Assembly (NCBI GenBank): GCA_964458415.1
Contig: CAYWIT010000008.1
Coordinates: 1,108 to 65,107 of the forward strand
Reading direction: 5' to 3'
DNA: 64,000 nucleotides
Source: an uncultured Rhodospirillaceae bacterium
GTDB taxonomy: Bacteria > Pseudomonadota > Alphaproteobacteria > Micavibrionales > UBA2020
Shown: one piece after another, positions 1-64,000 of the stretch
How positions within the stretch are numbered: position 1 is the first letter of the stretch
How the letters are laid out: every line of letters starts with the position of its first letter
Notes under the pieces: generated by a model
Databases searched by the model: none
Told to the model about the DNA's origin: nothing
The model's input: the letters and a program-made list of their open reading frames with translations, nothing else
Translations under genes and position numbers: made by a program

Positions 1-475
1 TGAGGGATGAAAAGGGGAAGACGGTGGTGAAGAGACCCTCAACCAGCGTTTTCGCGTAGAAAAAGGATGACATGATCCCCAGCCCGACGGCGGAGGTTTC
101 TGTTTCATCCTTCATCATCTCGCGATTTAATTTTGTCATGGCTCCCGCCTGGTGAAAAGGAGCCAGCAGGCTTCCACGATGGTAAACGCGGATATTCGCG
201 GCATGGAAATGATCTTTCAGGTTTTTTGCGTGGCCCTGCTGCCCCATATAGTCATTATAGTCGTCGCTATAGAGGTCAGGCGCATAGGGCAGAAGCATGG
301 AGAGCGAAACCGAGGAGAGGACAACGGCAACCCTTCTTTTCCACTTTTTGGGTTTGAGGGCCTTTTCCTTGACGGCCTTCTGAATGTTTTTGTCTTTATA
401 AATTTCGGGCGGAACATTTTTCCAGGCAGATCTTTTCCTGAAATAGTTTCTCAAACGTTCGGGAATGATCTTCAT
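1..475 (-). CDS. hypothetical protein, N-terminal fragment (gene continues past the left edge of the window)
   Basis: Own translation of the reverse strand from the ATG at complement(473..475) stays open for 158 codons to base 1 (MKIIPERLRNYFRKRSAWKNVPPEIYKDKNIQKAVKEKALKPKKWKRRVAVVLSSVSLSMLLPYAPDLYSDDYNDYMGQQGH...). It is absent from the ORF track only because it has no stop in the window. Basic N-terminus followed by one hydrophobic segment. No family recognised. Confidence 0.4.
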   Translation of the reverse strand, partial: MKIIPERLRNYFRKRSAWKNVPPEIYKDKNIQKAVKEKALKPKKWKRRVAVVLSSVSLSMLLPYAPDLYSDDYNDYMGQQGHAKNLKDHFHAANIRVYHRGSLLAPFHQAGAMTKLNREMMKDETETSAVGLGIMSSFFYAKTLVEGLFTTVFPFSSL

Positions 476-536
476 GTGTCGGTTTCCGGCCCTTGTTGTC
501 TTTATCGGTGTCTGGCCAGTCTACCCCCTGTAGGAA

Positions 537-1304
537 TTATGTCAACTTTAAAAGGATTGGCGTATGATCGGAAGCTTTATCGCGGCCACGCGGCTCCGCA
601 TCAATAAAACAATCTTCAAATTTATCAACGGCTTGCGATGATAGCAGGAAATGATCGATGCGGATACCGGCGTTGCGCTGCCAGCTCGCCGCCTGATAGT
701 CCCAGAAGGTATATTGCTCCGGCTGGTCATTTTTCAGGCGAAAGGCGTCACTCAGCCCCAGATGCAGCAAGGTGCGAAATTTGCGGCGGCTTTCCGGACG
801 AAACAGGGCGTCTTCGGCCCAAAGCTTCGGGTCATGGCAGTCGCGGTCCTCGGGGATGATGTTGAAATCTCCGCCCAGCACGACAGGCTTGCCTCGTTCC
901 AGCAGCGTTTGCGCATGGCTATAAAGCCGGTCCAGCCACGCCAGTTTATAGTCGAATTTTTCAGTGCCGACAGGATTGCCGTTGGGGGCATAGAGCGAGG
1001 CGATGTGAAAACCGCCGATGTTCGCTTCGATATAGCGGGCCTGTGCGTCGGTGTCGTCGCCAGGCAGCCCTTTGCCGATATGCGAGATTTGATGCCGGGA
1101 GAGAATGGCCACGCCGTTCCAGCTTTTTTGCCCATGCACGGCGGACTGATACCCCGCGGACTGAAACTCCATTTCCGGGAAGTTTTCATCCGTGCATTTC
1201 AGTTCCTGCAACAGCAAAACGTCAGGGCGCTGCTTCCCGAGCCAGTCCAGAACGTTCGGCAGGCGCGCCTTGACGGAATTGACGTTCCAGCTTGCAACCA
1301 GCAT
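537..1304 (-). CDS. xthA: exodeoxyribonuclease III (AP endonuclease)
   Basis: 255-aa ORF. N-terminus MLVASWNVNSVKARLPNVLDWL...PDVLLLQELK and C-terminal SDHTPI motif are typical of the ExoIII/EEP family. Confidence 0.9.
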   Translation of the reverse strand: MLVASWNVNSVKARLPNVLDWLGKQRPDVLLLQELKCTDENFPEMEFQSAGYQSAVHGQKSWNGVAILSRHQISHIGKGLPGDDTDAQARYIEANIGGFHIASLYAPNGNPVGTEKFDYKLAWLDRLYSHAQTLLERGKPVVLGGDFNIIPEDRDCHDPKLWAEDALFRPESRRKFRTLLHLGLSDAFRLKNDQPEQYTFWDYQAASWQRNAGIRIDHFLLSSQAVDKFEDCFIDAEPRGRDKASDHTPILLKLT

Positions 1305-1636
1305 TACATTTTGACAGCGAAGGAGTTTCCGCAGCCACAGGAAGCCGCTGCATTCGGGTTGCGGATCTTAAAGGAAGATTTCATCATGCCGCGCTCATAG
1401 TCCACTTCGGCTTGATCCAGCAGGGGCAGGGAGGACTGGTCGGTGACCACAATGGCGCCATTTTTTTCGAAAGTAATGTCATCCGCATTCAGGGTATCGT
1501 CTGTTTCCAGTGTATATTTGAACCCGGAGCAGCCGCCGCCCAGAATCGTGACGCGTAGCATGAGTTTGGGATTGTTCTCTTTTTCGCGAAGAGTCAGGAT
1601 CTGTTTTGCGGCACTTTCTGTAATTGTCATATTCAT
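1304..1636 (-). CDS. erpA: iron-sulfur cluster insertion protein (HesB/IscA/ErpA family)
   Basis: ITESAAKQI...LRVTILGGGCSGFKY...CGCGNSFAV signature. Start moved to the internal ATG (MNMTITES), which is preceded by AAAGGAG. The longer track ORF (to 1762) would overlap the divergent dgt gene. Confidence 0.8.
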   Translation of the reverse strand: MNMTITESAAKQILTLREKENNPKLMLRVTILGGGCSGFKYTLETDDTLNADDITFEKNGAIVVTDQSSLPLLDQAEVDYERGMMKSSFKIRNPNAAASCGCGNSFAVKM

Positions 1637-1722
1637 AACGAGGCTCCTTTGCGTTTTGTGCTTTAAATCTTCGGCATAATATGGTTTAAAAGCCTTATAA
1701 ATCAACATAATTCTGAGAGTGG

Positions 1723-2970
1723 GTGATGCCCGTGGCCGCAAAAGCGAAGAAACTGATAACACAGGGTAATTCAGGGGTAGCGGATGGCCTTGCCGTCTAT
1801 GCCTCCCGTCCGGCCGAAAGCCGGGGGCGCCTCTATGCGGAACCGCCTAGCAAGACACGGGGCGATTTTGAACGTGATCGTGATCGCATCATACACTCGC
1901 AGGCTTTCCGGCGGCTGAAATTCAAGACACAGGTTTTCGTATACCACGAGGGCGATCATTACCGTAGTCGTCTGTCGCATAGCATCGAAGTGGCGCAGGT
2001 CGCACGCTCGCTGTCGCGTCTGCTGAAGATTGACGAGGATCTGGCCGAGACTTGTGCTCTGGCGCATGATCTGGGCCACACGCCGTTCGCGCATGTGGGC
2101 GAGGATGCGCTCAAGGAATGCATGGAGCCTTATGGCGGGTTTGATCACAACGATCAGACATTGCGTGTGGTGACAAGGCTGGAAAAAAAGTATCCGGGGT
2201 TCGATGGCCTGAATCTGACGTGGGAATCTCTGGAGGGGCTGATCAAGCATAACGGCCCCGTCGTTAAAAAAGGACAGAAGAAGCCAAAGCTGGAAATCAC
2301 GCTGGGGGAAATCAGCAAGGTCTGGGATCTCAAGCTGAATACTTATGCGTCTCTGGAAGCGCAGGCTGCGGGTATCGCCGATGATATCGCCTATAACAGC
2401 CATGATCTCGATGATGGGCTCGCCGCCAGATTGTTTACACTTAAAGACCTCGAACAGATCACGTGGGTCGATAAAATCATGCATGCCAAACGCAAGCAGT
2501 ATGCCGGAATTGACGGTTACCGGCTGGAGCAGGAAACCGTGCGCGATGTCATGGGGACCTATGTGATCGATGTGCTGGCGGAAACACGCCGCCGGTTGCA
2601 GGAGCTGGCGCCGACCTGCGCGGATGATATTCGTGCCGCGCGCAGCATGACGGTCAGCATGTCTGACGAGATGAAGAAAAATGACCGTGTCCTGCGTGAT
2701 TTCCTCTGGGCGAATTTCTATCGCCATCATCAGGTCAGCCGCGTGCGTCGCAAGGTTTTCAAGTGTGTGCAGGATTTGTTCGAGGTTTTCATGGAAAACC
2801 GCCGCTGCCTGCCGCCGGAATGGATGATGCAGGCGGAAACCTGCCCCAAGGGATGGGATCCGAAAATCTGGCGGGCGCGGACGATTGCGGATTACATCGC
2901 CAGCATGACGGACCGTTTGGCATTGCTGGAACATCGGGATCTTTTTGATGCCAATCAGGTGCTGAGATGA
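1723..2970 (+). CDS. dgt: dGTP triphosphohydrolase-like HD-domain protein
   Basis: 415 aa. FERDRDRIIHSQAFRRLKFKTQVF, HYRSRLSHSIEVAQVARS and HDLGHTPFAH motifs of the dGTPase family. Stop overlaps the argS start (ATGA). Confidence 0.85.
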   Translation: MMPVAAKAKKLITQGNSGVADGLAVYASRPAESRGRLYAEPPSKTRGDFERDRDRIIHSQAFRRLKFKTQVFVYHEGDHYRSRLSHSIEVAQVARSLSRLLKIDEDLAETCALAHDLGHTPFAHVGEDALKECMEPYGGFDHNDQTLRVVTRLEKKYPGFDGLNLTWESLEGLIKHNGPVVKKGQKKPKLEITLGEISKVWDLKLNTYASLEAQAAGIADDIAYNSHDLDDGLAARLFTLKDLEQITWVDKIMHAKRKQYAGIDGYRLEQETVRDVMGTYVIDVLAETRRRLQELAPTCADDIRAARSMTVSMSDEMKKNDRVLRDFLWANFYRHHQVSRVRRKVFKCVQDLFEVFMENRRCLPPEWMMQAETCPKGWDPKIWRARTIADYIASMTDRLALLEHRDLFDANQVLR

Positions 2971-4724
2971 ACGTTTTTCAGATCTACAAAGACAAGATAA
3001 GGGCCATCCTGAATGACATGATGTCAGCCGGGGAGTTGCCGCAGGGGCTGGATCTGTCGCGCCTGACTGCCGAGCCGCCCAAGGATCCCGCGCATGGCGA
3101 TATATCCACGAATGCGGCAATGGTTTTGGCCAAGGCCGCGGGCAAAAATCCGCGCGAGCTGGGGCAGGAGATCTCTGAAAAAATCAAGGCGCTTTCTACG
3201 GTGCAGGAGTCCGCTGTTGCGGGGCCGGGCTTTATCAATTTTCGTTTGAAACCTGCGGAATGGCAGGAGGTGCTCCGGATTATCCTTGGTCGCGGCATTG
3301 CCTTCGGCGACAGCAAAATGGGCGGTGGTGAAAAAGTAAACATCGAGTATGTTTCTGTGAACCCGACGGGGCCAATGCATGCAGGTCATGTGCGCGGCGC
3401 GGTGATCGGGGATACGCTGGCAAACCTTTTGCAAAAAGCCGGGTATGACGTCACCCGCGAATATTATTTCAACGATGCGGGAACGCAAGTGGACGTGTTG
3501 GCGCGTTCAACCTATTTGCGGTATCGCGAAGCTCTGGGCGAAGCAATCGGCGAAGTGCCGGAGGGGCTTTATCCCGGTGAATATCTGAAAGACGTCGGGC
3601 AGGGGCTGGCCGCACGTGATGGAAACAAATGGCTGGGCAAGGAGGAATTCGAATGGCTTGTGCCGGTACGCACCTTTGCCGTGGCCTATATGATCGATGT
3701 GATCCGCAAAGACCTTCAATTGATCGGCATTCAGCACGAAGTCTTCACGAACGAGCGCGAGATCGTCGAGAATGGCACGCTTGAGGACGTTTTTAAAAAG
3801 TTGCAGGACATGGACCTGATCTATCAGGGCACCCTGCCTCCGCCGAAGGGCAAGGAAATGGAAGATTGGGAGCCCGCCGAACTGACTCTGTTCCGTTCGT
3901 CAAAATTCGGCGATTCATCTGATCGTCCGCTGAAAAAGCGGGACGGGACCTGGGCCTATATCATGCCGGACATTGCCTATCATTACGATAAAATGCGGCG
4001 CGGTTATAAATGGATGATTGACGTCTTGGGCAAGGATCATGGCAATTATCTGGACAAAATGCGTCCGGCGGTTGCGGCGCTCGGTGGCGGCGCGGCGAAG
4101 GTGGATGTTATTTTCTGCGCAATGGTCAAGATGCTGCGCAATGGCGAACCGGTCAAGCTGTCGAAGCGCTCCGGTAATCTGATCACGCTGCGCGAGGTGG
4201 TGGAGGAAGTCGGTGCGGGCGCGGTGCGCTTTCTGATGATGTGGCGCACGCCGGATTCCGATCTCGAATTCGACTTTGCCAAAGTCGTCGAACAGACCAA
4301 AGACAATCCCGTGTTCTATGTTCAATATGCCCATGCACGGTGTTATTCGGTGATGCGTAACGCGAAAGAAATGTGGCCCGGGATTGATGTGTCGCCGGAG
4401 GCCTTGGCCAAGGCGAATATGTCGCGACTGGCATCGGAAGATGAATTGTCCATTGTGCGTATCATGGCGAATTGGCCACGTTTCGTTGAAGCGGCGGCAG
4501 AAGCGCATGAGCCGCATCGTATTACTTTTTACCTCTATGACCTTGCTTCGGCATTTCATGGATATTGGAACAAGGGCAAAGATGACACCACGCTGCGCTT
4601 TTTGCATGAGGATGATAAAGAATTAAGTCTGGCGCGTCTGGCGCTGGTAAAATCCGTGGCCACTGTTATTGCATCGGGGCTTGCCGTCATGGGCGTGACT
4701 CCGGTGGAGGAGATGCGTTCATGA
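2967..4724 (+). CDS. argS: arginine--tRNA ligase
   Basis: 585 aa. Class I synthetase HIGH-like motif (PTGPMHAGHVRG) and characteristic ArgRS C-terminus (...VMGVTPVEEM). Confidence 0.95.
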   Translation: MNVFQIYKDKIRAILNDMMSAGELPQGLDLSRLTAEPPKDPAHGDISTNAAMVLAKAAGKNPRELGQEISEKIKALSTVQESAVAGPGFINFRLKPAEWQEVLRIILGRGIAFGDSKMGGGEKVNIEYVSVNPTGPMHAGHVRGAVIGDTLANLLQKAGYDVTREYYFNDAGTQVDVLARSTYLRYREALGEAIGEVPEGLYPGEYLKDVGQGLAARDGNKWLGKEEFEWLVPVRTFAVAYMIDVIRKDLQLIGIQHEVFTNEREIVENGTLEDVFKKLQDMDLIYQGTLPPPKGKEMEDWEPAELTLFRSSKFGDSSDRPLKKRDGTWAYIMPDIAYHYDKMRRGYKWMIDVLGKDHGNYLDKMRPAVAALGGGAAKVDVIFCAMVKMLRNGEPVKLSKRSGNLITLREVVEEVGAGAVRFLMMWRTPDSDLEFDFAKVVEQTKDNPVFYVQYAHARCYSVMRNAKEMWPGIDVSPEALAKANMSRLASEDELSIVRIMANWPRFVEAAAEAHEPHRITFYLYDLASAFHGYWNKGKDDTTLRFLHEDDKELSLARLALVKSVATVIASGLAVMGVTPVEEMRS

Positions 4725-5527
4725 GCATAGACGGCAGGAAAAAGCAGGAAGACGAAAATCTCGGCTCCTTTTATATGGGGCGCATGCGCCCCACGCAACC
4801 GCAGCAGCAGAGGGTTCTGCCACGGGGCCTGCTGACGATCGTTACAGTGCTCGCTTTTGCAGGCATCCTCTGGTACGCCTATCCGCAAGGACAGGAAAAG
4901 TACACGGATATGGACATCCCGACGGTTGCAGCGGGTAAGGATATCTACAAATTCAAGCCCGATGATCCGGGCGGTATGAAAATACCGCATCAGGACAGCA
5001 CGATTTTTGATCCTTTGGAGAAAAGGGCGGCGACAGTGGAGAAGCTTTTACCTCCTGTCGAGCAGCCTGTGGACAAGGACGAGGCGCTGCAGGCGGGGGT
5101 GGCGCTGGAGAGCGCTGTGCCGAAACTGAATCTGGATTTGCAGATGAAGGAAGTCGCCACGGGCACGGAGAAAATCGTGTCGACGAAGGAACCGGTCAAG
5201 ACCGTGCCGGTACCGTCGGCGAAACCGGTAAGCAAGCCCGTTGTGCAGCAGGCCCCGGCAGTAAAACCGGTAGCTGCCAAGGGCAATCTTTACATTCAGC
5301 TGGGCTCGTATCGCAGTGTGACGGATGCCAAAGGGGACTGGGCCATGCTGCAGAAAAAATATGCCGGCTTTCTTTCCGGCCTCTCCATGCGGACGCAACG
5401 GGTTGATCTCGGCGCCAAAGGAGTCTGGTATCGTCTGCAGGCGGGGACGGTCAGTGAGGCGCGCGCTGCGGAAATCTGTGCCGATTTAAAGAAATCAAAC
5501 CCAGGCGGATGTTTTATTGCAAAGTAA
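4721..5527 (+). CDS. SPOR domain-containing membrane protein
   Basis: 268 aa. One N-terminal TM segment, a Pro/Val/Lys-rich linker, and a C-terminal SPOR-like domain (YIQLGSYRSVTDAKGDWAMLQKK...VWYRLQAGTVSEARAAEICADLK). Start overlaps the argS stop. Confidence 0.75.
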   Translation: MSIDGRKKQEDENLGSFYMGRMRPTQPQQQRVLPRGLLTIVTVLAFAGILWYAYPQGQEKYTDMDIPTVAAGKDIYKFKPDDPGGMKIPHQDSTIFDPLEKRAATVEKLLPPVEQPVDKDEALQAGVALESAVPKLNLDLQMKEVATGTEKIVSTKEPVKTVPVPSAKPVSKPVVQQAPAVKPVAAKGNLYIQLGSYRSVTDAKGDWAMLQKKYAGFLSGLSMRTQRVDLGAKGVWYRLQAGTVSEARAAEICADLKKSNPGGCFIAK

Positions 5528-5539
5528 GGAATTATCGTC

Positions 5540-6616
5540 ATGACTCAAAAACCAGAATGGACTGACCTGAAGGCGATTATTGTCGATGCGGAGGGAACCT
5601 CCCTGACGGCGGCGGAAAAGGAGCTGTTCAGCCGCGAAAAACCGGCCGGATTTATCCTCTTCAAGCGTAACTGCGTTTCGCGGGAGCAGGTGAAAGCGCT
5701 GGTAGCCGAAATGCGCGCTTGTGTCGGGCGGGATGATATTCCGGTTCTGATTGATCAGGAGGGGGGCAGCGTGGCGCGTCTGCGCGAACCGGCGTTTCGC
5801 GAGTACCCATCGGCGAAGGAACTGGCGGCGCTGGCGCAGGAAGATGGACGCGACGAGGCTTTCGATGCCATACGAATGAATTCCTATCTTATGGCGCTGG
5901 ATCTGGCAGAGATGGGCATTACCGTTAACTGTGCGCCGGTGGTGGATGTCCCGACACCGGAATGTCACGCCTTTTTATCGGGCAGCCGTACCTATGGCAA
6001 CGATGCGGATGACATTGGCTTTTTTGGGGAAGCTGTTTGCCGCGGACTTTTGAACGGGGCGGTTTCGCCGGTGATCAAGCATATTCCGGGACACGGGCGG
6101 GCCAAGGTTGACAGCCATCTTTCATTGCCGGAGGTGGATGCCAGCCTTCCGGATCTGTTAAAAACGGACTTTAAGCCATTCAAATACTTGTCACAATCAG
6201 ATATGAAAACGGCGCTTTGGGCCATGGCGGCGCATGTTGTATACTCGGAGCTGGATCCTGATTCTACGGCGACTGTGTCCAAAATCGTGACGGATGAGAT
6301 TATCCGCAAGGAGATTGGATTTCAGGGGGTGCTGATTGCGGACGACATTTCCATGAAGGCCCTGGGCGGCACGGTGGAAGAACGTGTCGTGAAAACGCTG
6401 GCCGCGGGGATGGATCTGACGATGTTGTGCAATGGGTCGTTTGACGAGCGGCAACGTGCTCTGGCGGTAACGCCGAAGGTGACACCGGAAGCGGCGCATC
6501 GTTTGGAAGCGGCGGAACGGCAGAGAACGGCCTTGCTGAAAACGGCTGCTCAAAATCCGCAGGATAAAGCGCAGAGAAAACTTGCCAGTCTGATACAAAA
6601 ACAACGGAAGCCATGA
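5540..6616 (+). CDS. nagZ: beta-N-acetylhexosaminidase (GH3, NagZ-like)
   Basis: 358 aa. GH3 motifs (IDQEGGSVARL, KHIPGHGRAKVDSHLSLP, ISDDISMKAL-like). Conserved position after the SPOR gene. Confidence 0.85.
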   Translation: MTQKPEWTDLKAIIVDAEGTSLTAAEKELFSREKPAGFILFKRNCVSREQVKALVAEMRACVGRDDIPVLIDQEGGSVARLREPAFREYPSAKELAALAQEDGRDEAFDAIRMNSYLMALDLAEMGITVNCAPVVDVPTPECHAFLSGSRTYGNDADDIGFFGEAVCRGLLNGAVSPVIKHIPGHGRAKVDSHLSLPEVDASLPDLLKTDFKPFKYLSQSDMKTALWAMAAHVVYSELDPDSTATVSKIVTDEIIRKEIGFQGVLIADDISMKALGGTVEERVVKTLAAGMDLTMLCNGSFDERQRALAVTPKVTPEAAHRLEAAERQRTALLKTAAQNPQDKAQRKLASLIQKQRKP

Positions 6617-7473
6617 GTGCAATGAGCGAAGCTGAAGAGCCAAAATTTGAAGAAGACCTGATGCAGCAAGGTGCCGAGGGTGAAAAGCTGTTGCTTTATC
6701 TCGGGGACTTTGATGGTCCTATCGACATGCTGCTTTCACTGGCGCGTGACCAGAAGGTCGATCTGACCAAAATTTCCATTCTGGCGCTGGCGAACCAATA
6801 TCTGGAATACATCGAAAAGGCCCGTGAGCTGCGGCTGGAACTGGCAGCAGATTATCTGGTGATGGCGTCATGGCTGGCCTATTTGAAATCACGCCTGCTT
6901 GTTCCGCAGGATGAAAAGAAACAGGAAGAGCCCTCTGCCCAGGAGATGGCGGATGCCTTGCAATTCCAGTTATTGCGGCTGGAAGCGATGCGGAAAGTGG
7001 CGGACGAGCTCTTTCATCTGCCGCGTCTGGGCTTTAATGTTTTCGGTCGTGGCGATCCGGAAGGTCTGGCGGTCTCCTATAAAGCCAGATACGAGATGAC
7101 GTTCTATGACTTGCTCAAGTCCTATGGCGATATCAAGCAGCGGCAAAAAAATTCGGTTTACAAGCTCAATCCGGTAAAGCTGTTTTCTCTGGAGGATGCA
7201 ATTGGGCGTCTGGAAACCATGCTGGGAAAAATTCCGAAGGATTGGGTCTCGCTCTTTATGTTCCTGCCCGCCGGTATGACGGAGAAAATCGTCAAGCGTT
7301 CCGCAGTGGCTTCGACATTTGGAGGCGCTCTTGAAATGGCCAAGCGCGGCTTGATCCAGATTCAGCAGGAAAAAAATTACGCGCCGATCTATATCCGTCG
7401 TCCGGCAGAGAGCCGTGCCGAGGATGGCGAGGGCGGCAAAACAGCGGGTAACCCGCAGATAGACGAGGGATGA
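6613..7473 (+). CDS. scpA: segregation and condensation protein A
   Basis: 286 aa. GPIDMLLSLARDQKVDLTKISILALANQYLEY is typical of ScpA. Directly upstream of scpB. Confidence 0.85.
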   Translation: MSAMSEAEEPKFEEDLMQQGAEGEKLLLYLGDFDGPIDMLLSLARDQKVDLTKISILALANQYLEYIEKARELRLELAADYLVMASWLAYLKSRLLVPQDEKKQEEPSAQEMADALQFQLLRLEAMRKVADELFHLPRLGFNVFGRGDPEGLAVSYKARYEMTFYDLLKSYGDIKQRQKNSVYKLNPVKLFSLEDAIGRLETMLGKIPKDWVSLFMFLPAGMTEKIVKRSAVASTFGGALEMAKRGLIQIQQEKNYAPIYIRRPAESRAEDGEGGKTAGNPQIDEG

Positions 7474-7477
7474 AACC

Positions 7478-8482
<1,005 letters not shown>

Positions 8483-8485
8483 TTT

Positions 8486-8698
8486 ATGGGATTGAGCTTT
8501 GGGCACATTCTGATCGTTCTGATTATCATTCTGGTCCTTTTTGGGGCTGGAAAGCTTCCTCGTGTTATGGGCGATCTGGGCAAGGGGTTGCGTAATTTTA
8601 AGGATGGGCTGAAAGGCGCCTTGCCGGAAGATGATAAATCTGACGACAAGGGCTCGGATCAGCAAAAACTCCCGCCATCCGATAAAAAAGGCGAATAG
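8486..8698 (+). CDS. tatA: twin-arginine translocase subunit TatA
   Basis: 70 aa. [39 protein letters not shown] is a canonical TatA/E N-terminus. Confidence 0.85.
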
Positions 8699-8700
8699 AC

Positions 8701-9015
8701 TTGTTTGACATCGGCTGGTCTGAAATGCTGGTCATTCTGGCCGTTGCGCTTGTCGTGATCGGGCCGCGTGACTTGCCGAAGGTGCTTTATACGGTCGGAA
8801 AATTTATCAGAAAAATCAAGATGTTTACGGGCGATATTCAGAAATCGCTTGATAAGATTATTCATGAAGAAGAGCTGGATGAAATTGTCCGGGAAGCAAA
8901 TAAGCCTGGCGGGCCTCATTTGCAGTTTGAAATTGAAAAGCAGCTCGCGGTGGAAAAGCCGGCAGGTGCCAATAAACCTGAAAATCAAAAAAGCACTGCA
9001 AATGATTCAAAGTAA
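8701..9015 (+). CDS. tatB: twin-arginine translocase subunit TatB (TTG start)
   Basis: 104 aa. MFDIGWSEMLVILAVALVVIGPRDLPK is a canonical TatB N-terminus. The start codon is TTG at 8701. Confidence 0.8.
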   Translation: MFDIGWSEMLVILAVALVVIGPRDLPKVLYTVGKFIRKIKMFTGDIQKSLDKIIHEEELDEIVREANKPGGPHLQFEIEKQLAVEKPAGANKPENQKSTANDSK

Positions 9016-9760
9016 ACAAGAAATGCATCTAATGGACCATCTGCTCGAATTGCGGCGACGGGTCATGATCAGCCTTGCGGTTTTTGTGGGGGCAAGCTGC
9101 GGCGCCTATTTTTTTGCGGCGGATATTTACGCCTTTCTGGTCAGGCCGCTATCGGAAATTCTTGCGGGCGAGAACCGGCGCCTGATTTATACGGGGCTGA
9201 CCGAGGCTTTTGTGACTTATCTCAAGCTGGCCTGTTTCGCCGGAGGGTTTATCGCATTTCCGCTGGTGGCGGCGCAGGTGTGGAAATTTGTGGCACCCGG
9301 CCTTTATAAAGCGGAGCGGCGGGCCTTTTTGCCCTTTCTGGTGGCAACGCCGGTGCTCTTTGTGGCGGGGGCGGCTTTTGTTTATTATCTGGTGATCCCG
9401 GTGGCGTGGCGTTTTTTTGTCGGCTTTGAAAACCCCGGCATTTCAGGGACTTTGCCAATTCAGCTCGAAGCGCGGGTGAGCGAGTATCTTGGGCTCGTTA
9501 TGGGGCTGATGTTCGCTTTCGGGTTCTGTTTTCAAATGCCGGTCTTGCTGACGCTGCTGGGGCGGGCGGGGCTTGTCACCGCTCGCGGGCTGGTGGAAAA
9601 GCGGCGCTATATGATCGTGGCTATTTTTACTGTGGCGGCTGTATTGACCCCTCCCGATATTCTGAGCCAGTTTCTGCTGGCTGTGCCGCTGCTGCTTCTT
9701 TACGAGGTTTCAATCTGTCTGGTGCGCCTGTCGGAGCGTTCGCGTGAACAGAGCCCCTAG
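9002..9760 (+). CDS. tatC: twin-arginine translocase subunit TatC
   Basis: The track ORF 8768..9760 is in frame, but its first ~78 codons overlap tatB. I place the start at the ATG at 9002 (MIQSKQEMHLMDHLLELRRR..., a TatC-like N-terminus). Six predicted TM segments. An alternative start at 9023 is possible. Confidence 0.8.
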   Translation: MIQSKQEMHLMDHLLELRRRVMISLAVFVGASCGAYFFAADIYAFLVRPLSEILAGENRRLIYTGLTEAFVTYLKLACFAGGFIAFPLVAAQVWKFVAPGLYKAERRAFLPFLVATPVLFVAGAAFVYYLVIPVAWRFFVGFENPGISGTLPIQLEARVSEYLGLVMGLMFAFGFCFQMPVLLTLLGRAGLVTARGLVEKRRYMIVAIFTVAAVLTPPDILSQFLLAVPLLLLYEVSICLVRLSERSREQSP

Positions 9761-9831
9761 ACCAATCTTCTGAAACGCGCTAGAATCCAGAAGAAATTGG
9801 GGCAGGGGATTTCCCCGGAAAAGAGCAAGAG

Positions 9832-11133
9832 ATGTTGGACTTAAGGCAAATTCGGGAAACTCCCGAGATTTTTGATTCTGGCTGGAAGCGGCGCGGCATG
9901 GAGCCGCAGACGCCGAGGATTATCGCACTGGATGAAAAATGCCGTGCCGTGATGACGGAAGTGCAGGAGCTGCAAGCCAAACGCAACGAGGCGTCAAAGC
10001 AGATCGGCGCGATTAAATCCAAAGGCGGCGACGCCAGCGCCGTCATGCAGGATGTCGCCAGATATAAAGAGCGTATCACAAAACTGGAAGAGGAAGAAAA
10101 AGCCCTTTCCGGGGAACTGAACGACATTCTCAGCCGTCTGCCGAATATTCCCGATGTCACGGTGCCCGACGGCGTGGATGAAAAAGACAATCGCGAGGAA
10201 CGCAAAATCGGCGAACCGAAGCGCCTGAACAATCCGCGCGACCATGTGGCGCTCGGCGAAGGTCTGGGCATGATGGATTTTGAAGCGGCGGCGAAAATGT
10301 CGGGCGCGCGCTTTGTCTTGCTACGCTCCGGTCTGGCGCGGCTGGAACGCGCACTGGCGCAGTTTATGCTGGATACCCACACGGGGGAACACGGCTATAC
10401 CGAGGTATCGGCGCCGCTGCTGGTGCGGTCCGAGGCGCTTTATGGCACAGGCCAACTGCCCAAATTCGAAGAGGACATGTTCAAGACGACCACGGGACAC
10501 TATCTGGTCTCGACATCGGAGATTTCTCTGACCAATACGGTGCTGGACAGCATTGTCGATCTGTCCGATTTGCCGCTGCGCCTGACCTCGCTTACGCCGT
10601 GCTTCCGTTCCGAAGCAGGAGCAGCGGGCAAGGATACCCGTGGCATGATCCGCCAGCACCAGTTTTACAAGGTGGAAATGGTCAGTATTACGGCGGAGGA
10701 CCAGTCTGTCGCGGAGCACGAGCGCATGACGAATTGTGCCGAGAACATCCTGAAAAAGCTGGATCTGCCTTATCGGGTTATCACGCTTTGTACGGGCGAT
10801 ATGGGGTTTTCCGCGCGCAAGACGTATGATCTGGAGGTCTGGCTGCCGGGGCAGAATACCTATCGCGAGATTTCCAGCTGCTCCAATTGCGGGGATTTTC
10901 AGGCGCGGCGCATGATGGCGCGCTATAAAAAAGAGGGCGACAAGGCAACGAAGTATGTCCATACGCTCAACGGCTCCGGTGTGGCGGTGGGACGTTGTTT
11001 GATTGCCGTTCTGGAGAATTATCAGCAGCCGGATGGCAGCGTGATTGTTCCTGATGTGTTGAAGCCTTATATGGGCGGTCTCGGGAAGCTGGAGGCTGTC
11101 ACCGGACAGAAAGGCAGGGTGGCTAATGCTTAA
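9832..11133 (+). CDS. serS: serine--tRNA ligase
   Basis: 433 aa. N-terminal coiled-coil arm (MLDLRQIRE...) and class II motifs (FRSEAG..., [19 protein letters not shown]). Confidence 0.95.
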
Positions 11134-11917
11134 ATTTCCCGAAAATCTTTCCGAGGCCCGTATTTTAATTTCCAACGATGACAGCATCCATTCGGACGGC
11201 ATCAAGGTGCTGGAGGATATTGCGCGGTCATTGTCGAACAATGTCTGGGTCGTGGCGCCGGAAATGCAGCAATCGGCGGCAGGCCATTCCCTGACCATTC
11301 ATATGCCCTTGCGGATCAAGGAATATGACGCCCGCCATACGGCGGTTTACGGGACGCCGACGGATTCCGTTCTGGTCGGAGTCCAGAAGGTTATGAAAGA
11401 TATTCGCCCGCATCTGGTGCTCTCGGGGATCAATCACGGGCAAAACACGGCGGATGACGTGACTTATTCCGGGACGGTCTCGGCCGCGATTGAATCAACG
11501 CTGATGGAAATTCCATCTGTGGCATTCAGTCAGGATATGGATGAAACCTTCGGGAGCAAGTCTGACTGGTCCATTGCGCGTGAATATGCCCCGCGCATAT
11601 TGAAAGCGCTGCAGGGCAGGACATGGGAAAACAATATTCTTCTCAATGTCAATTTTCCCGTTAAAAGGCCGGGCGTGACGCCGGAAATCCGCGTGGTGCC
11701 GCAAGGTCATTACACGATGAAAGAGCAGGAGATGGTGAATTGCATTGATCCGCGCGGCCGTCCCTATTTCTGGATCGGGCCGCCGCCCGCCCGTAACGAG
11801 CTTGATCAAAGCTTCGATGTCGGGGCGCTGAAAACGGGGCATGTCACTGTAACGCCGCTGTCGCTGAATTTAACGCATCATTCCACGCTTAAAACCATGG
11901 AGGGATTATTCCGGTGA
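11126..11917 (+). CDS. surE: 5'/3'-nucleotidase SurE
   Basis: 263 aa. [17 protein letters not shown] and [22 protein letters not shown] motifs. Overlaps the serS stop and the pcm start. Confidence 0.9.
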
Positions 11918-12633
11918 CAGGTATCGCCCGCAAGATACGTTTGATTATGAAGTTGCGGAAATGCGGTATTACAGACACTGCGGTGCTGTCTGCCATTGAG
12001 AGGGTCCCGCGCGAGACGTTTATTCCGCCGACGTTCCATGATCAGGCTTATGAGGATACGGCTTTACCAATCGGACGGGGGCAGACCATCAGCCAGCCGC
12101 TGGTTGTGGCGTCGATGACGCAGGAACTGAAAGTAAATGACCGTCACAAGGTGCTTGAAATCGGTACGGGGTCGGGTTATCAGGCGGCTATTCTGGCCAA
12201 GCTCTGCCGCCGTGTTTACAGCATTGAAAGGCATCGGCCTTTGCTTGAAACGGCGGAACACCGCCTGAACGATCTGAGGATACGCAATATCACCTGCAAG
12301 GCGGGTGACGGGATGAAAGGCTGGATCGAACAGGCGCCGTTCGATCGCATCATCGTGACGGCCGCTGCGGGAGATGAACCGCCGCAGGCTTTGCTGGACC
12401 AGATGTCCATTGGCGGAATCATGATTATTCCGATGGGGCGTGACAAGGCCAGCCAGTTTATTTATCGCATTACGCGACAGGAAGAGGGCTATCGTTCAGA
12501 GCAGCTGATGCCGGTGCGTTTTGTGCCCTTGCTGCCGAATATCGCGCGTGAAAGCGGGCCTGAATCAATACAGTCAGAGCCGGAGGATGATGTCTATATG
12601 ATGAATCCGGCGTTTTCCTTTCAGATGGCCTGA
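11914..12633 (+). CDS. pcm: protein-L-isoaspartate O-methyltransferase (GTG start)
   Basis: 239 aa. VPRETFIP...QTISQPLVVASMTQEL...VLEIGTGSGYQAAILA SAM-binding motif. Part of the surE-pcm-nlpD synteny. Confidence 0.9.
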   Translation: MTGIARKIRLIMKLRKCGITDTAVLSAIERVPRETFIPPTFHDQAYEDTALPIGRGQTISQPLVVASMTQELKVNDRHKVLEIGTGSGYQAAILAKLCRRVYSIERHRPLLETAEHRLNDLRIRNITCKAGDGMKGWIEQAPFDRIIVTAAAGDEPPQALLDQMSIGGIMIIPMGRDKASQFIYRITRQEEGYRSEQLMPVRFVPLLPNIARESGPESIQSEPEDDVYMMNPAFSFQMA

Positions 12634-12636
12634 GGC

Positions 12637-13611
12637 ATGCGGGCGCGGATTTTTCTGATATCAACGGCGCTTTCGGCGTTTCTGGGCTTGGCCGCCTGCG
12701 TGGAACGCGTGGGAGCGCCAGCACCGGTCCTGCATCTGGGCGTTCACCCTGATTCCATTTCCGGGGCGGTCATGGTACAGGAGGGCGATAACCTCTGGCG
12801 CGTGGCGCAAAGATACAGGCTTCCGCTGCGGGATATTATTGATTTGAACAACATGACCCCGCCTTATGCCTTGCGTACCGGGCAACGGCTGCGTTTGCCG
12901 CCGCCTCTGGAACACAAGGTCGGGGAAAGGGATACGCTCTATGGCATTGCGCGGATTTACGGTGTTCCGGTTTCGCAACTGGTCCGTAACAATGGTCTCA
13001 AGCAGCCGTATACATTGAAAATCGGGCAGGTGGTGCGGATTCCCTCCAGCCGTTTGCGGCAAGAGCAACAACCGGTCAAACGTGTTGCGAAGGCCTCTGC
13101 TGCTGAACGAGGGGCTCTGTCTTCGGCGTCTCCTTCGTCCCGAAAAGAGGATATTGCCGTTTCGCCGGTTTTGAGCCTGCGTGAGGCTTCCGGCCAGAAC
13201 GCGCCGCAAGCGGTGACGACACTGAGGGAATCCGCGCGGCCGGGATTTGTCTGGCCTGTGCGGGGCAAGGTTATTTCATCTTACGGCGCCAAGGCCGGAG
13301 GATTGTATAATGAAGGCATTAACATCGCGGCACCGCGCGGCACGCCGGTGGCGAGTGCGGCTGACGGGGTTGTTGCTTATGTCGGCAATGATCTGGCCAG
13401 CTATGGCAATCTTGTGCTGATAAGACATGGCGGCGGAATCGTTTCCGCCTATGCGCATATGGACTCCGTGACGGTGTCAAAGGGCAGTCGTATTTACAAG
13501 GGGCAAACGATCGGCACGGTCGGAACTTCCGGCACGGTTTCGAATGCGCAGTTGCATTTCGAGATACGCAAGGGCACTGAGACCCTTGATCCCCTGCAGT
13601 TTTTGGGCTGA
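12637..13611 (+). CDS. nlpD: LysM + M23 peptidase lipoprotein (NlpD-like)
   Basis: 324 aa. Lipobox LGLAAC. Two LysM-like segments (VQEGDNLWRVAQRY; KVGERDTLYGIARIYG). C-terminal M23 motifs (GINIAAPRGTPV...HGGGIVSAYAHMD...LHFEIRK). Confidence 0.85.
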   Translation: MRARIFLISTALSAFLGLAACVERVGAPAPVLHLGVHPDSISGAVMVQEGDNLWRVAQRYRLPLRDIIDLNNMTPPYALRTGQRLRLPPPLEHKVGERDTLYGIARIYGVPVSQLVRNNGLKQPYTLKIGQVVRIPSSRLRQEQQPVKRVAKASAAERGALSSASPSSRKEDIAVSPVLSLREASGQNAPQAVTTLRESARPGFVWPVRGKVISSYGAKAGGLYNEGINIAAPRGTPVASAADGVVAYVGNDLASYGNLVLIRHGGGIVSAYAHMDSVTVSKGSRIYKGQTIGTVGTSGTVSNAQLHFEIRKGTETLDPLQFLG

Positions 13612-13620
13612 GTTTATTTT

Positions 13621-15792
13621 TTAATTGTGTGGCCGGACTTCAGGGCGAGATGTCTTGGGCTCGGCTTCGTATTTCAGCGCCGCGCGGGCCGCGAGCAGGG
13701 CGTTTATCTTTTCCTGCATCGTATAGATATCGCTCATCTGCATGGTGATATAGGCGTCAAGAGCGACTTGTTCCTGCTTGATTTCCCCGAGGCCGCCATC
13801 AATCCTGACAAAATATTCAGGATCAAAAAATTTCTCTTTTGTCAGCGCCAGCATGATTTCATTATAACTGGGGTTTGGGGAAATTTTCGCAGGGTCAACG
13901 CCGGCATTCGTCCGGATATCTTTAATCGTTGTCCCGACGCTTGTTCCCGGTATCGCGGCGCGCTGGGAAATGATAGAGGTGACGATTTCAGAAGCAACGT
14001 TGCGGATGGCCTTCAGATGCTCCTGCATCAGGATACGCTCGCGCCCTGCCGGCGTATCCACGACCTTTTCGGGCAGCCGGTCCAGCGCTCTGGGCATGAT
14101 CAGGTTGCGCAGCAAGGCCATGGCAGCGGCATATTCCTCGGGCTTGTTCAGGTCGATGGTATCTTTCAGCAAGAAGCCTTCAATATCAATATCGCCGTTG
14201 ACCAGCGTCCCGGGGGTCATAGGAGAAGGGCAGGCGCTTTTTCCGGCGTTGGCTGTCGGGTCATGGAAAACCGTGCAGTACTGATCCCACCGGTCCTTCT
14301 GGTCAGCCGCGGCACCGCTGGCGCTCGGCAATCCGGGGGCGCCTGTGGCTCTGTTCATGATGTCGTTTCTGAAGCCTTGGGACAGGGCGCGGCTGACGCG
14401 GGTCGTTTGAGCCATGGCCGGAGTATGGGAGCCTGAAACGCAGGCGAGCTCACTGGGAGAGGTTCTGTCTTGGGCGTCCCGCTCAAATTTCTGGATACGA
14501 TGCGCCGCGCGGGTCAGGTTGATGGAATCCATCATCGAGCCGATCTGGCGGGTCTGGTCGATGACGCTGGCATGGAGCTGGGCAGTCATGTTTTTGAGAG
14601 CCGGGCGGAATTCCGTTTTCCACCAATTATCAAGATAGTTCACAACCTGCTCGCCGCCCTGATAGTTCTGGGCGAAAGTGAGGCCTCTGTTGTCCCGTGT
14701 CCAGTTGCAGGGGTCAGTTGCAAAATTACCATTGAGCGGCGCCGTGGCTGCGTTGCAGGCAGGGGGAGCCCCTGCATCGAGGATTCCATCGCCATCCGCA
14801 TCCGGATCGACACTGTCAGCGATGCCGTCACCATCCGTATCAATGACGGCGGTAGGCCCCGCATCCGGAATGCTGTCGCCATTGGCATCGGGGTCAATCT
14901 CGTTAGGGATGCCATCGCCATCAATATCCGGGTCTGTAGTATCCGGGGTACCGTCGCCATCTGTATCCGCAATAGCAACGGCGCCGCCAATAGGGGTCAG
15001 GACAATATTAAGCCATCCGGTACTGGTTGCATCCAGAAGGTAGGTCTGTGCAAGGTTGTAACCGGTCAGCGCAATGCGAAGGTTATAAAGCGCCGCGGCA
15101 TTGCCGCCGAGAGCGGCATCGATAATGGTAACGGCCTCTGCATTTGTCGCAACCCCAAGACCGGCTAGAAGCAGGTTAAGCTGATCAGTCTCATCACCGA
15201 AAGCGGAGGCAAAAAGACTATTCATCACCATGAGGGCGTCGGCATCACCGTTCAAGGCGCGTTTGAATGTCAGCAAGCCAACGGTTCCGGTTCCGGCGAC
15301 AATGGTATTGACCAGATCTGTCGCATTCAAAGGATTAGCGTTAATCGGGTCATTCCATGCGGCAGCAAAGTTGCCACCGAGCTGGCTTTGCAGCGTATCA
15401 AGCGCGGCATTATTGAGCGCCAGTGCATTATTGATAGTTGTTGTTGCCGCCGCAGGTCCGCCCAATGCAGCGGAAATAGCGGCACGCAGAACAGGGCCGA
15501 CGGAGTCATATTGATCAGGAACCCACGCTCCCCAGATATCACAGCAGTATCCCGCAACGGCAAGATACGTTCCGGCTTCGCTATCGAAGAGAGCGATGGC
15601 GGCGGCGTTGCCGTTTAAGGCATCACGCAGGGTGACCAGATCGGAGGAATAGGGTTGGGCGGCGGCGGGCTTGACGAAGCTGGCGAGCAAAAGGATGACG
15701 GCAAATAATCCAAAGAGGCCACGCAGGAATCGTGCCGCAAACTCCCTCTTGCAGGGAACTCTCTGACCCCCGGAAAGCGTGTCGTTTTCCAT
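13621..15792 (-). CDS. large secreted repeat protein with thrombospondin type-3-like Asp-rich repeats; function unknown
   Basis: Start placed at the ATG at complement(15790..15792) (MENDTLSGG...), preceded by GAGG. A hydrophobic signal-like segment ends in AAAQ. Degenerate AL(N/G)G(N/D)AAAL repeats in the N-terminal half. DTDGDGTPD / DIDGDGIPN / DPDANGDSIPD / DTDGDGIAD / DPDADGDGILD repeats in the middle. The C-terminal ~380 aa are unrecognised. Confidence 0.7.
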   Translation of the reverse strand: MENDTLSGGQRVPCKREFAARFLRGLFGLFAVILLLASFVKPAAAQPYSSDLVTLRDALNGNAAAIALFDSEAGTYLAVAGYCCDIWGAWVPDQYDSVGPVLRAAISAALGGPAAATTTINNALALNNAALDTLQSQLGGNFAAAWNDPINANPLNATDLVNTIVAGTGTVGLLTFKRALNGDADALMVMNSLFASAFGDETDQLNLLLAGLGVATNAEAVTIIDAALGGNAAALYNLRIALTGYNLAQTYLLDATSTGWLNIVLTPIGGAVAIADTDGDGTPDTTDPDIDGDGIPNEIDPDANGDSIPDAGPTAVIDTDGDGIADSVDPDADGDGILDAGAPPACNAATAPLNGNFATDPCNWTRDNRGLTFAQNYQGGEQVVNYLDNWWKTEFRPALKNMTAQLHASVIDQTRQIGSMMDSINLTRAAHRIQKFERDAQDRTSPSELACVSGSHTPAMAQTTRVSRALSQGFRNDIMNRATGAPGLPSASGAAADQKDRWDQYCTVFHDPTANAGKSACPSPMTPGTLVNGDIDIEGFLLKDTIDLNKPEEYAAAMALLRNLIMPRALDRLPEKVVDTPAGRERILMQEHLKAIRNVASEIVTSIISQRAAIPGTSVGTTIKDIRTNAGVDPAKISPNPSYNEIMLALTKEKFFDPEYFVRIDGGLGEIKQEQVALDAYITMQMSDIYTMQEKINALLAARAALKYEAEPKTSRPEVRPHN
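14773..14967 (-). repeat. coding tandem Asp-rich (DxDxDGxxDxxD, TSP3/calcium-binding-like) repeats inside the 13621..15792 gene
   Basis: aa 292-356 of the track ORF: DTDGDGTPDTTDPDIDGDGIPNEIDPDANGDSIPDAGPTAVIDTDGDGIADSVDPDADGDGILDAG. Confidence 0.7.
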
Positions 15793-15864
15793 TAAAACCT
15801 CAATCCCGCCCTTTATCTTACAATGATAGCATAAAATCAAAGTATTTGGGAATTATTTAAAATT

Positions 15865-17340
15865 TTATCTACCCGGAATCTGGATATTAAAAAGACGGTT
15901 AAGTGCATGAGATATATTGAATATTATGTCTTCAGCAGTAAGCCCCAGACCGTGCAGTTTTGCGGCTTCGCCGTGGAGCCAGACTCCGGCGCAAGCGGCC
16001 ATAAATGGGGGCATTCCTTGGGCGACGAGTCCCGTGACCATGCCGGCAAGGACATCGCCTGATCCGGCGGTGGCCAGAGTGGCGGGGGCCTGATTATTGA
16101 TAACAGCGGTACCGTCAGGGGCAGCGATGATAGTATCGGCGCCTTTCAGGAGAAGGATTGCATTGGCGGTTTTTGCGGCGGTCAGGGCGCGTTGCAATTT
16201 ATTGCCTTCAAGAGAACCAAACAGGCGCTCGAATTCTCCCTCGTGCGGGGTGAGGACATAGCGTGGACTGAGTTTTTTAAAAAGGCTTGCCGGATCGTCT
16301 TTAAAAACCGAGAAGACATCGGCATCCAGTACGCCTGATTTATTGTAGGTGAGGGCGGAAAGAACGGCTTCCTGTGTGGCGGGTAACGCGCCGGCCCCCG
16401 GTCCGATCAGTAAAGCGTTCTTGCGTTCATCGCGCAGGATGTTTTTAAATTCATCCATGTCGTTCCAGACCTCTACCATTAGGCTGGCACGATAAAGGCC
16501 ATAGGTTTGGGCGCTTTCGGGTTGCGCAGCAATGGTGACGAGGCCGGATCCAATGCGTTGCGCAGCCGCGGCGGCCAGACGGGCGGCACCTGTGCGGTGG
16601 GCTCCGCCAAAAACAACCGTATGTCCGCGACTGAATTTGTGGCTGTTGCTGTCCGGCAGCGGAAAGTCCTTCAACCACAGGGCGGGATCGTTTTCAAAAA
16701 CTGATGTATTCAGGCCAGCGATAGTCTCGTCGCTGATACCGATAGAGGCAACGTGTATTTTGCCGCAAAAGCTGCGCGCGGGATAAAGCATATGTGCGAT
16801 TTTCTTGCGGCAGAAAGTGACAGTCAGCGCGGCCTGCAGGGTGCCTTCGGCGATATGCCCTGTGGAAACATTAATGCCGGAAGGAATATCGACGGCGATG
16901 ACGGGAATATTTTTTGTGCGGGCTTTATCAAAGAGCGTAATGGTTTCCGGCTCCAGCGCGCCGGAAAATCCTGTGCCAAAGATCGCATCCACAACAAGGC
17001 TTGTTTGGCGCAAGGAGAGGTTTGAATTCAGAGCTTCAATGTCGCCCTCCCATTCCTTTGCCGCCAGCGCGGCATCGCCCTTGAGGGCAGCTTTCCTGAC
17101 GAGGCAGGCCACGCGCACGGGCCAGCCCTTTTTTTTGAGCTGGCGGGCGATAATAAAACCATCGCCGCCATTATTGCCGGGGCCGCAAAGCACCAGAACG
17201 GAGCAGGGTTCAAATTGTTCCTGAATTTTGGCAGCGACGGAATTTCCGGCGGCTTCCATCAAGCGCAAGCCGGATGTGCCATCCGCGATTGCAGCAGCAT
17301 CGGCCTGTTTCATTTCTGCGGCGGTCAAAATCTCGAACAT
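15865..17340 (-). CDS. nnr: bifunctional NAD(P)H-hydrate repair enzyme (epimerase/dehydratase, YjeF family)
   Basis: 491 aa. N-terminal YjeF_N (VLCGPGNNGGDGFIIARQL) and C-terminal carbohydrate-kinase-like domain (TAGSGDVLAGMVTGLVAQG). Confidence 0.9.
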   Translation of the reverse strand: MFEILTAAEMKQADAAAIADGTSGLRLMEAAGNSVAAKIQEQFEPCSVLVLCGPGNNGGDGFIIARQLKKKGWPVRVACLVRKAALKGDAALAAKEWEGDIEALNSNLSLRQTSLVVDAIFGTGFSGALEPETITLFDKARTKNIPVIAVDIPSGINVSTGHIAEGTLQAALTVTFCRKKIAHMLYPARSFCGKIHVASIGISDETIAGLNTSVFENDPALWLKDFPLPDSNSHKFSRGHTVVFGGAHRTGAARLAAAAAQRIGSGLVTIAAQPESAQTYGLYRASLMVEVWNDMDEFKNILRDERKNALLIGPGAGALPATQEAVLSALTYNKSGVLDADVFSVFKDDPASLFKKLSPRYVLTPHEGEFERLFGSLEGNKLQRALTAAKTANAILLLKGADTIIAAPDGTAVINNQAPATLATAGSGDVLAGMVTGLVAQGMPPFMAACAGVWLHGEAAKLHGLGLTAEDIIFNISHALNRLFNIQIPGR

Positions 17341-17482
17341 GGAGGGATTATTGCAGGTTTGTGTGGGAGATCACAAGGGGAACAGGACTTTCGATATTTT
17401 TCATATTAACAATCTTTTAAGCAAGTTCTCATACAATACGAGTCAAGAATAAGCCAAACCAGAGTCGTCAGGAGGCGGTGTC

Positions 17483-18118
17483 ATGGATTCAAAATTTCTG
17501 AAGGGGGCGATTGCAGGACTCTCGTTACTGGCCGGGGCATCGGGCTATGTGCAGGCCAGCGAAACAAGAGGGCCTGATGCTTTGGAAACGCAGAATACGC
17601 TGTCTCAGAGAGACACGCTTTCAGGGGCTGATCAGCTGAAGAAGTTTGTAGAAAATGATAACAGTATGCGTGGCGGGTTGGCAAATGCCGAGGATGCAGC
17701 AAAACTGACAGAAAAGCTACAAAAGGACCAAGCCCGGGATCCGCAGTTTGCAAAAAAGATGGAGATGCTCTCGCAGTTCAGGTTCTCCATCGTGGTTGAT
17801 CCCGCTGCCGACGTGAGCCATATTGAAGATGGCTTGACGGGAAGGACTTATACGCTCCACGTCAGTGAGAGTGACCTGAAATCGGACAAGCCCATTCTTG
17901 ATGTGGCGCTTCAGGGGATCAGGAAAGGGTATCTGAATGACATCAAGGGGCTGGAAGGTCGGATGGATATGGTGAAGGATGATACCGATCCGCGCAGCAA
18001 GGCAATGGCGGGGAGATTTGCCCAGCAGATCGAGGCGGCACAAAAAACCGTGAGCGGTATATCGGAAATTCTTCCTGCGGCGCCTGCCGCCAAGCGACCG
18101 CCAGCGCTCTCGATGTAA
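17483..18118 (+). CDS. hypothetical secreted protein
   Basis: 211 aa. N-terminal signal-like peptide (AIAGLSLLAGASGYVQASE). No family recognised. Confidence 0.55.
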   Translation: MDSKFLKGAIAGLSLLAGASGYVQASETRGPDALETQNTLSQRDTLSGADQLKKFVENDNSMRGGLANAEDAAKLTEKLQKDQARDPQFAKKMEMLSQFRFSIVVDPAADVSHIEDGLTGRTYTLHVSESDLKSDKPILDVALQGIRKGYLNDIKGLEGRMDMVKDDTDPRSKAMAGRFAQQIEAAQKTVSGISEILPAAPAAKRPPALSM

Positions 18119-18140
18119 CAAGCTGCTTTCAGAGAAAAAG

Positions 18141-18216
18141 TGGGGCGATCGATGGGGATTGAACCCACGACATCTTGGACCACAACCAAGCGCTCTACCA
18201 CTGAGCTACGACCGCC
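18141..18216 (-). tRNA. tRNA-His (anticodon GTG)
   Basis: The reverse complement reads G(-1)GCGGTCG-TA-GCTCAGTGGTAGAGC...CTTGG-TTGTGGT-CCAAG...GTGGGTTCAATCCCCAT-CGATCGC-C-CCA. Cloverleaf folded by hand. The extra 5' G opposite C73 is typical of tRNA-His. CCA is encoded. Confidence 0.9.
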
Positions 18217-18297
18217 ACAATGTCCTTAGGACAGACATATGCCTATATCCTGTTGGATCGGGATTCGTCAAGTTTATAACATAAGAAACATGGCTGA

Positions 18298-18333
18298 TGC
18301 CTATTTTTTAGGCAGGTGTCCGTTTTTTAGGCA
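18298..18333 (+). promoter_or_regulatory. two adjacent 17-bp dyads (TGCCTA-N5-TAGGCA and TGTCCG-N5-TAGGCA); candidate enhancer-binding (NtrC-like, TGC-N11-GCA) sites upstream of glnB
   Basis: TGCCTATTTTTTAGGCA at 18298..18314 is a perfect dyad. TGTCCGTTTTTTAGGCA at 18317..18333 is imperfect. The sites lie about 65-115 bp upstream of the sigma-54-like element. Confidence 0.3.
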
Positions 18334-18395
18334 TTAAAAATAGCTCAAAAATTAAAAAATTATTATATTACAAAGGCTTGGTGTGAACCAAATCT

Positions 18396-18411
18396 TGGCA
18401 TGCTTCATGCT
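18396..18411 (+). promoter_or_regulatory. sigma-54 (-24/-12) type promoter candidate for glnB-glnA
   Basis: TGGCATGCTTCATGCT matches TGGCAC-N5-TTGCW in the GG and GC positions with correct spacing. It lies 34 nt upstream of the glnB ATG, which has the SD sequence AAGGGAGG. Confidence 0.45.
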
Positions 18412-18417
18412 CTATAG

Positions 18418-18783
<366 letters not shown>

Positions 18784-18810
18784 TTTAACAAACGGCCAGA
18801 GGAGGAAATA

Positions 18811-20280
18811 ATGGCAAAAAAAAGTATGAAAACAAAAAAAGAAAAATCAGCTGTTAAAGCGACAAAGGCAGGAAATAATTTCAGCGCGTTTTTCAAGAGC
18901 GTCAAGGAGAACGGGGTCGAGTATGTCTCGTTTCGCTTTACGGATATGCGTGGTAAACTGCAGCATACGGCGCAGCATATCTCAACGGTGGATGAGGACA
19001 TGCTGACGGACGGCATCATGTTTGACGGGTCGTCTATTGCGGGATGGAAGGCGATTAATGAATCCGATATGATTTTGATGCCGGATGTCTCGACAGCAAG
19101 AATGGATCCGTTTTCGGCGTTGCCGACATTGAACGTTTTTTGCGATGTCTATGAACCATCTACAGGTCAACCTTATAGTCGGGATCCGCGCTCTATCGCC
19201 AGAAGCGCCGAACAATATCTGCGGTCTTCCGGTCTTGCCGATACGTCTTATTTCGGCCCGGAAGCGGAGTTCTTTATATTCGATGATGTCCGCATTGATG
19301 TAAAAATGAACAAGGTTTCCTACGAAATCGACAGCACGGAGGGGCCCTATAACTCCGGCACGCAATATGAACATGGAAATATGGGGCATCGGCCCGGCGT
19401 CAAGGGCGGTTATTTTCCGGTGCAGCCAGTGGACAGTACCAATGATCTGCGCGGCGAGATGACTTCGACTCTGGCAAAGATGGGCGTGCCGATGGAAAAG
19501 CATCACCATGAAGTCGCGCCGTCACAAGTCGAGTTGGGGTTGAAGTTTTCGACACTGGTGGATAGCGCCGACAATATGCAGCTTTATAAATATGTCGTGC
19601 ATAACGTCGCGCATGCCTACGGAAAGACGGCGACTTTCCTGCCCAAGCCGGTTTTCGGCGACAATGGTTCGGGCATGCATGTCCACCAGTCGTTGTGGAG
19701 GGCAGGCAAGCCTTTGTTCGCAGGTTCCGGCTATGCCGATTTGTCCGAGACTTGCCTGTATTATATCGGTGGAATCATCAAGCATGCCAAGGCTTTGAAC
19801 GCGATCACCAATCCGACGACGAACAGCTATAAGCGTCTGGTGCCGGGATATGAGGCTCCGGTACTTCTCGCCTATTCAGCGCGCAACCGCTCCGCATCGT
19901 GCCGGATTCCATTTGCAACATCGCCGAAAGGAAAACGGGTCGAGGTACGGTTTCCAGACCCAGCGGCCAATAGCTATCTGGCTTTTGCGGCAATGCTGAT
20001 GGCGGGATTGGACGGTATCCAGAAAAAAATTCATCCCGGCGAAGCAATGGACAAGAATCTTTATGATCTGCCACCGGAGGAACTGTCAGAAATCCCCACG
20101 GTTTGCGGCAGCCTGCGCGAGGCGCTGGCGGCGCTGCGGGACGATCATGATTTCCTGTTGAAGGGCGGCGTTTTCAGCAAGGATTTCATCGAAAGCTATC
20201 TGGAGCTGCGTTATGCCGAGGTCATGGCCTTTGAAACCATGCCGCATCCGATCGAGTATGCGATGTATTACTCGGTCTGA
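18811..20280 (+). CDS. glnA: glutamine synthetase type I
   Basis: 489 aa. GS-I motifs ([44 protein letters not shown], adenylylation-loop NLYDLPPEE). Carries an unusual Lys-rich N-terminal extension of about 20 aa. Confidence 0.95.
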
Positions 20281-20296
20281 TCGCGCACAAAAAATA

Positions 20297-20336
20297 TAAA
20301 AAGGGCGCCGCTCGCAAGAGGGGCGCCCTTTTTTAT
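20297..20336. terminator. bidirectional rho-independent terminator between convergent glnA and the 20333..21547 gene
   Basis: AAGGGCGCC (20301..20309) pairs with GGCGCCCTT (20322..20330). Flanked by an A-run upstream and a T-run downstream. Confidence 0.6.
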
Positions 20337-21547
20337 TTAATGGATTTTGTAATGAGTTCGAAGGCACGCGCATTCCGTGCCCAGACGTTCAGGTTGTCTT
20401 GCTCTGTCGGGGTCAGGAGATACATAAAAATATACCATTCCCTGTCACCAAGGATGAGAATTTGCATTTCCTGATCTGCCTGACGTCTTTTTTTGAAGGC
20501 GATAGCGTAACTTTCCATCTGGGAGAGAAGGAAGCGGTCCGAGATGGGGTATTGAGCGCTGGAGAGAAGAGACTTGAATTCCAGGCCAAAAAAACTGGTC
20601 AGGTCTTTTTTCAATCGAGCGATTTCTTTTTTAAACGTCGTATCGGGATTGCGCCTGATGGCAATACAGTTGATATAGCCATCCAGTGTTCCAGTGGCTC
20701 CCTTGTTGTGGAGCTGGACAGATATCCGGTTCATGTCCTTGAAATCCGGAGAGACAACGTCCCATGATTGCGGATAGCTAAACTTGATCGCATCGACAAG
20801 GGTAAAGGCTTTCTGCTCTTCAATGGGGGCGTCTTGTTTGTAGATCAGGTTAAAGCTGTCGATGGATTTTTTTTGCAGGAAGGAAATATAGTCTTTCAGG
20901 GCAAGGGGGGCTTCGAAGCGGGCCAGAATGATCGTGTTTCCGTTAATCTGGACAGTGATATAGTTATATGAGCTGACGCCTTCCTGTACATAGATGTAGG
21001 CCGCAGAGGCGCGGCGTAAATCTGTTTCGATTACATCGTCCTGCAAGGCGTAGCCGCTGGTCAGGATATAGTTCCTGAGCCAGTTTTTTGCGGATATTTC
21101 CCGCGTGATCTGCTGTGCTTGCACGGTGACAAAGGCCTGATATGTGCCGATATAGGGACTGCGGAAACGCGCAATATCACCGAGGAGCAGTTTTTTCAGG
21201 TCCGGAGCGCTATCAAGCGAGATTTTATCTGCCTGCCAGTCGGCCGGGAGCCTGATTTCAAATTCAAGCCGCGTATCGTTAAAGGGGAGGACATGGTAAG
21301 TTTTGGCTTTTTCTTCGAATGAAGCGTCGTCGTGAATTTCCGGTTGTATTCCCTGTTCATTGGCAGGGAGGGCTTTTTTCGAGGCGCCGAAAAGAGAATT
21401 GATGTCCGCCACGCGATGAACAGGAAGAGCTTCATCTGTTGTTTCCGGCAGGGGGATAGCTCCCGCCGTAGTGCTGCCAATGATAGAATAAAAGAGGAGC
21501 GTGGCAAAGGAAAGGCAGCGAAAGGCGGATATGGATGCGGGTGACAT
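20333..21547 (-). CDS. hypothetical secreted protein
   Basis: 404 aa. N-terminal signal-like peptide (LSFATLLFYSIIGSTTAGA). No family recognised. Confidence 0.55.
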   Translation of the reverse strand: MSPASISAFRCLSFATLLFYSIIGSTTAGAIPLPETTDEALPVHRVADINSLFGASKKALPANEQGIQPEIHDDASFEEKAKTYHVLPFNDTRLEFEIRLPADWQADKISLDSAPDLKKLLLGDIARFRSPYIGTYQAFVTVQAQQITREISAKNWLRNYILTSGYALQDDVIETDLRRASAAYIYVQEGVSSYNYITVQINGNTIILARFEAPLALKDYISFLQKKSIDSFNLIYKQDAPIEEQKAFTLVDAIKFSYPQSWDVVSPDFKDMNRISVQLHNKGATGTLDGYINCIAIRRNPDTTFKKEIARLKKDLTSFFGLEFKSLLSSAQYPISDRFLLSQMESYAIAFKKRRQADQEMQILILGDREWYIFMYLLTPTEQDNLNVWARNARAFELITKSIK

Positions 21548-21565
21548 AAATCTCTCCTTCAGGGA

Positions 21566-21955
21566 TCAGGGTCTGATAACGGGAATTGGTCTTCTGTCTT
21601 CGCCGATGGCCACATAGGTAAATTTTCCCTCTGTGACCATATGCGCGATATCTCCCAGTCTGGGGCGCGCCCAGCTTTCGACATGAATGGTAATGGACGT
21701 TTTTCCGATGCGGTCGATGCGGGCATAGCAGCTGACTTCATCACCGACCAGAACGGGCTTGTGAAAACTCATGGCCTCCACGCCAACAGTGGCGACGCGG
21801 GCGCGGGCCTTTTTTGTGGCGATGACGCTGCCGGCCAGATCCATCTGGGACAGAAGCCAGCCGCCAAAAATGTCCCCGTTGGCATTGGTGCTTTCCGGCA
21901 TCGCAATCGTGCGGAGCGCCGGGCAGGTATCGTAATCTGGATCTTCGTAGGACAT
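21566..21955 (-). CDS. acyl-CoA thioesterase (hotdog fold, YciA-like)
   Basis: 129 aa. MPESTNANGDIFGGWLLSQMDLAG...VATVGVEAMSFHKPVLVGD is typical of YciA-type thioesterases. Confidence 0.8.
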   Translation of the reverse strand: MSYEDPDYDTCPALRTIAMPESTNANGDIFGGWLLSQMDLAGSVIATKKARARVATVGVEAMSFHKPVLVGDEVSCYARIDRIGKTSITIHVESWARPRLGDIAHMVTEGKFTYVAIGEDRRPIPVIRP

Positions 21956-22068
21956 CAGGTTTCCTGAAAATGCTTGTTACAGTGCGCCCGTTATTATAGG
22001 GGGATGCTGCTTCCATGTCCAAGGTTGCGTTTGACGTCAGAGCCTAAAATGCGTAGATTATCGGAATC

Positions 22069-24066
22069 ATGAGGGAAAATTTGAAAAAGACTGAATCAAA
22101 AAAAGACGCTTATTCCGCTGCGGATATCGAGGTTCTGGAGGGGCTGGAGCCTGTCCGGAAACGCCCCGGCATGTATGTCGGCGGGACAGATGCGCGCGCC
22201 ATGCATCATCTGGTCAGCGAGATTCTGGATAATGCAATGGACGAGGCCGTGGCAGGCTATGCCACGCGGATCGAGATCAATCTTCAGGCTGGAAACAAGG
22301 TGACCATCAGCGATAATGGTCGCGGCATTCCGGTTGATAATCACCCCAAGTTTCCCGGCAAATCTGCGCTGGAGGTTATTTTTACAACGCTGCATTCGGG
22401 CGGAAAATTCAGCGGCAAGGTTTATAACACCTCTGGCGGATTGCACGGAGTGGGCTCTTCGGTCGTGAACGCGCTGTCGAGCGAGATGACGGTCGAAGTA
22501 GCACGGGACAAGGAATTGTTCCAGCAAAGCTATAGCCGCGGCAAACCTTTGGGAAAACTGAAAAAGCTGGGCGCAACGAAAAATCGGGGAACTACGGTAA
22601 CTTTCGTGCCGGATACAGAGATTTTCGGTGAAGAGGCTGCGCTCAACCCTGCGACAATTTATAAACTGGCGCGTTCAAAAGGGTATTTGTATCGCGGGGT
22701 CGAAATTCACTGGACCTGTGCGGCAGAGCTTTTGAAGGGGTACGAAAAGATCCCTGAAAAGGATGTGATTCATTTTCCCAATGGGGTGCTGGATTACCTT
22801 TACTCCCTGATCGAGGGGCAAAAGCCGCTTACGCCAAAGCCCTTTTATGGCGCGGTTGATTTTCCGGACAACGAGGGGCGCTGCGAGTTTGCCATTGCCT
22901 GGACCGAGGAAGAGGTGCAGGGGTTCCTGTCATCTTACTGTAATACCATTCCGACGCCGGATGGCGGCGCGCATGTACAGGGGCTTCGTGCCGCTCTTTC
23001 CAAGGGGCTCAAGACCTACGCGGATCTGGTCAATAACAAAAAAGCAAGCATTCTGACACCGGACGATATTTTTGGTTCGGCAACAATTTTGCTGTCGGTT
23101 TTTATTCGCGATCCGCAATTTCAGGGGCAGACCAAGGATCGGCTGACCTCACCGCAGGCAACGCGCCTTGTTGAAAATGCGGTCAAGAGCAATTTTGAAC
23201 ACTGGCTGACGGGAGATAACGTCGCCAGTAAATATTTGCTGGATTACCTGATACAGGTGGCCGAGGACCGCAAGCGGAACAAGGACATGCAGGAAATGTC
23301 CCGTAAGTCGGCGACGCGCAAACTGCGGCTTCCTGGTAAACTGGCGGATTGCAGCCGGAAAACATCGGAAGGCACCGAGATATTTATCGTCGAGGGCGAT
23401 TCCGCAGGGGGGTCGGCCAAACAGGCCCGTAACCGCGAGACACAGGCGATCCTGCCCTTGCGGGGCAAGGTGTTGAACGTGGCGAGCGCGACATCAGATA
23501 AAATCCGCGGCAATCAGGAGATATCTGATCTTATTCAGGCGCTGGGTTGTGGCACAGGGCGTGATTTCAATATCGATAAATTGCGTTACGAACGCGTCAT
23601 TATCATGACCGATGCTGACGTGGACGGCGCGCATATCGCCTCTTTGCTGATTACGCTGTTTTATCAGGAAATGCGGGGATTAATCGAGCATGGCGCGCTC
23701 TATCTGGCATTGCCGCCGCTCTACAGGCTTTCGGCGGGGGGAGAGACTGTTTATGCAAGGGACGATGTGCATAAGGAGCAGCTCATGAAAACGGTATTTA
23801 AAGGGCGCAAAAAAGTTGAAATGAGCCGGTTTAAGGGGCTCGGCGAGATGCCGGCGGCCCAGTTGAAGGAAACAACGATGGACATGGGCAAGCGCAGTCT
23901 TATGCGTGTTGTCCTGCCCGAGGCCGAGCAAAAAGGAATCTCGGGCGGTGCAAGGGTGACGGGGGAAACCGCGCAGATGATTGACCGACTCATGGGCAAG
24001 AGTCCTGAAGCGAGATTTACCTTCATTCAAGAAAATGCTAAATTTGCGCAGGATATAGATATCTAA
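22069..24066 (+). CDS. parE: DNA topoisomerase IV subunit B
   Basis: 665 aa. GHKL ATPase (LEGLEPVRKRPGMYVGGT, EILDNAMDE, DNGRGIPV) and Toprim (EIFIVEGDSAGGSAKQ, IMTDADVDGAHI) motifs. The length fits ParE rather than GyrB. Confidence 0.9.
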   Translation: MRENLKKTESKKDAYSAADIEVLEGLEPVRKRPGMYVGGTDARAMHHLVSEILDNAMDEAVAGYATRIEINLQAGNKVTISDNGRGIPVDNHPKFPGKSALEVIFTTLHSGGKFSGKVYNTSGGLHGVGSSVVNALSSEMTVEVARDKELFQQSYSRGKPLGKLKKLGATKNRGTTVTFVPDTEIFGEEAALNPATIYKLARSKGYLYRGVEIHWTCAAELLKGYEKIPEKDVIHFPNGVLDYLYSLIEGQKPLTPKPFYGAVDFPDNEGRCEFAIAWTEEEVQGFLSSYCNTIPTPDGGAHVQGLRAALSKGLKTYADLVNNKKASILTPDDIFGSATILLSVFIRDPQFQGQTKDRLTSPQATRLVENAVKSNFEHWLTGDNVASKYLLDYLIQVAEDRKRNKDMQEMSRKSATRKLRLPGKLADCSRKTSEGTEIFIVEGDSAGGSAKQARNRETQAILPLRGKVLNVASATSDKIRGNQEISDLIQALGCGTGRDFNIDKLRYERVIIMTDADVDGAHIASLLITLFYQEMRGLIEHGALYLALPPLYRLSAGGETVYARDDVHKEQLMKTVFKGRKKVEMSRFKGLGEMPAAQLKETTMDMGKRSLMRVVLPEAEQKGISGGARVTGETAQMIDRLMGKSPEARFTFIQENAKFAQDIDI

Positions 24067-24117
24067 TTGATATCTAATGATTTATTTTCCACGGCCTTTG
24101 CGTTATGTTAATCAACA

Positions 24118-24146
24118 TTGACAGAATGTAGCAAGGCGTGTATCCT
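24118..24146 (+). promoter_or_regulatory. sigma-70-like promoter candidate (TTGACA-N17-TATCCT) for the 24202 gene
   Basis: TTGACA at 24118..24123, a 17-nt spacer, then TATCCT at 24141..24146. Confidence 0.35.
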
Positions 24147-24201
24147 TTTAGATAAGGTCAGGGCGATCGTTATGTGATCAAGAATAAAGGGTGTATGGAA
24201 C

Positions 24202-24879
24202 ATGGATATAAGAGCGGATTTCAAAAAAGCTGTCGCGGCAGGTCTGGCAGCAGTCACAATGTCGGGTGCGGCTTATGCCGGTGAATTTGGCGATAATGTG
24301 CGCTATGTGGATGAAGGGCAGCAGGTTTCCGTGCAGGAAAATGCAGCGCCGCAATTTCCGTGGTCAAAAGATCCTCGTTATATCGACCAGATGCAGAGAA
24401 CGCAGGCTATTTATGATGCCAACCTGAACAAGATCGAAGCGAACAGGGCTGCGGCAGAGCTGAGATGCAAGACGGACTCCCTTAACGCGGGGGCCAGACA
24501 GACAAACAGCGGTGTTGCTGCCCATAAGAGAGGCAGTGAACTTGGTCAGATCGGTGCAGTGCTCGGTGGTTTAGGAACGGCCAGCAGGTTTGCACAGTGT
24601 CAGGCAAATGTTGACGCTAGCGTTACACAGGCAAAATCCCAGCTTGATAGCAGCTTTATACAGAAGGAAGACAGTATTAACAAGGCGTTTGAACGGCAAT
24701 ATCAGGCCAAGGCGAAGCAGCAGCAACAAGCGTCCAAGCAGTCACAAAAAGCGGCGCCATTGGGTCATGATACTAAAGTGCAGCAGGCTTGCGAGGCTGC
24801 CGAGCTTAGGGCGATTAATACCGGCAAGGATTTGAACGCTGTGCAGAAAAAAATGTGCAAAGATATCCTGAAACGGTAA
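24202..24879 (+). CDS. hypothetical secreted Gln/Ala-rich protein
   Basis: 225 aa. Signal-like N-terminus (AAGLAAVTMSGAAYAGE). Low-complexity QQQQASKQSQK segment. No family recognised. Confidence 0.5.
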   Translation: MDIRADFKKAVAAGLAAVTMSGAAYAGEFGDNVRYVDEGQQVSVQENAAPQFPWSKDPRYIDQMQRTQAIYDANLNKIEANRAAAELRCKTDSLNAGARQTNSGVAAHKRGSELGQIGAVLGGLGTASRFAQCQANVDASVTQAKSQLDSSFIQKEDSINKAFERQYQAKAKQQQQASKQSQKAAPLGHDTKVQQACEAAELRAINTGKDLNAVQKKMCKDILKR

Positions 24880-24897
24880 CTTTTTACTTTTTTTGAA

Positions 24898-24930
24898 CAA
24901 AAACCCCTCTACAGAGGGGTTTTTGTTTTA
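24898..24930 (+). terminator. rho-independent terminator
   Basis: AAACCCCTCT-aca-GAGGGGTTT hairpin followed by TTGTTTT. Confidence 0.6.
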
Positions 24931-24949
24931 TGGGGGTATGACGTAAATT

Positions 24950-25435
24950 ATGCTGAGACGCGATTTTATAAAATCGGCCATGATGGGCTGCGCGGCTCTG
25001 ACGTTCATGAAGTGGGGACATGCACGGGCTGATCATGGCGCAATCGGGAGAGTGGAGATGAGCGTGGAAGAATGGAAAAAAAGACTGACGCCGGAACAGT
25101 TTCATGTCTTGCGCGAACAGGGGACGGAGCGGGCTTTTACCAGCCCGCTTTACACGGAGAACCGTAAGGGAAAATATGTTTGCGCCGGATGCGGTCTGGA
25201 GCTGTTTACATCGGATATGAAATATGAAAGCGGCACGGGCTGGCCCAGTTTCTTTGATGTCATTCCCGGCCATGTCGGAACCAGCACGGATCGCAACCTG
25301 CTGATGGAGCGTAAAGAATACCATTGCGCCCGTTGTGGCGGGCATATGGGACATGTTTTTGATGATGGTCCGGCACCGACAGGGTTACGTTATTGCAACA
25401 ACGGCGTGTCTTTGAAGTTTCTTCCGGAAGCGTAA
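24950..25435 (+). CDS. msrB: peptide-methionine (R)-S-oxide reductase MsrB with twin-arginine signal peptide
   Basis: 161 aa. The SelR domain has both CxxC zinc motifs (CAGCG, CARCGGH) and GTGWPSF. The N-terminus MLRRDFIKSAMMGCAALTF matches the Tat motif (RRxFIK plus a hydrophobic stretch). Confidence 0.9.
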   Translation: MLRRDFIKSAMMGCAALTFMKWGHARADHGAIGRVEMSVEEWKKRLTPEQFHVLREQGTERAFTSPLYTENRKGKYVCAGCGLELFTSDMKYESGTGWPSFFDVIPGHVGTSTDRNLLMERKEYHCARCGGHMGHVFDDGPAPTGLRYCNNGVSLKFLPEA

Positions 25436-25527
25436 CTCTGTTTTCATAAGCCGTTATTATTTATAAAAAACAGTTGCGTAACGGCCTGCTTTTTCCTATT
25501 GATTGGGGGCTTTATCAGCTTTTTGAT

Positions 25528-25612
25528 GCGGGCGTGGCGGAATTGGTAGACGTGCCAGACTTAGGATCTGGTGTCGCAAGACGTGTGGGTTCAAGTCCCT
25601 CCGCCCGCACCA
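25528..25612 (+). tRNA. tRNA-Leu (anticodon TAG)
   Basis: GCGGGCG acceptor stem pairs with CGCCCGC, followed by A-CCA. Anticodon stem-loop CCAGA-CTTAGGA-TCTGG. Long variable arm. 85 nt. Confidence 0.9.
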
Positions 25613-25668
25613 ACAAAAAGAGAAAAGCGTTTGAACAATGACCAGAAAAGAACGGAAAGTTTTATCCC

Positions 25669-27063
25669 ATGCAGATTACACAGACCAAACAGGAAGAGCT
25701 GAAACGCGAATTTACTGTCACGCTGTCGGCGGGCGAGATTGATCAGAAGATCAACGAAAAGCTGGAAGAGCTGGGTAAGACGGTCAAGATGCCGGGCTTC
25801 CGTCCGGGCAAGGTGCCTTTGTCGCTCCTGAAATCAAAATACGGCAAAGCCGTGATGGGCGAGGTGCTGGAAAGCGCCGTCAACGACAGCACGCTGAAAG
25901 CGATCAACGAGAATAATTTGCGTCCGGCCATGCGTCCGAAAATCGAAGTCAAAACATTTGACGAGGCAAAAGGTCTGGAATATACGATGGCCATTGAACT
26001 GCTGCCGGAAATCAAGCTGATGGACGTTTCGACGATCAAGCTGGAAAAGCTGGAAGCCAAGGCCGAGAAAAAATCCATACAGGAAACGCTGGAACGGATC
26101 GCCAAGGCGAATAAGGTCAGTGAAAAAATTGAAGAAAACCGCGCTGCAAAAACGGGCGATATCGTTGTTATCGACTTTGACGGCACGGTTGATGGCCAGC
26201 CATTCCCCGGCATGAAAGGCAATGACTTTGAACTGGAACTGGGATCGAAAAGCTTTATTGACACGTTCGAGGACCAGCTTGTCGGTTTGAAGGCTGGGGA
26301 AAGCAAAACAATCACAGTGACCTTCCCGAAAGATTACGGTCATGAAAAGCTGCAAGGCGTCGAAGCTGTTTTCAAGGTTGATGTCAAAGAGCTGCGCAAG
26401 TCGGTTCTGCCGGAAATGAATGATGACTTCGCCAAGAAGCTGGGCTTCGAGACGCTTGCCAAAGTCGAGGAAGTGATCGAAAAGCAAATTCAGGATGAAT
26501 ACGATCAGGTGGCCCGCATGAATCTGAAGCGCTCGCTTCTGGATGCGCTGGATGCAGGGCATGATTTCGAAGTTCCTGCCGGAATGGTGGAAGCCGAATT
26601 TGAAGGCATCATGCATCAGCTGAAAGGCGAGCATGACCATGGTCACAGCCATGATGAACCCGGTCATGTGCATGGGCCGGATTGTGCGCATGAGCATGGC
26701 ACACCGGAAGAGCGGGAGGAATATCACGGCATTGCAGAGCGTCGCGTGAAGCTGGGACTCGTCCTCGCCGAAATCGGTCGTCTTAACAAAATTGACGTGA
26801 CGAATCAGGAATTGCAGCAGGCCGTTATTTCCGAGGCGCGCCGTTATCCCGGAAAAGAGAAGCAAGTGTTTGAATACTATCAGAAAAACCCTCAAGCTTT
26901 GGAAGCTGTCAAGGCGCCGATTTATGAGGATAAAGTGGTTGACTTTATTCTGGAAAGATCTACAATCGATTCTCGAACAGTCACCATTGATGAATTGACC
27001 AAAGCCGCAGAACAAGAGCCCCCCAAGAAGGCGAAGTCTGGCAAGGCGAAGAAGTCTGCTTAA
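25669..27063 (+). CDS. tig: trigger factor
   Basis: 464 aa. MQITQTKQEELKREFTVTL...PGFRPGKVP ribosome-binding signature and a central FKBP-type region. Confidence 0.95.
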   Translation: MQITQTKQEELKREFTVTLSAGEIDQKINEKLEELGKTVKMPGFRPGKVPLSLLKSKYGKAVMGEVLESAVNDSTLKAINENNLRPAMRPKIEVKTFDEAKGLEYTMAIELLPEIKLMDVSTIKLEKLEAKAEKKSIQETLERIAKANKVSEKIEENRAAKTGDIVVIDFDGTVDGQPFPGMKGNDFELELGSKSFIDTFEDQLVGLKAGESKTITVTFPKDYGHEKLQGVEAVFKVDVKELRKSVLPEMNDDFAKKLGFETLAKVEEVIEKQIQDEYDQVARMNLKRSLLDALDAGHDFEVPAGMVEAEFEGIMHQLKGEHDHGHSHDEPGHVHGPDCAHEHGTPEEREEYHGIAERRVKLGLVLAEIGRLNKIDVTNQELQQAVISEARRYPGKEKQVFEYYQKNPQALEAVKAPIYEDKVVDFILERSTIDSRTVTIDELTKAAEQEPPKKAKSGKAKKSA

Positions 27064-27131
27064 AAAGTCGCTGGTGATTGGTTGTACAAGAGTGTGTGCC
27101 TGAACAAAAAAGCAAGGAAAGGTACGATAAG

Positions 27132-28058
27132 ATGAATAAAGATTTTAACGATATGGCTGGTGACAACAGGGATGCGGACCGTTACGATCCTGTTTCCCTG
27201 ATGTTCAAGGAACGCGTCATTATGGTCACCGGTCAGGTGAACAGCCAGATGTCTTACAACATCATTGCGCAGCTTAAAAAACTTGAATACATGGATCCGA
27301 CGGCGCCGATTACAATGGTAATCAACTCTCCGGGCGGTTCGGTCATTGATGGTCTTGCCATCTATGACATCATGCGCGAGTCAAAATGCAAGATTCTTAC
27401 CGTTGGTAATGGCATGCAGGCCTCGATGGGGTCGATCCTTCTCGCCGGTGGCGATGATCGCCGCATGACGAAAAACTCGATGGTTCTGATCCATCAGATC
27501 ATGGGCGGTGCAGAAGGCGGCACACAGCATTCCGATTTCGAAATTTCCGGCGCCTTCATGGCACAGCAGCACGAGACACTGAAAAGCGTTTACGTGGAGT
27601 TTACCGGCCTGAACCACAAGTTCTGGGACATCGTTGGCGAGCGTGATACTTGGCTGACGTCCGAACAGGCGGAGAAAATCGGCTACATTCATAAAATCGT
27701 GACGAACGAGAAGCCGCGCGGCCCCTATGCTGCGGATGCTGTGCGTTCGGATGATGCCGGTGGTCTTCAGGCAGCCCTGAATAAAACGACACGTGAATAC
27801 ATCAACAATATGACGGCTGATGAAATTGCACGTGCAATCAACAGCGGCGCGGCAGAAGGCGGGGTTTACTCCCGTATCCGTGGCGAATTGGTCGTAAAAC
27901 TGGCGGAGTTCCCAGAATTCTGGACAGAGACCAAAAAGGCGGAAATGGCTGCAAAAGCAGCGGCGTCTGCCGTTGCCAACGATGACACGCCGGTAGCGGA
28001 AGCTTCTTCTGCACCACAACGCGCAAAGAAAACGCGTGCTCCCAAAAAAGCGCGCTAA
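27132..28058 (+). CDS. ClpP-family serine peptidase paralogue with a C-terminal extension of about 110 aa
   Basis: Start at the ATG at 27132 (MNKDFNDMAG), preceded by AAGGAAAGG. S14 motifs are present: INSPGGSV, GMQASMGS (Ser), VLIHQIMGG (His) and GERDTWLTSEQA (Asp). The Ala/Lys-rich tail ends in QRAKKTRAPKKAR. Confidence 0.75.
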   Translation: MNKDFNDMAGDNRDADRYDPVSLMFKERVIMVTGQVNSQMSYNIIAQLKKLEYMDPTAPITMVINSPGGSVIDGLAIYDIMRESKCKILTVGNGMQASMGSILLAGGDDRRMTKNSMVLIHQIMGGAEGGTQHSDFEISGAFMAQQHETLKSVYVEFTGLNHKFWDIVGERDTWLTSEQAEKIGYIHKIVTNEKPRGPYAADAVRSDDAGGLQAALNKTTREYINNMTADEIARAINSGAAEGGVYSRIRGELVVKLAEFPEFWTETKKAEMAAKAAASAVANDDTPVAEASSAPQRAKKTRAPKKAR

Positions 28059-28094
28059 AAAAGGCTTAAATTCGTCTTATAACCTTGCTATGAT

Positions 28095-28133
28095 GAGATG
28101 GTCAGTTTTCAACAACTGGCCATCTCTTTTTTT
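28095..28133 (+). terminator. rho-independent terminator after the ClpP paralogue
   Basis: GAGATGGTCAG (28095..28105) pairs with CTGGCCATCTC (28116..28126), with one G-U pair, and is followed by T7. Confidence 0.6.
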
Positions 28134-28179
28134 GCCTGTAATATGCGGGCAGACAGAATAAAATAAACGGGGGAGTTCC

Positions 28180-28815
28180 ATGACTTATATTCCAGAGCAA
28201 ATGAACACGCTGGTTCCTATGGTGATTGAACAGACAGCGCGGGGCGAGAGGTCTTTTGACATCTATTCCCGTCTGCTGAAGGAGCGGATCATTTTCCTCT
28301 CTGGTCCGGTCAATGACTACGTCTCAAGCCTTGTTTGCGCACAGTTGTTGTTTCTTGAGTCTGAAAATCCCAAACGGGATATTTTCATGTACATCAATTC
28401 GCCGGGTGGCGTTGTGACCTCTGGTCTTGCGATGTACGACACCATGCAATATATCCGGCCCGATGTGGCGACGGTATGCATGGGGCAGGCTTGCTCGATG
28501 GGGTCATTGCTGCTGGCTGCGGGAGCTGCCGGCAAGCGTTACAGCTTGCCGAATTCCCGCATCATGGTGCACCAGCCTTCCGGCGGGGCTCAGGGGCAGG
28601 CGACGGATATCGAGATCCAAGCCAAGGAAATTCTCAATCTGCGTATTCGCCTGAATGAAATCTACGTCAAGCACACGGGGCAAAAGCTGAAGGCGATCGA
28701 AGAAGCGCTGGAGCGGGATCGCTTCATGAATCCCGCAGAGGCCAAGACATTTGGCCTGATCGACCAGATCGTTGAAAAGCAGCCTTTTGGCGACGAGGAA
28801 AAGAAAGCGGCCTGA
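28180..28815 (+). CDS. clpP: ATP-dependent Clp protease proteolytic subunit
   Basis: 211 aa. Canonical [48 protein letters not shown]. Confidence 0.95.
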
Positions 28816-28841
28816 ATTTCCCTATTCAATATGGTCTTAGA

Positions 28842-28884
28842 GAAAGCGCTGTCGTTAGATCGGTAGCGCTTTCCTCTTGTTTTG
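28842..28884 (+). terminator. candidate terminator after clpP
   Basis: GAAAGCGCT (28842..28850) pairs with AGCGCTTTC (28865..28873), followed by CTCTTGTTTT. The loop is long and the T-tract is interrupted. Confidence 0.4.
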
Positions 28885-29027
28885 GGATAAAAGAGCTCTA
28901 GTTTTTAAAGCAGAAAGAAGCCCACGCATCCGCTATATTTACGTAATGCAAAAGTTCGTAAAATATAAACTTTTCCGTCTCATAATGAAAAATGCAGGGC
29001 TCGTAACAAAAATAAAAGGTGAAATAG

Positions 29028-31436
29028 ATGCAACATGAAACCGTCACCCTTGGCACAAAATATCCGGTTCTCCCGTTAAGGGATATTGTCGTTTTTCCGC
29101 ATATGATCGTGCCGCTGTTTGTCGGACGTGAAAAATCCGTCAAAGCGCTGGAAGGCGCCATGCTGGAAGGTAAACAGGTCTTGCTCGTGACGCAAAAATC
29201 CGCGCAGCAGGATGATCCAACGGCGGGGGACCTGTACGATATCGGCACGCTGGGCAATGTTTTGCAGTTGCTCAAACTGCCGGATGGGACGGTTAAAGTT
29301 CTGGTCGAAGGACAAAAGCGTATTCGGGTGTTGTCCTATACGGACAAGCCGGAATATTTTGAAGCCTATGCCGAACCCGTCGAAGAGAGCGAAGCAAAGG
29401 GGGAGGCGCTGGAAGGCCTGATGCGCGCCTGCATTTCCCAGTTTGACCAGTATGTGAAACTGAACAAAAAAATTCCGCCGGAAATTGTGGGCTCTATCGG
29501 ACAGATAGAAGACGCGCAAAAGCTGGCCGATACGGTGGCTTCGCATCTGACGCTGAAGATTTCCGATCGTCAGAAGCTGCTGGAAATGACCAATGTAGCG
29601 GAGCGGCTGGAACAGATTTTTTCTTTCATGGAAAGCGAAATCGGCGTGATGGAGGTCGAGAAGCGCATTCGCGGCCGCGTCAAGCGCCAGATGGAAAAGA
29701 CCCAGCGCGAATACTATCTGAATGAACAGATGAAGGCCATCCAGAAGGAGCTCAACGAGGGCGAAGACGGGGGGGATGATCTGACCGATCTGGAGCAGAA
29801 AATCAAGAAGACGAAGCTGACCAAGGAGGCGCGGATCAAATGTCTGGCAGAGCTGAAAAAGTTGCGCCAGATGAGCCCGATGTCGGCAGAGTCGACGGTT
29901 GTGCGCAACTATCTCGACTGGATGCTGTCCGTGCCATGGAGCAAGCGTAGCAAGGTTTTGAAAGACCTGAAGTTCGCTGAAAAAGTGCTGGATCAGGATC
30001 ATTTCGGCCTTGAAAAGGTCAAGGAACGGATCCTCGAATATCTGGCGGTACAGCATCGCGCGAACAAGGTGAAAGGGCCGATCCTTTGCCTCGTCGGGCC
30101 TCCGGGCGTCGGCAAGACCTCGCTCGGCAAGTCGATTGCCAAGGCGACCAACCGTAATTTTGTACGGATGTCACTGGGCGGGGTGCGAGACGAATCCGAA
30201 ATCCGCGGCCATCGCCGGACATACATCGGCTCCATGCCGGGGCGCATTATTCAGGGCATGAAAAAAGCGAAGTCATCGAATCCTCTTTTCCTGCTGGACG
30301 AGATTGACAAGCTGGCGCATGACTGGCGCGGCGATCCGGCGGCGGCCTTGCTCGAGGTTCTTGATCCCGAGCAGAACAGCACCTTTAATGATCATTATCT
30401 GGAGGTGGATTACGACCTCTCGGACGTGATGTTTATTTGTACGGCGAATACGCTCGATCTGCCGCGGCCCTTGCTTGACCGGATGGAGATCATCCGTGTT
30501 TCCGGCTATACCGAGGATGAAAAGATCGAAATCGCCCGTCGCCACCTGCTTGACAAGCAGTTGAAGGCAAACGGCCTCAAGAAGGACGAGTTTTCGATCT
30601 CGGATGCAGCTATTTTCCACCTGATCCGTTATTACACGCGGGAGGCCGGAGTGCGTAATCTGGAGCGCGAGCTGTCCAATCTGGCACGCAAGGCAATCAA
30701 GGAAATCATGCTGGGCAAGAATACCTCGGTTGCCATCACGCCAAAGAATATTGAGAAATACGCAGGCGTGCCGCGCTACCGCTTCGGTCAGGCAGAGGAG
30801 CAGGATCGTGTCGGTTGCGTGACCGGACTGGCCTGGACGGAAGTGGGTGGCGACCTGTTGCAGATCGAATCCGTGACTTTCCCCGGCGGTAAGGGCAAGG
30901 TTTCCATGACCGGAAAACTTGGCGACGTGATGAAGGAATCCATTCAGGTTGCGGAAATGCTCATCAAATCCCGTGCGCCTGCCATTGGAATCAAGCCGGA
31001 GTTGTTTGAAAATACCGGCGTTCATGTCCATGTTCCGGAAGGGGCGACGCCCAAGGACGGGCCTTCGGCGGGGATTGCGATGGTGACTTCTATTGTGTCT
31101 TGCCTGACCAATATTGCCGTGCGCAAGGACGTGGCCATGACCGGCGAGGTGGATTTGCTGGGGCAGGTCTTGCCAATTGGCGGGTTAAAAGAGAAACTTC
31201 TGGCCGCGCTGCGCGGCGGGATTACCAAGGTCTTGATTCCAAAGGAAAATGTCAAGGATCTGGCCGAAATCCCGGATAATGTCAAAAAAGGGCTGGAAAT
31301 CGTGCCGGTCGGCGTTATTACCGAGGTGTTGACCCATGCCTTGGTCCGCATGCCTGAACCTGTTGAAATGGAAGCCGTAAAGCCAGTGGAAAAGCCGGCT
31401 GTGGCGGACAAGGGGGCAGAGGTTATTCGCCACTAA
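29028..31436 (+). CDS. lon: ATP-dependent protease Lon
   Basis: 802 aa. LON N-domain (YPVLPLRDIVVFPHMIVPLFVGR), Walker A (GPPGVGKTS) and protease motif (PKDGPSAGIAM). Confidence 0.95.
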   Translation: MQHETVTLGTKYPVLPLRDIVVFPHMIVPLFVGREKSVKALEGAMLEGKQVLLVTQKSAQQDDPTAGDLYDIGTLGNVLQLLKLPDGTVKVLVEGQKRIRVLSYTDKPEYFEAYAEPVEESEAKGEALEGLMRACISQFDQYVKLNKKIPPEIVGSIGQIEDAQKLADTVASHLTLKISDRQKLLEMTNVAERLEQIFSFMESEIGVMEVEKRIRGRVKRQMEKTQREYYLNEQMKAIQKELNEGEDGGDDLTDLEQKIKKTKLTKEARIKCLAELKKLRQMSPMSAESTVVRNYLDWMLSVPWSKRSKVLKDLKFAEKVLDQDHFGLEKVKERILEYLAVQHRANKVKGPILCLVGPPGVGKTSLGKSIAKATNRNFVRMSLGGVRDESEIRGHRRTYIGSMPGRIIQGMKKAKSSNPLFLLDEIDKLAHDWRGDPAAALLEVLDPEQNSTFNDHYLEVDYDLSDVMFICTANTLDLPRPLLDRMEIIRVSGYTEDEKIEIARRHLLDKQLKANGLKKDEFSISDAAIFHLIRYYTREAGVRNLERELSNLARKAIKEIMLGKNTSVAITPKNIEKYAGVPRYRFGQAEEQDRVGCVTGLAWTEVGGDLLQIESVTFPGGKGKVSMTGKLGDVMKESIQVAEMLIKSRAPAIGIKPELFENTGVHVHVPEGATPKDGPSAGIAMVTSIVSCLTNIAVRKDVAMTGEVDLLGQVLPIGGLKEKLLAALRGGITKVLIPKENVKDLAEIPDNVKKGLEIVPVGVITEVLTHALVRMPEPVEMEAVKPVEKPAVADKGAEVIRH

Positions 31437-31483
31437 AAGTCTTGACAGGAGCGACAAGGTTTTATACCAATAGTCGTCCTGAG

Positions 31484-31559
31484 GGGCGATTAGCTCAGTT
31501 GGTAGAGCACCTCGTTTACACCGAGGGTGTCGGGAGTTCGAGTCTCTCATCGCCCACCA
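31484..31559 (+). tRNA. tRNA-Val (anticodon TAC)
   Basis: GGGCGAT acceptor stem pairs with ATCGCCC, followed by A-CCA. Anticodon stem-loop CCTCG-TTTACAC-CGAGG. 76 nt. Confidence 0.9.
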
Positions 31560-31571
31560 CTTCAGGAATGA

Positions 31572-31604
31572 AAAAAAGCCCCGGGTTTTTCCCGGGGCTT
31601 TTTC
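31572..31604. terminator. bidirectional rho-independent terminator (tRNA-Val / convergent small ORF)
   Basis: AGCCCCGGG-TTTTT-CCCGGGGCT, flanked by A7 on the 5' side and T4 on the 3' side. Confidence 0.7.
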
Positions 31605-31621
31605 CATCAAGGAGAAGACTA

Positions 31622-31894
31622 TTACGTCAGACCGAAAGGTTTGGGAGCTTTCATTTCGATATGAGGGATAGTGGGTTGTGCTCTGAAATTCGTATCCATC
31701 TGGGCGCCGTGCGGGCCGTTTTGCGACAGAAGAGGGCCATCAAGAGCCGGTGACATTGTCATGGCGAGCTGTTGGCACATGCCCAAAGACATGCCGAGGA
31801 AGGCAAAATTCAAAACGCGCATGATTTCAGGGCTGATAGCCCCTTCCAAAGGAGCGGCTTCTGCTTTGTGGGGTTTTTCATCAATAGTGGCCAT
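31622..31894 (-). CDS. hypothetical small protein (90 aa)
   Basis: The ORF has a GGAAGG sequence 9 nt upstream of the ATG, its own sigma-70-like promoter, and the bidirectional terminator just past its stop. No family recognised. A competing + strand ORF (31671..31973) has no such signals. Confidence 0.4.
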   Translation of the reverse strand: MATIDEKPHKAEAAPLEGAISPEIMRVLNFAFLGMSLGMCQQLAMTMSPALDGPLLSQNGPHGAQMDTNFRAQPTIPHIEMKAPKPFGLT

Positions 31895-31934
31895 ATGCTT
31901 ATGCCTTCCGATTCCTAAAATTGTATATAATTTC

Positions 31935-31962
31935 AGTATAGCAGATGAATTGTTTATTTCAA
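31935..31962 (-). promoter_or_regulatory. sigma-70-like promoter candidate (TTGAAA-N16-TATACT on the minus strand)
   Basis: The -35 element is the complement of 31957..31962. The -10 element is the complement of 31935..31940. It lies about 40 nt upstream of the 31894 start codon. Confidence 0.4.
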
Positions 31963-31979
31963 TAATAAATTAATCTTTT

Positions 31980-32261
31980 CTAAACAAATTCAACAAAAAA
32001 CATTTGAATTTCAGTGAGTTGATCGTTTTTAATTTTTGCAACGGCAACGTTTTTGCGCTCTTCTAAAAGGGCAACGAAGCGATGATCAAGCGGAAATTCA
32101 AATTTTCTGCCTTCTTTGGGCGCCCCTTCAGGAGTTTTGTAGACCAGCGTGACCTGATAGTCTTCCCGGCTGAATTCAACAATCCTGACAGGGTACGGGA
32201 GAGCCTCATCGTAAACGATGCAAGGCGTCCCGTCACGTAATATAACAATCCCGGCGTTCAT
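31980..32261 (-). CDS. hypothetical small protein (93 aa) immediately downstream of the aldehyde dehydrogenase
   Basis: The internal ATG at complement(32259..32261) gives MNAGIVILRDGTPCIVYDEALPYPVRIVEFSREDYQVTLVYK.... The longer track ORF (to 32573) overlaps the ALDH gene out of frame and is rejected. Confidence 0.5.
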   Translation of the reverse strand: MNAGIVILRDGTPCIVYDEALPYPVRIVEFSREDYQVTLVYKTPEGAPKEGRKFEFPLDHRFVALLEERKNVAVAKIKNDQLTEIQMFFVEFV

Positions 32262-32268
32262 TGTGTCG

Positions 32269-33831
32269 TCATTCGATGTCGAATTTGACGCCTTGCGCCA
32301 GCGGCAGGGCCGATCCGTAGTTGATGGTATTGGTGGAGCGGCGCATATAGGCTTTCCAGCTATCCGAGCCGGATTCACGTCCGCCGCCGGTCTCCTTCTC
32401 GCCACCGAAAGCGCCACCGATTTCCGCGCCGGAGGTGCCGAGATTGACGTTGGCAATCCCGCAATCCGAACCGCAGCAGGATGTGAACAGCTCCGCCTCG
32501 CGAATATCATTGGTGAAGATGCAGGACGAGAGCCCTTGCGGAACGTCGTTTTGCAGGGCAATGGCTTCTTCAAGCTTCGAATATTTCAGCACATACATGA
32601 TGGGCGCAAAAGTTTCATGTCTGACGACGTCTGACTGTCTGGGCATTTCAACAATGGCAGGGGTCACATAGTAGGCGTCAGGATATTTATCCGTCAGCAC
32701 GCGTTCCCCGCCAGAGACTTTTCCGCCCTGAGCCTTGGCTTTTTTCAGCGTCGCCTGCATGGCTTCAAAGGCCTGTTTGTCGATCAGGGGTCCCAGTAAC
32801 GTGCCCTGATCCAGCGGATTGCCGATTTTTACGGACTGGGCCGCTTTTTTGACGCGGGCAACAAATTTATCGGCGATGTCTTTATGCGCGATCAGGCGGC
32901 GCTGTGACGTGCAGCGTTGCCCTGCCGTGCCGACGGCGCCAAACACTGTGGCCATGAGCGCGAGTTCCTGCGTGGCGGTCGGGGTCAGGATCATCGCATT
33001 GTTACCGCCAAGCTCAAGGATGGAACGGCCAAAGCGTGCCGCCACACGGGGGCCAACGGCGCGGCCCATGCGGGTTGATCCCGTCGCGCTGATGACGGGC
33101 AGGCGCGTATCATCGACCATTTGTTCGCCGATTTTGGCATCGCCGATAACGATTTGCGAAAGACCTTCAGGAGCATGGCCGAAGCGCTTGCAGGCCTCTT
33201 CGAACAGTGCCTGACAGGCCAGTGCGGTGAGCGGCGTTTTTTCGGAGGGCTTCCATACCACGGCGTCGCCGCAAACAAAGGCCAGCGCCGCATTCCAGCA
33301 CCAGACGGCGACCGGAAAATTGAAAGCGGAAATGACGCCGACAACGCCCGCCGGATGCCAGTTTTCCTGCATTTTGTGGGAGGGGCGCTCGGAGGCGATG
33401 GTGAGGCCGTAAAGCTGGCGCGACAGACCGACGGCATAGTCGCAGATGTCGATCATTTCCTGCACTTCGCCCAGACCTTCGGTCAGAATTTTTCCGCATT
33501 CAATGGTGACCAGTTTGCCGAGGTCTTCTTTATGCTCGCGCAGAACCTCGCCATAAATTCTTACCAGTTCGCCGCGTTTGGGAGCGGGGAGGGCGCGCCA
33601 TTCCAGAAAGGCCTTGTGCGCACGGGAGATTTTGGCATCCAGTGTTTTGGAGGTATCCAGCGTGACCTTGCCGATTTCCGAGCCATCAATGGGCGAACGC
33701 ACTTTCAGGGTCCCTGTTGTGAAGGCCTTGCTCTCGACGCCCATCTTTTTCAGCAGCAGGGCGGTGTTGTCCTTCAGGGCGATTTTTTGCACATTGGATT
33801 TTGGCATGACGGATTTCCTTTTGGCGACCAT
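32269..33831 (-). CDS. aldehyde dehydrogenase, ALDH7 / piperideine-6-carboxylate (alpha-aminoadipic semialdehyde) dehydrogenase-like
   Basis: GEVQEMIDICDYAVGLSRQLYG...ISAFNFPVAVWCWNAALAFVCGDAVVWKPSEKTPL and ELGGNNA / catalytic-Cys region (GTAGQRCTS). Start at MVAKRK, preceded by AGGAG. Confidence 0.85.
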   Translation of the reverse strand: MVAKRKSVMPKSNVQKIALKDNTALLLKKMGVESKAFTTGTLKVRSPIDGSEIGKVTLDTSKTLDAKISRAHKAFLEWRALPAPKRGELVRIYGEVLREHKEDLGKLVTIECGKILTEGLGEVQEMIDICDYAVGLSRQLYGLTIASERPSHKMQENWHPAGVVGVISAFNFPVAVWCWNAALAFVCGDAVVWKPSEKTPLTALACQALFEEACKRFGHAPEGLSQIVIGDAKIGEQMVDDTRLPVISATGSTRMGRAVGPRVAARFGRSILELGGNNAMILTPTATQELALMATVFGAVGTAGQRCTSQRRLIAHKDIADKFVARVKKAAQSVKIGNPLDQGTLLGPLIDKQAFEAMQATLKKAKAQGGKVSGGERVLTDKYPDAYYVTPAIVEMPRQSDVVRHETFAPIMYVLKYSKLEEAIALQNDVPQGLSSCIFTNDIREAELFTSCCGSDCGIANVNLGTSGAEIGGAFGGEKETGGGRESGSDSWKAYMRRSTNTINYGSALPLAQGVKFDIE

Positions 33832-34075
33832 GGGAGACTCCTGTAATTGATTCCATACTAAAACCATGCCTGATATAGCGGCTGGGCTCAATAAGGAGTT
33901 GATATTCCTTGTCCTTTTTTGGCGTTTTTATATGCCATAATTTTTATAGCGGTGCTATGGTTTTTCGAAAATCAAAAAAGATGATTAGCTTATGTCTAAA
34001 TACTTTAACATTTCAAATAATTGTAATGAAGGGTTTATGTTGATGTACCCATCACGCAGTGTCCGGACCAAAAAA

Positions 34076-35101
34076 TCACCACTCCAGAATGACTTTTCCG
34101 GATTGGCCCGAGACCATCGTGTCGAAGGCGGTCTGAAAATCATCGACCGGAAAATGATGCGTAATCATGGGGGCCAGATTCAGGCCGGATTGCACCATGC
34201 CCATCATTTTATGCCATGTTTCGAACATTTTACGGCCATAGATGCCTTTGAGCGTCAGGCCTTTGAATATGAACTTTCCCCAGTCGATCCCCATATCGCC
34301 GGGCGGGATGCCGAGCAGGGCAATTTTTCCGGCCGGGCGCATCACGTCGATCATGCTGCGGAAGGCCTCGGCATTGCCGGACATTTCCAGCCCGACATCA
34401 AAGCCTTCCAGCATGCCAAGTGACTTTGCGACATCCTGCAACTTTTCCTGCGCGACATTGACTGTGCGCGTGGCGCCCATGGTTTTGGCAAGGGCAAGGC
34501 GGTATTCATTCACGTCAGAAATAACGACATGGCGCGCACCGGCATGACGGCAGATGGCGGCCGCCATACAGCCAATGGGGCCAGCGCCGGTGATCAGCAC
34601 ATCTTCCGCGACCAGATCGAACGACAGTGCCGTATGGGTGGCATTGCCGAAGGGGTCGAAAATCGCGGCAATATCGTCTGGAATATTATCGGGGAGCTTG
34701 ACGACATTGGCGGCGGGCAGGGCAAGGTATTCGGCAAAGGCGCCCTGCCGGTTCACGCCGATGCCCATCTGTTTGATGCAGAGATGGGCGCGACCCGAGC
34801 GGCAGTTGCGGCAAGCGCCGCAGGTGATGTGCCCTTCGCCGGAAACACGCTCGCCCACGGCAATGCGGGTTACTTCCGCGCCGACTTTTTCGACAATGCC
34901 GACATATTCATGTCCGGTGATCAGGCCAACGGGCACGCTCTTTTGCGACCATGCGTCCCAATTATATATGTGGATATCGGTGCCGCAGATCGCGGTCTTT
35001 TTGATTTTGATCAGCACATCGTTCGGCCCGATTTCCGGCACGGGTGCATCGGTCTTCATCCAGATGCCGGGCTTGGCTTCTTTCTTGTAGAGGGCTTTCA
35101 T
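34076..35101 (-). CDS. tdh: L-threonine 3-dehydrogenase
   Basis: 341 aa. [15 protein letters not shown]...[16 protein letters not shown]...GHEYVG zinc-ADH motifs. Adjacent to kbl. Confidence 0.95.
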
Positions 35102-35103
35102 TT

Positions 35104-36306
35104 TTATTTTATCACTCCCAGTTTCTTCCCGACCCTGCCGAAAGCGGCGATCGCCTTGTCGAGGTGCACGATGTCGTGCGCGGCGGACATTTGCGTGCGG
35201 ATGCGGGCCTTGCCCTGCGGCACCACAGGATAGGAAAAGGCGATGACGTAAATGCCTTTTTCCAGCATGGCATCGGCGAACTGCTTGGCCAGCGGCGCGT
35301 CATAGAGCATGACGGGGATGATCGGGTGCTCGCCCGGGACAAGATCGAAGCCGAGGGCGGTCATGCCTTTGCGGAAATAGGCGGCGTTGTCACGCAGTTT
35401 TTGCAGCCGTGCGGGCTCGCTTTGAATCAGGTCGATCGCGGCGATCGAGGCGGCGGCGATGGACGGGGCCAGCGTGTTGGAGAACAGATAGGGCCGCGAG
35501 CGTTGCCGCAGCCAGGCGATGATTTCTTTTTTGCCCGAGGTGTATCCCCCCGAGGCGCCGCCCAGCGCCTTGCCGAATGTTCCGGTGATAATGTCGATGC
35601 GATCCTGTACGCCATGGAATTCCGGCGTTCCGGCGCCGGTCTTGCCGGTGAAGCCGACGGCGTGGCTGTCATCCACCATCACCAACGCATTGTATTTTTT
35701 GGCCAGATCGCAGATGGCGGGCAGGTTGGCAATAATGCCATCCATTGAGAACACGCCGTCTGTCGCAATCAGGCGGTATCTTGCGTTGCTGGCTGCTTTT
35801 AATTGTGCTTCAAGGTCTGCCATGTCGTTGTTCTTGTAGCGATAGCGCTGCGCCTTGCACAGCCGGATACCGTCGATGATGCTGGCATGGTTCAGTTCGT
35901 CGCTGATGACGGCATCCTGTTCGCCCAGAATGGTTTCAAACAGCCCGCCATTCGCGTCGAAGCAGGAGGTGTATAGAATGGTATCCTCTGTTTTCAGAAA
36001 CGCACTGACTTTTTGTTCCAGCCGTTTATGAAGATCCTGCGTGCCGCAGATAAAGCGCACCGAAGCCAGCCCAAAGCCGTATTTGTCAAGCGCATCATGC
36101 GCGGCCCGGATGAGGGCGGGATGATTGGCCAGACCCAGATAGTTGTTGGCGCAGAAGTTCAGCACATGACGGTCATCGTTCGCTGTGTGCACGGTAATAT
36201 CGGCCTGCTGCGGGGAGGTGATAATCCTCTCTGCTTTATAGAAGCCGTTTTTGTGGAGTTGTGCGGTTTCTTCGGCTAAAAATTGCATCATTGTCGCGGT
36301 GTTCAT
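35104..36306 (-). CDS. kbl: glycine C-acetyltransferase (2-amino-3-ketobutyrate CoA ligase)
   Basis: 400 aa. [17 protein letters not shown]-lysine region ([12 protein letters not shown]). kbl-tdh operon. Confidence 0.95.
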
Positions 36307-36400
36307 GAAAATCTGTTCCTCTTTTGCGTTTTAGCGTATCATACTCAAATTGCGAAAGGCAGGGGGCGTCTTATTTTACAGATATATGGTTAAGGGGGGT

Positions 36401-37027
36401 ATGAGCAGCATGATCGAACGTTTGCGAAAAGTAATATCCGAGTTGCAGACTGAAATCGAGCAGGAGCTTGAACAAAGACGCGTGCAGTTCCGCTATCATC
36501 TGGAACAACGGCGCGTTATTTTCGAGCAAGGCGTTCTGGAGCAGCATCGTTTGCTGCGGATGAAGATTTTAAAGTTTCTGCGTGCCTCGAAAGTGGCCTA
36601 TGCACTGACAGCGCCGGTGATCTACAGTCTGATTATCCCCATCACGCTGATGGATATTTTTATGACTGTCTATCAGCAGATTTGTTTCCGCATCTACGGT
36701 ATCCCGCTCGTCCGGCGCGGCGATTATGTGGTCATGGACCGTAAATATCTGGCTTATCTCAACTGGATTGAAAAAATAAACTGCATTTATTGCGAGTATG
36801 GCAACGGGGTAATCGCCTATGCGCGCGAAATTGCCAGCCGGACAGAGCAATTCTGGTGCCCGATCAAACATGCGCGCAAGGTGCATGAGCCCCATGGGCG
36901 ATACTACGATTTTCTGGAGTATGGCGATACGCAGGATTTCCGGAGCAAGCTCAAGGATCAGCGTGACAAATGCCGGGCTTGCGAGGTTCCCTGTGCGCCG
37001 CATTCAGATGTGAAAGATCAGCCTTGA
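36401..37027 (+). CDS. hypothetical membrane protein with conserved Cys clusters
   Basis: Start chosen at the ATG at 36401 (MSSMIERLRK), after AAGGGGGG. One or two TM segments (YALTAPVIYSLIIPITLMDIFMTVY). CIYCEYGNG...CPIKHARK...CRACEVPC. No family recognised. Confidence 0.5.
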   Translation: MSSMIERLRKVISELQTEIEQELEQRRVQFRYHLEQRRVIFEQGVLEQHRLLRMKILKFLRASKVAYALTAPVIYSLIIPITLMDIFMTVYQQICFRIYGIPLVRRGDYVVMDRKYLAYLNWIEKINCIYCEYGNGVIAYAREIASRTEQFWCPIKHARKVHEPHGRYYDFLEYGDTQDFRSKLKDQRDKCRACEVPCAPHSDVKDQP

Positions 37028-38238
37028 GGTTTCGGCGTCAGGAAAGTTCCGGCTTTGTCGGATAGTGCCGAGAAAAAAGGCGTTAATACCATTGAAAGCG
37101 CTGTTACCAGCAACATGAACTGACCGATGTTTTCCGGCATAAGTTTGACGGCCATGGCTGTTCCTACGACAACGTAAAGAAATTCCCCCCCTTGTCCCAG
37201 CATCAGTCCGGCGGGGAGGGCAACGTCGTTGGAGATACGGAACAGGCGGCAGAGGACAAAAATAATGACTGTTTTAATGAAGTAAATTCCGATAACCGAG
37301 GCAAAAAGCCAGAACAGGGAATCCATGACGGCATGTACGTCGATTTTCATGCCGACAGTGATAAAGAAGAGACCCAGCAGGAGCCCCTGAAACGGCTTGA
37401 TATCGGCTTCAATACGGTTGTGGTGCTCTGTCTCCGCCAGAAGCAGTCCGGCCAGAAAGGCGCCCATTTCCATGGAAAGACCGGCGGTATAGGTTAATGC
37501 GGATGTCAGCAGAATGATCAGAAGCGTCGTCGCGGTAAAAAGCTCGGGGCTACGCGTTGATGTTTCGGCTAGACGAAAGACCGGACGCAACAGAAGGCGT
37601 CCAAGCAGAACGATGAGGGCGACAGCGACGATGGCCTTCAGTGTCGCGATAGAAAGAGCAATGCCCAGAGAAGCGCCGCTTTCCTGACTGAAAACGCTGA
37701 TCAGAACCAGCAACGGAACGACAGCGATATCCTGCGCCAGTAAAATCGAAATAATGACGCGGCCCTTCGTGCCGAGGAGTTCTTTGCGCTCCATGAGGAT
37801 TTGCGAGACGATAGCTGTGGAGGAAAGCGCAAAACAGCCGCCCAGCAGGATGCTTACTTGCAAAGAGTTCCCCCACAAATAGGCAACAATCCCAACAATG
37901 AGCGAAGTGAGAGTGACCTGCAGGAAGCCCAGTCCGAAAATATAGTGGCGCATGGCAATCAGGCGGTGCATGGAAAGGTTCAGCCCGATAATGAAGAGGA
38001 GGAAGAGGACGCCAAAATCCGCGAGGGACTTGATGCCGGTCTGGTCGTTAATGAGGCTGAGCCCGGAGGGTCCGATCAATACGCCTACCGCCAGATAGCC
38101 CAGCACAGGACTGGCTTTCATTTTTTGAAACAGGGGAACAACGGTGACGCTGGCGATCAGAAAGACCAGAGCCTCCCTCAAATAAGGGATATGGAGGCTT
38201 TGCATATCCAGCAGGTTTATGATGCTTTCGGTTTGCAC
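37018..38238 (-). CDS. cation:proton antiporter (CPA2/Kef-type membrane domain, no RCK domain)
   Basis: 406 aa, about 12 TM segments. Motifs such as LGYLAVGVLIGPSGL, FLLFIIGLNLS and LGAFLAGLLLAETE are typical of KefB/C-like Na+/H+-exchanger family proteins. Confidence 0.8.
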   Translation of the reverse strand: MQTESIINLLDMQSLHIPYLREALVFLIASVTVVPLFQKMKASPVLGYLAVGVLIGPSGLSLINDQTGIKSLADFGVLFLLFIIGLNLSMHRLIAMRHYIFGLGFLQVTLTSLIVGIVAYLWGNSLQVSILLGGCFALSSTAIVSQILMERKELLGTKGRVIISILLAQDIAVVPLLVLISVFSQESGASLGIALSIATLKAIVAVALIVLLGRLLLRPVFRLAETSTRSPELFTATTLLIILLTSALTYTAGLSMEMGAFLAGLLLAETEHHNRIEADIKPFQGLLLGLFFITVGMKIDVHAVMDSLFWLFASVIGIYFIKTVIIFVLCRLFRISNDVALPAGLMLGQGGEFLYVVVGTAMAVKLMPENIGQFMLLVTALSMVLTPFFSALSDKAGTFLTPKPQG

Positions 38239-38264
38239 GCCGGGGGCCTTTCAGGTGCCAGTGG

Positions 38265-41200
38265 TCAGGCCGCCCATTGATCCAGTTGCAGTTCGTGCTG
38301 TTTGAGATCGACGGAAACCAGCTGCGACACGCCTTTTTCGCTCATCGTCACGCCATAAAGCCTGTCCATGCGGGCCATAGTCATGCGATGGTGCGAAATG
38401 ACGAGGAAGCGGGTCTTGCCGTCCTTGGCAAGGTCTTCCAGCAGGGTGCAGTAGCGGTCAACGTTGCTTTCGTCCAGCGGCGCGTCAACCTCGTCCAAGA
38501 CGCAAATCGGCGCGGGGTTGGTCAGGAACATTGCGAAGATGAGCGCGATGGAGGTAAGCGTCTGTTCGCCACCCGAGAGGAGCGAAAGCACCTGCAATTT
38601 CTTGCCGGGCGGCTGGGCATAAATTTCGAGACCGGATTCCAGCGGGTCATCCGCCTCGACCAGCTTGAGGTGCGCGGTGCCGCCATTAAACAGGCGTGTA
38701 AACAGGGACTGGAAGTGATTGTTGACCGTGTCAAAGGCGTTTAGCAAGCGTTCACGGGCTTCTTTGTTAAGCCGGTTAATGCCTTCGCGCAATTTCTCAA
38801 TGGCTTGGACAAGGTCGTCGCGCTCTGTCTGCATCGTCGTCATCGTGTCCGTGATTTCCTGCGATTCAACCTCGGCGCGCAGGTTGACGGGACCCATGTT
38901 GTCGCGTTCGCGCAGCAGACGTTCCAGACGGCCATGGAGGATGTCGATGGCGTCCAGTTCGGCAACGTTCAGCTCCAGACGGGTGACGAGTTCCTCCGGC
39001 GTGCAGTTGAACTTCTCCTGAATGGAAGCCTCGACGCCGGACTGCGTGTGCTGGGTTGTGTTGACGTTTGCCTGCGCCATGGCGCGGGCTTCGCGGGCAT
39101 CCGAGAGCTTGTTTTCTGCCGCACGGAGTGCGCGCTGCATTTCGTTTGTCGTGTTTTCTGCCGTTGCCAGAATATCCGCTGCGGCACGGCGTTTTTCCTC
39201 GGCCTCAGAGATGTGGGTGAGCAGGCCTTGTTTTTCCTGCTCGATTTCCGCCGGACGTTCGGCCAGACGTTCCAGAACGTCTTTTGCCTGCGTGATACGG
39301 TCTTCCAGTTCGATCAGGCGGAGGGATATGCGCTCCAGACGTGATTCCCAGCCCGCAATATCGCTGCCAATCTGCTGCATGCGGCGGCTGCGGGATTCGC
39401 CTTCACGGCGCACTTCGGCATATTGCGCCTGATATTCGGCGAAGGACTGCCTCTGCAAGCCCAGCTCTTCCTTCATTGTCGCGATCGTCTCGCGCGTTCC
39501 GGCGGTATCGGGTAGGGCAGAAAGCGTTTCACGGGAGGTCCCCAACTGCAGCGCAAGGCTCTCGATTTCCTGCGATGCCGTTTCAATAGAGGAAGCAATG
39601 CCGGAAAGGCGGGCTGTGACTTCGCTGAGCTGGCTGTTCAGGCTGTTGTGGCGGCGGCGAAGCGCATTGAGGGTGTCTTCGGCCTGACGCAGGGCCTGAC
39701 GCGCCGTATTGACGGCATCAACGATCTCGCTGCGCTTCTCCTTGGCGAAGTCCAGCGCGGCTCTTGCCGTATCAAGGCCACCCTGCATAGCGGCGATCTC
39801 TGTTTCCAGTTCCGCCAGGCGGTTTTTTTGCTGCAGACGTACAGCCTCGGCGTTTTCAGCGTCGGGTGTGACGACCAGCCCGTCCCAGCGCCAGGCGCCG
39901 CCGTCCAGCGTGACAAGGCATTGGCCGGGCTGAAGTTCGGACATCAGGCGTTCGGCCTCTTCCGCCGTATCGACAATGCCGATCTGCGACATCACGCGGT
40001 TCAGCGCGTGGGGGCCGTTGACGGATTGCGCCAGTGTGCGGACATTGCCGGGCAGGGCGGGGGCGGCCGCGTAATCCGGCAGATCACGCCAGAAAATCGG
40101 CGCCGCGCCATCAAGAGCGGCTTGCAGGTCATCGCCAAGTGCGACTGCCAGCGCTTTTTCAAGTCCGGCCTCGACATTCAGCAGGTCGATGACGGGCTGA
40201 TAGCCTTCTTGCGGATTGCGCAGGATGCGACGGAGCGCTTCGGCTTCCGCGTTCAGCTGGGAATGGGTTTTTTGCACGTCCTGCAGATGCTCGGTGGTTT
40301 GTTGCAGGCTTGTTTCCGCCGCGGCGCGGTCGGATTCCGCCGCTTCCAGATTCTCGCGGGATTCCTGATATACCGTTTCAGCGGTTTCAATTTGAACGGT
40401 CAGGACATTGAGCTCGGCGCGGGCGGGTGTGTTTTCAACGATTTTTGCGTGTTCGGATTCCAGCGATTGCCTGCGCGATGTCTGGTTTTCAAGACGGCGT
40501 TCCAGATCCTGAATGTGCCGCGTGGCGGCGTTGCGTTCGGCATCCTGACGGGCCACATCCTCGGTCAGCGTAGAAAGCTCGGATTCCGTTTTTTCAACGG
40601 CTTGCCCGGCTTCTTCTGCCAGCAGGCGGAACTCTTCCTCGCGTTCAGATTGCTGTCCGCTTTGTGCTTCCAGCGCGGAGACTTCTGTTTTCAGGCGGGA
40701 AACGGTTTCCTCCGCTTCCTGTTTTTGCACATTTTCATGCGCGACGTCGGCGGTGAATTGCTTGAGCAGGGCTTCGGAATTTTCGCGCTGTTCTTGTACC
40801 TGACGCTCTTCGGACTCAAGGCTGCCATAGGCGAGTTTCAGGCGCTGCAATCCGGCGGCAGCTTCGGCTTCGTTCTGGCGCAGCTCGGGCAATTGCGTGG
40901 CAGACTCTGTTTGTTCCGTTGTCAGGCTGGTCACGGCGATGGTCTGTTCGCGGACGATGCTCTCGGCAGCCTCAAAGGATTCAAGGGCCGCAGCGACGGC
41001 GGTCTGGCTTTCCTGCCAGCGCAGATAAAGCAGGCCCCCTTCGGTCGTCTGGATCTGTCCGCTGATGTTGCGATAGCGCGCTGCCTGACGGGCCTGTTTT
41101 TTAAGGCCTTCCAGCTGGACGTTCATGGCGCCGAGGACGTCTTCGACGCGCAGCAGATTGGTTTCTGCGGCCTTTAGTTTCAGCTCCGCTTCATGGCGGC

Positions 41201-41729
41201 GGGCATGCAGTCCGGAAATGCCGGCGGCTTCTTCCAGCACCATGCGGCGCTGGGTCGGCTTGGCGTTGATCATGTCGGCAATACGGCCTTGGCTGACAAG
41301 AGCGGGAGAATGGGCGCCAATGGATGAATCCGCAAAAAGCAGCTGCACATCGCGCATACGAACGCTTTTGCCGTTGACTTTATAGACCGATCCGACATCC
41401 CGCTCGATCTTGCGGGAAACTACCAGTTCATCGGAATCGTTTATTTCGGCAGGGGCCGTGCGGTCGCTGTTATTCAGCGCCAGAACGACTTCGGCGGTGT
41501 TGCGGGCGGGGCGGTGCTCGGTCCCGTTAAAAATAACATCGTCCATATCGCTGGAGCGCATCCGTTTGGGCGAGTTTTCGCCCATGGCCCAGCGCAGCGC
41601 TTCGACAAGGTTGGATTTTCCGCAGCCGTTGGGGCCGACAATGCCGGTCAGGCCTTGCCCGATATCCAGTTCGGTGTGTTCAACAAATGATTTAAAACCT
41701 GTCAGGCGGAGCTTGGTGAACTGGACCAT
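38265..41729 (-). CDS. smc: chromosome segregation protein SMC
   Basis: 1154 aa. N-terminal Walker A (GPNGCGKSN), long coiled coils, a hinge, a C-terminal signature (LSGGEQTL) and Walker B (VLDEVDAPLD). Confidence 0.95.
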   Translation of the reverse strand: MVQFTKLRLTGFKSFVEHTELDIGQGLTGIVGPNGCGKSNLVEALRWAMGENSPKRMRSSDMDDVIFNGTEHRPARNTAEVVLALNNSDRTAPAEINDSDELVVSRKIERDVGSVYKVNGKSVRMRDVQLLFADSSIGAHSPALVSQGRIADMINAKPTQRRMVLEEAAGISGLHARRHEAELKLKAAETNLLRVEDVLGAMNVQLEGLKKQARQAARYRNISGQIQTTEGGLLYLRWQESQTAVAAALESFEAAESIVREQTIAVTSLTTEQTESATQLPELRQNEAEAAAGLQRLKLAYGSLESEERQVQEQRENSEALLKQFTADVAHENVQKQEAEETVSRLKTEVSALEAQSGQQSEREEEFRLLAEEAGQAVEKTESELSTLTEDVARQDAERNAATRHIQDLERRLENQTSRRQSLESEHAKIVENTPARAELNVLTVQIETAETVYQESRENLEAAESDRAAAETSLQQTTEHLQDVQKTHSQLNAEAEALRRILRNPQEGYQPVIDLLNVEAGLEKALAVALGDDLQAALDGAAPIFWRDLPDYAAAPALPGNVRTLAQSVNGPHALNRVMSQIGIVDTAEEAERLMSELQPGQCLVTLDGGAWRWDGLVVTPDAENAEAVRLQQKNRLAELETEIAAMQGGLDTARAALDFAKEKRSEIVDAVNTARQALRQAEDTLNALRRRHNSLNSQLSEVTARLSGIASSIETASQEIESLALQLGTSRETLSALPDTAGTRETIATMKEELGLQRQSFAEYQAQYAEVRREGESRSRRMQQIGSDIAGWESRLERISLRLIELEDRITQAKDVLERLAERPAEIEQEKQGLLTHISEAEEKRRAAADILATAENTTNEMQRALRAAENKLSDAREARAMAQANVNTTQHTQSGVEASIQEKFNCTPEELVTRLELNVAELDAIDILHGRLERLLRERDNMGPVNLRAEVESQEITDTMTTMQTERDDLVQAIEKLREGINRLNKEARERLLNAFDTVNNHFQSLFTRLFNGGTAHLKLVEADDPLESGLEIYAQPPGKKLQVLSLLSGGEQTLTSIALIFAMFLTNPAPICVLDEVDAPLDESNVDRYCTLLEDLAKDGKTRFLVISHHRMTMARMDRLYGVTMSEKGVSQLVSVDLKQHELQLDQWAA

Positions 41730-41734
41730 ACGGA

Positions 41735-42607
41735 TTACTTCCCTGCGGTGAGCTTGTTGACGGTTTCAACGAATTTGGAAAGATCCTGCGCACCGCTGAA
41801 TTGCTCTGCGCCTTCGTTGAAGATAAAGGTGGGGGTGGATTTGATGTTATATTTGCCTTGCGCGTCCTGCACTTTTGCCAGAAGGGCATGTTCCAGTTCG
41901 GCGCTATTGAGGCAGGCGTTGATATAGTCGCCGTCCATCCCGGCCAGTGTGCCAAGCTGTTCCAGAGCCTTGAGCGGGTCTTCGCTCTTGATCCAGCGCT
42001 CTTGATTTCTGAAAATGACTTCGGTGAGGTCGAAGTATTTGTCATGATCGGCGCAACGGGCCATCATGGCGGCTTTCATGGCAAACTGGTCGAGCGGGAA
42101 ATCACGGAAAATGATTTTTGCTTTACCGGTATCAACCAGTTCTCTTTTTACATCCGCGAGAATGGTATTATGGAAGTGCGCGCAATGCGAACATGTCATC
42201 GAGGCGTATTCGATAATCGTGACGGGTGCATCAACATTTCCAAGGACGCGATCTTCCATGGCTTTTGGGGCGTCAATCTCGAGAGCCGCTGGAGCGGCCA
42301 GCAGTTCATCTGATTTTGGGGCTTCCTCGCTGGCCACAGGTTCATCAGCCGGAGGAGTCGCCGTCGCCTCGGGAGCAGCTTCTTCCATGGCAGCCGGTGC
42401 AGCCGGTGTTTCCTCCGGTGCCTGAACTTCTGTCGTTTCGTCAGGGGCTACCGGGGATTGCGCCTCTGCGGGCTGTTCCATTGTCACGGTATTTTCTACG
42501 GCTTGAGGGGCGGGCTCTATTGCCGGTTTTCCCTTTGCCAAAAAGGCAATAATACCAATAAGCGCCACAAGGGCGACGAGACCAATGGCCAAGCCTTTGT
42601 TTTTCAT
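41735..42607 (-). CDS. DsbA-family thiol:disulfide oxidoreductase, membrane-anchored
   Basis: 290 aa. N-terminal TM segment, Pro/Ala/Glu-rich linker, and a thioredoxin fold with CSHC (EYASMTCSHCAHF). Confidence 0.8.
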   Translation of the reverse strand: MKNKGLAIGLVALVALIGIIAFLAKGKPAIEPAPQAVENTVTMEQPAEAQSPVAPDETTEVQAPEETPAAPAAMEEAAPEATATPPADEPVASEEAPKSDELLAAPAALEIDAPKAMEDRVLGNVDAPVTIIEYASMTCSHCAHFHNTILADVKRELVDTGKAKIIFRDFPLDQFAMKAAMMARCADHDKYFDLTEVIFRNQERWIKSEDPLKALEQLGTLAGMDGDYINACLNSAELEHALLAKVQDAQGKYNIKSTPTFIFNEGAEQFSGAQDLSKFVETVNKLTAGK

Positions 42608-42797
42608 GCTGTCCTTCGCTTTCGAACGTTAGATCGTCTATGTTTAGATTCTGCGGTGATTATATGCCTTTAATCCAAAAGAATGCAATATAACTTAACA
42701 TCTTATGTCGAGCTTTTTTGTCAATTTTTCAATGTTTTGGATGAGGTATCAGGCTTAAAATGTTGTATAAAAAATAAAAAAGGGATATAACCGCGCT

Positions 42798-43616
42798 ATG
42801 AAAATAAAGTTCATCAAAATGCATGGTTTGGGCAATGACTTCGCCATTTTTGACGGGCGCAAGGCGCCTTTGAACATCCCGCTGGAAAAGATTCGCTGCT
42901 GGGGGGACCGCCGCACCGGAATCGGATTTGACCAGATGGCTGTGATCGATTCAGCTAAAATGGCCGGAACAGGCTGTTTTTTCAGGATTTATAACGCTGA
43001 CGGAAGTGAAGTGGGCGCTTGTGGCAATGTAACGCGCTGTATTGCGTGGCTGTTGATGAATGAAATGAAAACGAATTCTGTTGTCATGGAAACCAAAGCC
43101 GGAAGGCTGGAAGCTTTCAAAGCAGACAATGGAGTGCGGGTGGATATGGGGCCGGCCCTTCTTGAATGGAATAAAATACCGTTAAATCAAAATGTAGATA
43201 CGCTTTCTTTAAGTCTTGCTGAAGGGGAATTAAAAAATCCTGTCGCCGTGAGCATGGGGAATCCGCATGCCGTTTTTTTTGTCGAAGACGTTTCAGCGGT
43301 GCCACTGGACATACTGGGGCCAAAAATTGAGCATCATCCATTGTTTCCTGAACGAACGAATGTCGAGGCCGCGCAAGTGCTTTCCCGCCGGAAAATCCGC
43401 ATGCGCGTGTGGGAGCGTGGCGTTGGCATAACACAATCCTGCGGCACTGGCGCCTGTGCCGTGGCGGTGGCCGGAGTACGGCGGGGACTGACGGACAGGA
43501 ATGTGGCCGTCATTCTTGATGGCGGCACACTGGACATTGAGTGGCGGGAGAGCGATAACCATGTCCTGATGACCGGTCCGGTCGCAGAAGTGTATCAGGG
43601 TGAGCTGGAGTTATGA
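42798..43616 (+). CDS. dapF: diaminopimelate epimerase
   Basis: 272 aa. KMHGLGNDF, NADGSEVGACGN and catalytic SCGTGACA motifs. Confidence 0.95.
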   Translation: MKIKFIKMHGLGNDFAIFDGRKAPLNIPLEKIRCWGDRRTGIGFDQMAVIDSAKMAGTGCFFRIYNADGSEVGACGNVTRCIAWLLMNEMKTNSVVMETKAGRLEAFKADNGVRVDMGPALLEWNKIPLNQNVDTLSLSLAEGELKNPVAVSMGNPHAVFFVEDVSAVPLDILGPKIEHHPLFPERTNVEAAQVLSRRKIRMRVWERGVGITQSCGTGACAVAVAGVRRGLTDRNVAVILDGGTLDIEWRESDNHVLMTGPVAEVYQGELEL

Positions 43617-44944
43617 CATTGGATAAGGGCCATACAGAAGAGGTTCTCGACCTCCCCGACGCAGAGACGCAGTTGGCGCAGCAGGCGGCGGCTGGTGAGG
43701 GGCCGCGCGTGGTGACTTTCGGTTGCCGTCTGAATATCTATGAATCCGAGGTTATGAAAGACCATGCCAAAAAGGCAGGGCTGAATGATGCGATTATTAT
43801 CAATACCTGTGCGGTGACGTCCGAGGCTGAACGGCAGGCACGGCAGGCAATCCGTCGGGCGCGGCGTGAAAACCCCGAGGCGAAGATCATCGTCACGGGC
43901 TGCGCGGCGCAGGTGAATCCGCAGGGCTTCGCCAATATGCCGGAAGTCAATCAGGTGATTGGCAATGATCTCAAGCTCAAGGCAGAGACATGGCATTCCC
44001 CTGCGACAGAGCGCGTGATCATTAACGATATCATGTCGGTCAAGGAAACGGCGCGGCATATGATTACCGGGTTTGAAACGCATGCCCGCGCTTTTGTGCA
44101 GGTGCAGAATGGTTGCGATCATCGCTGCACGTTCTGCATTATTCCTTTCGGGCGCGGCAATTCGCGCTCGGTTCCGATGGGCGAGATTGTCGATCAGGTT
44201 CGGGCGCTTACGGCGGCGGGATATGCCGAGATTGTTCTGACCGGTGTGGATATTACTTCTTATGGTGCAGATCTGCCGGGGGCGCCGCAACTGGGGCAGA
44301 TGGTGCGGCGGTTGCTTTCGCTGGTGCCGGATGTCAAACGGCTGCGGCTTTCGTCGCTGGATCCTGTCGAGATTGACGACGACCTTTGGCGTCTGATGGC
44401 GGAGGAAGAGCGCTTTATGCCGCATCTTCATCTTTCCATGCAGGCTGGGGATGATATGGTGCTCAAACGTATGAAGCGCCGCCATTTGCAAAAAGATATC
44501 TATGAGGTGTGTGAAAAGGCGCGTCGCCAGCGTCCGGACATTGTTTTCGGCGCGGATATCATCGCCGGATTTCCGACGGAAACGGAGGCGATGTTTGAAA
44601 ATACGCTCAAGACCGTGCGGGATTGTAATCTGACCTTCCTGCATGTATTCCCCTATTCGCCGCGCCCCGGAACGCCTGCTGCGAAAATGCCGCAGGTTTT
44701 GGGCGATATCCGCAAGGAGCGTGCAAGGGTTTTGCGGGATATGGGCGGGGTACAGCTGGAAAAACATTTATCGGCATTGGTGGGCAAGACGCTCCCTGTT
44801 CTGATCGAAAAGAACAATAAGGGCCGCACGGAATATTTTAGCGAGGTTGTGGTCGATGCGGATATTCCGGCAGGACAGATTGTGGATGTGGAGATGGCTG
44901 TCATAGAAGGAGGGGTGTTGAGGGGGAAATATGTGGTTCTTTAA
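43613..44944 (+). CDS. mtaB: tRNA t6A37 methylthiotransferase MtaB (radical SAM)
   Basis: 443 aa. UPF0004 N-domain (TFGCRLNIYESE), radical-SAM CDHRCTFC and a C-terminal TRAM-like region. Confidence 0.85.
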   Translation: MTLDKGHTEEVLDLPDAETQLAQQAAAGEGPRVVTFGCRLNIYESEVMKDHAKKAGLNDAIIINTCAVTSEAERQARQAIRRARRENPEAKIIVTGCAAQVNPQGFANMPEVNQVIGNDLKLKAETWHSPATERVIINDIMSVKETARHMITGFETHARAFVQVQNGCDHRCTFCIIPFGRGNSRSVPMGEIVDQVRALTAAGYAEIVLTGVDITSYGADLPGAPQLGQMVRRLLSLVPDVKRLRLSSLDPVEIDDDLWRLMAEEERFMPHLHLSMQAGDDMVLKRMKRRHLQKDIYEVCEKARRQRPDIVFGADIIAGFPTETEAMFENTLKTVRDCNLTFLHVFPYSPRPGTPAAKMPQVLGDIRKERARVLRDMGGVQLEKHLSALVGKTLPVLIEKNNKGRTEYFSEVVVDADIPAGQIVDVEMAVIEGGVLRGKYVVL

Positions 44945-45944
44945 AAAGAAAGAAAAGGCGGCCGAGCAGCAGCAGCAGCAGCAGGACCAAGACCAAGACC
45001 AGACGTCGGAAAAAAGCTGGTTTGAAAAGCTGAAGTCGGGGCTTAGTCAGTCCTCCTCGAAAATTACATCCGGCATCACCGATATTTTTACCAAGCGCAA
45101 GCTGGACGCGGAAACATTGTCCGCGCTGGAGGATTTGCTGATCACTGCAGATCTGGGGCCTGCAACGGCAGCAAAACTGTCGGCAGCGATTGGCAAGGGC
45201 CGTTTCGACAAGGAAGTGGCGCCGGAGGAAATTCGTCAGGCGCTGGCCGTGGAAATTGAAAATATTTTAAAGCCCGCTGAAAAACCGCTGGTGATGAGCG
45301 CGGCAAAGCCAATGGTCATCCTTATGGCCGGTGTTAACGGGACGGGCAAGACAACGACTATCGGCAAGCTGGGTCACCAGTTCAAGGCCGAGGGCAAGCG
45401 TGTGATGCTGGCGGCGGGTGATACGTTCCGCGCCGCCGCCGTCAACCAGCTGAAAGTCTGGGGAGAGCGGATCGGCTGTTCCGTTGTGGCCAAAGAAGAG
45501 GGCAGCGATGCGGCTGCGCTCGTCTATGAGGCGATGGACAGAGCCAAAGCGGAGAATGTGGATATTCTGATGATTGATACCGCAGGCCGCCTTCAGAACA
45601 AGGCTAACCTGATGGAGGAGCTGGCCAAGATTGTGCGCGTGATCCAGAAGAAAGACCCTGCCGCGCCGCATGCGGCGTTACTGGTGCTGGATGCGACGAC
45701 GGGGCAGAATGCCCATGCGCAGGTTGATATTTTCCGCCAGATTATTAACATAACCGGACTTATTGTGACAAAACTCGACGGCACCGCCAAAGGCGGGGTC
45801 GTTGTTTCGCTTGTGGAAAGGTTTGGTTTACCAGTTCATGCTATAGGTATAGGAGAGGGTATAGAGGACTTGCGCCCTTTCTCGGCGCGGGACTATGCCG
45901 CAAGTTTAGCAGGACTGGAGAATACCGATTATCAACCGCAATAA
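44931..45944 (+). CDS. ftsY: signal recognition particle receptor FtsY
   Basis: 337 aa. Short Gln/Asp-rich N-terminus followed by the NG domain (GVNGTGKTTTIGKL, DTAGRLQNK, TKLDGTAKGG). Confidence 0.95.
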   Translation: MWFFKKKEKAAEQQQQQQDQDQDQTSEKSWFEKLKSGLSQSSSKITSGITDIFTKRKLDAETLSALEDLLITADLGPATAAKLSAAIGKGRFDKEVAPEEIRQALAVEIENILKPAEKPLVMSAAKPMVILMAGVNGTGKTTTIGKLGHQFKAEGKRVMLAAGDTFRAAAVNQLKVWGERIGCSVVAKEEGSDAAALVYEAMDRAKAENVDILMIDTAGRLQNKANLMEELAKIVRVIQKKDPAAPHAALLVLDATTGQNAHAQVDIFRQIINITGLIVTKLDGTAKGGVVVSLVERFGLPVHAIGIGEGIEDLRPFSARDYAASLAGLENTDYQPQ

Positions 45945-45972
45945 AAGTTTGGCCCCGATCCGCGATGGGTTC

Positions 45973-47460
45973 ATGACGACCAAGGGTTTCAGCGATGCCG
46001 AAGGCGCGCTGAACTGGGTCAAGGAAATCTACAATACCAATACAGCCTATCTGCGTCATTCATTCGAGCAGTATTCGAAAGGAAAAGTCGCGGAAGAGCG
46101 TTTCCGCGCGCATTACCCGTTCGTCGAGATCACGACGACCAAGGGGCCGTCCGTTGATAACCGCTTGTCATACGGTTTTTTGTGGCGTCCGGGGACGTAT
46201 CGGACAACGCTGACACAGCCGGATCTTTATCACAATTATTATATGGACCAGTTCCGGCTGTTGTTAAAAAACCATCCGGAGTCTGTATTGAAAGTCGGGG
46301 TGAGCTATACGCCTATTCCCTTGCACTTTGCGCTGGGGGATAGATTCCATCTGGAAGGCGACCTGACAACGGATCAGATCACGCAACTGCCCCGTTACTT
46401 CGATCAGCCGGATCTGGAGACCATGGATGATACCATTCCCAACGGCACCTATGTGCCGAAAAAGGGGGAGGCTGCACCGCTGGCGCTTTTTACAGCGCCA
46501 CGGGTGGATTTGAGCATACAACGGCTCAAGCATTATACGGGGACCTCGGCAGAGCACTTTCAGAAATATGTCGTGTTCACCAACTATCAGTTTTATGTGG
46601 ATGAATTTATCCATGACTGCCATGAATTCATGGAAAAATCCGACGACCCGCAGACGGCGGAGATGCGCAGCCAGTATGTCTCTTTTGTCGAGCCCGGAAA
46701 CATCGTTACCTGCAACGCGAATATCAAGGGAAATGCCTGTCAGGCGGGGGGACAGAAGCCTCCGCGTCTTCCGCAGATGCCTGCCTATCATCTGAAGCGG
46801 GCCGATGGCACGGGGATCACGCTGATCAATATTGGTGTGGGGCCTTCGAATGCCAAAACGATAACAGACCATGTCGCTGTATTGCGTTCGCATACATGGC
46901 TGATGCTGGGGCATTGTGCGGGGTTGCGCAACTCCCAGAAGCTTGGAGACTATGTTTTGGCGCATGGTTATGTGCGCGATGATAACGTGCTGGATTCAGC
47001 TGTGCCGATCTGGGTGCCGATCCCTGCGCTGTCAGAGGTGCAGATCGCGCTGGAGCGTGCCGTGGCGGAAGTAACGGGCATGAAAGATTACGATCTCAAG
47101 AAAATCATGCGCACTGGCACAGTGGCAACGGTGAGTGACCGAAACTGGGAGCTTTGGGAGCAGAGTGTTCCCGTTCAGCGCCTTTCGCAGTGCCGCGCCG
47201 TGGCGCTGGATATGGAGTCAGCGACGATTGCGACAAACGGGTTCAGGTTTCGCGTTCCCTATGGCACGCTGCTTTGCGTTTCCGACAAACCGTTGCATGG
47301 GCAATTAAAACTTCCCGGCATGGCGGATAAATTTTATCGCGAGCGGGTGGATCAGCATTTGAAAATCGGATTGCTGACGATGGAAAAGATTCGCGCCCTC
47401 GGTCCCGAGCGCCTACATAGCCGCAAGCTCCGCAGTTTTACCGAGGTGGGATTCCTCTAA
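45973..47460 (+). CDS. amn: AMP nucleosidase
   Basis: The start at the ATG at 45973 (MTTKGFSDAEGAL...) aligns best with known Amn N-termini; the track offers TTG at 45949. C-terminal PNP/UDP phosphorylase-like domain (HCAGLRNSQKLGDYVLAH...ALDMES). Confidence 0.85.
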   Translation: MTTKGFSDAEGALNWVKEIYNTNTAYLRHSFEQYSKGKVAEERFRAHYPFVEITTTKGPSVDNRLSYGFLWRPGTYRTTLTQPDLYHNYYMDQFRLLLKNHPESVLKVGVSYTPIPLHFALGDRFHLEGDLTTDQITQLPRYFDQPDLETMDDTIPNGTYVPKKGEAAPLALFTAPRVDLSIQRLKHYTGTSAEHFQKYVVFTNYQFYVDEFIHDCHEFMEKSDDPQTAEMRSQYVSFVEPGNIVTCNANIKGNACQAGGQKPPRLPQMPAYHLKRADGTGITLINIGVGPSNAKTITDHVAVLRSHTWLMLGHCAGLRNSQKLGDYVLAHGYVRDDNVLDSAVPIWVPIPALSEVQIALERAVAEVTGMKDYDLKKIMRTGTVATVSDRNWELWEQSVPVQRLSQCRAVALDMESATIATNGFRFRVPYGTLLCVSDKPLHGQLKLPGMADKFYRERVDQHLKIGLLTMEKIRALGPERLHSRKLRSFTEVGFL

Positions 47461-47499
47461 AAGCTTTTAATTTCAATGCGTTGTAATTTCCTATTTGCC

Positions 47500-47528
47500 T
47501 TGACATATGCTCTTTTTGAACCTATATA
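47500..47528 (+). promoter_or_regulatory. near-consensus sigma-70 promoter (TTGACA-N17-TATATA) for the 47560 gene
   Basis: TTGACA at 47500..47505 and TATATA at 47523..47528. A strong SD sequence (TAGGAGGAATTC) precedes the ATG. A 9-bp inverted repeat (ATATGCTCT 47505..47513 / AGAGCATAT 47538..47546) brackets the core promoter. Confidence 0.45.
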
Positions 47529-47559
47529 TACTCTTGTAGAGCATATATAGGAGGAATTC

Positions 47560-48318
47560 ATGAAGAAGAAGGCTTTGCCAAAAGGCGAGATATTGCAGGG
47601 GCATGTTGTCGAATGGACGTCGCAGGAGGCCATCAGCGCGCCAGGATTTAAAGCGCCTTGGGGTGTTCTTGAGTTTACAGCCGATGAATTTATTGCGCCC
47701 GCAGGACGTTCTCCTGAAGAAAAAGATGGATTTTACCATGTCAGGAAAGGCGACTATCTGCGCATTTTCAATGATGCAGTGCGCGAGGGCGTTCTTTGGG
47801 AGGGGGCCTATGATATATCTGACGCATCATTGGACGGAGTGCAGAAAGGTGAAAACGAGAATTTCTGGAAGAACATTGTCAGCAAAAAAAGACCGGCGCT
47901 GCTTGTACGTACAGGGATAAAGCCTAAAAAGAAACCGAAACCAAAAAAAGAAAAAATAGTGACAAAAAAAGTGAAGATGGATGGTGTTATTTTTAATTTC
48001 AGCGAGCAGGGATCTGAAGGAAACGTCAAATCATTTCAGGATGAAAAGTATATGGGTGCCGATGGAAAAAGCTGGTCCTATGATGGGCTGCATCATTTGG
48101 AGAACGGCGATCTTCTGACGATTTTCAATGACAAGGCCCGCAAGGATGTGCTGTGGCATGGAAGAGTGAAGCTTGTTGGCGAGATGGCGAATTATTGCCG
48201 CGGTACGCAGGAAGGCTTTAGTGAGGAAAGCTGGGAAAATCTGTTCAGACAGGAAAAGCCTGCAACGCTGGTTAAGCGGATGGAGGCAAAAAGAAAGAAA
48301 TCCGGCCCTTGGAAATAG
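47560..48318 (+). CDS. hypothetical protein with an internal domain duplication and a Lys/Pro-rich linker
   Basis: 252 aa. The two halves share GD(Y/L)L(R/T)IFND..R..VLW.G and (E)(N/S)(F/W)(W/E)(K/N)..........KPA.LV. The linker is IKPKKKPKPKKEKIVTKKVK. Confidence 0.6.
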   Translation: MKKKALPKGEILQGHVVEWTSQEAISAPGFKAPWGVLEFTADEFIAPAGRSPEEKDGFYHVRKGDYLRIFNDAVREGVLWEGAYDISDASLDGVQKGENENFWKNIVSKKRPALLVRTGIKPKKKPKPKKEKIVTKKVKMDGVIFNFSEQGSEGNVKSFQDEKYMGADGKSWSYDGLHHLENGDLLTIFNDKARKDVLWHGRVKLVGEMANYCRGTQEGFSEESWENLFRQEKPATLVKRMEAKRKKSGPWK

Positions 48319-48338
48319 CCGGGGGGTGAAAAGAAATA

Positions 48339-48358
48339 GCCCCTGCGTAGGCAGGGGC
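48339..48358 (-). terminator. GC-rich hairpin; probable terminator of the minus-strand 84-aa ORF (possibly bidirectional)
   Basis: GCCCCTGC-gtag-GCAGGGGC. On the minus strand it is followed by TATTTCTTTT. Confidence 0.4.
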
Positions 48359-48393
48359 CATGAGTCAATCATCAGCAAGCAGCTTTGAGAAAA

Positions 48394-48648
48394 TTAAACT
48401 GTCACATCCACACGGGAGCCGCGGCGCTCATCGGCCGCACGGGCTTCTTCGCGGCGCGCGTCCTGTCTGGCATCCTGCGTTTTTTGCTCGTCACGCGATT
48501 CCAGCGTGCGCTGATCTGCACGTTGGCTGCTGGCGGCCGGTGCGGCGCGGGGCTGCACTTTCTCCGTGTTTGCGCGGGCTTCATTGCCTGCAACAAAAGA
48601 CGGTTGTACGGCGTAAGCCTGAACGGCCGGTCCCGGGGCGTTTACCAT
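48394..48648 (-). CDS. hypothetical small Ala/Arg/Glu-rich protein (84 aa)
   Basis: Of four overlapping ORFs in this region, only this one has a good SD sequence (AAGGTGGATC before the ATG) and a downstream hairpin. The composition is low-complexity, so coding status is uncertain. Confidence 0.35.
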   Translation of the reverse strand: MVNAPGPAVQAYAVQPSFVAGNEARANTEKVQPRAAPAASSQRADQRTLESRDEQKTQDARQDARREEARAADERRGSRVDVTV

Positions 48649-48861
48649 GATCCACCTTTAAAAAATTCACACTCCACATATTCAGAATAGCAAAGGGGTG
48701 TTAAGGAAGCCTTAATTATTGTTTTTGTGGAATGTTTAGGATTTCGATGCGCAGATTAATCTATCTTTAACATAATTTGTTTAAAATTTTAAATATAGGC
48801 AGGTTTGCGGGAAGAACCTCAAAAAAAGAAGATCGATTCTACGGGATAAGGGAAAAACAGG

Positions 48862-49986
48862 ATGCAAAAGACATCCATTATAACAGGGGTGAATATCTTG
48901 GATCCAAAGCAGTTGCTTGAGTTCGCACAGAACAAGACGGAATCAGGGCGCCAGCAGTTCGCCGGAGCCGTGGCGCAGTTCTTTGATGAGACAAAGATGA
49001 GCGATATGCAGCGCCAGATGGCGGGAGACATTCTGCTCAATCTTGTCCGGCAGGCAGAGCGTGACCTGCGGCAGGCGCTGGCAGAACGTCTGGCCGTTCA
49101 GGATGGTGTTCCTGCACAGCTGATCATTTTCCTGGCAAACGATGAAATTTCAGTGGCAGAGCCGATATTGTTGCATAGCCGTATCCTGAAAGATGTGGAT
49201 TTGATGTATATCATCAGTACGCAGAATAACGGACATTGGCAGGTCATTGCCCGCCGCGAGAATCTTAGCCCCATGGTGGTGGAGAGGCTGATTGACACGG
49301 AAGACCATATAACAACCTTGAATCTTGTCGAAAACCAGAGTGCCTGTATGCAAAAAAGCGCGATGAAGAAGATGGTGCGTGCCGCGTTGCGCTCCGAGAA
49401 TCTGCAGGTCCCCTTGTTGCGGAGGCGGGAGATAACGCCGGATATCGCCGTGGATCTTTATATGGTCGTGTCTCAGGGCGTGCGAAAGCTGATTGCTGAA
49501 AAGTTCAATGTTCAGATGCATCTTGTCGAGCAATCCATGGAAATGCTTGTGCACGAGCTGAATCAGGAGGCTAACGGTCAATGTCGCGCAACAAAGGAGA
49601 TGGTGGCGCTGGCGCGCAGGTTTCATGAACGCGGGGATATTACGCCAGACCTGATGATCAGAACGCTTCGTCGTGGGCAGATTGGCTTCTTTATTGCCCT
49701 CTTTTCCAACCGGGCAGGTTTGCAGCCAGAAACTGTGATCGAGATGGTGCAAAAGGATGGCGGCAAGCCGTTTGTCGTCGCCTGTCGTTCGATGGGCATG
49801 ATGAAGTCTGAATTTGCCACTATTTTCCTGTTGAGCCGCGGCATCCGCTCGGGGGACAAGATCGTTGATCAGCGGGAGCTCGCCATGGCACTCAAGTACT
49901 TCGATTCTATCAAGGAACTGGATGTGCAAAGACTTATGCGGGCTTGGGGAAAGTCACCGGAAATCATGCTGAAGGATGCTACCTGA
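48862..49986 (+). CDS. DUF2336-like conserved alphaproteobacterial protein
   Basis: 374 aa. Helical repeat protein (…RQMAGDILLNLVRQAERDLRQALAERLA…LANDEISVAEPILLHSRILKDVDLMYII…). I recognise this as the DUF2336 family from memory only. Confidence 0.6.
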   Translation: MQKTSIITGVNILDPKQLLEFAQNKTESGRQQFAGAVAQFFDETKMSDMQRQMAGDILLNLVRQAERDLRQALAERLAVQDGVPAQLIIFLANDEISVAEPILLHSRILKDVDLMYIISTQNNGHWQVIARRENLSPMVVERLIDTEDHITTLNLVENQSACMQKSAMKKMVRAALRSENLQVPLLRRREITPDIAVDLYMVVSQGVRKLIAEKFNVQMHLVEQSMEMLVHELNQEANGQCRATKEMVALARRFHERGDITPDLMIRTLRRGQIGFFIALFSNRAGLQPETVIEMVQKDGGKPFVVACRSMGMMKSEFATIFLLSRGIRSGDKIVDQRELAMALKYFDSIKELDVQRLMRAWGKSPEIMLKDAT

Positions 49987-51217
49987 TACAGCAGGAGGTT
50001 TTAGCGCAGCAGGAAGAGTTTTGTGCCGCTTCCTTCAGGACCTTGACGCCGGGGAGGTCTTTGCCCTCCAGCCATTCCAGAAACGCGCCGCCCGCCGTGG
50101 AAACATAGGTCATTTTTTCCTCTGCACCGGCATGGGCGAGAGCCGCAACCGTATCCCCGCCACCGGCTACGCTGATAATTTTTCCATGCAGTGTCAGATC
50201 CGCAATGGATTTTGCCAGCGCCGTTGTTCCTGCGTCGAAGGGCGGCGTTTCAAATGCGCCGACGGGACCGTTCCACAGAACCGTTTTGGCCTGTGCGAGA
50301 AGCGTATTGATTGCGGCAACACTTTCCGCGCCGATATCCAGCATCATTTCATCATCGGCGATATGTCCGACCAGTCGCGTTTCTGTCGGCGGATTGGTTT
50401 TGAATTCCTTTGCTGTCAGCGCATCGACCGGAAGAATGATTCGGCAGTGATGCTTTTCAGCCGTGGCCATGATGGCGCGGGCATTGTCGGCCATTTCCTT
50501 TTCACAGAGAGACTTTCCGACGCCCAGTCCGGTAGCGTACAGGAAGGTATTGGCCATGCCGCCGCCCAGAACAAGCATGTCAATCTTTGTGACAAGATTG
50601 TTCAGCAAGTCGAGTTTTGTAGAAATTTTTGATCCGCCAACGATGGCGATAACAGGGCGCGCAGGCGCTTCAAGTGCGTAGCCCAGCGCATCCAGTTCCG
50701 CTTCCATGAGGCGCCCGGCGTATGCGGGGAGCAGGCGCGCAATGCCTTCGGTCGTGGCATGCGCACGATGGGCGCAAGAAAAGGCGTCGTTGACATAGAT
50801 GTCGCCGAGAGACGCAATTTTTGCGGCAAAAGCGGAATCGTTTTTTTCCTCTTCGGTATAGAAGCGGACATTTTCCAGCAGAATGACATCGCCTTCGTTC
50901 ATGGCTGTGATGGCGGTCATGGGCAGGTCGCCAAGACAATCGGCAACGAAAGATACAGGCTGTCCGAGCGCCATTTCCAGTGCCCGTCCGACGGGGGCAA
51001 GGGAGAGCGCCGCATCACGGCCTTTGGGGCGGCCAAAGTGGGAGAGAATGACGGTCTTTGCGCCCTTGCTGGACAGCTCCCTTATCGTGGGGAGCAGGCG
51101 GCTGATACGGGTCATATCCGTCACTTTTCCATCCTGCATAGGAACATTCAGGTCAGCACGGAGCAGAATGACCATACCCTTGGAGGAGAGGTCGTCAAGT
51201 GTCAGATAGTTTTTCAT
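49979..51217 (-). CDS. pgk: phosphoglycerate kinase
   Basis: 412 aa. LLRADLNVPMQDGKVTD, SHFGRPKG and GGGDTVAA motifs. Confidence 0.95.
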   Translation of the reverse strand: MKNYLTLDDLSSKGMVILLRADLNVPMQDGKVTDMTRISRLLPTIRELSSKGAKTVILSHFGRPKGRDAALSLAPVGRALEMALGQPVSFVADCLGDLPMTAITAMNEGDVILLENVRFYTEEEKNDSAFAAKIASLGDIYVNDAFSCAHRAHATTEGIARLLPAYAGRLMEAELDALGYALEAPARPVIAIVGGSKISTKLDLLNNLVTKIDMLVLGGGMANTFLYATGLGVGKSLCEKEMADNARAIMATAEKHHCRIILPVDALTAKEFKTNPPTETRLVGHIADDEMMLDIGAESVAAINTLLAQAKTVLWNGPVGAFETPPFDAGTTALAKSIADLTLHGKIISVAGGGDTVAALAHAGAEEKMTYVSTAGGAFLEWLEGKDLPGVKVLKEAAQNSSCCAKTSCCIR

Positions 51218-51228
51218 GGAATGAAATC

Positions 51229-52050
51229 CTAGTAAGTCGTATTTTTAGCGGCGGGCTCGTCACTGCCGCCCTCGCTGATGGCCTTATCGGCAGCATTTGT
51301 CGTTTCCGCCGGAGCAAGCGTCCAGGGTTTGTTTTTTCCGGAGAAAATATCCAGCGGCATCGTGTATACAAGACTGATAATTTCCGTGCGATCATCGCGG
51401 TTGAAGGAGGTGCCGTTGCTCAGGATATGCGCGTTGATCCCCAGACGGCTTTTGTCATCGAATTCATAGGCAAGTTCCGTACCGACGCGGAAGGCCAAAG
51501 TGCGGTCAAGGTCGTATCCATCGCCCTCGCCATAGGCCCCTACAGCAACGGAAGGCATCAGGAATATACGTTCGCCGAATTTGAAGGGCACGCCGATACC
51601 GCCGTAGCCCATTTTGCTGCCTTGGGTCGTGATAAAGCCGCCGAAGATGGGCTGCAGGCGACCGGCAATTTTTACGCCGGGCTGCCATTCAAAGTTGAAT
51701 GATGTATCTTTCAGGCCATGCGTGAGAGGATCATAAACGCCGACACTGAGACCGAAAAATGAAGTATCTTTTTGAACTTCGACAATACGGGATTCCGGTA
51801 CAGGTGCGGGAAGCGGCGCAGGTTCAGAGGTTTCTGCAGGCGGCGGTGTGTCTTCAATCGGGGCTGACTGCGTGACGTCCATCGGAACTTCCTTGTTCTG
51901 GATTTCATCCAGCGCTTTGTCGAGCGGAACCAGAACAGGTTGCGGTTTTGCGCCGTAGGGCATGCCGTCAGCAAAAGCGGTAGAAAACAGGGCGGTTGAC
52001 AAAAGTAATGTGGTGCCGAGAGCGAGTGGCGTCAGTTTGTAAAATGTCAC
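51229..52050 (-). CDS. outer-membrane acyloxyacyl hydrolase (PagL-like lipid A deacylase family), GTG start
   Basis: 273 aa. Signal peptide (LLLSTALFSTAFADG), Pro-rich linker, and a C-terminal beta-barrel-like region with the H-x-S-N motif (NAHILSNGTS). Confidence 0.6.
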   Translation of the reverse strand: MTFYKLTPLALGTTLLLSTALFSTAFADGMPYGAKPQPVLVPLDKALDEIQNKEVPMDVTQSAPIEDTPPPAETSEPAPLPAPVPESRIVEVQKDTSFFGLSVGVYDPLTHGLKDTSFNFEWQPGVKIAGRLQPIFGGFITTQGSKMGYGGIGVPFKFGERIFLMPSVAVGAYGEGDGYDLDRTLAFRVGTELAYEFDDKSRLGINAHILSNGTSFNRDDRTEIISLVYTMPLDIFSGKNKPWTLAPAETTNAADKAISEGGSDEPAAKNTTY

Positions 52051-52172
52051 GTTATGAACTCCCTGTGGAATCTACATGGTTTTACTATAGATAACTCTGC
52101 GCATGATGGAAATGCTTTTTCACAACACGCTGCATTCCGTAAAAGCGCTGAACGGGTTGGTATTGCGGAAAA

Positions 52173-52985
52173 TTACTGAGGGGCGATGATTTCAATCTGC
52201 TCCGGATGGGTGAGTTCAATCATAGGGCCGTTTTTATTTTCGACCCAGCCATGAATGCGAACCCGTAATCCGCGCCAGCGATCCGGAGGGATCAGTTTTC
52301 CATCAACAATAAATTTGTCATTGAGGAGGTCGCCACTCGCTTCTATTGTGAAATCTGTTTTATAGCTTGCGTCGAAATTTAAAAAATATCTTCCGCTGTT
52401 CGATCCAATATTCAAAACGGTATCTTCAACGACCTGAAAGCTGTTCTGCTTGCCTTGAACTGTCGTTTTATCCCTGACGGCATAGGCAGGGTCTGCCCAG
52501 AACCCAAGCTTTGCAAGTCTGGCGCTATTTTCAAGTTTATAGAGGGGCTGGGCCAGATCACGGTTTGTTTCCGTGCTATAGGCCCAGGAGAGCCCGCGCT
52601 TGACGAGGTCGGCCTGTATCCATGTGCCATCATCAAGAACAGCGTGGACGACGGTATTTCCAAGGCGATCCCTGCGCCCTTGCACCGTTCTTCTGCTGGA
52701 AAAAATGCCGACCCGTTTGTTGAGGACATTTTCATCAAGATAATCAAGCGCATGGGCATCGTAGTGAACGGGGATGCGGATGTTGTCCAGTCTGTATATT
52801 TTCTGATTGTCGAGCTTGATCAGGTCAGATTTTATAATCTCGGTAACCGTACCGACATCAAGCAAGGTAAGGTCGTCAGGGGTCGTCTGGATGGGGGTAT
52901 AGGTGTCTTTTCCCCAAGCCGGCAGAGCGAGCGAGAGGAGGAGACAGACGGTAAGAAAAAAAGAGTGGCAGGATCGAAAGCTCAT
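52173..52985 (-). CDS. secreted thermonuclease (SNase)-like family protein
   Basis: 270 aa. Signal peptide (LLLSLALPAWG). Weak SNase-like pattern (…KIYRLDNIRIP…DRLGNTVVHAVLDDGTWIQADLVKRGLSWAY…). The call is tentative. Confidence 0.5.
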   Translation of the reverse strand: MSFRSCHSFFLTVCLLLSLALPAWGKDTYTPIQTTPDDLTLLDVGTVTEIIKSDLIKLDNQKIYRLDNIRIPVHYDAHALDYLDENVLNKRVGIFSSRRTVQGRRDRLGNTVVHAVLDDGTWIQADLVKRGLSWAYSTETNRDLAQPLYKLENSARLAKLGFWADPAYAVRDKTTVQGKQNSFQVVEDTVLNIGSNSGRYFLNFDASYKTDFTIEASGDLLNDKFIVDGKLIPPDRWRGLRVRIHGWVENKNGPMIELTHPEQIEIIAPQ

Positions 52986-53038
52986 ATCCTACCACTACCA
53001 TAGTTCAGGGGAGAAAATGAAGATGGAAATTGGAAAAT

Positions 53039-53938
53039 TTATGTTCCGGAGAACAGCATGGCACGGTCAAGTCCGGCGTCCCGCACCTTGATTTGCAGGG
53101 TGTCCCGCAGCTTTTCCATCGCGCGCTGTTCCAGCTGGCGCACACGTTCCTTGCTGATGCCCAGCTGTTTGCCGAGATCTTCCAAAGTAACGACTTTCTC
53201 CCGCATCTGGCGTTCGCGAATAATGGTTCTTTCGCGCGGATTGAGATCAGACAGGGCTTCGTTCAGCCAACGGGATTGCGTTATGTTATCTTTCATGCCG
53301 ATAACGATATCTTCCGGATTGGGAGAGTCGTCCGCCATCATATCCTGCCATTCGTGAACGCCACCATCGCCAATCGGAACGTTCAGGGACTGGTCGCCGC
53401 CATTCATGCGGGCCTCCATTTCCACGACGTCCTTCGGGGTTACGCCCAGTTCGGTTGCAATTTCTCCGATGGCGTCCTTATCAAGGTATTCACGCGCCGA
53501 CTGGCCTTCAATTTTTGCCCGCAGGCGGCGCAGATTAAAGAACAGTGACTTCTGGCTGGATGTTGTGCCGGTACGTACGATTGACCAGTTGCGCAAGACA
53601 TAATCCTGTATTTGCGCTTTGATCCACCATGTGGCATAGGTCGAAAACCGGTTTTCAAGGGCCGGTTCAAAACGTGCAGCGGCCTCCATCAGGCCGATAT
53701 TTCCTTCTTGAATAAGATCGCTCATCGGGAGTCCGTAATTCTTGAATTTTGCGGCAATGGCGATGACGAGACGTGTGTAGGAGCTGACCATTTCATGGAG
53801 GGCCTTTTCGTCACGATGCTCTTTCCAGCGGCGCGCAAGATCCAGCTCATGCGTGCGCTCCAGCATCGGCGCATCCATCGCCTTGCGGATGTAGCGCAGG
53901 TTGGCTTGTTGTGCTGTGTTATCTTCCATATAGGCCAT
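53039..53938 (-). CDS. rpoH: RNA polymerase sigma-32 (heat-shock) factor
   Basis: 299 aa. Region 2 (DLIQEGNIGLMEAAARFEP...FSTYATWWIKAQIQDYV), RpoH box (SQKSLFFNLRRL) and region 4 (LEDLGKQLGISKERVRQLEQRA). Confidence 0.9.
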   Translation of the reverse strand: MAYMEDNTAQQANLRYIRKAMDAPMLERTHELDLARRWKEHRDEKALHEMVSSYTRLVIAIAAKFKNYGLPMSDLIQEGNIGLMEAAARFEPALENRFSTYATWWIKAQIQDYVLRNWSIVRTGTTSSQKSLFFNLRRLRAKIEGQSAREYLDKDAIGEIATELGVTPKDVVEMEARMNGGDQSLNVPIGDGGVHEWQDMMADDSPNPEDIVIGMKDNITQSRWLNEALSDLNPRERTIIRERQMREKVVTLEDLGKQLGISKERVRQLEQRAMEKLRDTLQIKVRDAGLDRAMLFSGT

Positions 53939-54058
53939 ATATAAAAACCCCTACCTTTCCAAAAGATATTCCTTGTTACATCCTTTGTACGTGGGGAGGG
54001 CGGTATTGGATCAAAATATAAATTGGCGAGAAAGGGGGCCGGGCTTGTTAAATTTAAA

Positions 54059-54095
54059 CGCCCCTGCAAGTTATGAAAACACACTGGCAGGGGCG
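54059..54095 (-). terminator. candidate terminator downstream of carD
   Basis: CGCCCCTGC (54059..54067) pairs with GCAGGGGCG (54087..54095) across a 19-nt loop. On the minus strand it is followed by TTTAAATTT. Confidence 0.4.
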
Positions 54096-54133
54096 CTGTT
54101 TTAAAAAAAATTGAGCGGCTATCGGTTATTTGA

Positions 54134-54973
54134 TCAGGCGACGTTCGTCAGAACTTCTTCCAGCTTTTCAGCAGCCTTTTTCTCGTCGATTCTCTCGATG
54201 GCGGCAACTTCACGAGCCAGACGCTCCAGCGCGGCCTGATAAATCTGGCGCTCGCTGTAGGATTGTTCCGACTGGTCGTCTGCCTTGCGAAGATCGCGCA
54301 GAACCTCGGCAATGGCGACGGGGTCTCCTGAGTTGATCTTGGTTTCGTATTCCTGTGCACGACGGCTCCACATAATGCGGCGTGTCTGGGAACGGCCCTG
54401 CAATGTGGCCAGCGCGTCTTTCAGGCGATCCTTGGAAGAAAGCTTGCGGAGACCCGAGGCCTTGACCTTGCTGACGGGGAGCTTGAGACGCATCCGGTCT
54501 TTTTCAAAGCAAATCGTGTAAAGGGTAATTTCCATGCCCGCAATCGTCTGGGTTTCCACGCCTTCAACCAGACCAACGCCATGTGCGGGATAAACAACGA
54601 AATCCCCGGCGACAAAATCAAGTTTTTCGATTTTTTTAACGATCACGGTTTCTTGCACAATAACGGGCGCAGCTTCCTTTTTTTGAACTTTTTCTTTTTT
54701 GATTACAGCGGCTTCCGGTTGTTTTTTCATTTCTACCTTTTTCGGTGCGGCGATAGGCTTTGCAACAGCTTTTGCTACGGACTTCGCTACAGGTTTTGCA
54801 ACAGATTTTGCAACAGGCTTAACCTTCGCCTTTACGACGGGCGCCTTGGCAACGGCTTTTTTGGCGACAACTTTCTTTGCAATAACGGGCGCGGCTTTCT
54901 TCGTTTTTGCGACCGTTTTGACTGCAGCGGGTTTTTTAGCTGCTTTTGCCTTTGTTTTCAATGTCTTTGCCAT
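54134..54973 (-). CDS. carD: CarD/CdnL-family RNA-polymerase-binding regulator with a Lys/Ala-rich (histone-H1-like) N-terminal extension
   Basis: 279 aa. The C-terminal ~165 aa form the CarD_CdnL_TRCF core (GDFVVYPAHGVGLVEGVETQTIAGMEITLY...RRIMWSRRAQEYETKINSGD...). The N-terminal ~110 aa consist of AKKPAA/VAKSVAKP-type repeats. Confidence 0.85.
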   Translation of the reverse strand: MAKTLKTKAKAAKKPAAVKTVAKTKKAAPVIAKKVVAKKAVAKAPVVKAKVKPVAKSVAKPVAKSVAKAVAKPIAAPKKVEMKKQPEAAVIKKEKVQKKEAAPVIVQETVIVKKIEKLDFVAGDFVVYPAHGVGLVEGVETQTIAGMEITLYTICFEKDRMRLKLPVSKVKASGLRKLSSKDRLKDALATLQGRSQTRRIMWSRRAQEYETKINSGDPVAIAEVLRDLRKADDQSEQSYSERQIYQAALERLAREVAAIERIDEKKAAEKLEEVLTNVA

Positions 54974-55215
54974 GTGTCCTCTCTCGTTATCGGAGCATTA
55001 CGCTGTTCAGCTTGGGCAGGAAAGTAAATAGTTTTCATAATTTTAAAACCGTTCACTGACATGAAGCTACCACCTAGAGCGACAATATACTAAATGCCAT
55101 AAAATTTCAAGCATTAATTAAAAAAAGGTTAATTCTTATGATTTTAAAGAAATAAAACTTCTTAACGTATTGTATTAATGAGCGTTTCCTTTATCTAGCG
55201 GAATTTTTGATGAGA

Positions 55216-55554
55216 TCAATCCCCTTCACCGGGGTCCGGGCTAAAGAATTTCATTTTGTTCTTCACCTTTTTGAACTCTTCAGCTTCGGGCAGGGCGGGT
55301 TTCTTCCGGGTAATATTCGGCCATTTTCCCATAGAGTATTCACGGTTCAGCTCCAGAAAGGCTTCGCCTTGTGGGTCTGAATCCGCCACGATGGCATCGA
55401 TGGGACATTCCGGAACGCAGACGCCGCAATCAATGCACTCGTCCGGATTGATGACAAGCGTGTTTTCCCCTTCGTAGAAGCAGTCTACCGGGCAGACTTC
55501 AACGCAATCCGTGTATTTACATTTGATGCAGACATCCGTGACGATGTAGGTCAT
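55216..55554 (-). CDS. fdxA: ferredoxin (7Fe, [3Fe-4S][4Fe-4S] FdxA type)
   Basis: 112 aa. [29 protein letters not shown]...[12 protein letters not shown]. Confidence 0.9.
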
Positions 55555-55614
55555 TTTTATCTCTATGCTGTTTTTTAGGCTTTATACGCCTGTTTCCAGC
55601 GGCCATCAAGGGGG

Positions 55615-56547
55615 CTAGCCCGCGTTAACGATTCTTTGAATCAGCGCTTCTTTTATGGCATCAGCCCTGTCGTTGTCGATCTGGCAGGTTCCGACAGCCT
55701 TGTGGCCGCCGCCGCCGTGTTCCAGCATCAGGCTGCCGACATCCACCTGAGCGGACCTGTTCAGTACGGATTTTCCGACAGCAAAAACCGTATTGACGCC
55801 TTGTTTGCCGGGCATGACATGCATGGAAATGTTTTGTTCGGGGTACATTGCGTAAATTGTAAATCTGTTTGTGACAAAGATTTCCTTTTCATTGCGTAGA
55901 TCAAGGACAAGGAGATTATTGTGAATTTCCGCGCAGGTCTCGATTTGCTTTTTTGCAAGAGGCAGGTGCTTTCTGTACATATGAACGCGTTCGGCGACAT
56001 CAGGGTGATTCAGAATCTCATCCACATTTTTATGTGTGCGCAGAATATCGACGAAATCCATCATTAACTGATAGTTTGAAACGCGGAAATCACGAAACCG
56101 GCCCAGACCGGTACGGTTGTCCATGATGAAGCCAAGCAGGACCCATCCTTGCGGATTCAGGATATCTTCGTGAGATATTTGCGCAGCATCGATTTTATCG
56201 GTCGCGCTCATAAGATCCGCTGTGATATTGGGAAATTTTTCAGCGCCGCCAAAGTGGCGATAGACGACGTGCGCCGCCGAAGGCGCCGTCGGATCGTTGA
56301 TCACATTTGCCGCCTGACCTTTGTTGCGCTCAATTTCGCTGGCGTGGTGGTCAAAAACGATATGCGCTTTCGGGTGATAGGGAAGGTTGGTGATGATGTC
56401 GCGTCCGGTGACTTCAATGGTGCCGTCCTGCATATCCTTGGGGTGGGCATACTTGACCTCATCAATCATGCCGATTTCCCTGAGTAATGCGGCGCAGACA
56501 ATGCCATCCATGTCGCTACGGGTAATAAGACGATATTTCTCCTGCAT
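55615..56547 (-). CDS. DHH-family phosphoesterase-like protein
   Basis: 310 aa. RSDMDGIVCAALL (DHH motif I-like), FDHHASE (DHH) and a C-terminal GGGHKAVGT (DHHA1 GGGH) motif. Confidence 0.7.
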   Translation of the reverse strand: MQEKYRLITRSDMDGIVCAALLREIGMIDEVKYAHPKDMQDGTIEVTGRDIITNLPYHPKAHIVFDHHASEIERNKGQAANVINDPTAPSAAHVVYRHFGGAEKFPNITADLMSATDKIDAAQISHEDILNPQGWVLLGFIMDNRTGLGRFRDFRVSNYQLMMDFVDILRTHKNVDEILNHPDVAERVHMYRKHLPLAKKQIETCAEIHNNLLVLDLRNEKEIFVTNRFTIYAMYPEQNISMHVMPGKQGVNTVFAVGKSVLNRSAQVDVGSLMLEHGGGGHKAVGTCQIDNDRADAIKEALIQRIVNAG

Positions 56548-56705
56548 TATTATCCTTCAAATGTTGCCAAGTTTTCAGGGGATTATAAACTAAATCCAAA
56601 AAATGAAAATACCCTTGGGGCGGAGGAGGCGTGAATAATTTTGAGATATTCATGTTTTCACCATCGTGCCCGACTTGTTGGAAGTCCATGGAGATGCCGC
56701 AATAT

Positions 56706-57071
56706 GTCACCGTTCCCCGCAATTTAGGGGGATACGGCAACCTGTACCTCATGCCACAACAGACAAAGAAGGTCACCGTTCCCCGCAATTTAGGGGGATA
56801 CGGCAACAAGCGCGAAAGAACACAGCTTATCGTGAACGTCACCGTTCCCCGCAATTTAGGGGGATACGGCAACACTATTGGCGATGCATTGACAGAATCA
56901 TCTGTCACCGTTCCCCGCAATTTAGGGGGATACGGCAACGTGCGACATGAACAAGTACGACGCCGAACAGTCACCGTTCCCCGCAATTTAGGGGGATACG
57001 GCAACTTGTCAAACTGCTCATTCCAGTTAGTGATTGTCACCGTTCCCCGCAATTTAGGGGGATACGGCAAC
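56706..57071 (-). CRISPR. CRISPR array: 6 identical 36-nt repeats and 5 spacers of exactly 30 nt
   Basis: The plus-strand repeat is GTCACCGTTCCCCGCAATTTAGGGGGATACGGCAAC. Copies start at 56706, 56772, 56838, 56904, 56970 and 57036, giving a 66-nt period. Spacers lie at 56742..56771, 56808..56837, 56874..56903, 56940..56969 and 57006..57035 and are all unique. The strand assignment (minus, co-directional with the adjacent HEPN gene) is an inference from repeat folding, not certain. Confidence 0.95.
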
Positions 57072-57157
57072 TGGTTCCTTTCAAAGCTTTGTTTCCAAAG
57101 CAGAAAGGCAACCACTCGGACTTACAAAATCCACAAAAGTGAACTAATGCCGATCTA

Positions 57158-58588
57158 TTATGTAGCATTTTTTCCCGCTCGTTGCAAGCCATTGGATTGT
57201 CCGGCGTGTTGCAGTGCCCGCATCCATCCGGCAGCGATTTTGCGGACTGCGCGTCGTCGGTTGACTTCAGTGCCGCTATTTTTCTCCTGTTTTGCCTGCG
57301 CGCGTTTTTCTGCGCTCCAGCGACGAATTTTTTCCGTCTTCGGATGTCCATCGTCAGACGTATGCATGACGGCATGATTTTCGCGGCGCAATAGCCGTTC
57401 GATCTGGTCGCAGAAGGTAGACTTCTGCCCCGTGGGAAGGGAGGCAAGAACTTTGGCGAAAACATCCTCAACTGTCAGGGGGCTCTTGTTATCCTGTGCG
57501 TAAATGCGCCAGAACAACCCGTTATGCGCCAGTGTGTTTCGTATATTGTGCAAATCGGCGTCTTGAATTTTCTCTCCTTTTTTATCCTTCGGCGCGAAAT
57601 CGATATAGTGATGGATGACAGCACCTATGTGCATGGTAAGCATGTAAAGGGGTTCAATGTCGTGCCGAAAGCTGGGTTTTTCCGCATGGTCTGCTGTATA
57701 GATGAGGGCGCGGCTTTTTTTCTGCAGGGGGAGGCCAAGGCATTCGAAAATTGCGCGCAGGTTCTGTGGACCGATAAAGTCATAGCGGCGTTTGAACTGA
57801 AATTCACGATAATCCGTGGGCGATATGCCGAGCGCCCTGTATGACTTGAGCCAGATCGCGGTGTTGTCGGCATCTGTCGCAAGCGCCTTACGGCGTGTTT
57901 TTCCAATCCTCGCGCGTTTTCGTTCCTCCGAAAACATAAGGCGACGGCTCTCGGCGTTTTCCTGCCTGCACCATTCGAAGAGTGTGTGCATGCCGTCAGC
58001 CGCTGCCTGCGCCGTCTTTTCTTTTACGGAGCGGGCTCTCATTTCTAACATGTTGCATATTCCCGGTAAAAGCAGGATGCTAAGCGCTTCGAGCACTTTT
58101 GTATTTTTCTGCGCGTTGAAAGTCTCTCGCTTTCTTTTCCTCTCTGCGTAATGCTCAAGATAATGACGTTTGTCTATCAAGATCTCTATGGCGTCGTTGA
58201 ACTGCTCAAACCGCCAGAAAATACCATGCTGCTGCTTGAAACCATCAGCAAATATTTTTTGCAAGCTTTCGTCCTCTTGCAGTTTCCGCAACAGGGAAAG
58301 GAATCCTTTGTGAAAGATGTCCGTGGTTTTCGTGTGTCGGCACTTCGGGTCAAGAACTGCACTGCGAAAGTGGGCTTTGTTTTTTGGGATGGCCTTTTTG
58401 GCAATACTAAACATTTTTTTGCGGCGGGCCATGGCGCTGCGTGGGAAACCCTGCCAGAACAAAGTTTGCGCATGGGTGCCTGCCAGACGGATAAAGAACA
58501 GCAAGTCCGAGCGGAATACATGATTTTCTTCCAGAGAGGAAAGGTCGATATCTTGCGGTTTCAGGCAATGCGGAACAATTTTTTTCAT
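57158..58588 (-). CDS. candidate miniature single-effector CRISPR RNase: 476-aa basic protein with two HEPN-type R-x4-H motifs (Cas13-like / type VI-like)
   Basis: This is the only ORF between the array and the housekeeping genes. It carries RHYLEH (aa 141-146) and RNTLAH (aa 350-355), both fitting the R[NHQ]xxxH form used by Cas13 HEPN sites. It has several Arg/Lys patches (ERKRKRE, EERKRARIGKTRRK, RRWSAEKRAQAKQEK...NRRRAVRK). The array lies 86 bp downstream on the same strand. The ATG overlaps the stop of the upstream gene (TAATG). No overall family recognised by eye. Confidence 0.65.
   Translation of the reverse strand: MKKIVPHCLKPQDIDLSSLEENHVFRSDLLFFIRLAGTHAQTLFWQGFPRSAMARRKKMFSIAKKAIPKNKAHFRSAVLDPKCRHTKTTDIFHKGFLSLLRKLQEDESLQKIFADGFKQQHGIFWRFEQFNDAIEILIDKRHYLEHYAERKRKRETFNAQKNTKVLEALSILLLPGICNMLEMRARSVKEKTAQAAADGMHTLFEWCRQENAESRRLMFSEERKRARIGKTRRKALATDADNTAIWLKSYRALGISPTDYREFQFKRRYDFIGPQNLRAIFECLGLPLQKKSRALIYTADHAEKPSFRHDIEPLYMLTMHIGAVIHHYIDFAPKDKKGEKIQDADLHNIRNTLAHNGLFWRIYAQDNKSPLTVEDVFAKVLASLPTGQKSTFCDQIERLLRRENHAVMHTSDDGHPKTEKIRRWSAEKRAQAKQEKNSGTEVNRRRAVRKIAAGWMRALQHAGQSNGLQRAGKNAT
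57524..57541 (-). other. HEPN-type motif 2 (R350-N-T-L-A-H355)
   Basis: The complement of 57524..57541 reads CGA AAC ACA CTG GCG CAT. Local context: DLHNIRNTLAHNGLFW. Confidence 0.6.
58151..58168 (-). other. HEPN-type motif 1 (R141-H-Y-L-E-H146)
   Basis: The complement of 58151..58168 reads CGT CAT TAT CTT GAG CAT. Confidence 0.6.
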
Positions 58589-59883
58589 TACAACGTATCG
58601 CGCAGTCTATACCAGAGCATTCCCAGCACAAACAAGGGCTGTTTCAGCAGGTTGCCTCCCGGAAACGGCGCATGTTTAATGCCGGCAAAAACGTCAAACC
58701 GTTCCGCCGTGCCGCTGACGGCTTCGGCAAGGACTTTTCCGAGGATATTGGTGGCGACGACGCCATGTCCGCCAAAGCCGTGGGCAAAATAGACCTGCGG
58801 TGTTATGCGGCCGAGGTGGGGCATGCGGTTGATGGTAAATTCGATGGGCCCACACCAGCAGTGGTCAATACGCGTCATGGCCAGCGCCGGAAAGAGTTCA
58901 ACCATGCGTTTGCGCAAGCGGGTGTCCTCACCGGGGTAATCCTTGCCGCTATAATTGCAGTTACCGCCAAAGAGAATGCGCTTGTCGGCGGACAGCCGGT
59001 AATAATTCATGATAAAATTCGCATCGATCACGGCGATGTCGCGGCGGAAAATATTTTGCGCCAGACGTTCGCCCAGCGGCTCGGTAGCGATCATATGCGC
59101 GGTGGCCGTAATGGATTTTTTCTGCATGACATCAAGTCCGTTAATGCCGATCGCGCCGGCCAGAATAACGAATTTGGCATTCACAAGGCCGTGCGCTGTT
59201 TTGACTCTGGGCGCAGGGCCGCTTGTATCCAGTGCCGTGGCAGGGCAGCCGTCATAAATTTTACAGCCAAGTTTCTGTGCGGCCTGTGCAATGCCCAGCG
59301 CGTAATTCAGCGGGTGGAAATGCCCTGCTTTCATATCCAGCATGCCGCCTGTATATTTCTCGCAATTGATATAGGCTTGTGTTTCTTTTTGGTCGAGCAG
59401 TTGGAAGTCGTTATGGCCGACGGCTTTCCAGTCATTGATTTCACTTTGCAAGGCGCTGATATGGCCTTGGTTCATGGCGGCAGTTAAATGGCCGAATTTC
59501 AGGTCGCATTGAATGTCATGCTCCATGATCCGGCGCAGGATAAGATCAATGCCTTCCAGCGAGATATCCAGCAGGGTTTTGGCTTGTCCGATGCCAAATT
59601 GGCGGATCAGCGTTGCCGTGTCCATGGCAAACCCGCGCTGCAAATGTCCGCCATTCCGGCCCGAAGCGGAAGAGGCAATAGTGCCGCTTTCCAATAATAT
59701 GACGGAATAACCTTTGCGGGAAAGCTCCAATGCAGCGGAAAGTCCTGTAAAACCGCCGCCAATGATGCAAACATCACAGTTGACCTCGCTCCGGAGGGAG
59801 CCTAGAGTCGCGACAAGGCGATTGGTCGTCAGAGCATACCATGGACTTGTGTATTCTTTTACATTTTCATATTTCTTTGGCAT
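58588..59883 (-). CDS. FAD-dependent oxidoreductase (gamma-glutamylputrescine oxidase PuuB-like)
   Basis: Start at the internal ATG (MPKKYENVKEYTSPWYAL...). CDVCIIGGGFTGLSAALEL dinucleotide-binding motif. The overall pattern resembles E. coli PuuB. The longer track ORF (to 60024) would overlap the divergent gene. Confidence 0.8.
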   Translation of the reverse strand: MPKKYENVKEYTSPWYALTTNRLVATLGSLRSEVNCDVCIIGGGFTGLSAALELSRKGYSVILLESGTIASSASGRNGGHLQRGFAMDTATLIRQFGIGQAKTLLDISLEGIDLILRRIMEHDIQCDLKFGHLTAAMNQGHISALQSEINDWKAVGHNDFQLLDQKETQAYINCEKYTGGMLDMKAGHFHPLNYALGIAQAAQKLGCKIYDGCPATALDTSGPAPRVKTAHGLVNAKFVILAGAIGINGLDVMQKKSITATAHMIATEPLGERLAQNIFRRDIAVIDANFIMNYYRLSADKRILFGGNCNYSGKDYPGEDTRLRKRMVELFPALAMTRIDHCWCGPIEFTINRMPHLGRITPQVYFAHGFGGHGVVATNILGKVLAEAVSGTAERFDVFAGIKHAPFPGGNLLKQPLFVLGMLWYRLRDTL

Positions 59884-59917
59884 GATGACGTTTCCCGCAA
59901 ACGGAGTGGAGTTATTC

Positions 59918-61267
59918 ATGGACAAGCTTGAACAGTTTATCCGAGAACACAAGATAACGGAAGTTGAATGCCTTGTCCCTGATATGTCCGGCGTGGCGCG
60001 GGGCAAGATTTTGCCCGCCGACAAGCTATTACGTATTCTGCGGGAACGTGGAATGCCGTTGCCGGAAAGCGTTTTTGTCCAGACGGTGACGGGGGGTTAT
60101 CCCCTTAACGATGCCGATCTGATCTCGCCTACTTTTGGCGATGTTTATATGGTGCCGGATGTCAAAACAGTCCGGCTGGTGCCGTGGTACAAAGAGCCTA
60201 CGGCGCAGATTATTTGCGATGCTTATAACGCCGATGATACGCCGGTAAATATTTCCAGCCGTTATATCCTGAAAAAAATTGTCTTGGAATATGTCAAACT
60301 TGGTTTGACGCCTGTTGTTGCGCCGGAGCTGGAGTTTTATCTCGTGGCGGTCAATACGGATCCCGATTTGCCGTTGCAACCGCCTGTCGGTCGTTCGGGA
60401 CGGCAGGAAAGCGGGCGTCAGGCCTATGGCATTGATGCGGTCAATGAATTTGATCCGATTTTTGAAGATGTCTATGATTATTGCGAATTGCAGAACGTGG
60501 ATATTGACACCTTAAGTCATGAAGCGGGCGCGGCACAGATCGAAGTCAACTTCAATCATGGTGATCCTGTCGAGTTGGCGGATCAGGCTTTTCTGTTCAA
60601 GCGCACGACGCGTGAAGTGGCGATCCGTCACGGTGTTTATGCGACCTTTATGGCGCAGCCGATGCGGACCGAGCCCGGCAGCGCCATGCATATCCACCAG
60701 AGTCTTGTTGATATAAAAACCGGAAAAAATGCCTTTGCGAATGACGATGGCAGCGATACGGAATTATTCCGCCATTATATCGGCGGGTTGCAAAAATATC
60801 TGCCGTTCGCTTTTCCGCTATTTGCGCCGAACGTCAATTCCTATCGCCGTTTCGGGCATAAGGAAACGGATTCTCCTGTCAACGTCGAATGGGGCATCGA
60901 CAATCGCACGGCAGGCCTGCGCGTTCCTGTGGCCAAACCGGAAAACCGCCGCGTGGAAAACCGGTTGCCCGGCGCGGACGGCAATCCTTATCTTTCGATT
61001 GCGGCTACGCTGGCCTGCGGGCTTCTGGGGATCATGGAAAAGGTCGAACCGAGCGAGCAGATTAAAGGCAATGCCTATAAGAAAGGCCATACTTTGCCCT
61101 ATCAGCTGACGGATGCGCTGAAGCTGATGCTGGATTGCAAGCCGTTGCAGGAGGTGCTGGGCCCGCATTTTGTCAAGACGCTGGCGTCGATCAAGGAGAC
61201 GGAGTTCAAGGCCTATAACGCTGTGATCTCTTCATGGGAACGCGAGAATCTGCTGTTGAATGTCTGA
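59918..61267 (+). CDS. glutamine synthetase family protein (gamma-glutamylpolyamine synthetase PuuA-like)
   Basis: Start at the ATG at 59918 (MDKLEQFIREHKITEVECLVPDMSGVARGK), after GGAGTGGAG. GS catalytic motifs (PELEFYL, HEAGAAQIEVNF, GSAMHIHQSL, NSYRRF, NRTAGLRVP, ENRLPGADGNPYL). Confidence 0.8.
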   Translation: MDKLEQFIREHKITEVECLVPDMSGVARGKILPADKLLRILRERGMPLPESVFVQTVTGGYPLNDADLISPTFGDVYMVPDVKTVRLVPWYKEPTAQIICDAYNADDTPVNISSRYILKKIVLEYVKLGLTPVVAPELEFYLVAVNTDPDLPLQPPVGRSGRQESGRQAYGIDAVNEFDPIFEDVYDYCELQNVDIDTLSHEAGAAQIEVNFNHGDPVELADQAFLFKRTTREVAIRHGVYATFMAQPMRTEPGSAMHIHQSLVDIKTGKNAFANDDGSDTELFRHYIGGLQKYLPFAFPLFAPNVNSYRRFGHKETDSPVNVEWGIDNRTAGLRVPVAKPENRRVENRLPGADGNPYLSIAATLACGLLGIMEKVEPSEQIKGNAYKKGHTLPYQLTDALKLMLDCKPLQEVLGPHFVKTLASIKETEFKAYNAVISSWERENLLLNV

Positions 61268-61904
61268 TCTGGCGAAAGGATGGACGCCTTTGCATCAGGC
61301 CGCGCTGGAGGAAGCGCAGGGCAGGGATGTTGCCGCTATCGTCGCGCAATTGCTGCAAGCCGGAGCTGATCCGCACAGGGAAGATGCCGCAGGGGAAACG
61401 CCATTCAACATCGCGGCGCCTGCATCTCCCGTTACAGGGCGTCTGATGACGCTGCACTGGCTTGAATCCGCCCTGTCAGGGCAGGGAAGCAAGCGGCTGA
61501 ATGACCTTTCAGGTTCACATGGATCGACATTGGCGCAATATATGGCCAAATGGCTGAACGATGAAGAAATCGACGGCTGCATTGAATCGGGTATCCGCGC
61601 TGGACTGAAGGTGGATGTGCCGAATAAAAGTGGCTGGACACCACTCGCGGCAGCGGCGGCAATGGGGCGCATTAGTGCCGTCGGCGCCTTGCTGCGGCAC
61701 TATACAAAAGAGTCGGTTTTACTGAAGACCGTTGAAAGTTACAGCGCGGACTATGGCAGCGGACGCCGCGTGGTTTATCCGGCAGGCATGACATCGGCGC
61801 AAATTTCCCATGCCAGACTGGAGCAGGACAAAGGCCTGTCCATCACCGCGCAGGGTGACCTTGCAAGGGTTGCTGCCGCCATTCTGCTTTTTATTGCGGA
61901 TTGA
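61260..61904 (+). CDS. ankyrin-repeat protein
   Basis: 214 aa. GWTPLHQAALE...VAQLLQAGADPHREDAAGETPFNIA and SGWTPLAAAAAMGRISAVGALL repeats. The start overlaps the upstream stop by 8 nt (ATGTCTGA). Confidence 0.75.
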   Translation: MSDLAKGWTPLHQAALEEAQGRDVAAIVAQLLQAGADPHREDAAGETPFNIAAPASPVTGRLMTLHWLESALSGQGSKRLNDLSGSHGSTLAQYMAKWLNDEEIDGCIESGIRAGLKVDVPNKSGWTPLAAAAAMGRISAVGALLRHYTKESVLLKTVESYSADYGSGRRVVYPAGMTSAQISHARLEQDKGLSITAQGDLARVAAAILLFIAD

Positions 61905-62148
61905 TTTTTGCCAGAAGTATATGGGGGATGACCAGAAAGTCGAGCAGGCCGACGGTAAAAATAGCGCCGCCTGCAATTCGTACGGTCAGGCTATCGGAAA
62001 TACCGGCCAAGCTGGCAATGTCACCCAGATTGAAGCCAATGGCCGTGCCAAGAAGCATAAGAGCAGCACCGGAAGCACGAACGATGCTGAAGATCAGCGC
62101 AGCGCTCTTTTTCCGCGCCGCGGCTGATATCTGTTCCTCACTATCCAT
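61891..62148 (-). CDS. hypothetical small membrane protein (85 aa, 2 predicted TM segments)
   Basis: The start lies 6 nt after the clpX stop on the same strand. Two hydrophobic segments. No SD sequence, so the call is tentative. Confidence 0.35.
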   Translation of the reverse strand: MDSEEQISAAARKKSAALIFSIVRASGAALMLLGTAIGFNLGDIASLAGISDSLTVRIAGGAIFTVGLLDFLVIPHILLAKINPQ

Positions 62149-62154
62149 GGAGGA

Positions 62155-63468
62155 TCAAGCCTTGGCTTCGGCAGGAGCAGCTTCTTCTTCGGCTTCTTTT
62201 TTCTTTTTCTTGTCGGCAGCCTTTTTCTTTTCAGAGTAAATGATAATCGGCTGGGTTCCGGCGGTAATGTTTTCTGCCTTGATGACAACTTCTTCGGCGC
62301 CTTCCAGTCCGGGGAGTTCGAACATGGTTTCCAGCAACAGCGTCTCCAGAATAGAGCGCAGGCCGCGGGCGCCGGTATTGCGTTCAATCGCGCGTTTGGC
62401 GATTTCACGAAGCGCGTCGTCCTGGAAGGTCAGCTTGACGCCTTCAATATCGAACAGTCGGCCATATTGCTTTGTCAGCGCATTTTTGGGCTCTGTCAGG
62501 ATTTTGATAAGTGTCTCTTCATCCAGGTCGTCCAGTGTCGCCACGATAGGGAGTCGGCCGACAAATTCGGGAATGAGGCCGAATTTGAGAAGATCTTCAG
62601 TCTGGACTTCTTTCAGGACTTCGCCGGGGCGGCGTTCATCCGGTCCTTGCACGTTTGCACCGAAGCCGATGGAAGATTTGCGGCCACGGGCAGAAATGAT
62701 TTTATCCAGTCCGGCAAAGGCGCCGCCACAGATAAACAGGATATTGGTGGTATCAACCTGCAGGAATTCCTGCTGCGGATGCTTGCGTCCGCCCTGTGGA
62801 GGAACGCTGGCCAGCGTTCCTTCCATGAGTTTCAGCAGAGCCTGCTGCACGCCTTCGCCCGAAACGTCGCGGGTGATGGACGGATTATCCGATTTGCGGC
62901 TGATTTTATCAACTTCGTCGATGTAAACAATGCCGCGCTGGGCGCGTTCAATGTTGTAATCACAGTTCTGGAGCAGTTTAAGAACGATATTCTCAACGTC
63001 TTCGCCGACATAGCCTGCTTCGGTCAGGGTCGTGGCGTCGGTCATGGTAAAGGGAACGTCGATAATCCGCGCCAGCGTCTGGGCGAGGAGCGTTTTACCG
63101 CTACCTGTCGGGCCGATCAGCATGATGTTGGATTTGGACAGCTCGATGTCGCTGGCTTTGGCCAGGCCTTCATCAATGCGCTTGTAATGGTTATGCACAG
63201 CAACGGAAAGAACGCGCTTGGCGCGATGCTGACCAATGACGTAATCGTCAAGAACGGCCTTGATTTCGCGTGGAGTCGGGATTCCCTTGCCGGACTTGAC
63301 CAGATGGCTTTTATCTTCCTCCTGGATAATATCCATGCAAAGCTCGACGCATTCATTGCAAATGAAGACGTTGGGGCCCGCGATCAGTTTGCGAACCTCA
63401 TGCTGACTCTTTCCGCAGAAAGAGCAGTAGAGCGTATTTTTGGAATCCCCCGAACCCGTCTTGCTCAT
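62155..63468 (-). CDS. clpX: ATP-dependent Clp protease ATP-binding subunit ClpX
   Basis: 437 aa. Zinc-binding N-domain ([29 protein letters not shown]), Walker A ([11 protein letters not shown]), Walker B (IVYIDEVDK). Lys-rich C-terminal tail. Confidence 0.95.
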
Positions 63469-63600
63469 TATTTTTCCTTTCGTATCTCCGAGCCTCTCGT
63501 ACTAAACTTGAGGATAGAACAATCAGCAGGAATTCTCAACTATGGCTTTTCCTGTCATATGGTTTATTTTAGCAGTGGGCGGGGTTAATAAAGCGTTAGC

Positions 63601-64000
63601 ATGAATATGGATATGGGTATTGACGAAATTGTGGACAACTTTTCCCTCTTTGACGACTGGGAAGAGCGTTATCGCTATTTGATCGATCTGGGCAGGGAGT
63701 TGCCCTTCATGGATGAGTCGCTTAAAACCGAGGAAACACGGGTGCGGGGGTGTCTTAGTCAGGTCTGGATGGTGTTGGGATGGAGCGCAGACGGGCGCTT
63801 GAAGATGATCGCTGACAGCGATGCCCAGATTGTACGGGGGCTGATTGCCGTATTACAGGCTATTTTTTCCGGTCGAACACGCGAGGAAATCACCGCCGTG
63901 AATGTCGAAGACATTTTCGGACGCCTCGGCCTTGACCAGCATTTAAGCCCGAACCGTCGGAACGGTTTTTTTTCAATGGTGGAACGGGTGCGCGCTTTTA
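63601..64000 (+). CDS. sufE: cysteine desulfuration protein SufE (3' end beyond the window)
   Basis: Own translation: MNMDMGIDEIVDNFSLFDDWEERYRYLIDLGRELPFMDESLKTEETRVRGCLSQVWMV...SDAQIVRGLIAVL...HLSPNRRNGFFSMVERVRAF. SufE signature with the active-site Cys in RVRGC. No stop within the window. Confidence 0.8.
   Translation, partial: MNMDMGIDEIVDNFSLFDDWEERYRYLIDLGRELPFMDESLKTEETRVRGCLSQVWMVLGWSADGRLKMIADSDAQIVRGLIAVLQAIFSGRTREEITAVNVEDIFGRLGLDQHLSPNRRNGFFSMVERVRAF

Follow-up and report, generated by a model that had tools for sequence, protein, structure and literature searches.

A minimal type VI-E locus in a housekeeping neighbourhood

The window, that is, the whole 64-kb stretch of DNA analysed here, carries an element of ~1.9 kb composed of a cas13e gene, a conserved leader and a six-repeat CRISPR array. 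It is bounded on one side by the final codons of a DAO-family oxidoreductase (puuB-like) gene and on the other by the native DNA preceding a DHH phosphoesterase gene (Table 1). Around it, the puuB-like, DHH, ferredoxin and carD genes form a co-directional string, in keeping with the housekeeping context described in the original prediction. The distances given there were also confirmed: the array ends 158 bp from the DHH gene (56548-56705; the gene starts at 56547), and the ATG codons of the puuB-like gene (59883, minus strand) and the divergent puuA-like gene (59918, plus strand) are 34 bp apart, with the same gap in the independent gene calls of metagenome contig L011. The puuA-like product is 80-82% identical to orthologs in L006-L010 and reached 196.8 bits with the NCBIfam model for gamma-glutamylputrescine synthetase, short of the 650 that this model requires. 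For the puuB-like product no NCBIfam equivalog reached its cut-off, the best matches lying far below, and only the general DAO domain was recognised. The gene pair fits a gamma-glutamyl-amine pathway but does not prove one. We also considered the DHH gene as a module accessory, because in the distant relatives L006-L009 the puuB-like gene directly adjoins the ferredoxin gene with no DHH gene between them. This candidate was rejected: the DHH gene follows the puuB-like gene in three contigs that lack the module (L011, L012 and L013), has > 8000 conserved homologs at 60-99% identity and is absent from other Cas13e loci. Its Pfam DHH and DHHA1 matches fell below threshold.

Table 1 Features of the locus and their positions in the window
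Feature	Position	Strand	Basis
Ferredoxin gene, next co-directional gene	55216..55554	-	Relatives, L011
DHH/DHHA1 phosphoesterase gene (nanoRNase / pAp-phosphatase-like)	55615..56547	-	DHH and GGGH motifs in translation
Native DHH upstream region	56548..56620	-	Diverged between alleles; promoter-like site 56609-56582
Trailer, 85 bp	56621..56705	-	Last module-specific DNA
CRISPR array, six 36-bp repeats and five 30-bp spacers	56706..57071	-	Direct repeat detection
Leader, 86 bp, cas13e stop to first repeat	57072..57157	-	Conserved with L001, L002, L005
cas13e (= cas13an) effector gene, 476 aa	57158..58588	-	NF049956 match, Cas13an8 identity
HEPN2 motif R350-x4-H355 (RNTLAH)	57524..57541	-	13-sequence alignment
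HEPN1 motif R141-x4-H146 (RHYLEH)	58151..58168	-	13-sequence alignment
TAATG stop/start overlap, puuB-like gene/cas13e	58586..58590	-	Read directly; L017, L018 100%
puuB-like FAD-dependent oxidoreductase gene, DAO family, 431 aa	58588..59883	-	Pfam DAO 6.5e-64
Divergent intergenic region, 34 bp	59884..59917	.	Read from sequence
puuA-like gene, glutamine-synthetase family, divergent	59918..61267	+	Pfam Gln-synt_C 3.6e-99

The effector matched the NCBIfam family NF049956 (VI_Cas13e) with 418.8 bits (cut-off 175) over profile positions 1-466 of 467, a family that Cas13an8 and two distant homologs also match, and it shares 61% amino acid identity with Cas13an8 (MBW7837953.1, contig JACFMS010000047), which gives phage defence (Science 2024, PMC12165695). 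Its length lies inside the published Cas13an size range of 429-577 aa (PMC12165695). The 476-codon ORF is intact, with both HEPN motifs in one polypeptide and all catalytic residues present; across 13 aligned sequences R141 is invariant and H146 nearly so in HEPN1, while R350, A354 and H355 are invariant in HEPN2. The AlphaFold model is mostly helical (pLDDT 80.8, pTM 0.82). The true start is the ATG at 58588-58586, since the N-terminus MKKIVPHCLKP is common to a homolog (P0002) whose gene follows non-coding DNA. Judged by these sequence comparisons, the effector belongs in subtype VI-E, the Cas13e/Cas13an family already described in the literature. This family comprises the smallest known Cas13 proteins, its loci consist of effector and array only (2025 classification, PMC12669027), and it is rare, with 13 proteins found among about 5.8 billion searched. 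The window effector is absent from the 13 published Cas13an sequences, and a look-up of the protein in the contig index gave no match. Membership in the family had been missed in the earlier reading of this DNA. The description line of NF049956 reads "type VI-C", as against VI-E in PMC12669027, a mismatch of labels that has no biological meaning.

The six repeats of the array are identical to one another (matches in 0 of 100 shuffled controls), agree with the Cas13an8 repeat at 34 of 36 positions, the two differences being loop bases, and fold into a hairpin (-19.2 kcal/mol, z = -4.7). The array is oriented along the minus strand, as read from the Cas13an8 spacer-repeat oligos (spacer, then GTTGCC...GGTGAC). 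The leader shows 80% mean column identity with those of three Cas13e loci (L001, L002 and L005), in which TTGAYA and TrTAAG boxes are spaced 15-16 nt apart; in the window the first box is TTAGTT (57142-57147), degenerate compared with TTGAYA elsewhere, and the consensus promoter scan did not call the leader-box site. None of the five spacers matched any of 50,697 phage records, nor did the repeat-proximal 24-mer of each match IMG/VR, and the window and all fetched loci gave no match at up to 7 mismatches. A repeat pattern with the five variable loop positions set to N retrieved no further arrays from JGI metagenomes or IMG/VR, and Rfam returned nothing meaningful for the module locus or for L001.

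Among the 54 ORFs of the window, PADLOC and Pfam gave no match to a transposase, an integrase, cas1/cas2 or any other Cas family, and no tRNA lies within 25 kb of the module. The original prediction had likewise reported no transposase, integrase, tRNA or direct-repeat scar beside the module and no obvious compositional break, and had seen in it a minimal cassette outside any mobile island; these points hold, the effector gene deviating only mildly in GC3 (0.566 vs 0.632 +/- 0.033 for the other genes). Adaptation genes are indeed lacking in cis, with cas1/cas2 absent within 64 kb. This is also true of all published Cas13an loci (PMC12165695), and earlier work has suggested that the family relies on adaptation in trans. 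Minimal loci that use trans adaptation, such as type VI-B with type II-C in Flavobacterium (cited in PMC12165695), resemble the window in having no cas1/cas2 beside the array (within 64 kb in our case). Strong PADLOC matches to mad3, LmuB, BrxL and DolB were rejected as defence genes, as they trace to SMC and Lon. A PADLOC dGTPase match was also seen in the window.

Filled and empty alleles at the module site

We compared the locus with contigs carrying the same flanking genes. Metagenome contig L011, whose flanks are 99.9% identical to those of the window (4 SNPs in 4189 bp on one side; 5 SNPs and one 12-bp indel in 1787 bp on the other), contains the puuB-like gene, 72 bp and the DHH gene but no module, with 87 bp in place of the window's 2055 bp. 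Two more distant relatives used as outgroups (L012 and L013) are also empty, with gaps of 35 and 12 bp between the two genes. The synteny comparison proposed at the outset thus has a clear outcome, the DHH gene directly following the puuB-like gene in all three. For the filled allele, contigs L017 and L018, from two further sequencing runs, match the left junction at 100% identity and L019 matches the right junction at 99.94%; these independent contigs rule out an assembly chimera. Presence of the module is therefore polymorphic at the level of strains, and recently so (filled: window, L017, L018 and L019; empty: L011). Since L011 lacks the module and both outgroups are empty, the module is strain-variable and, on this comparison, its absence is the ancestral state.

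The allele pair delimits ~1.97 kb of module-specific DNA, from 8 nt 5' of the effector ATG to 85 bp past the last repeat. Those final 85 bp, the trailer, recur in L019 and match nothing in the empty allele or other Cas13e modules, while nucleotide homology among four modules in unrelated contexts runs from the ATG (within 12 nt) to the end of the array. On either side of the module, the two alleles differ in the adjoining DNA. The puuB-like gene has the same length in both, and its last two codons are ACG TTG in the window vs TTG CTA in L011. On the other side, the native DHH upstream region aligns to L011 with 53 matches, 10 mismatches and 24 gap columns despite the 99.9% identity of the flanks; it holds a promoter-like site (TTTTCA-16-TATAAT, score 10/12 in the consensus scan). 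Comparison of the filled and empty junctions revealed no direct-repeat scar. A simple insertion with target-site duplication and a simple deletion were both rejected because of the differences on both sides of the module. The short diverged patch suggests instead that recombination with a related donor replaced the allele as a whole, with no part played by a transposase or integrase, and the terminal puuB-like codons, which are like those of L009, suggest that the filled allele carries foreign flanks. No simple model accounts in full for such sharp divergence over 76 bp between flanks that are 99.9% identical.

These alleles bear directly on the age of the module. An old, domesticated insertion had been put forward originally, and such a module, long fixed in the lineage, would agree with the lack of a strong compositional break, the absence of mobile-element genes and the tight operon fit. 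It is contradicted by the module-free site in L011 with its nearly identical flanks and by the adjacent puuB-like and DHH genes of the equally empty L012 and L013, and the six perfectly identical repeats show no decay, so that we regard it as very improbable. The polymorphism itself could have arisen in either direction, by gain in the window lineage or by replacement in that of L011. According to the latter account, the module would be ancestral to the species, the L011 lineage would have lost it by importing the empty allele of a relative, and the window would represent retention. The 76-bp patch and the changed terminal codons indicate allele exchange and leave its direction free, and the filled allele occurs in three data sets as against one for the empty allele. 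However, the empty outgroups require a gain somewhere in any case, and the window's puuB-like end (ACG TTG TAA) resembles that of another lineage, L009 (ATG TTG TAA). We therefore consider retention rather unlikely, though worth keeping in mind.

Expression signals at the puuB-like/cas13e junction

Direct reading of the minus strand at the junction (...CGC GAT ACG TTG TAA TG AAA AAA) verified the predicted TAATG overlap, in which the puuB-like TAA (58590-58588) and the cas13e ATG (58588-58586) have one base in common. The effector also has no Shine-Dalgarno (SD) sequence of its own, as had been noted: the best anti-SD pairing in the 22 nt 5' of cas13e is +0.3 kcal/mol, compared with -2.9 to -8.3 for eight neighbouring genes. 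While this observation stands, its use as support for translational coupling is weakened. The closest Cas13e homologs (L001, L002 and L005), whose genes are free-standing upstream, also have weak or no SD sequences (-1.0 to -4.2 kcal/mol), so the missing SD is not specific evidence for coupling; it seems to be partly a family trait and a poor discriminator.

The empty-site comparison is more informative. Identity with the empty allele continues to 8 nt 5' of the effector ATG, leaving only these 8 nt as module-specific, and all DNA beyond them upstream of cas13e is puuB-like coding sequence. A consensus scan of the minus strand, a crude and weak test, found no promoter-like or terminator-like site from the puuB-like coding region to cas13e, with no site scoring >= 9/12 across 58589-59883. 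Because the module brings neither a promoter nor a ribosome-binding site for its effector, transcription of cas13e most likely starts at the puuB-like promoter, and read-through out of the puuB-like gene is the best available account of how the effector is expressed. The original proposal that the effector is the distal gene of the puuB-like unit remains the most economical reading and is strengthened by the 8-nt limit.

Two other accounts were weighed against read-through. cas13e might be translated independently, from transcripts that start at a promoter of its own within the 3' part of the puuB-like coding sequence, the TAATG overlap being a by-product of where the module landed. Its closest homologs use unrelated upstream DNA and little or no SD, from which it is evident that cas13e can start without coupling, and the weakness of the consensus scan as a test leaves room for such a promoter. 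Against this, the DNA upstream of position -8 is identical to the empty allele, so an internal promoter would have had to pre-exist by chance in coding sequence, and the scan of the minus strand over that gene came back empty; we hold this account to be possible, if less probable than read-through. The cassette might also be silent or non-functional, no more than an orphan array beside an effector gene that is not expressed. The missing SD and promoter, the degenerate first leader box, the lack of spacer matches and the absence of adaptation genes would all agree with this, but the effector ORF is intact with every catalytic residue, the repeats are identical, and cas13e sits in a frame-independent overlap right behind a translated gene. 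We thus judge this account improbable. Taken together, our findings make it quite probable that the module is a complete, minimal and strain-variable type VI-E CRISPR-Cas system that lacks a promoter and ribosome-binding site of its own for the effector and is expressed by read-through.

Proposed mode of action and relation to known systems

On this reading, an allele with the module would have arrived by recombination with a related donor, cas13e would be transcribed from the puuB-like promoter, and ribosomes ending at the puuB-like TAA would restart at the overlapping ATG. The array would be transcribed in the same direction as cas13e, starting either in the leader or further upstream by read-through. 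Homology with characterised Cas13an proteins, where pre-crRNA processing is HEPN-dependent in the tested orthologs (PMC12165695), suggests how the system may act: the HEPN site may cut the pre-crRNA into spacer-repeat guides, and recognition of target RNA may trigger cis and collateral RNA cleavage, protecting against phage. If spacer acquisition still goes on, it would depend on Cas1-Cas2 encoded elsewhere.

Compared with known systems, the window locus is of the Cas13e/Cas13an kind and not a new system, and it is set apart by an unusually tight host-operon context. It has the same components as other members of subtype VI-E, with an NF049956 score far above the cut-off. Cas13an8 resembles it closely in effector length (474 vs 476 aa), both HEPN motifs, a 36-nt repeat with 30-nt spacers, a conserved leader between the gene and the downstream array, and no other cas genes. 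In Cas13an8, however, an upstream region of 645 bp separates the effector gene from a divergent neighbour, whereas the start codon in the window shares a base with a host gene's stop codon and has only 8 nt of module-specific DNA in front of it. Operon pairs with termination-reinitiation coupling share with the window a co-directional arrangement, a TAATG overlap of one base and a downstream gene without SD. In such pairs, however, the partner has co-evolved, while here the downstream gene would be a recently acquired foreign defence gene and the coupling is putative.

A broader and distinctly speculative reading, which we think unlikely, is that Cas13e modules in general are promoterless cassettes, running from the ATG to the end of the array, that recombination captures behind host genes, with the effector here slaved to a gamma-glutamyl-amine catabolic operon. 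If so, the metabolic signal inducing this operon would also turn on immunity, and the natural mobile unit of the smallest Cas13 would be given by the difference between the filled and empty alleles. Cas13e/Cas13an proteins attract interest in two ways, through their bearing on Cas13 evolution and as a compact tool for RNA targeting; the window contributes an ortholog that shares 61% identity with Cas13an8, which has been tested against phage. The natural pair of filled and empty alleles fixes the module boundaries to the base and offers a concrete handle on two questions left by the discovery paper, namely how these systems spread without mobile-element genes and how such minimal modules are expressed.

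Gene order and identity of the effector

Re-reading of the sequence confirmed every direct observation in the original prediction, including the TAATG overlap, the missing Shine-Dalgarno (SD) sequence, the gap between array and DHH gene, and the spacing of the divergent start codons. One base of TAATG (58590-58586) is common to the oxidoreductase stop and the cas13e start, and anti-SD pairing in the 22 nt upstream of cas13e was +0.3 kcal/mol, compared with -2.9 to -8.3 kcal/mol for eight neighbouring genes. We took this ATG as the true start because the N-terminus MKKIVPHCLKP is conserved in a homolog that has non-coding DNA ahead of its gene. Two ORFs across the array (199 aa, 56516-57115, minus; 248 aa, 56631-57377, plus) were rejected as artefacts of translated repeats; they show recurring LPYPPKLRGTVT and VTVPRNLGGYGN peptides.

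Features around the Cas13e module in the window
Feature	Coordinates	Strand
Glutamine-synthetase-family gene (puuA-like)	59918-61267	plus
Divergent gap between puuA-like and puuB-like genes, 34 bp		
DAO-family FAD oxidoreductase gene (puuB-like)	59883-58588	minus
476-codon ORF (cas13e)	58588-57158	minus
Leader between cas13e and array, 86 bp		minus
CRISPR array, 6 identical 36-bp repeats and 5 30-bp spacers	57071-56706	minus
Stretch between array and DHH gene, 158 bp		minus
DHH/DHHA1 phosphoesterase gene	56547-55615	minus
Ferredoxin gene, then carD and rpoH	55554-55216 (ferredoxin)	minus

The 476-codon ORF had no Pfam match, and NCBIfam NF049956 ("Cas13e") matched it full-length with 418.8 bits (cut-off 175). 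Earlier papers applied the name Cas13e to other compact Cas13 proteins too. The model is named VI_Cas13e, yet its description line reads "type VI-C"; the 2025 classification has subtype VI-E, with Cas13e as "by far the smallest" Cas13 (PMC12669027). A protein search covering about 5.8 billion sequences yielded only 13 family members. One of these, Cas13an8 from the Science 2024 discovery study (P0004; contig JACFMS010000047, protein MBW7837953.1; PMC12165695), shares 61% identity with the window protein and also matches NF049956. The R-x4-H motifs of the window protein (R141/H146 and R350/H355) occupy invariant or nearly invariant alignment columns. Its AlphaFold model was confident (pLDDT 80.8, pTM 0.82), and Foldseek found no relative in the PDB, as likewise noted for the Cas13an family (PMC12165695). 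Given that the protein is absent from the 13 published Cas13an sequences, it extends the published Cas13e/Cas13an family by a new member and does not make a new kind of system. Cas13an proteins (429-577 aa) protect E. coli from diverse phages, and their HEPN site serves target cleavage and pre-crRNA processing alike; their loci have 36-nt repeats and 30-nt spacers, and cas1/cas2 were never found within them (PMC12165695).

As originally predicted, the module has no adaptation genes, with cas1, cas2 and cas9 all absent from the 54 window ORFs. The strong PADLOC matches that we followed up in the window come from SMC and Lon. We found no second array with the same repeat in the window, and no spacer target in phage records, IMG/VR or the window. 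The repeat folds into a strong hairpin; two of its loop positions differ from those of the Cas13an8 repeat. Published spacer-repeat oligos set the crRNA polarity as spacer, then GTTGCC...GGTGAC (PMC12165695), which puts transcription of the window array on the minus strand, co-directional with cas13e. All six window repeats are identical, whereas the trailer-end repeats of two other Cas13e loci, L001 (9587-9622) and L002 (9822-9857), end in GGTGAT rather than GGTGAC; L001 carries an additional decayed repeat beyond.

Filled and empty alleles

With the DHH protein as query, we retrieved a copy of 99% identity from a 6-kb metagenome contig (L011) that lacks the module and has 72 bp between the puuB-like and DHH genes. 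L011 aligned throughout both flanks, with 4 substitutions on the left (window 62785-58597, 4189 bp) and 5 substitutions plus one 12-bp indel on the right (56541-54755, 1787 bp); between them, 2055 bp in the window correspond to 87 bp. The indel (54798-54809) falls in CarD, where it amounts to one Lys/Ala/Val/Pro repeat unit of a repetitive extension at the N-terminus. The two genes are also adjacent in two relatives at greater distance (86% and 74% identity in the DHH protein; gaps of 35 and 12 bp), indicating that the empty state is ancestral. The filled junctions are real, since contigs from two other sequencing runs reproduced the left one at 100% identity, and a third reproduced the last repeat, trailer and DHH gene at 99.94%. 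Judged from these alignments, genomes that are nearly identical differ in having or lacking the module, a presence/absence polymorphism that refutes the earlier reading of an old, domesticated insertion.

Identity with the empty allele ends 8 nt before the cas13e ATG and resemblance returns, imperfectly, 85 bp past the last repeat, with ~1.97 kb of the window corresponding to 18 bp in L011. Simple insertion and simple deletion are both disfavoured by the last two puuB-like codons (ACG TTG in the window, TTG CTA in L011; stop position unchanged), by the strong divergence of the 76 bp preceding the DHH gene (53 matches, 10 mismatches, 24 gap columns), and by a difference at DHH codon 2. In the window the puuB-like gene ends in codons similar to those of L009 (ATG TTG TAA), from another lineage. 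Most simply, a related donor with the module already at this site would have contributed its allele by recombination; such an exchange does not account for how sharply the diverged patch is bounded inside 99.9%-identical flanks. The noted lack of mobile-element traces held, with no tRNA within 25 kb, no integrase or transposase genes and no direct-repeat scar at the module, and the shift in composition is mild (GC3 0.566 vs 0.632 +/- 0.033).

Other Cas13e loci and the native site

Other Cas13e loci also have housekeeping surroundings without mobile-element genes: in L001 the module is flanked by a TPR (cpoB-like) gene and by tilS-ftsH, in L002 it adjoins oxidoreductase genes, and in L015 and L016 it sits between lepA-abiD and a Vut_1/L28 pair. 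Four modules share nucleotide homology from the ATG (within 12 nt) to the array end, which defines a shared unit without a conserved upstream region. Elsewhere 113-645 bp of unrelated DNA precede the effector, whereas fusion to a host stop codon occurs only in the window. In L001, the closest homolog locus, a tRNA-like 3' fragment (GGTTCGACTCCCGCCGGGCGCGCCA; 7950-7974) precedes the cas13e start codon by 26 nt. tRNA 3' fragments are typical integration-site remnants; ARAGORN and Rfam found no tRNA or tmRNA at this fragment or anywhere in the 17-kb locus. In the Tokpelaia-like loci L015 (5830-6783) and L016 (5833-6783), an AbiD gene (PADLOC AbiD 1e-56, Pfam Abi_2 8.5e-41) precedes cas13e by ~218 bp, in the same orientation; Cas13an HEPN domains have been traced to AbiD/F-like proteins (PMC12165695).

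In four more distant relatives, L006 (7293-7344), L007 (6553-7320), L008 and L009, ferredoxin directly follows the puuB-like gene and there is no DHH gene. The L007 junction holds a 181-aa ORF on the opposite strand, with no significant Pfam or PADLOC match. The spot behind the puuB-like gene has thus taken three different inserts across lineages: the DHH gene, the L007 ORF and the Cas13e module. In L013 (5988-6933), the relative with the 12-bp gap, a one-base stop/start overlap to the ferredoxin gene follows, and this tight packing makes the native gene string operon-like even without the module.

Expression of the module

Beyond position -8 the DNA is coding sequence of the host, the same as in the empty allele, so any cas13e promoter must be either that of the puuB-like gene or one lying fortuitously inside it. 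A consensus scan of the minus strand from the puuB-like coding region to cas13e found no promoter or terminator. Together these observations make co-transcription with the puuB-like gene the best-supported reading, and a probable one; termination-reinitiation at TAATG is plausible, with about even chances. The predicted operon coupling is therefore reasonable and somewhat strengthened by the empty-allele comparison, but its argument from the missing SD is weakened because the closest free-standing homologs also have a weak SD or none.

The leader, 80% conserved over four loci, may itself drive the array. At its first conserved box the window has TTAGTT (57142-57147), where three homologous leaders have TTGACA or TTGATA; if this box is a promoter, it may be weakened here, and its degeneracy makes read-through an alternative. 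No terminator-like site was found between the array and the DHH gene, which retains its own promoter-like site. What the locus adds is a minimal promoterless module whose natural boundaries are exactly defined, and a fusion of Cas13e to a host operon that is unusually close.

Follow-up and report, generated by a model that had tools for sequence, protein, structure and literature searches.

A type VI-E (Cas13an) CRISPR-Cas locus with a five-spacer array in a Micavibrio-like alphaproteobacterium

We are confident that the locus described here, which lies in a 64-kb window (the whole stretch of DNA that was analysed), is a complete and probably functional type VI-E CRISPR-Cas system (Cas13an, also called Cas13e). 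It consists of a 476-aa Cas13an effector and a five-spacer array which, judging from the function of orthologs, would make up a miniature RNA-targeting CRISPR system. The protein is a previously unpublished ortholog of a known subtype, and its host is a Micavibrio-like alphaproteobacterium. The first-pass annotation had put the locus forward as a candidate single-effector type VI RNA-targeting system, and this is supported by a full-length match to NCBIfam NF049956, 61% identity with Cas13an8 and a repeat that shares 34 of its 36 positions with the Cas13an8 repeat. The novelty that the annotation implied is not borne out, as the family has been experimentally characterised in a 2024 Science paper (PMC12165695), is classified as subtype VI-E (Makarova et al. 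2025, PMC12669027), and already has an annotation HMM (NCBIfam NF049956 "Cas13e"). Because the family was described in 2024, the window locus is another example of a known rare kind and not a new kind, and the current understanding of type VI systems is unchanged by it. The features of the locus are as follows (positions in the window):

57158..58588, minus strand: cas13an / cas13e gene, single effector of the type VI-E system (ORF, NF049956 match, Cas13an8 identity and AlphaFold model)
58151..58168, minus strand: HEPN1 catalytic motif R-x4-H, RHYLEH, R141-H146 (translation and family conservation)
57524..57541, minus strand: HEPN2 catalytic motif R-x4-H, RNTLAH, R350-H355, followed by NGLFW (translation and family conservation)
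57072..57157, minus strand: leader of 86 nt between gene and array (alignment of 8 loci, conserved across the Cas13an8-like clade)
57126..57143, minus strand: leader hairpin 1 (57130-57143, 5 bp) and the T-run after it (57126-57129) (folds and alignment of 8 loci)
57074..57112, minus strand: leader hairpin 2, about 39 nt and 14 pairs, ending 2 nt before repeat 1 (covariation)
56706..57071, minus strand: CRISPR array with six 36-nt repeats and five 30-nt spacers (identical repeats, exact period)

The effector protein and its relatives

The cas13an ORF encodes 476 aa from an ATG start to a stop codon at 57158-57160 and, as had been reported earlier, is a single ORF ending 86 bp from the array on the same strand (57158-58588, minus; the first repeat is at 57071). 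The protein matches NF049956 (Cas13e) with an E-value of 3.4e-125 and 418.8 bits against a cutoff of 175, and the alignment runs end to end, with residues 16-460 placed on profile positions 1-466 of 467; no NCBIfam family other than Cas13e matched at E <= 10. The name Cas13e was given by NCBI to WP_150213186.1, which is the Cas13an1 protein in Table S3 of the Science 2024 paper. Identity with Cas13an8 is 61% over 401 aligned residues, and the nearest relative (P0002) shares 65% identity. The fit to the miniature Cas13an size class, offered before from length alone, can now be put down to homology given this identity and an NF049956 score well above the cutoff. Table S3 lists 13 proteins and the window protein is not one of them (the supplements lack its N-terminal peptide); amongst the 13, RHYLEH is found only in Cas13an5 and Cas13an8. 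PbCas13an and SpCas13an, described in a 2025 preprint, were ruled out as being the window protein, as neither exceeds 49.9% identity with known members and both are closest to Cas13an2. A contig look-up by exact sequence gave no record for the window protein.

The two R-x4-H motifs said to lie 209 residues apart are indeed present, with RHYLEH at residues 141-146 and RNTLAH at residues 350-355. In a 14-sequence family alignment, R141 of HEPN1 is invariant, at least 90% of the sequences keep E145 and H146 (H146 is nearly invariant), and in HEPN2 R350, A354, H355, F359 and W360 are all invariant. The most conserved peptide, AHNGLFW, was used as the query for locus scans. It should be noted that alanine substitutions in the R-x4-H motifs abolished the activity of Cas13an orthologs (PMC12165695).

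A comparison of structures and HMMs had been suggested as a check on the identity of the protein, and the HMM part of this stood, with the full-length Cas13e match and no match to Abi_2, whereas the structural part gave no significant Foldseek match to a solved Cas13. The AlphaFold model (pLDDT 81.6, pTM 0.83) consists mostly of alpha-helices, plus four short strands, and nothing significant was returned when the full model was compared with PDB and BFVD or the N-terminal half with PDB (the best Cas13 was Cas13d 6iv8, with E = 1.9); a sequence search of PDB chains using the single protein and the family profile likewise found no relative of solved structure. The discovery paper was also without a structural match for Cas13an (PMC12165695), and because it reports the same failure, the missing Foldseek match is no argument against Cas13an membership. 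When the N-terminal and C-terminal halves of the protein were aligned with hhalign as a search for internal duplication the probability was an uninformative 5%, and Pfam gave weak generic HEPN similarity for the protein and its family, with no Abi_2 match (E <= 1) in any of 14 members of the family.

Relatives at more than 20 other loci have, almost without exception, the same kind of 36-nt hairpin repeat as the window locus directly downstream, and the question raised by the first-pass annotation, of whether homologues adjoin arrays with similar 36-nt repeats, is answered by the recurrence of this linkage in more than 20 independent loci. Amongst the genome-collection loci, arrays of at least three repeats lie 90-210 nt downstream on the same strand in 7/11, with smaller arrays at L001 (two repeats and one spacer) and L007 (one repeat), and for the longer-matching metagenome loci a repeat array is directly downstream in 6/9 (L012, L014, L016, L017, L019 and L020). 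Three close-clade Logan contigs (L027, L030 and L031) end inside or just after the first repeat and a fourth (L028) ends in the apparent start of a repeat, while L029 has one repeat and then more than 280 nt of unrelated sequence. The family is very rare, with only 13 Cas13an clusters at 90% identity among 5.8 billion proteins, and a family profile search of 1.84 billion representatives at the 50% identity level gave 86 matches, none of which is longer than 692 aa, with full-length relatives mostly of about 430-630 aa. No relative was found encoded on IMG/VR viral contigs.

The array, the leader and its hairpins

The array had been described as perfectly regular with 36-nt repeats and 30-nt spacers, and we find six identical copies of the repeat (GTCACCGTTCCCCGCAATTTAGGGGGATACGGCAAC on the plus strand; GTTGCCGTATCCCCCTAAATTGCGGGGAACGGTGAC on the minus strand) and five unique spacers. 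The repeats start at 56706, 56772, 56838, 56904, 56970 and 57036 with a period of exactly 66 nt, the terminal repeat is not degenerate, and chance could not plausibly produce six identical 36-mers at this exact spacing. Read in the GTTG...GAC orientation, the repeat is on the strand of the cas13an gene (minus), and the minus-strand RNA folds with -19.2 kcal/mol (z = -4.7; 0/200 shuffles fold as well) into a hairpin of 13 pairs, 7 of which have compensatory changes across 11 family repeats. Both differences from the Cas13an8 repeat are in the loop (TAAATT here and TTAACT in Cas13an8), and the exact repeat with a free loop is absent from the JGI metagenomes and IMG/VR. By homology, the array would be transcribed on the minus strand to yield spacer-5'/repeat-3' crRNAs, an orientation taken from Cas13an8 because the spacer-repeat oligos in Data S2 show it.

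The leader differs from the opposite flank of the array in being conserved, and in an alignment of eight loci TTTTnTAAGTCC is invariant and TAAGTCC is found 52-54 nt before repeat 1 in 8/8. These loci also have a short hairpin followed by a T-run, with differing stem sequences (seen in per-sequence folds or by eye). In the window this is leader hairpin 1, which was not flagged by a terminator/promoter consensus scan and is a candidate cas13an terminator and/or promoter-spacer element.

Leader hairpin 2 shows compensatory changes in 9/14 pairs (RNAalifold), and its covariation score of 0.454 compares with 0.251 in shuffles (0/500 reach it) and 0.06-0.23 in slid registers. A covariance model of this hairpin matched the window at 57072-57117 with E = 7e-10, with the window sequence being part of the training set. 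At 13 distinct distant loci an equivalent hairpin adjoins repeat 1 (there are 14 locus ids, as L008 and L014 are identical), and in a second clade 6/13 pairs of the hairpin before repeat 1 are compensatory. The close-clade model did not recover the distant clades by sequence, the sole marginal match being L016 with E = 1.1, and across the family the structure is conserved and the sequence is not. Leader hairpin 2 is most likely the self-folded 'guide' portion of an extraneous crRNA formed with the first repeat. Hairpins in this portion have been predicted for 'ancestral type VI' systems (PMC13187072, 2026), and we have rejected leader hairpin 2 as a new feature because of this earlier prediction; its covariation provides comparative support for a published, untested prediction on the silencing of the extraneous first-repeat crRNA.

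Genomic context, spacer targets and proposed mechanism

The earlier statement that there are no other cas genes in the 64 kb holds within the scope of a scan against PADLOC-DB, which we take to include Cas models, of 57 window ORFs that do not overlap and encode at least 70 aa. None of the best 25 of the 50 families matched is named Cas; these were generic ATPase, SMC, Lon and sigma-factor matches, and any others have E > 7e-7. No Cas1 or Cas2 model was amongst these 25 families, and the NCBIfam or Pfam annotation of 20 of the 57 ORFs revealed housekeeping genes only, with core genes (rpoH, carD, fdxA, clpX and a glnA-like gene) around the locus. An FAD-dependent oxidoreductase gene lies upstream, its stop codon overlapping the start codon of cas13an, and the two genes may therefore be co-transcribed. 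Apart from cas13an, no window gene has a counterpart beside any relative, bar incidental sigma-factor similarity, and a search for a target-site duplication around the module found chance 8-9-mers only and therefore no insertion scar. We note that the cassette of one relative is bracketed by a duplicated rpoD 3' end. An Rfam gathering scan of the window found three tRNAs only, and as tRNA was the sole family found, the AbiF-associated RNA RF03085 is absent from the window.

No protospacers of the five spacers were found in INPHARED phage genomes (blastn, E <= 10) or in IMG/VR (exact 22-24-mers), and PLSDB gave chance-level matches only (blastn, E = 1 and 4). There were also no spacer matches on either strand of the window with up to 7 mismatches, or in all of the fetched relative loci when mismatches were allowed.

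The mechanism we propose follows what experiments have shown for orthologs, mainly Cas13an2 and Cas13an8, the latter being 61% identical to the window protein. Members of the family are capable of programmable RNA knock-down with HEPN-dependent crRNA processing and target cleavage, from loci without other cas genes (PMC12165695). crRNA-guided RNA cleavage in cis and trans and phage defence have been shown for Cas13an2 and Cas13an8 only, with Cas13an8 giving more than 1000-fold protection against T4 in E. coli (PMC12165695). In the window system, minus-strand transcription of the array would run from the leader on the side of the gene, and Cas13an would bind each 36-nt repeat hairpin. RHYLEH and RNTLAH would together make up one composite HEPN site, which would trim the pre-crRNA by cutting within the upstream spacer at a distance of about 23-24 nt from the repeat, to leave five spacer-5'/repeat-3' crRNAs. 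Pairing of a crRNA with a phage or plasmid transcript would lead the same HEPN site to cut the target in cis and bystander RNA in trans, with the infection being aborted as a result of this cleavage. The first repeat has no upstream spacer. Its slot is filled by the covarying hairpin of about 39 nt, which most likely prevents the leader-derived extraneous crRNA from serving as a guide or taking up Cas13an. If spacer acquisition still goes on, it would depend on Cas1-Cas2 encoded outside of the window, in which no adaptation genes were detected. Of 10 Cas13an genomes, 4 carry type II systems in trans (PMC12165695).

Alternative explanations and comparison with known systems

There is a small chance that the module is an orphan, decaying relic, acquired horizontally without adaptation genes and left with frozen spacers and lost immunity. 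The ORF is unbroken and matches the family profile along its full length, both catalytic motifs are kept, the six repeats are identical, the terminal one included, and the conservation of the leader and covarying hairpin indicates purifying selection on expression and processing. All of this argues against decay, despite the lack of detectable Cas1/Cas2 in 64 kb, the failure of all five spacers to match the phages, plasmids and viral contigs searched, the minimal arrays of the closest relatives (L001 with two repeats and one spacer; L029 with a single repeat) and the unrelated housekeeping context of the module in each lineage. Loci without cas1/cas2 are furthermore the norm for the family and include orthologs which were active when tested (PMC12165695). 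A rather unlikely idea, suggested by the occurrence of two-part cassettes in unrelated contexts in each lineage with no adaptation genes nearby, is that Cas13an arrays may be maintained or renewed without resident Cas1-Cas2 (e.g. by cassette-level horizontal exchange or an unrecognised acquisition route) and that the unit of hairpin and first repeat might be a positive regulator and not merely silenced. We consider it very improbable that the system now serves to regulate host genes instead of defending the cell, with the spacers or a fixed leader-derived extraneous crRNA targeting the host's own transcripts. Published Cas13an spacers match dsDNA phages (PMC12165695), the window has no spacer match on either strand with up to 7 mismatches, and a leader-derived guide locked in a hairpin speaks against guide function, although the locus sits among core genes, may be co-transcribed with the overlapping oxidoreductase gene, and the co-option of fixed extraneous crRNAs for other purposes has been raised by Migur et al.

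AbiD/AbiF proteins have a single HEPN domain per polypeptide, and the window protein resembles them (Abi_2) in being a defence-associated HEPN R-x4-H nuclease. AbiD/AbiF are the proposed evolutionary source of the Cas13an HEPN domains, with which they share a clade, and they are not linked to CRISPR arrays and co-occur with the ncRNA RF03085 (PMC12165695). It is scarcely credible that the window protein is a stand-alone dual-HEPN abortive-infection toxin of this type placed beside an array by chance, even though Pfam gives weak generic HEPN similarity only and solved Cas13 proteins show no structural match to it, since it is a full-length member of the curated Cas13e family, gene and array are found linked, with co-varying repeats, at more than 20 independent loci, and orthologs are RNA-guided (PMC12165695). 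Unlike AbiD/AbiF, the window locus also has an adjoining array and neither an Abi_2 match nor RF03085.

Compact Cas13bt/X effectors are about 775-800 aa, and VI-B effectors are much larger than the 476-aa window protein, which by this length and the absence of sequence similarity (only Cas13e matched in NCBIfam at E <= 10) falls outside of VI-B. Typical Cas13s are of 800-1400 aa, and the small size of Cas13an is attributed to the absence of large HEPN insertions and of a canonical REC lobe (PMC12165695). The link made in the first-pass annotation between the 36-nt repeat / 30-nt spacer geometry and the Cas13b branch agrees with the discovery paper, in which the spacer-then-repeat crRNA is common only to the Cas13b family (PMC12165695). 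Cas13b and Cas13bt (Cas13X) systems share with the window locus this spacer-5'/repeat-3' orientation, 30-nt spacers, a 36-nt repeat which folds end to end, starts with GTTG and ends with AC, and a first repeat that gives an extraneous crRNA. They differ in that some VI-B systems have Csx27 or Csx28 accessory proteins, and in that Cas13an processes its crRNA and cleaves its targets with a single HEPN site. In VI-B a leader-repeat hairpin blocks the extraneous crRNA, whereas Cas13an is predicted to use a guide hairpin (PMC13187072).

The window locus shows no difference in kind from the Cas13an family. Its protein is within the published range of 429-577 aa (PMC12165695) and has the dual R-x4-H motifs and mostly alpha-helical predicted fold, and the locus has the adjacent array with a conserved 36-nt hairpin repeat, an alphaproteobacterial host, no Cas1/Cas2, and a hairpin where the guide of the extraneous crRNA from the first repeat would lie. 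Cas13an8 differs from the window protein at about 39% of residues and comes from Sphingomonadales rather than a Micavibrio-like host, with unrelated flanking genes and nine or more spacers in its array against five. The two proteins are of near-equal length (476 aa in the window and 474 aa for Cas13an8), with identical RHYLEH and RNTLAH motifs and the conserved C-terminal AGQ..GL..AGKNA tail, and both loci have 30-nt spacers, a downstream array on the same strand, no other cas genes nearby, and homologous leaders of 85-86 nt with the same two hairpins. Cas13an is the smallest known RNA-guided CRISPR effector, and an intact ortholog of the best-performing published member, Cas13an8, offers natural variation for engineering compact RNA-targeting tools. 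This ortholog comes with a complete native array and leader, and extends the host range of the family to a Micavibrio-like alphaproteobacterium.

Family identity and naming of the effector

The gene beside the array encodes a 476-aa protein, and the first-pass annotation was correct about its length, its orientation (the same strand as the array), the 86-nt gap, and the two R-x4-H motifs RHYLEH and RNTLAH, which translate at residues 141–146 and 350–355.

57158–58588, minus strand: cas13an ORF, 476 aa, with its TAA stop 86 nt from the nearest repeat
58151–58168, minus strand: RHYLEH, residues 141–146, by translation
57524–57541, minus strand: RNTLAH, residues 350–355, by translation

Searches of Pfam (HEPN_Apea, E 0.34) and PADLOC (NsnC, E 0.021) returned nothing useful for this protein, and a sequence search of PDB found no match. 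The single NCBIfam match was to NF049956.1 'VI_Cas13e' (E 3.4e-125; 418.8 bits, where the curated cutoff is 175 bits), aligning residues 16–460 with positions 1–466 of the 467-position profile, and this sequence match is decisive for family identity. NCBI uses the name of the NF049956 model for WP_150213186.1, a protein listed as Cas13an1 in Table S3 of the discovery paper, and the window protein is 61% identical (245/401 residues) to the portion of Cas13an8 printed in that table, with the complete Cas13an8 (P0004, 474 aa) also given at 61% identity. Cas13an8 is the ortholog of the phage-defence experiments, in which it provided >1000-fold protection against T4 (PMC12165695). The profile match and the identity to Cas13an8 support the first-pass interpretation of a candidate single-effector, RNA-targeting system in the Cas13an size class. 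NCBI already has an identical sequence, encoded on a contig of 97.5 kb. It is absent from the set of 13 published Cas13an proteins, and it is neither of the two Cas13an proteins of a 2025 preprint, as those are ≤49.9% identical to known members. The window locus thus adds an unpublished ortholog to a family that is known, curated and characterised by experiment.

It should be noted that the names in use are inconsistent, with the NCBI product called 'type VI-C ... Cas13e' and the discovery paper using Cas13an (PMC12165695), while 'Cas13e' had earlier been applied to an unrelated Cas13b-like group (Cas13e–i). The subtype is VI-E in the 2025 classification (PMC12669027), and Migur et al. label the Cas13e–i group VI-E and refer to Cas13an as 'ancestral type VI' (PMC13187072).

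Relatives, fold and protein variants

Eleven Cas13an loci were found among 185,579 species-representative genomes, most of them named Alphaproteobacteria (Sphingomonadales, Hyphomonadaceae, Gemmobacter and Tokpelaia) and one only Pseudomonadota. Arrays of 3 to 30 repeats begin 90–210 nt past the gene on the same strand in 7/11 of these, and a repeat array lies immediately downstream in six of the nine longer-matching metagenome loci; the recurrence of similar 36-nt repeats directly downstream in relatives answers the earlier question of whether homologues are array-linked. Most short close-clade Logan contigs stop inside or just past a first repeat, as expected where assemblies break at arrays, the exception being L029, in which a single repeat (2431–2466) follows an intact gene and leader and is itself followed by unrelated sequence. 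Several relatives have such minimal arrays: L007 also has a single repeat (11639–11674) after an intact gene and leader, and in L001, the closest relative (65% identity), a single spacer separates two repeats (11521–11622), with repeat 2 ending in T rather than the C of repeat 1. Searched by profile, 1.84 billion cluster representatives yielded 86 relatives (54 at E ≤ 1e-30), the full-length matches being mostly ~430–630 aa and none of canonical Cas13 size. The family is larger than published, yet still very rare.

The catalytic motifs are conserved, with R141, R350 and H355 invariant in a 14-sequence family alignment and E145 and H146 kept in 13 of the 14. The AlphaFold model built from this alignment is of good confidence (pLDDT 81.6, pTM 0.83) and mainly alpha-helical with four short strands. 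Foldseek gave no match at E ≤ 0.001 in PDB or BFVD for either the full model or the N-terminal half, and comparing the two protein halves as profiles showed no significant similarity. These results neither confirm nor refute a HEPN fold, in line with the discovery paper, which reports that neither Foldseek nor HMM searches link Cas13an to other Cas13s (PMC12165695).

A C-terminal tail, W(M/V)R(A/D)LQ.AG...GL..A.KN(A/V), is common to the eight proteins of the close clade and missing from other family members; in the window protein, AlphaFold confidence is high over residues 451–470 and falls only at the last few residues.

57158–57200, minus strand: clade-specific C-terminal tail, residues ~455–476

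The protein of another relative (P0008 of locus L028, 501 aa, ~40% identical) has RNWLNSY in place of the family R-x2-LEH-Y, and so is without the HEPN1 glutamate and histidine while keeping the HEPN2 motif. From these substitutions, P0008 may be a naturally nuclease-impaired variant; L028 retains the conserved leader, and its contig ends in the apparent beginning of a repeat.

The repeat array and its structured leader

The array is perfectly regular, as first described, with 36-nt repeats and five mutually unrelated 30-nt spacers.

56706, 56772, 56838, 56904, 56970 and 57036 (starts): six identical 36-nt repeats with a period of exactly 66 nt

Read on the minus (gene) strand the repeat is GTTGCCGTATCCCCCTAAATTGCGGGGAACGGTGAC, and as RNA it folds into an end-to-end hairpin (-19.2 kcal/mol, z = -4.7; 0/200 shuffles as stable). 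All family repeats share a length of 36 nt and the pattern GTTG...CCCC-loop-GGGG...GAC, with compensatory changes in 7/13 stem pairs across 11 distinct repeats; the Cas13an8 repeat differs from that of the window at two loop positions only. The spacers had no match in phage genomes, plasmids, IMG/VR contigs, the window itself or related loci, which is uninformative and no argument against function because the host lineage is uncultured.

Across the eight Cas13an8-like clade members the 86-nt leader between gene and array is conserved, unlike the sequence on the far side of the array. Its elements, 5'→3' on the gene strand, are a -35-like TTGAYA (in 5/8 leaders), a short hairpin and T-run, TTTTnTAAGTCC, and a ~39-nt stem-loop.

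57118–57143, minus strand: short hairpin (variable stem sequence), T-run, then TTTTnTAAGTCC, from the alignment of 8 loci
57074–57112, minus strand: leader stem-loop, ~39 nt, ending 2 nt ahead of repeat 1 (the leader-adjacent repeat)
L001 11475–11520, L002 9180–9225, and the 46 nt preceding repeat 1 in L003–L020: counterpart stem-loops

TTTTnTAAGTCC is invariant in 8/8 close-clade loci, with TAAGTCC 52–54 nt ahead of repeat 1, and the related motifs GTCCGCAGG and TAAGTGCAAGGG occupy the same position in other clades. The short hairpin, T-run and TTTTnTAAGTCC could be the cas13an terminator, the -10 region of an array promoter, or both; a consensus scan did not flag this region.

The ~39-nt stem-loop ends 1–3 nt ahead of the first repeat in nearly all Cas13an loci examined. 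In the Cas13an8-like clade (only eight sequences) 9 of its 14 pairs show compensatory changes, with a covariation score of 0.454 compared with 0.251 when shuffled (0/500 reach it) and 0.06–0.23 in slid registers. In 13 distinct loci that are more distant, the Cas13an1 locus among them, an equivalent hairpin abuts repeat 1 (fold z -2.1 to -4.9), and in a second clade 6/13 pairs are compensatory and G·U pairs are conserved on the crRNA-sense strand. The hairpin sequence varies between clades, and a covariance model of the Cas13an8-like hairpin did not recover those of other clades by sequence. Migur et al. (EMBO J 2026, PMC13187072) explain that, where type VI crRNAs have the spacer-repeat order, the first repeat would give rise to an 'extraneous' crRNA; a guide hairpin in this RNA is their untested prediction for ancestral type VI systems, and the pre-repeat stem-loop corresponds to it. 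The pre-repeat hairpin is not, then, a new feature, and its covariation adds comparative support to that prediction. The result also puts the leader, and presumably the start of transcription and the end at which spacers are acquired, on the gene-proximal side of the array.

By homology with Cas13an2 and Cas13an8 (PMC12165695), the window ortholog would bind every repeat hairpin of the minus-strand transcript, and its composite HEPN site would trim the pre-crRNA inside the upstream spacer, 23–24 nt from the repeat. This HEPN site would also cut complementary target RNA and bystander RNA, leading to phage defence, and the hairpin in the 'spacer 0' slot would most likely silence the leader-derived RNA.

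Genomic neighbourhood and possible mobility

When 57 window ORFs were scanned against PADLOC-DB, a collection for known anti-phage defence systems in which Cas models are included, no Cas family was among the best 25 of 50 matched families, which agrees to that extent with the initial view that the 64 kb hold no other cas genes, and the listed matches are accounted for by SMC, Lon, ParE, sigma factor and similar proteins. On the array side the neighbours are a 310-aa protein without family matches, ferredoxin FdxA, a CarD-family protein and RpoH, and on the gene side a FAD-dependent oxidoreductase resembling L-pipecolate oxidase, a GlnA-like ligase and ClpX, the nearest named relatives of which are Micavibrio sp. 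and unclassified Alphaproteobacteria MAGs (~89% identity). The surroundings of cas13an are core chromosome and not a defence island.

58588–60024, minus strand: FAD-dependent oxidoreductase gene, upstream of cas13an
54134–54973, minus strand: CarD-family transcription regulator

The oxidoreductase TAA stop shares one base with the cas13an ATG (TAATG, 58586–58590), and the gene strand ahead of cas13an (58589–58900) showed no promoter-like site; cas13an may be co-transcribed with this metabolic gene. The CarD-family regulator has a ~110-residue N-terminal extension rich in Ala, Lys, Pro and Val, with the CarD domains starting from residue 121.

The GC content of cas13an is 50% compared with 53% for the window, no duplication flanks the window module, and besides cas13an the window has no gene in common with the flanks of any relative. 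In six Sphingomonadales-type loci (L005, L009, L011, L018, L019 and L020) cas13an is immediately downstream of a full-length rpoD, an arrangement read at contig starts in L009 and L019. A 96% identical copy of the final 100 nt of the L011 rpoD lies ~50 nt past the array of that locus (7950–9980, 11956–12055), a duplication absent from the window, L009 and L020. This direct duplication brackets the L011 cas13an–array cassette and looks like an insertion scar.

Follow-up and report, generated by a model that had tools for sequence, protein, structure and literature searches.

The region at positions 56706–57071 of the 64,000-nt stretch analyzed here (the window, from an uncultured Rhodospirillaceae bacterium) is very probably the CRISPR array of a type VI Cas13an system, with guides made from the minus strand that would carry the spacer at the 5′ end and the repeat as a 3′ handle. 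Judged by its sequence, the protein encoded next to the array is a Cas13an ortholog of the Cas13an8 clade that is absent from the 13 published orthologs. The family is known, the ortholog was previously unpublished, and the minus-strand reading conforms to what is known for Cas13an. Repeat anatomy and fold, homology, synteny, leader conservation, covariation of the hairpin and a strand asymmetry in G-U pairing were observed directly; by analogy with characterized family members, we infer the direction of transcription, the processing, the activity and an adaptation in trans of the window system.

A Cas13an ortholog beside a CRISPR array

Cas13an is a miniature RNA-cutting family described by Yoon et al. 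(Science 2024; PMC12165695). Its members span 429–577 aa in the text of that paper, with a 421-aa Cas13an9 also given in Table S3, while other Cas13 proteins typically have 800–1400 aa. Thirteen orthologs were reported there, and PbCas13an and SpCas13an are described elsewhere (bioRxiv 10.1101/2025.09.30.679098). Cas13an occurs with an array alone, usually located immediately downstream of the gene (Fig. S2 legend, PMC12165695), and cas1/cas2 are missing in cis, with type II cas1-cas2 present in trans in four of ten genomes. The biochemical work employed repeats of 36 nt and spacers of 30 nt, and small-RNA sequencing showed guides in which the spacer precedes the repeat, an order otherwise found only in Cas13b. 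Cas13an2 and Cas13an8 are known to act as RNA-guided RNases and to cleave pre-crRNA in a HEPN-dependent manner, the HEPN site cutting inside the spacer, 23–24 nt upstream of the repeat (all PMC12165695).

The window gene (57158–58588, minus strand) encodes a protein of 476 aa, within the published Cas13an range of 421–577 aa. It aligns with MBW7837953.1 on JACFMS010000047, whose sequence is the Cas13an8 entry in Table S3 of PMC12165695, at 290 of 475 identical positions (61%; E = 1.3e-189; coverage 100%). Cas13an8, from a Sphingomonadales MAG, has 474 aa and shares both HEPN motifs along the full-length alignment, with 39% of residues differing. The closest database protein, MFH1157796.1, is also MAG-derived and 65% identical, and identity to the Cas13an1/an10 clade is 32–35%. 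The Cas13an8 clade, the window protein included, has a common C-terminal tail, AGQxxGLxxAGKNA.

Translation and comparison with 13 homologs place the HEPN1 catalytic motif RHYLEH (R141…H146) at 58151–58168 and the HEPN2 motif RNTLAH (R350…H355) at 57524–57541, both on the minus strand. R141, R350, A354 and H355 are invariant among these homologs and H146 is nearly so, and both R-x4-H motifs are intact in the full-length window ORF. As far as sequence can test, each defining feature of Cas13an is present at the locus; it shares with the family a miniature two-HEPN effector, an array as sole partner and a GTT…AC hairpin repeat.

Relatives of the protein are few. A search of 5.8 billion proteins returned only 13, and a profile run against 1.84 billion representatives yielded 86 clusters (50% identity level), all of 55–692 aa, with nothing above 692 aa and no large Cas13 among them. 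Pfam and PADLOC gave no significant model for the effector, with only sub-threshold HEPN_Apea and NsnC matches, a PDB sequence search with it returned nothing, and no phage-encoded relative was found in IMG/VR. The AF2 model of the protein is of high confidence (pLDDT 80.8, pTM 0.82) and had no convincing counterpart when compared against the PDB with Foldseek (best E = 0.37), in agreement with the report that neither Foldseek nor HMMs link Cas13an to other Cas13 (PMC12165695).

The repeat hairpin and its strand asymmetry

The array (56706–57071, minus strand) consists of six identical 36-nt repeats, at 56706–56741, 56772–56807, 56838–56873, 56904–56939, 56970–57005 and 57036–57071, and five spacers, all of 30 nt. 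The plus-strand repeat reads GTCACCGTTCCCCGCAATTTAGGGGGATACGGCAAC and recurs in six copies with a period of 66 nt, its 36-nt core being invariant across all six; in crRNA sense, on the minus strand, it reads GTTGCCGTATCCCCCTAAATTGCGGGGAACGGTGAC. TRF calls the same array. Because the repeats do not differ, degeneration gives no clue to polarity within this array, as the preliminary description had stated, and no degenerate remnant was detected past either end (best local score 14 vs. a shuffle mean of 12.1). At its gathering threshold, Rfam identified only three tRNAs elsewhere in the window; in a permissive search, plus-strand matches to CRISPR-DR10 remained below threshold (14–18 bits vs. the 39-bit gathering score) and were rejected as orientation evidence.

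A bulged 13-bp hairpin had been described for the minus-strand repeat, and a script reproduced its pairing exactly: positions 1–8 pair with 29–36, including the wobbles U3-G34 and G4-U33, A9 is bulged, positions 10–14 pair with 24–28, and the loop has 9 nt. This structure has an energy of −17.7 kcal/mol. The RNAfold minimum for the minus-strand repeat RNA is −19.2 kcal/mol (z = −4.72; none of 200 shuffles as stable) and comprises the same helix with a single additional pair, C15-G22. For the plus-strand repeat RNA, the minimum is −14.4 kcal/mol (z = −3.14), a stability that 3 of 200 shuffles attained, with 9 bp paired and 4 nt frayed at either end. The earlier proposal that the hairpin forms only from the minus strand therefore holds for the terminal 4 bp, which are lost on the plus strand, but not for the 9-bp core, which both strands can form. 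Forcing the full helix on the plus strand produced a meaningless energy owing to non-canonical pairs, and this calculation was set aside.

The minus-strand repeat and that of Cas13an8 agree in 34 of their 36 positions. The two differences, A17/T and T20/C, lie in the loop, and the stem, the bulge and both G-U wobbles are the same. In the oligonucleotide for a working Cas13an8 guide, a 30-nt spacer precedes GTTGCCGTATCCCCCTTAACTGCGGGGAACGGTGAC; guides in this spacer-5′/repeat-3′ order mediated GFP knock-down and protection against phage T4, and Cas13an8 was picked by the authors for its robust in vivo activity (PMC12165695).

Polarity of related arrays

We compared the window with the native Cas13an8 locus and about 25 further related loci. 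Among the 14 distinct related loci with a detectable array, 12 carry it downstream of the gene and in the same direction; the two exceptions (L009 and L023) have it upstream. At the Cas13an8 locus, the array begins 85 bp past the stop codon on the gene strand, compared with 86 nt in the window. Its spacers are 30–31 nt long (repeat spacing 66–67 nt), and it has ten repeats of which the last is degenerate, unlike the six identical repeats of the window. This decay is gene-distal: the last Cas13an8 repeat ends in GAT in place of GAC. Similarly, the last, gene-distal repeats are mutated at two further loci (L013 and L014), and at another (L004) the second repeat is mutated and a decayed remnant follows further on, again on the gene-distal side. 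The match of the minus-strand repeat to the Cas13an8 guide repeat and the co-directional downstream arrays at 12 of 14 loci support the suggestion that the array runs in the direction of the HEPN gene.

A set of 21 distinct repeat types, 8 from PMC12165695 and the remainder from related loci, was folded in both orientations. Gene-sense repeat RNA was more stable in 19 types, by 0.6 to 12.9 kcal/mol. In a gapless alignment of all 21, a 14-pair helix is paired in 86.7% of cells, compared with 41–53% in slid controls, and compensatory changes occur in 9 of the 14 helix pairs, values that none of 500 shuffles reached. Across this helix, the types contain 46 G-U pairs in gene sense vs. 4 in antisense, and the two wobbles of the window repeat are the commonest states at their positions (U3-G34 in 14 and G4-U33 in 12 of the 21 types). 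The strand asymmetry in G-U pairing is a family-wide property of Cas13an, not a peculiarity of the window array, and it orients Cas13an-family arrays in 19 of 21 repeat types. From this asymmetry, the near-identical Cas13an8 repeat and the distal repeat decay in orthologs, we infer a gene-sense guide with the spacer at its 5′ end.

The repeat had also been likened to those of Cas13b-type systems, with a GTTG…AC outline and a handle 3′ of the spacer. The outline and handle agree with the small-RNA sequencing of Cas13an (PMC12165695), and the Cas13b-type attribution fails, the system being Cas13an. Taken together with the leader described below, the parallels with characterized orthologs support a probable organization in which the window array is transcribed from the minus strand, its leader lies next to the gene and the repeat forms the handle 3′ of the spacer.

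A conserved leader between gene and array

The 86 nt from the cas13an stop codon to the first repeat (57072–57157, minus strand) are conserved in orthologs and form the probable leader. The gap between gene and array measures 76–119 nt across 14 loci and 85–86 nt in the close clade, and degenerate repeats in orthologous arrays are gene-distal; conservation of both length and sequence thus upholds the earlier assignment of this gap to the leader side. The Cas13an8 locus resembles the window in its conserved leader and in the lack of other cas genes in cis.

Two elements stand out in this interval. A box, TAAGTCC, lies about 45–50 nt upstream of the first repeat (57118–57124, minus strand; 11 loci). 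Closer to the array, a hairpin of 43 nt in the window, UGGUUgCCUUUC…GAAAGGaACCA around GCUUUG-GAAA-CAAAGC (57072–57114, minus strand), was identified by folding and alifold, and its 3′ arm borders directly on the first repeat. Folded together, leader and first repeat reach −50.1 kcal/mol (z −5.85).

The box, in slightly varying form, recurs in 11 loci that encode proteins 23–65% identical to that of the window, and leader conservation reaches well past the close clade. The alifold consensus stem comprises 11 pairs, 8 of them with compensatory changes. The main text of the paper that described Cas13an uses neither the word ‘leader’ nor the word ‘promoter’ (PMC12165695).

We tentatively raise the possibility that Cas13an arrays carry an undescribed conserved leader module, composed of the TAAGTCC box and a covarying hairpin that would stack directly on the first repeat and occupy its ‘spacer slot’. 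If so, the module may define where transcription starts or where processing first takes place, may mask a leader-derived pseudo-guide, or may dock a Cas1-Cas2 integrase borrowed in trans.

Genomic context

The genes flanking the array from 60024 down to 55216 are all on the minus strand. Upstream of cas13an lies a gene for an FAD-dependent oxidoreductase (60024–58588), whose stop codon overlaps the cas13an start codon in the sequence TAATG (58586–58590), an arrangement that distinguishes the window from the Cas13an8 locus, where the genomic neighbors differ. Past the array follow genes for a DHH-family protein (DHH phosphoesterase; 56547–55615) and a ferredoxin (55554–55216). Since all these neighbors share the minus strand and start and stop codons overlap, read-through from the upstream genes would also yield minus-strand array RNA. 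A minus-strand consensus scan of the 86-nt gap called neither a canonical terminator nor a sigma-70 promoter, which makes co-transcription of gene and array plausible.

The GC content of the region is unremarkable, and other window genes are housekeeping ones (SMC, Lon, ClpX, RpoH-like, CarD-like). The scan for Cas genes covered the immediate neighbors and thirty further ORFs of the window; no Cas match in Pfam or PADLOC was obtained among these thirty, and cas9, cas1 and cas2 were not found there.

Spacers and candidate protospacers

The spacers were scanned against IMG/VR with exact 20-mers, which gave two candidates. Spacer 5, the leader-proximal one (57006–57035, minus strand), matches a 43-kb viral contig (IMGVR_UViG_3300021318_000156) at 27 of 30 positions. 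Spacer 4 (56940–56969, minus strand) matches three small contigs at 25 of 30 positions, with 20 contiguous bases, a match estimated to be just marginally above chance. Spacers 1, 2 and 3 had no match in these scans, nor did the first 20-mer of spacer 5 that was tried. BLAST of the whole array against INPHARED phages returned no match and against PLSDB plasmids chance-level matches only, and two orthologous arrays (L008 and L001) gave nothing useful against phages. PHROGs and Pfam assigned no function to the targeted viral ORFs. It is the spacer next to the leader that has the best viral match, which fits the leader assignment and suggests recent acquisition.

The two protospacers disagree in strand. 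On the viral contig, the gene sense strand corresponds to the minus-strand sequence of spacer 5, so that a minus-strand guide would be sense to the mRNA and unable to pair with it. The spacer 4 match lies inside a 255-aa ORF in a run of same-strand ORFs, and this ORF reads in the sense of the plus-strand spacer, which makes a minus-strand guide antisense to its mRNA, the orientation that targeting requires. With n = 2, the outcome is mixed and is not counted as support: the marginal match fits a minus-strand guide and the strong one opposes it. In type VI-B systems, natural arrays are biased towards mRNA, but 46% of freshly acquired spacers target mRNA, and the bias emerges only after selection (PMC8092290). 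By analogy, the orientation of spacer 5 can be explained by strand-blind acquisition with a borrowed Cas1-Cas2.

Discussion

The arrangement found in the window could also belong to a Cas13an system in the same orientation that is no longer active, a relic array without adaptation genes that has become joined to a metabolic operon. We consider this unlikely. Such a relic would be in keeping with an array of just five spacers, three of them unmatched, with the lack of cas1/cas2 among the scanned window ORFs and with the overlap between the cas13an start and the upstream stop codon. It is at odds with six repeats that are all identical, a full-length ORF with intact HEPN motifs, a conserved leader and a leader-proximal spacer whose 27/30 viral match points to recent acquisition.

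Very unlikely, in our assessment, is a reading in which the plus strand of the array, alone or along with the minus strand, is transcribed and processed and functional guides carry plus-strand spacers. In its favor is spacer 5, whose protospacer is targetable as mRNA only by a plus-strand-derived guide; spacer 4, as noted, points the other way. A weak promoter-like sequence, TTGCCA-16-TAAACT, precedes the array on the plus strand (56564–56591), but it matches at 9 of 12 positions only, and the 4 such sites compare with 2.4 expected, near the shuffle rate. Repeat RNA from the plus strand retains a fold (−14.4 kcal/mol, z −3.1), and the permissive Rfam search matched that strand alone, with sub-threshold CRISPR-DR10; however, the Cas13an8 repeat with its identical stem functions as GTTG…GTGAC, and G-U pairs across the family favor gene sense by 46 to 4. 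In orthologs, the conservation of the leader and the decay of repeats far from the gene likewise put the leader beside the gene. Besides spacer 5, two observations count against the minus-strand reading: the missing sigma-70-like promoter call on that strand of the leader and the 9-bp hairpin open to plus-strand RNA.

Assignment of the array to a Cas13b (type VI-B) system is extremely improbable in our view, and family membership of the effector in Cas13b is refuted. The likeness is one of guide architecture: Cas13b systems, Cas13X/Y/bt included, share with the window a 36-nt repeat that starts with GTTG and ends in AC, 30-nt spacers and a 3′ handle. Cas13b effectors have about 1100 aa, and compact variants about 775 aa. 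At 476 aa, the window protein is less than half the size of a Cas13b effector and well below the 800–1400 aa of other Cas13 proteins, shows no sequence or Foldseek similarity to Cas13b that could be detected, has no Pfam or PADLOC Cas13b match and is 61% identical to Cas13an8; the profile search linked it to proteins of 55–692 aa but to no large Cas13. In addition, csx27 and csx28 are not present at the locus. The spacer-then-repeat order, otherwise restricted to Cas13b, is established for Cas13an itself, where pre-crRNA processing differs from that of Cas13b in using the HEPN site and in cutting inside the spacer (PMC12165695).

Just as improbable is an orphan type II-C-like array that serves a Cas9 encoded elsewhere, with the HEPN gene as an unrelated neighbor: type II-C arrays typically have this 36/30 geometry and type II cas1-cas2 accompany Cas13an in trans in the genomes mentioned above, but the repeat pairs strongly with itself, as tracrRNA-dependent repeats do not, the 64 kb contain no anti-repeat outside the array (no 36-mer with at least 22/36 and no half-repeat with at least 15/18 matches), which argues against a type II array, no cas9 was found in the window, where the single ORF above 1000 aa is SMC, the module of gene, leader and array is kept as a unit down to about 23% protein identity, and orthologs have been shown experimentally to use such arrays (PMC12165695).

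For the Cas13an system with minus-strand guides, we propose the following course of events. The array would be transcribed from the minus strand, either from the leader or via read-through out of cas13an and the upstream gene. In the transcript, each repeat is predicted to fold as the GUUG…GUGAC hairpin, with two terminal G-U wobbles that exist in gene sense only, and this would be the element bound by Cas13an. By analogy with Cas13an2, the HEPN site would cut the pre-crRNA inside the spacer, about 23–24 nt upstream of the repeat, so that the guide, encoded as a 30-nt spacer (5′) and a 36-nt repeat (3′ handle), would have the spacer-5′/repeat-3′ order of the family. Base pairing between spacer and phage transcript would then trigger RNA cleavage in cis and collaterally. 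By orthology, the 476-aa protein would thus act as a miniature two-HEPN RNA-guided RNase; for Cas13an8 this activity has been shown experimentally, and the window ortholog is known here from its sequence. New spacers probably enter at the leader end via a Cas1-Cas2 module whose genes lie in another part of the genome.

These observations do not overturn the current understanding of Cas13an. Members of this family are the smallest RNA-guided RNases known and are sought for compact RNA-targeting tools. To the about 15 published orthologs, the window adds an intact one from the Cas13an8 clade, for which the guide design, a 30-nt spacer followed by the crRNA-sense repeat GTTGCCGTATCCCCCTAAATTGCGGGGAACGGTGAC, is readable from the sequence. 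The conserved structured leader may have a role in expression or in adaptation in trans.

Array polarity and placement among related loci

The six repeats of the window's array (56706..57071, minus strand) are identical, and orthologous arrays supply the polarity clue that the array itself lacks, since their mutated or decayed repeats are found only at the gene-distal end. Such repeats lie at 7107-7142 in L001 and at 6587-6690 in L004, both loci with related cas13an genes, and include the last repeats of L013 and L014. In two further relatives, the array is located 5' of the gene (L009, 1387-1476; L023, 2603-2691), and folding of the repeats from L009 and L021 gave an antisense form that is more stable by about 3.5 kcal/mol. 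Array placement and orientation may be variable in distant branches of the family.

Leader between cas13an and the first repeat

Proteins of the close Cas13an8 clade have a conserved C-terminal tail in common, AGQxxGLxxAGKNA(I/T), which corresponds to residues ~463-476 of the window's protein (57158-57200) and is lacking in the Cas13an1 clade. The DNA encoding this tail is likewise highly conserved and continues directly into the leader.

A conserved leader module occupies 57072-57124 (minus strand) and was also found 5' of the first repeat in ten related loci (L001, L004, L005, L010, L013-L016, L021, and L024). In all of these, as in the window, a TAAGTCC-like box is located ~45-50 nt 5' of the first repeat, followed by a covarying hairpin that fills the spacer slot of this repeat. 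The main text of the paper describing Cas13an (Yoon et al., Science 2024; PMC12165695) makes no mention of a leader.

A small hairpin, GUUCAC-UUUU-GUGGAU (57129-57144, minus strand), lies shortly 3' of the cas13an stop codon and has the sequence UUUUGU on its own 3' side. Counterparts with altered stems are present in L001, L004, and L005, and the L004 sequence at this site reads TTGACA-17-TAAGTC. The hairpin could represent a weak terminator or a piece of a promoter spacer; our scan for terminators and promoters called neither at this position.

Promoter-like site and open reading frames within the array

Spacer 5 and the A/T-rich repeat loop together make up a promoter-like match, TTGACA-16-TAAATT (56985-57012, minus strand). 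A/T-rich repeat loops are found in all orthologs, and internal promoters may exist within the array. Type II-C arrays have internal promoters. Two long ORFs spanning the array (56516-57115, minus, 199 aa; 56631-57377, plus, 248 aa), with the repeated peptide VTVPRNLGGYGN, were rejected as genes and considered artefacts of the repeats.

Protospacer matches in viral contigs

The leader-proximal spacer 5 (57006-57035) matched the viral contig IMGVR_UViG_3300021318_000156 at 27/30 positions (L035, 8586-8615). This match lies within a long series of viral ORFs that all share one strand, and it corresponds to their sense strand. A minus-strand guide from spacer 5 would not pair with the mRNA of these ORFs. 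Spacer 4 (56940-56969) matched three related viral contigs (L032-L034) at 25/30 positions, which is of marginal significance. Two of these contigs are 5.4-6.0 kb long, while the third is a 40-kb contig, 1.4 kb of which is contained in L033. The matching sequence is part of a 255-aa ORF that has no assigned function and adjoins a DUF6712 protein.

Gene context in the window

PADLOC returned a strong dGTPase match (E = 1.4e-102) at 1723-2970 (plus strand); instead of being dedicated to defence, this gene probably encodes the housekeeping dGTP triphosphohydrolase. The gene for a CarD-like protein (54134..54973, minus strand) carries a 12/24-nt tandem repeat (54755-54817) within its lysine/alanine-rich N-terminal region.

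The gene upstream of cas13an encodes an FAD-dependent oxidoreductase, and its stop codon overlaps the cas13an start codon (TAATG, 58586-58590), whereas 112-645 bp are found at the corresponding position in the orthologs. The overlap suggests that cas13an is co-transcribed with this metabolic gene.

Follow-up and report, generated by a model that had tools for sequence, protein, structure and literature searches.

A compact Cas13an/Cas13e effector gene with its own small CRISPR array, very probably an intact subtype VI-E locus, in an uncultured alphaproteobacterium

The 64-kb stretch of DNA analyzed here (hereafter the window) very probably carries a genuine and apparently intact subtype VI-E CRISPR-Cas locus, composed of one effector gene of the Cas13an/Cas13e family and its own small array on the same strand (Table 1). 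The family is already known: it was published in 2024 as Cas13an (Yoon et al., PMC12165695) and is included in the 2025 CRISPR-Cas classification, where it bears the name Cas13e and stands on its own deep branch as subtype VI-E (Makarova et al. 2025). The cluster of one of the relatives recovered in our searches (P0011) includes WP_150213186.1, which is the Cas13an1 of Yoon et al. and is named Cas13e by NCBI; NCBI Cas13e is therefore the same family as Cas13an. The N-terminal sequence of the window effector was absent from the supplements of Yoon et al. (PMC12165695), which makes it an additional ortholog beyond the 13 published.

The gene begins with an ATG codon and encodes a basic protein (pI 10.0; K+R 18.5%) that has the N-terminus MK(K/I)I(V/I)P in common with its closest homologs. 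The product matched the NCBIfam profile NF049956.1 (VI_Cas13e), entitled "CRISPR-associated RNA-guided ribonuclease Cas13e", with 418.8 bits (E 3.4e-125; the curated cut-off is 175), and the match ran from residue 16 to residue 460 of the effector, corresponding to profile positions 1 to 466 of 467. Pairwise comparison with Cas13an8 (MBW7837953.1) gave 61% identity and 77% similarity over 475 aligned amino acids, and the length of 476 aa falls inside the published Cas13an range of 429–577 aa. Searches against more general libraries gave little: in Pfam the effector matched HEPN_Apea only, below threshold (11.8 bits against a gathering threshold of 24.4; E 0.34), the 13 homologs likewise produced sub-threshold Pfam matches only (HEPN_Apea in two, HEPN_Swt1 in one), and the effector's PADLOC matches were at noise level, with NsnC at E 0.021.

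Table 1. Features of the Cas13an/Cas13e locus, in window coordinates.
Feature	Position	Strand	Description or basis
cas13an / cas13e gene, 476 aa plus stop	57158..58588	minus	single effector of a very probable subtype VI-E CRISPR-Cas locus
HEPN1 catalytic motif R141-H-Y-L-E-H146	58151..58168	minus	conservation and alignment with Cas13an2 R127/H132
HEPN2 catalytic motif R350-N-T-L-A-H355, followed by NGLFW	57524..57541	minus	conservation and alignment with Cas13an2 R363/H368
Central basic stretch EERKRARIGKTRRKALA, residues 221-237	57878..57928	minus	candidate RNA-contacting segment
C-terminal basic stretch RRWSAEKRAQ...AAGW, residues 422-455	57224..57325	minus	candidate RNA-contacting segment
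Gene-to-array region, 86 nt, leader-like, conserved	57072..57157	minus	alignment with the corresponding regions of loci L001 and L002
CRISPR array, six identical 36-nt repeats and five 30-nt spacers	56706..57071	minus	66-nt period

The first-pass annotation of this DNA had located two motifs at about 30% and 74% of the protein, with R141/H146 and R350/H355 as their key residues. The numbering is correct and both sequences are present, KRHYLEHYAERKRKRE occupying residues 140-155 (29.4% of the length) and HNIRNTLAHNGLFWRIY residues 347-363 (72.9%). The plain Rx4H pattern occurs three times in the effector, against 1.9 occurrences expected from shuffled sequences, and is thus uninformative; the stricter pattern R[NHQ]x3H, to which both motifs had been assigned and do conform, occurs twice against 0.26 expected, and 2.8% of shuffles contain two or more. 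For these putative catalytic motifs, conservation rather than shuffle statistics is decisive. R141, R350, and H355 are invariant among 13 homologs and H146 is retained by 12 of them, whereas in the larger set of full-length family representatives R141 and H355 were each found in 67 of 67, R350 in 65, and H146 in 57, the HEPN1 histidine being missing in about one-sixth of the members. In the alignment with the biochemically characterized Cas13an2, R141/H146 correspond to R127/H132 and R350/H355 to R363/H368. The Cas13an2 substitutions R127A/H132A and R363A/H368A abolished target cleavage, collateral cleavage, and pre-crRNA processing while crRNA binding was kept (Yoon et al., PMC12165695). The earlier proposal that array processing must fall to the HEPN site itself or to a host RNase agrees with these mutants, the residues of which align here.

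An AF2 model of the effector, built from a 13-sequence alignment, was confident (mean pLDDT 80.8; pTM 0.82) and nearly all alpha-helical; in it, two well-predicted helices (H127-145 and H344-356) each carry one of the Rx4H motifs at their C-terminal end. The two-HEPN, Cas13-like character of a compact effector, as first proposed, is borne out by NF049956 and by the 61% identity with Cas13an8, but the accompanying HEPN1 - linker - HEPN2 layout was too simple: the HEPN domains of the family are described as circularly rearranged, in the order N-2-3-4-1-C (Yoon et al., PMC12165695). With this order, most of the sequence flanking the motifs (roughly 140 aa ahead of motif 1 and 120 aa beyond motif 2) belongs to the HEPN domains and is not spare room; the related claim, that the protein has no separate processing domain, stands as published for Cas13an (PMC12165695). 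In a test for internal duplication, alignment of the N-terminal with the C-terminal half of the family alignment in hhalign was not significant (E 0.026; probability 1.9%) and a cross-alignment to the N-terminus of Cas13an2 was similarly weak (E 0.25); both were discarded as evidence.

Three stretches of the effector carry net positive charge, at about residues 31-90, 211-255, and 421-465, and the basic segments singled out in the first-pass annotation (221-237 and 422-455) were recovered as quoted, the latter with a net charge of about +8 per 30 aa. Among the 67 representatives, K or R is present at position 225 in 60 and at position 230 in 64, and R233 in 62; in the C-terminal stretch, R445 is present in 54 and R or K at position 449 in 55. 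The lowest AF2 confidence coincides with the basic stretches, with averages of 55-69 in the blocks of residues 231-260 and 47-66 in those of 401-450, and pLDDT falls to 55-72 over residues 221-237. Conservation of the basic residues and the lower model confidence at these positions would be consistent with a candidate role of the basic stretches as crRNA- or RNA-binding segments.

The array begins 86 nt past the effector stop codon on the same strand, and the 36-nt repeat mentioned in the first-pass annotation is present in six exact copies. In the crRNA sense, which is that of the minus strand, the window repeat reads GTTGCCGTATCCCCCTAAATTGCGGGGAACGGTGAC, composed of the stem GTTGCCGTATCCCCC, the loop TAAATT, and the stem GCGGGGAACGGTGAC. 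The repeat of Cas13an8, GTTGCCGTATCCCCCTTAACTGCGGGGAACGGTGAC, has the loop TTAACT and differs from the window repeat in the loop alone; in the locus of the closest homolog (L001) the loop is TATTTT and all differences are again confined to it. Comparison of 12 family repeats revealed a common 13-bp hairpin with compensatory changes at seven pairs and two conserved wobbles, U3-G34 and G4-U33, which are possible in the gene-sense transcript alone. The window repeat folds more stably in the gene sense (-19.2 kcal/mol) than in the antisense (-14.4 kcal/mol), and this difference, together with the strand-specific wobbles, indicates that the array is read in the gene direction. Such an orientation agrees with the published Cas13an crRNA layout, in which the spacer lies 5' of the repeat (PMC12165695). 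Two long ORFs overlying the array (56631-57377, plus strand; 56516-57115, minus strand) were rejected as artefacts of repeat translation.

The leader-like region between gene and array contains blocks shared with the loci of the closest homolog (L001) and of Cas13an8 (L002), namely GGCATT.., TTTT(G/A)TAAGTCC, and CTT(T/G)G(G/A)AAACAA. A sigma-70 promoter scan found no promoter-like site for the gene, the array, or this region, and a terminator scan found none between the effector gene and the array. Rfam searches over positions 55500-59500 of the window revealed no known RNA family and nothing resembling a tracrRNA.

The neighbors of the effector gene are housekeeping genes. Upstream lie genes for a FAD-dependent oxidoreductase, the stop codon of which is overlapped by the effector ATG, a glutamine-synthetase-like ligase, and ClpX; past the array, going outward, follow a 310-aa ORF, FdxA, a 279-aa ORF, and RpoH, the first and third of which have no NCBIfam match. 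The GC content at the locus (0.47-0.52) showed no clear difference from its surroundings. No Cas1, Cas2, or other Cas protein was among the PADLOC matches of the 57 ORFs of at least 80 aa in the 64-kb window, where any match beyond those listed is weaker than an E-value of 1.8e-6. PADLOC matches to mad3, LmuB, BrxL, and MzaA elsewhere in the window reflect generic resemblance of SMC, Lon, and RpoH proteins, and were discarded as not related to defense. The window with no other cas genes agrees with the published Cas13an loci, which comprise effector and array alone, with adaptation modules, if any, acting in trans in type II loci (PMC12165695); such trans-encoded cas1-cas2 genes occur in 4 of the 10 genomes published.

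The spacers were compared with several collections. The array had no blastn match among GenBank phages and matched plasmids only at E-values of 1 or more, and the spacers had no match in the rest of the window (10 or more mismatches). One spacer (56940-56969) shared an exact 20-nt core with three related IMG/VR contigs, with 24 of 30 positions identical over the full spacer, a chance-level match; the crRNA sense runs antisense to an uncharacterized 255-aa ORF that matches no PHROG, as would be expected if mRNA were the target. By a rough estimate that assumes the size of the collection, each of the five 20-mer scans of IMG/VR would give about 0.1 matches by chance. The match is thus at about chance level, and no spacer has a convincing target. 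Yoon et al. (PMC12165695) accepted comparable 21-nt spacer matches at E 0.78. Relatives of the effector encoded on IMG/VR viral contigs were also sought, and none was found.

The lack of a convincing protospacer or a recognizable promoter, the small number of spacers (five), and the absence of cas1 and cas2 from the 64 kb would also be consistent with a silent or decaying relic, in which a Cas13an gene persists beside a frozen mini-array that no longer acquires spacers or provides defense. The array in the closest homolog's locus, reduced to two repeats and a degenerate third, points the same way. However, the ORF is full-length and free of frameshifts, the four catalytic residues are kept, and the six repeats are all identical. 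Active members of the family are normally found with no adaptation genes in cis, published sister contigs vary in their spacer content (PMC12165695), and the scan for adaptation genes covered 64 kb of a 97.5-kb contig. We therefore regard decay as unlikely and an intact subtype VI-E locus as the better reading of these data.

An intact locus might nevertheless be wired into its host in a different manner. The overlap of the effector start codon with the oxidoreductase stop codon and the lack of a promoter-like site of its own suggest possible co-expression, or even translational coupling, with the housekeeping operon, and the array may be kept in a genome that lacks an adaptation module altogether. 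We judge this arrangement to be quite improbable. An array maintained in a genome with no such module would have to gain its spacers by some unknown route, or its crRNAs would serve regulation rather than defense.

The effector might also be viewed as a small variant of a classical subtype, similar to Cas13b and its compact derivatives such as Cas13bt or Cas13X, rather than as a member of a separate lineage. Its resemblances to Cas13b are a crRNA with the spacer 5' and the repeat 3', a 36-nt repeat beginning with GTTG, and 30-nt spacers; in addition, the NCBIfam description reads 'type VI-C', and variants of the Cas13b family have been called Cas13e as well. Searches for similarity to solved Cas13s gave the opposite picture: phmmer of the effector against PDB chains returned nothing at E-values up to 10, and the best PDB match of the model in Foldseek had an E-value of 0.32, EsCas13d reaching E 1.2 and a TM of 0.19. 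Yoon et al. (PMC12165695) were likewise unable to link Cas13an to other Cas13s by Foldseek and HMM searches, and the missing match to Cas13 structures is therefore expected rather than contrary to the family assignment. The effector also has 476 aa against the 800-1400 aa typical of earlier characterized Cas13 orthologs (PMC12165695), and the 2025 classification gives Cas13e a deep branch of its own, subtype VI-E. A derivation from a classical subtype is accordingly very unlikely, and Cas13an/Cas13e remains the assignment of choice, with no result contradicting it.

Our searches show that the Cas13an/Cas13e family exceeds the 13 published sequences. Searched with a word index, 5.8 billion protein clusters yielded only 13 relatives, which range from 472 to 577 aa and carry no Pfam domain, and a profile search run unfiltered over 1.84 billion representatives recovered 86 family clusters at 50% identity, 76 of them at E-values of 1e-10 or below and 54 at 1e-30 or below; the 67 full-length representatives range from 429 to 692 aa, with a median of 490. 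Scanning one genome per GTDB species yielded 11 loci; the MAGs and genomes that carry them are all alphaproteobacterial, namely Sphingomonadales, Hyphomonadaceae, Gemmobacter, and Candidatus Tokpelaia. An array of 66-nt period was present in 9 of the 11, in 8 of them just downstream of the gene. This pairing of gene and array with conserved repeat and spacing in several alphaproteobacterial orders, and the crRNA guidance demonstrated for orthologs of the family (PMC12165695), leave scarcely any credibility to an AbiD/F- or Swt1-like protein (a HEPN toxin or abortive-infection RNase) with no CRISPR function that happens to lie beside an unrelated orphan array, despite the weak sub-threshold matches to HEPN_Apea, HEPN_Swt1, and the PADLOC model NsnC and despite the placement of Cas13an HEPN domains in one clade with AbiD/F (PMC12165695).

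We infer all biochemical activities of the window effector from the literature on Cas13an1, Cas13an2, and Cas13an8. Experiments on the family have established RNA-guided RNA cleavage, collateral cleavage, phage defense, and Mg2+-dependent processing of pre-crRNA by the HEPN site (PMC12165695), and by homology the window ortholog should perform guided cleavage of RNA in cis and in trans and HEPN- and Mg2+-dependent pre-crRNA processing as in Cas13an2. The array would be transcribed in the gene direction (minus strand), possibly by read-through from cas13an; no sigma-70-like promoter or terminator was found between gene and array. Each crRNA would carry its spacer first and then, at the 3' end, the 36-nt repeat hairpin, which the effector would bind. 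The composite HEPN1/HEPN2 site (R141/H146 and R350/H355) would then cut the pre-crRNA inside the spacer in a Mg2+-dependent reaction, about 23-24 nt upstream of the repeat, to give a crRNA of about 60 nt. Once the spacer had paired with a complementary transcript, usually that of a dsDNA phage, the same HEPN site would cleave the target RNA and next bystander RNA, thereby blocking phage replication. The Cas13an2 processing site and its mismatch tolerance may not carry over to the window ortholog.

Cas13an/Cas13e is the smallest known RNA-guided RNase, in which guide maturation and target cleavage are performed by one active site. Compact orthologs of this kind are of interest for deliverable RNA-targeting tools and for tracing the origin of Cas13 from HEPN toxins. 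The window locus leaves the current picture of type VI systems unchanged, and its value is mainly that of another compact RNA-targeting ortholog.

Among known systems, the classical Cas13a-d effectors (VI-A to VI-D) and the compact Cas13bt/X/Y share with the window effector the two HEPN Rx4H motifs per polypeptide and the organization as a single-effector RNA-guided RNase, and Cas13b has the same crRNA polarity, in which the repeat forms the 3' end. They also differ: the window effector is about one-third to one-half their size, and no sequence or Foldseek similarity to solved Cas13 chains was detected. At 429-577 aa, Cas13an forms an intramolecular HEPN dimer with neither a canonical REC lobe nor large HEPN insertions, and in place of a dedicated processing site the HEPN site performs both jobs (PMC12165695). 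Within the family, Cas13an2 (WP_072559397.1) aligns collinearly with the window effector and has closely similar motifs (RHWLEH against RHYLEH here; RNQIAH against RNTLAH here), but identity is about 22% and the repeat is unlike (GTTGTAGGCAGTCCC... in Cas13an2).

The nearest database relative is MFH1157796.1 (P0002; locus L001), from a Pseudomonadota bacterium MAG. It is 65% identical to the window effector and has the N-terminus in common with it; its locus shares the repeat stems and has a leader-like region of 86 nt ahead of a same-strand array of 66-nt period. It differs from the window locus in its array, which retains only two intact repeats and a degenerate third, and in its neighbors (sigma-54, UvrD, TilS-like, and FtsH). 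The closest tested relative is Cas13an8 (MBW7837953.1, relative P0004; Yoon et al., Science 2024, PMC12165695, Table S3). It is encoded in the Sphingomonadales MAG BROCD004 and conferred more than 1000-fold protection against T4 (Yoon et al., PMC12165695). Its protein has 474 aa against 476 aa here, its repeat stems are identical, and its spacers are also 30 nt long; its locus (L002) shows the same order of gene, a conserved gene-to-array region of about 85 nt, and a same-strand array of 66-nt period, again with no neighboring cas genes. The two differ in 39% of residues, in the repeat loop (TAAATT here, TTAACT in Cas13an8), in the number of repeats (about 10 in the Cas13an8 array, 6 here), and in their flanking genes, which are not alike; the start/stop overlap with an upstream oxidoreductase gene is a feature of the window locus. 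At this distance, the window locus adds an intact ortholog to the Cas13an8 sub-clade, reportedly the most active in vivo.

The ATG of cas13an, the subtype VI-E effector gene of the window, overlaps the TAA stop codon of an upstream ORF for an FAD-dependent oxidoreductase. This stop/start overlap, read from the sequence, suggests that cas13an is co-transcribed or translationally coupled with a housekeeping gene. The two nearest loci, those of the closest relative MFH1157796.1 (L001) and of Cas13an8 (MBW7837953.1; L002), lack the overlap. On the other side of the gene, alignment of these three closest loci revealed that the 86 nt separating the stop codon from the first repeat are conserved; this region may represent a leader or array promoter. 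The L001 version includes promoter-like elements (TTGACA - 16 nt - ATAAGT), whereas their counterparts in the window are degenerate (TTAGTT … GTAAGT).

Coordinates of features at and around the cas13an locus
Feature	Position	Strand	Remark
cas13an ATG / oxidoreductase TAA overlap	window 58586-58593	-	…GTTGTAATGAAA…
Gene-to-first-repeat region	window 57072-57157; L001 7435-7520; L002 7426-7510		conserved across loci
Exact 20-mer match of spacer window 56940-56969	L004 5666-5685; L005 491-510; L006 2914-2933		viral contigs (IMG/VR)
Sources of PADLOC defence-model matches	window 38268-41729; 29028-31433; 53042-53938	-; +; -	housekeeping SMC, Lon, RpoH

Three related viral contigs in IMG/VR contain a 20-mer identical to part of one array spacer, which matches them at 24 of its 30 positions in all. 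The match, statistically close to chance level, is located within a 255-aa ORF of unknown function. Its polarity was antisense, as expected for RNA targeting, again for a match near chance. No Cas13an/Cas13e relatives were found on IMG/VR viral contigs. Elsewhere in the window, matches to the PADLOC models mad3 (4e-54), LmuB, BrxL and MzaA were false leads to defence islands, the proteins being housekeeping ones.

Across the alignment of 67 full-length Cas13an/Cas13e representatives, the HEPN2 motif RNxxAH was nearly universal, and 11 of the sequences retained the HEPN1 arginine with no histidine at +5 (e.g., KRHYLKDF and KRNFLKAW), as is also the case for the published Cas13an11 and Cas13an13 (PMC12165695). 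A weak, non-significant parallel was detected between the N-terminal and C-terminal halves of the window protein (residues 24-146 and 306-410; hhalign E 0.026, probability 1.9%), pairing an FRSD helix … RHYLEH with an FRHD helix … LLRRENHAVMH, and the cross-match to the N-terminus of the biochemically characterized Cas13an2 was likewise weak (E 0.25). This sequence parallel could be a remnant of the duplication proposed for the HEPN gene, or it may mean nothing.

The description text of NCBIfam NF049956.1 reads 'type VI-C … Cas13e', whereas Cas13e has been assigned to the new subtype VI-E (Makarova et al. 2025), and variants of the Cas13b family were earlier also named Cas13e; this inconsistency of annotation and naming could misdirect automated calls. 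When 1.84 billion representative proteins were searched with a profile, 86 Cas13an/Cas13e clusters at 50% identity were recovered, 76 of them at E <= 1e-10. This is several-fold more than the 13 sequences published in 2024, yet the family is still extremely rare.
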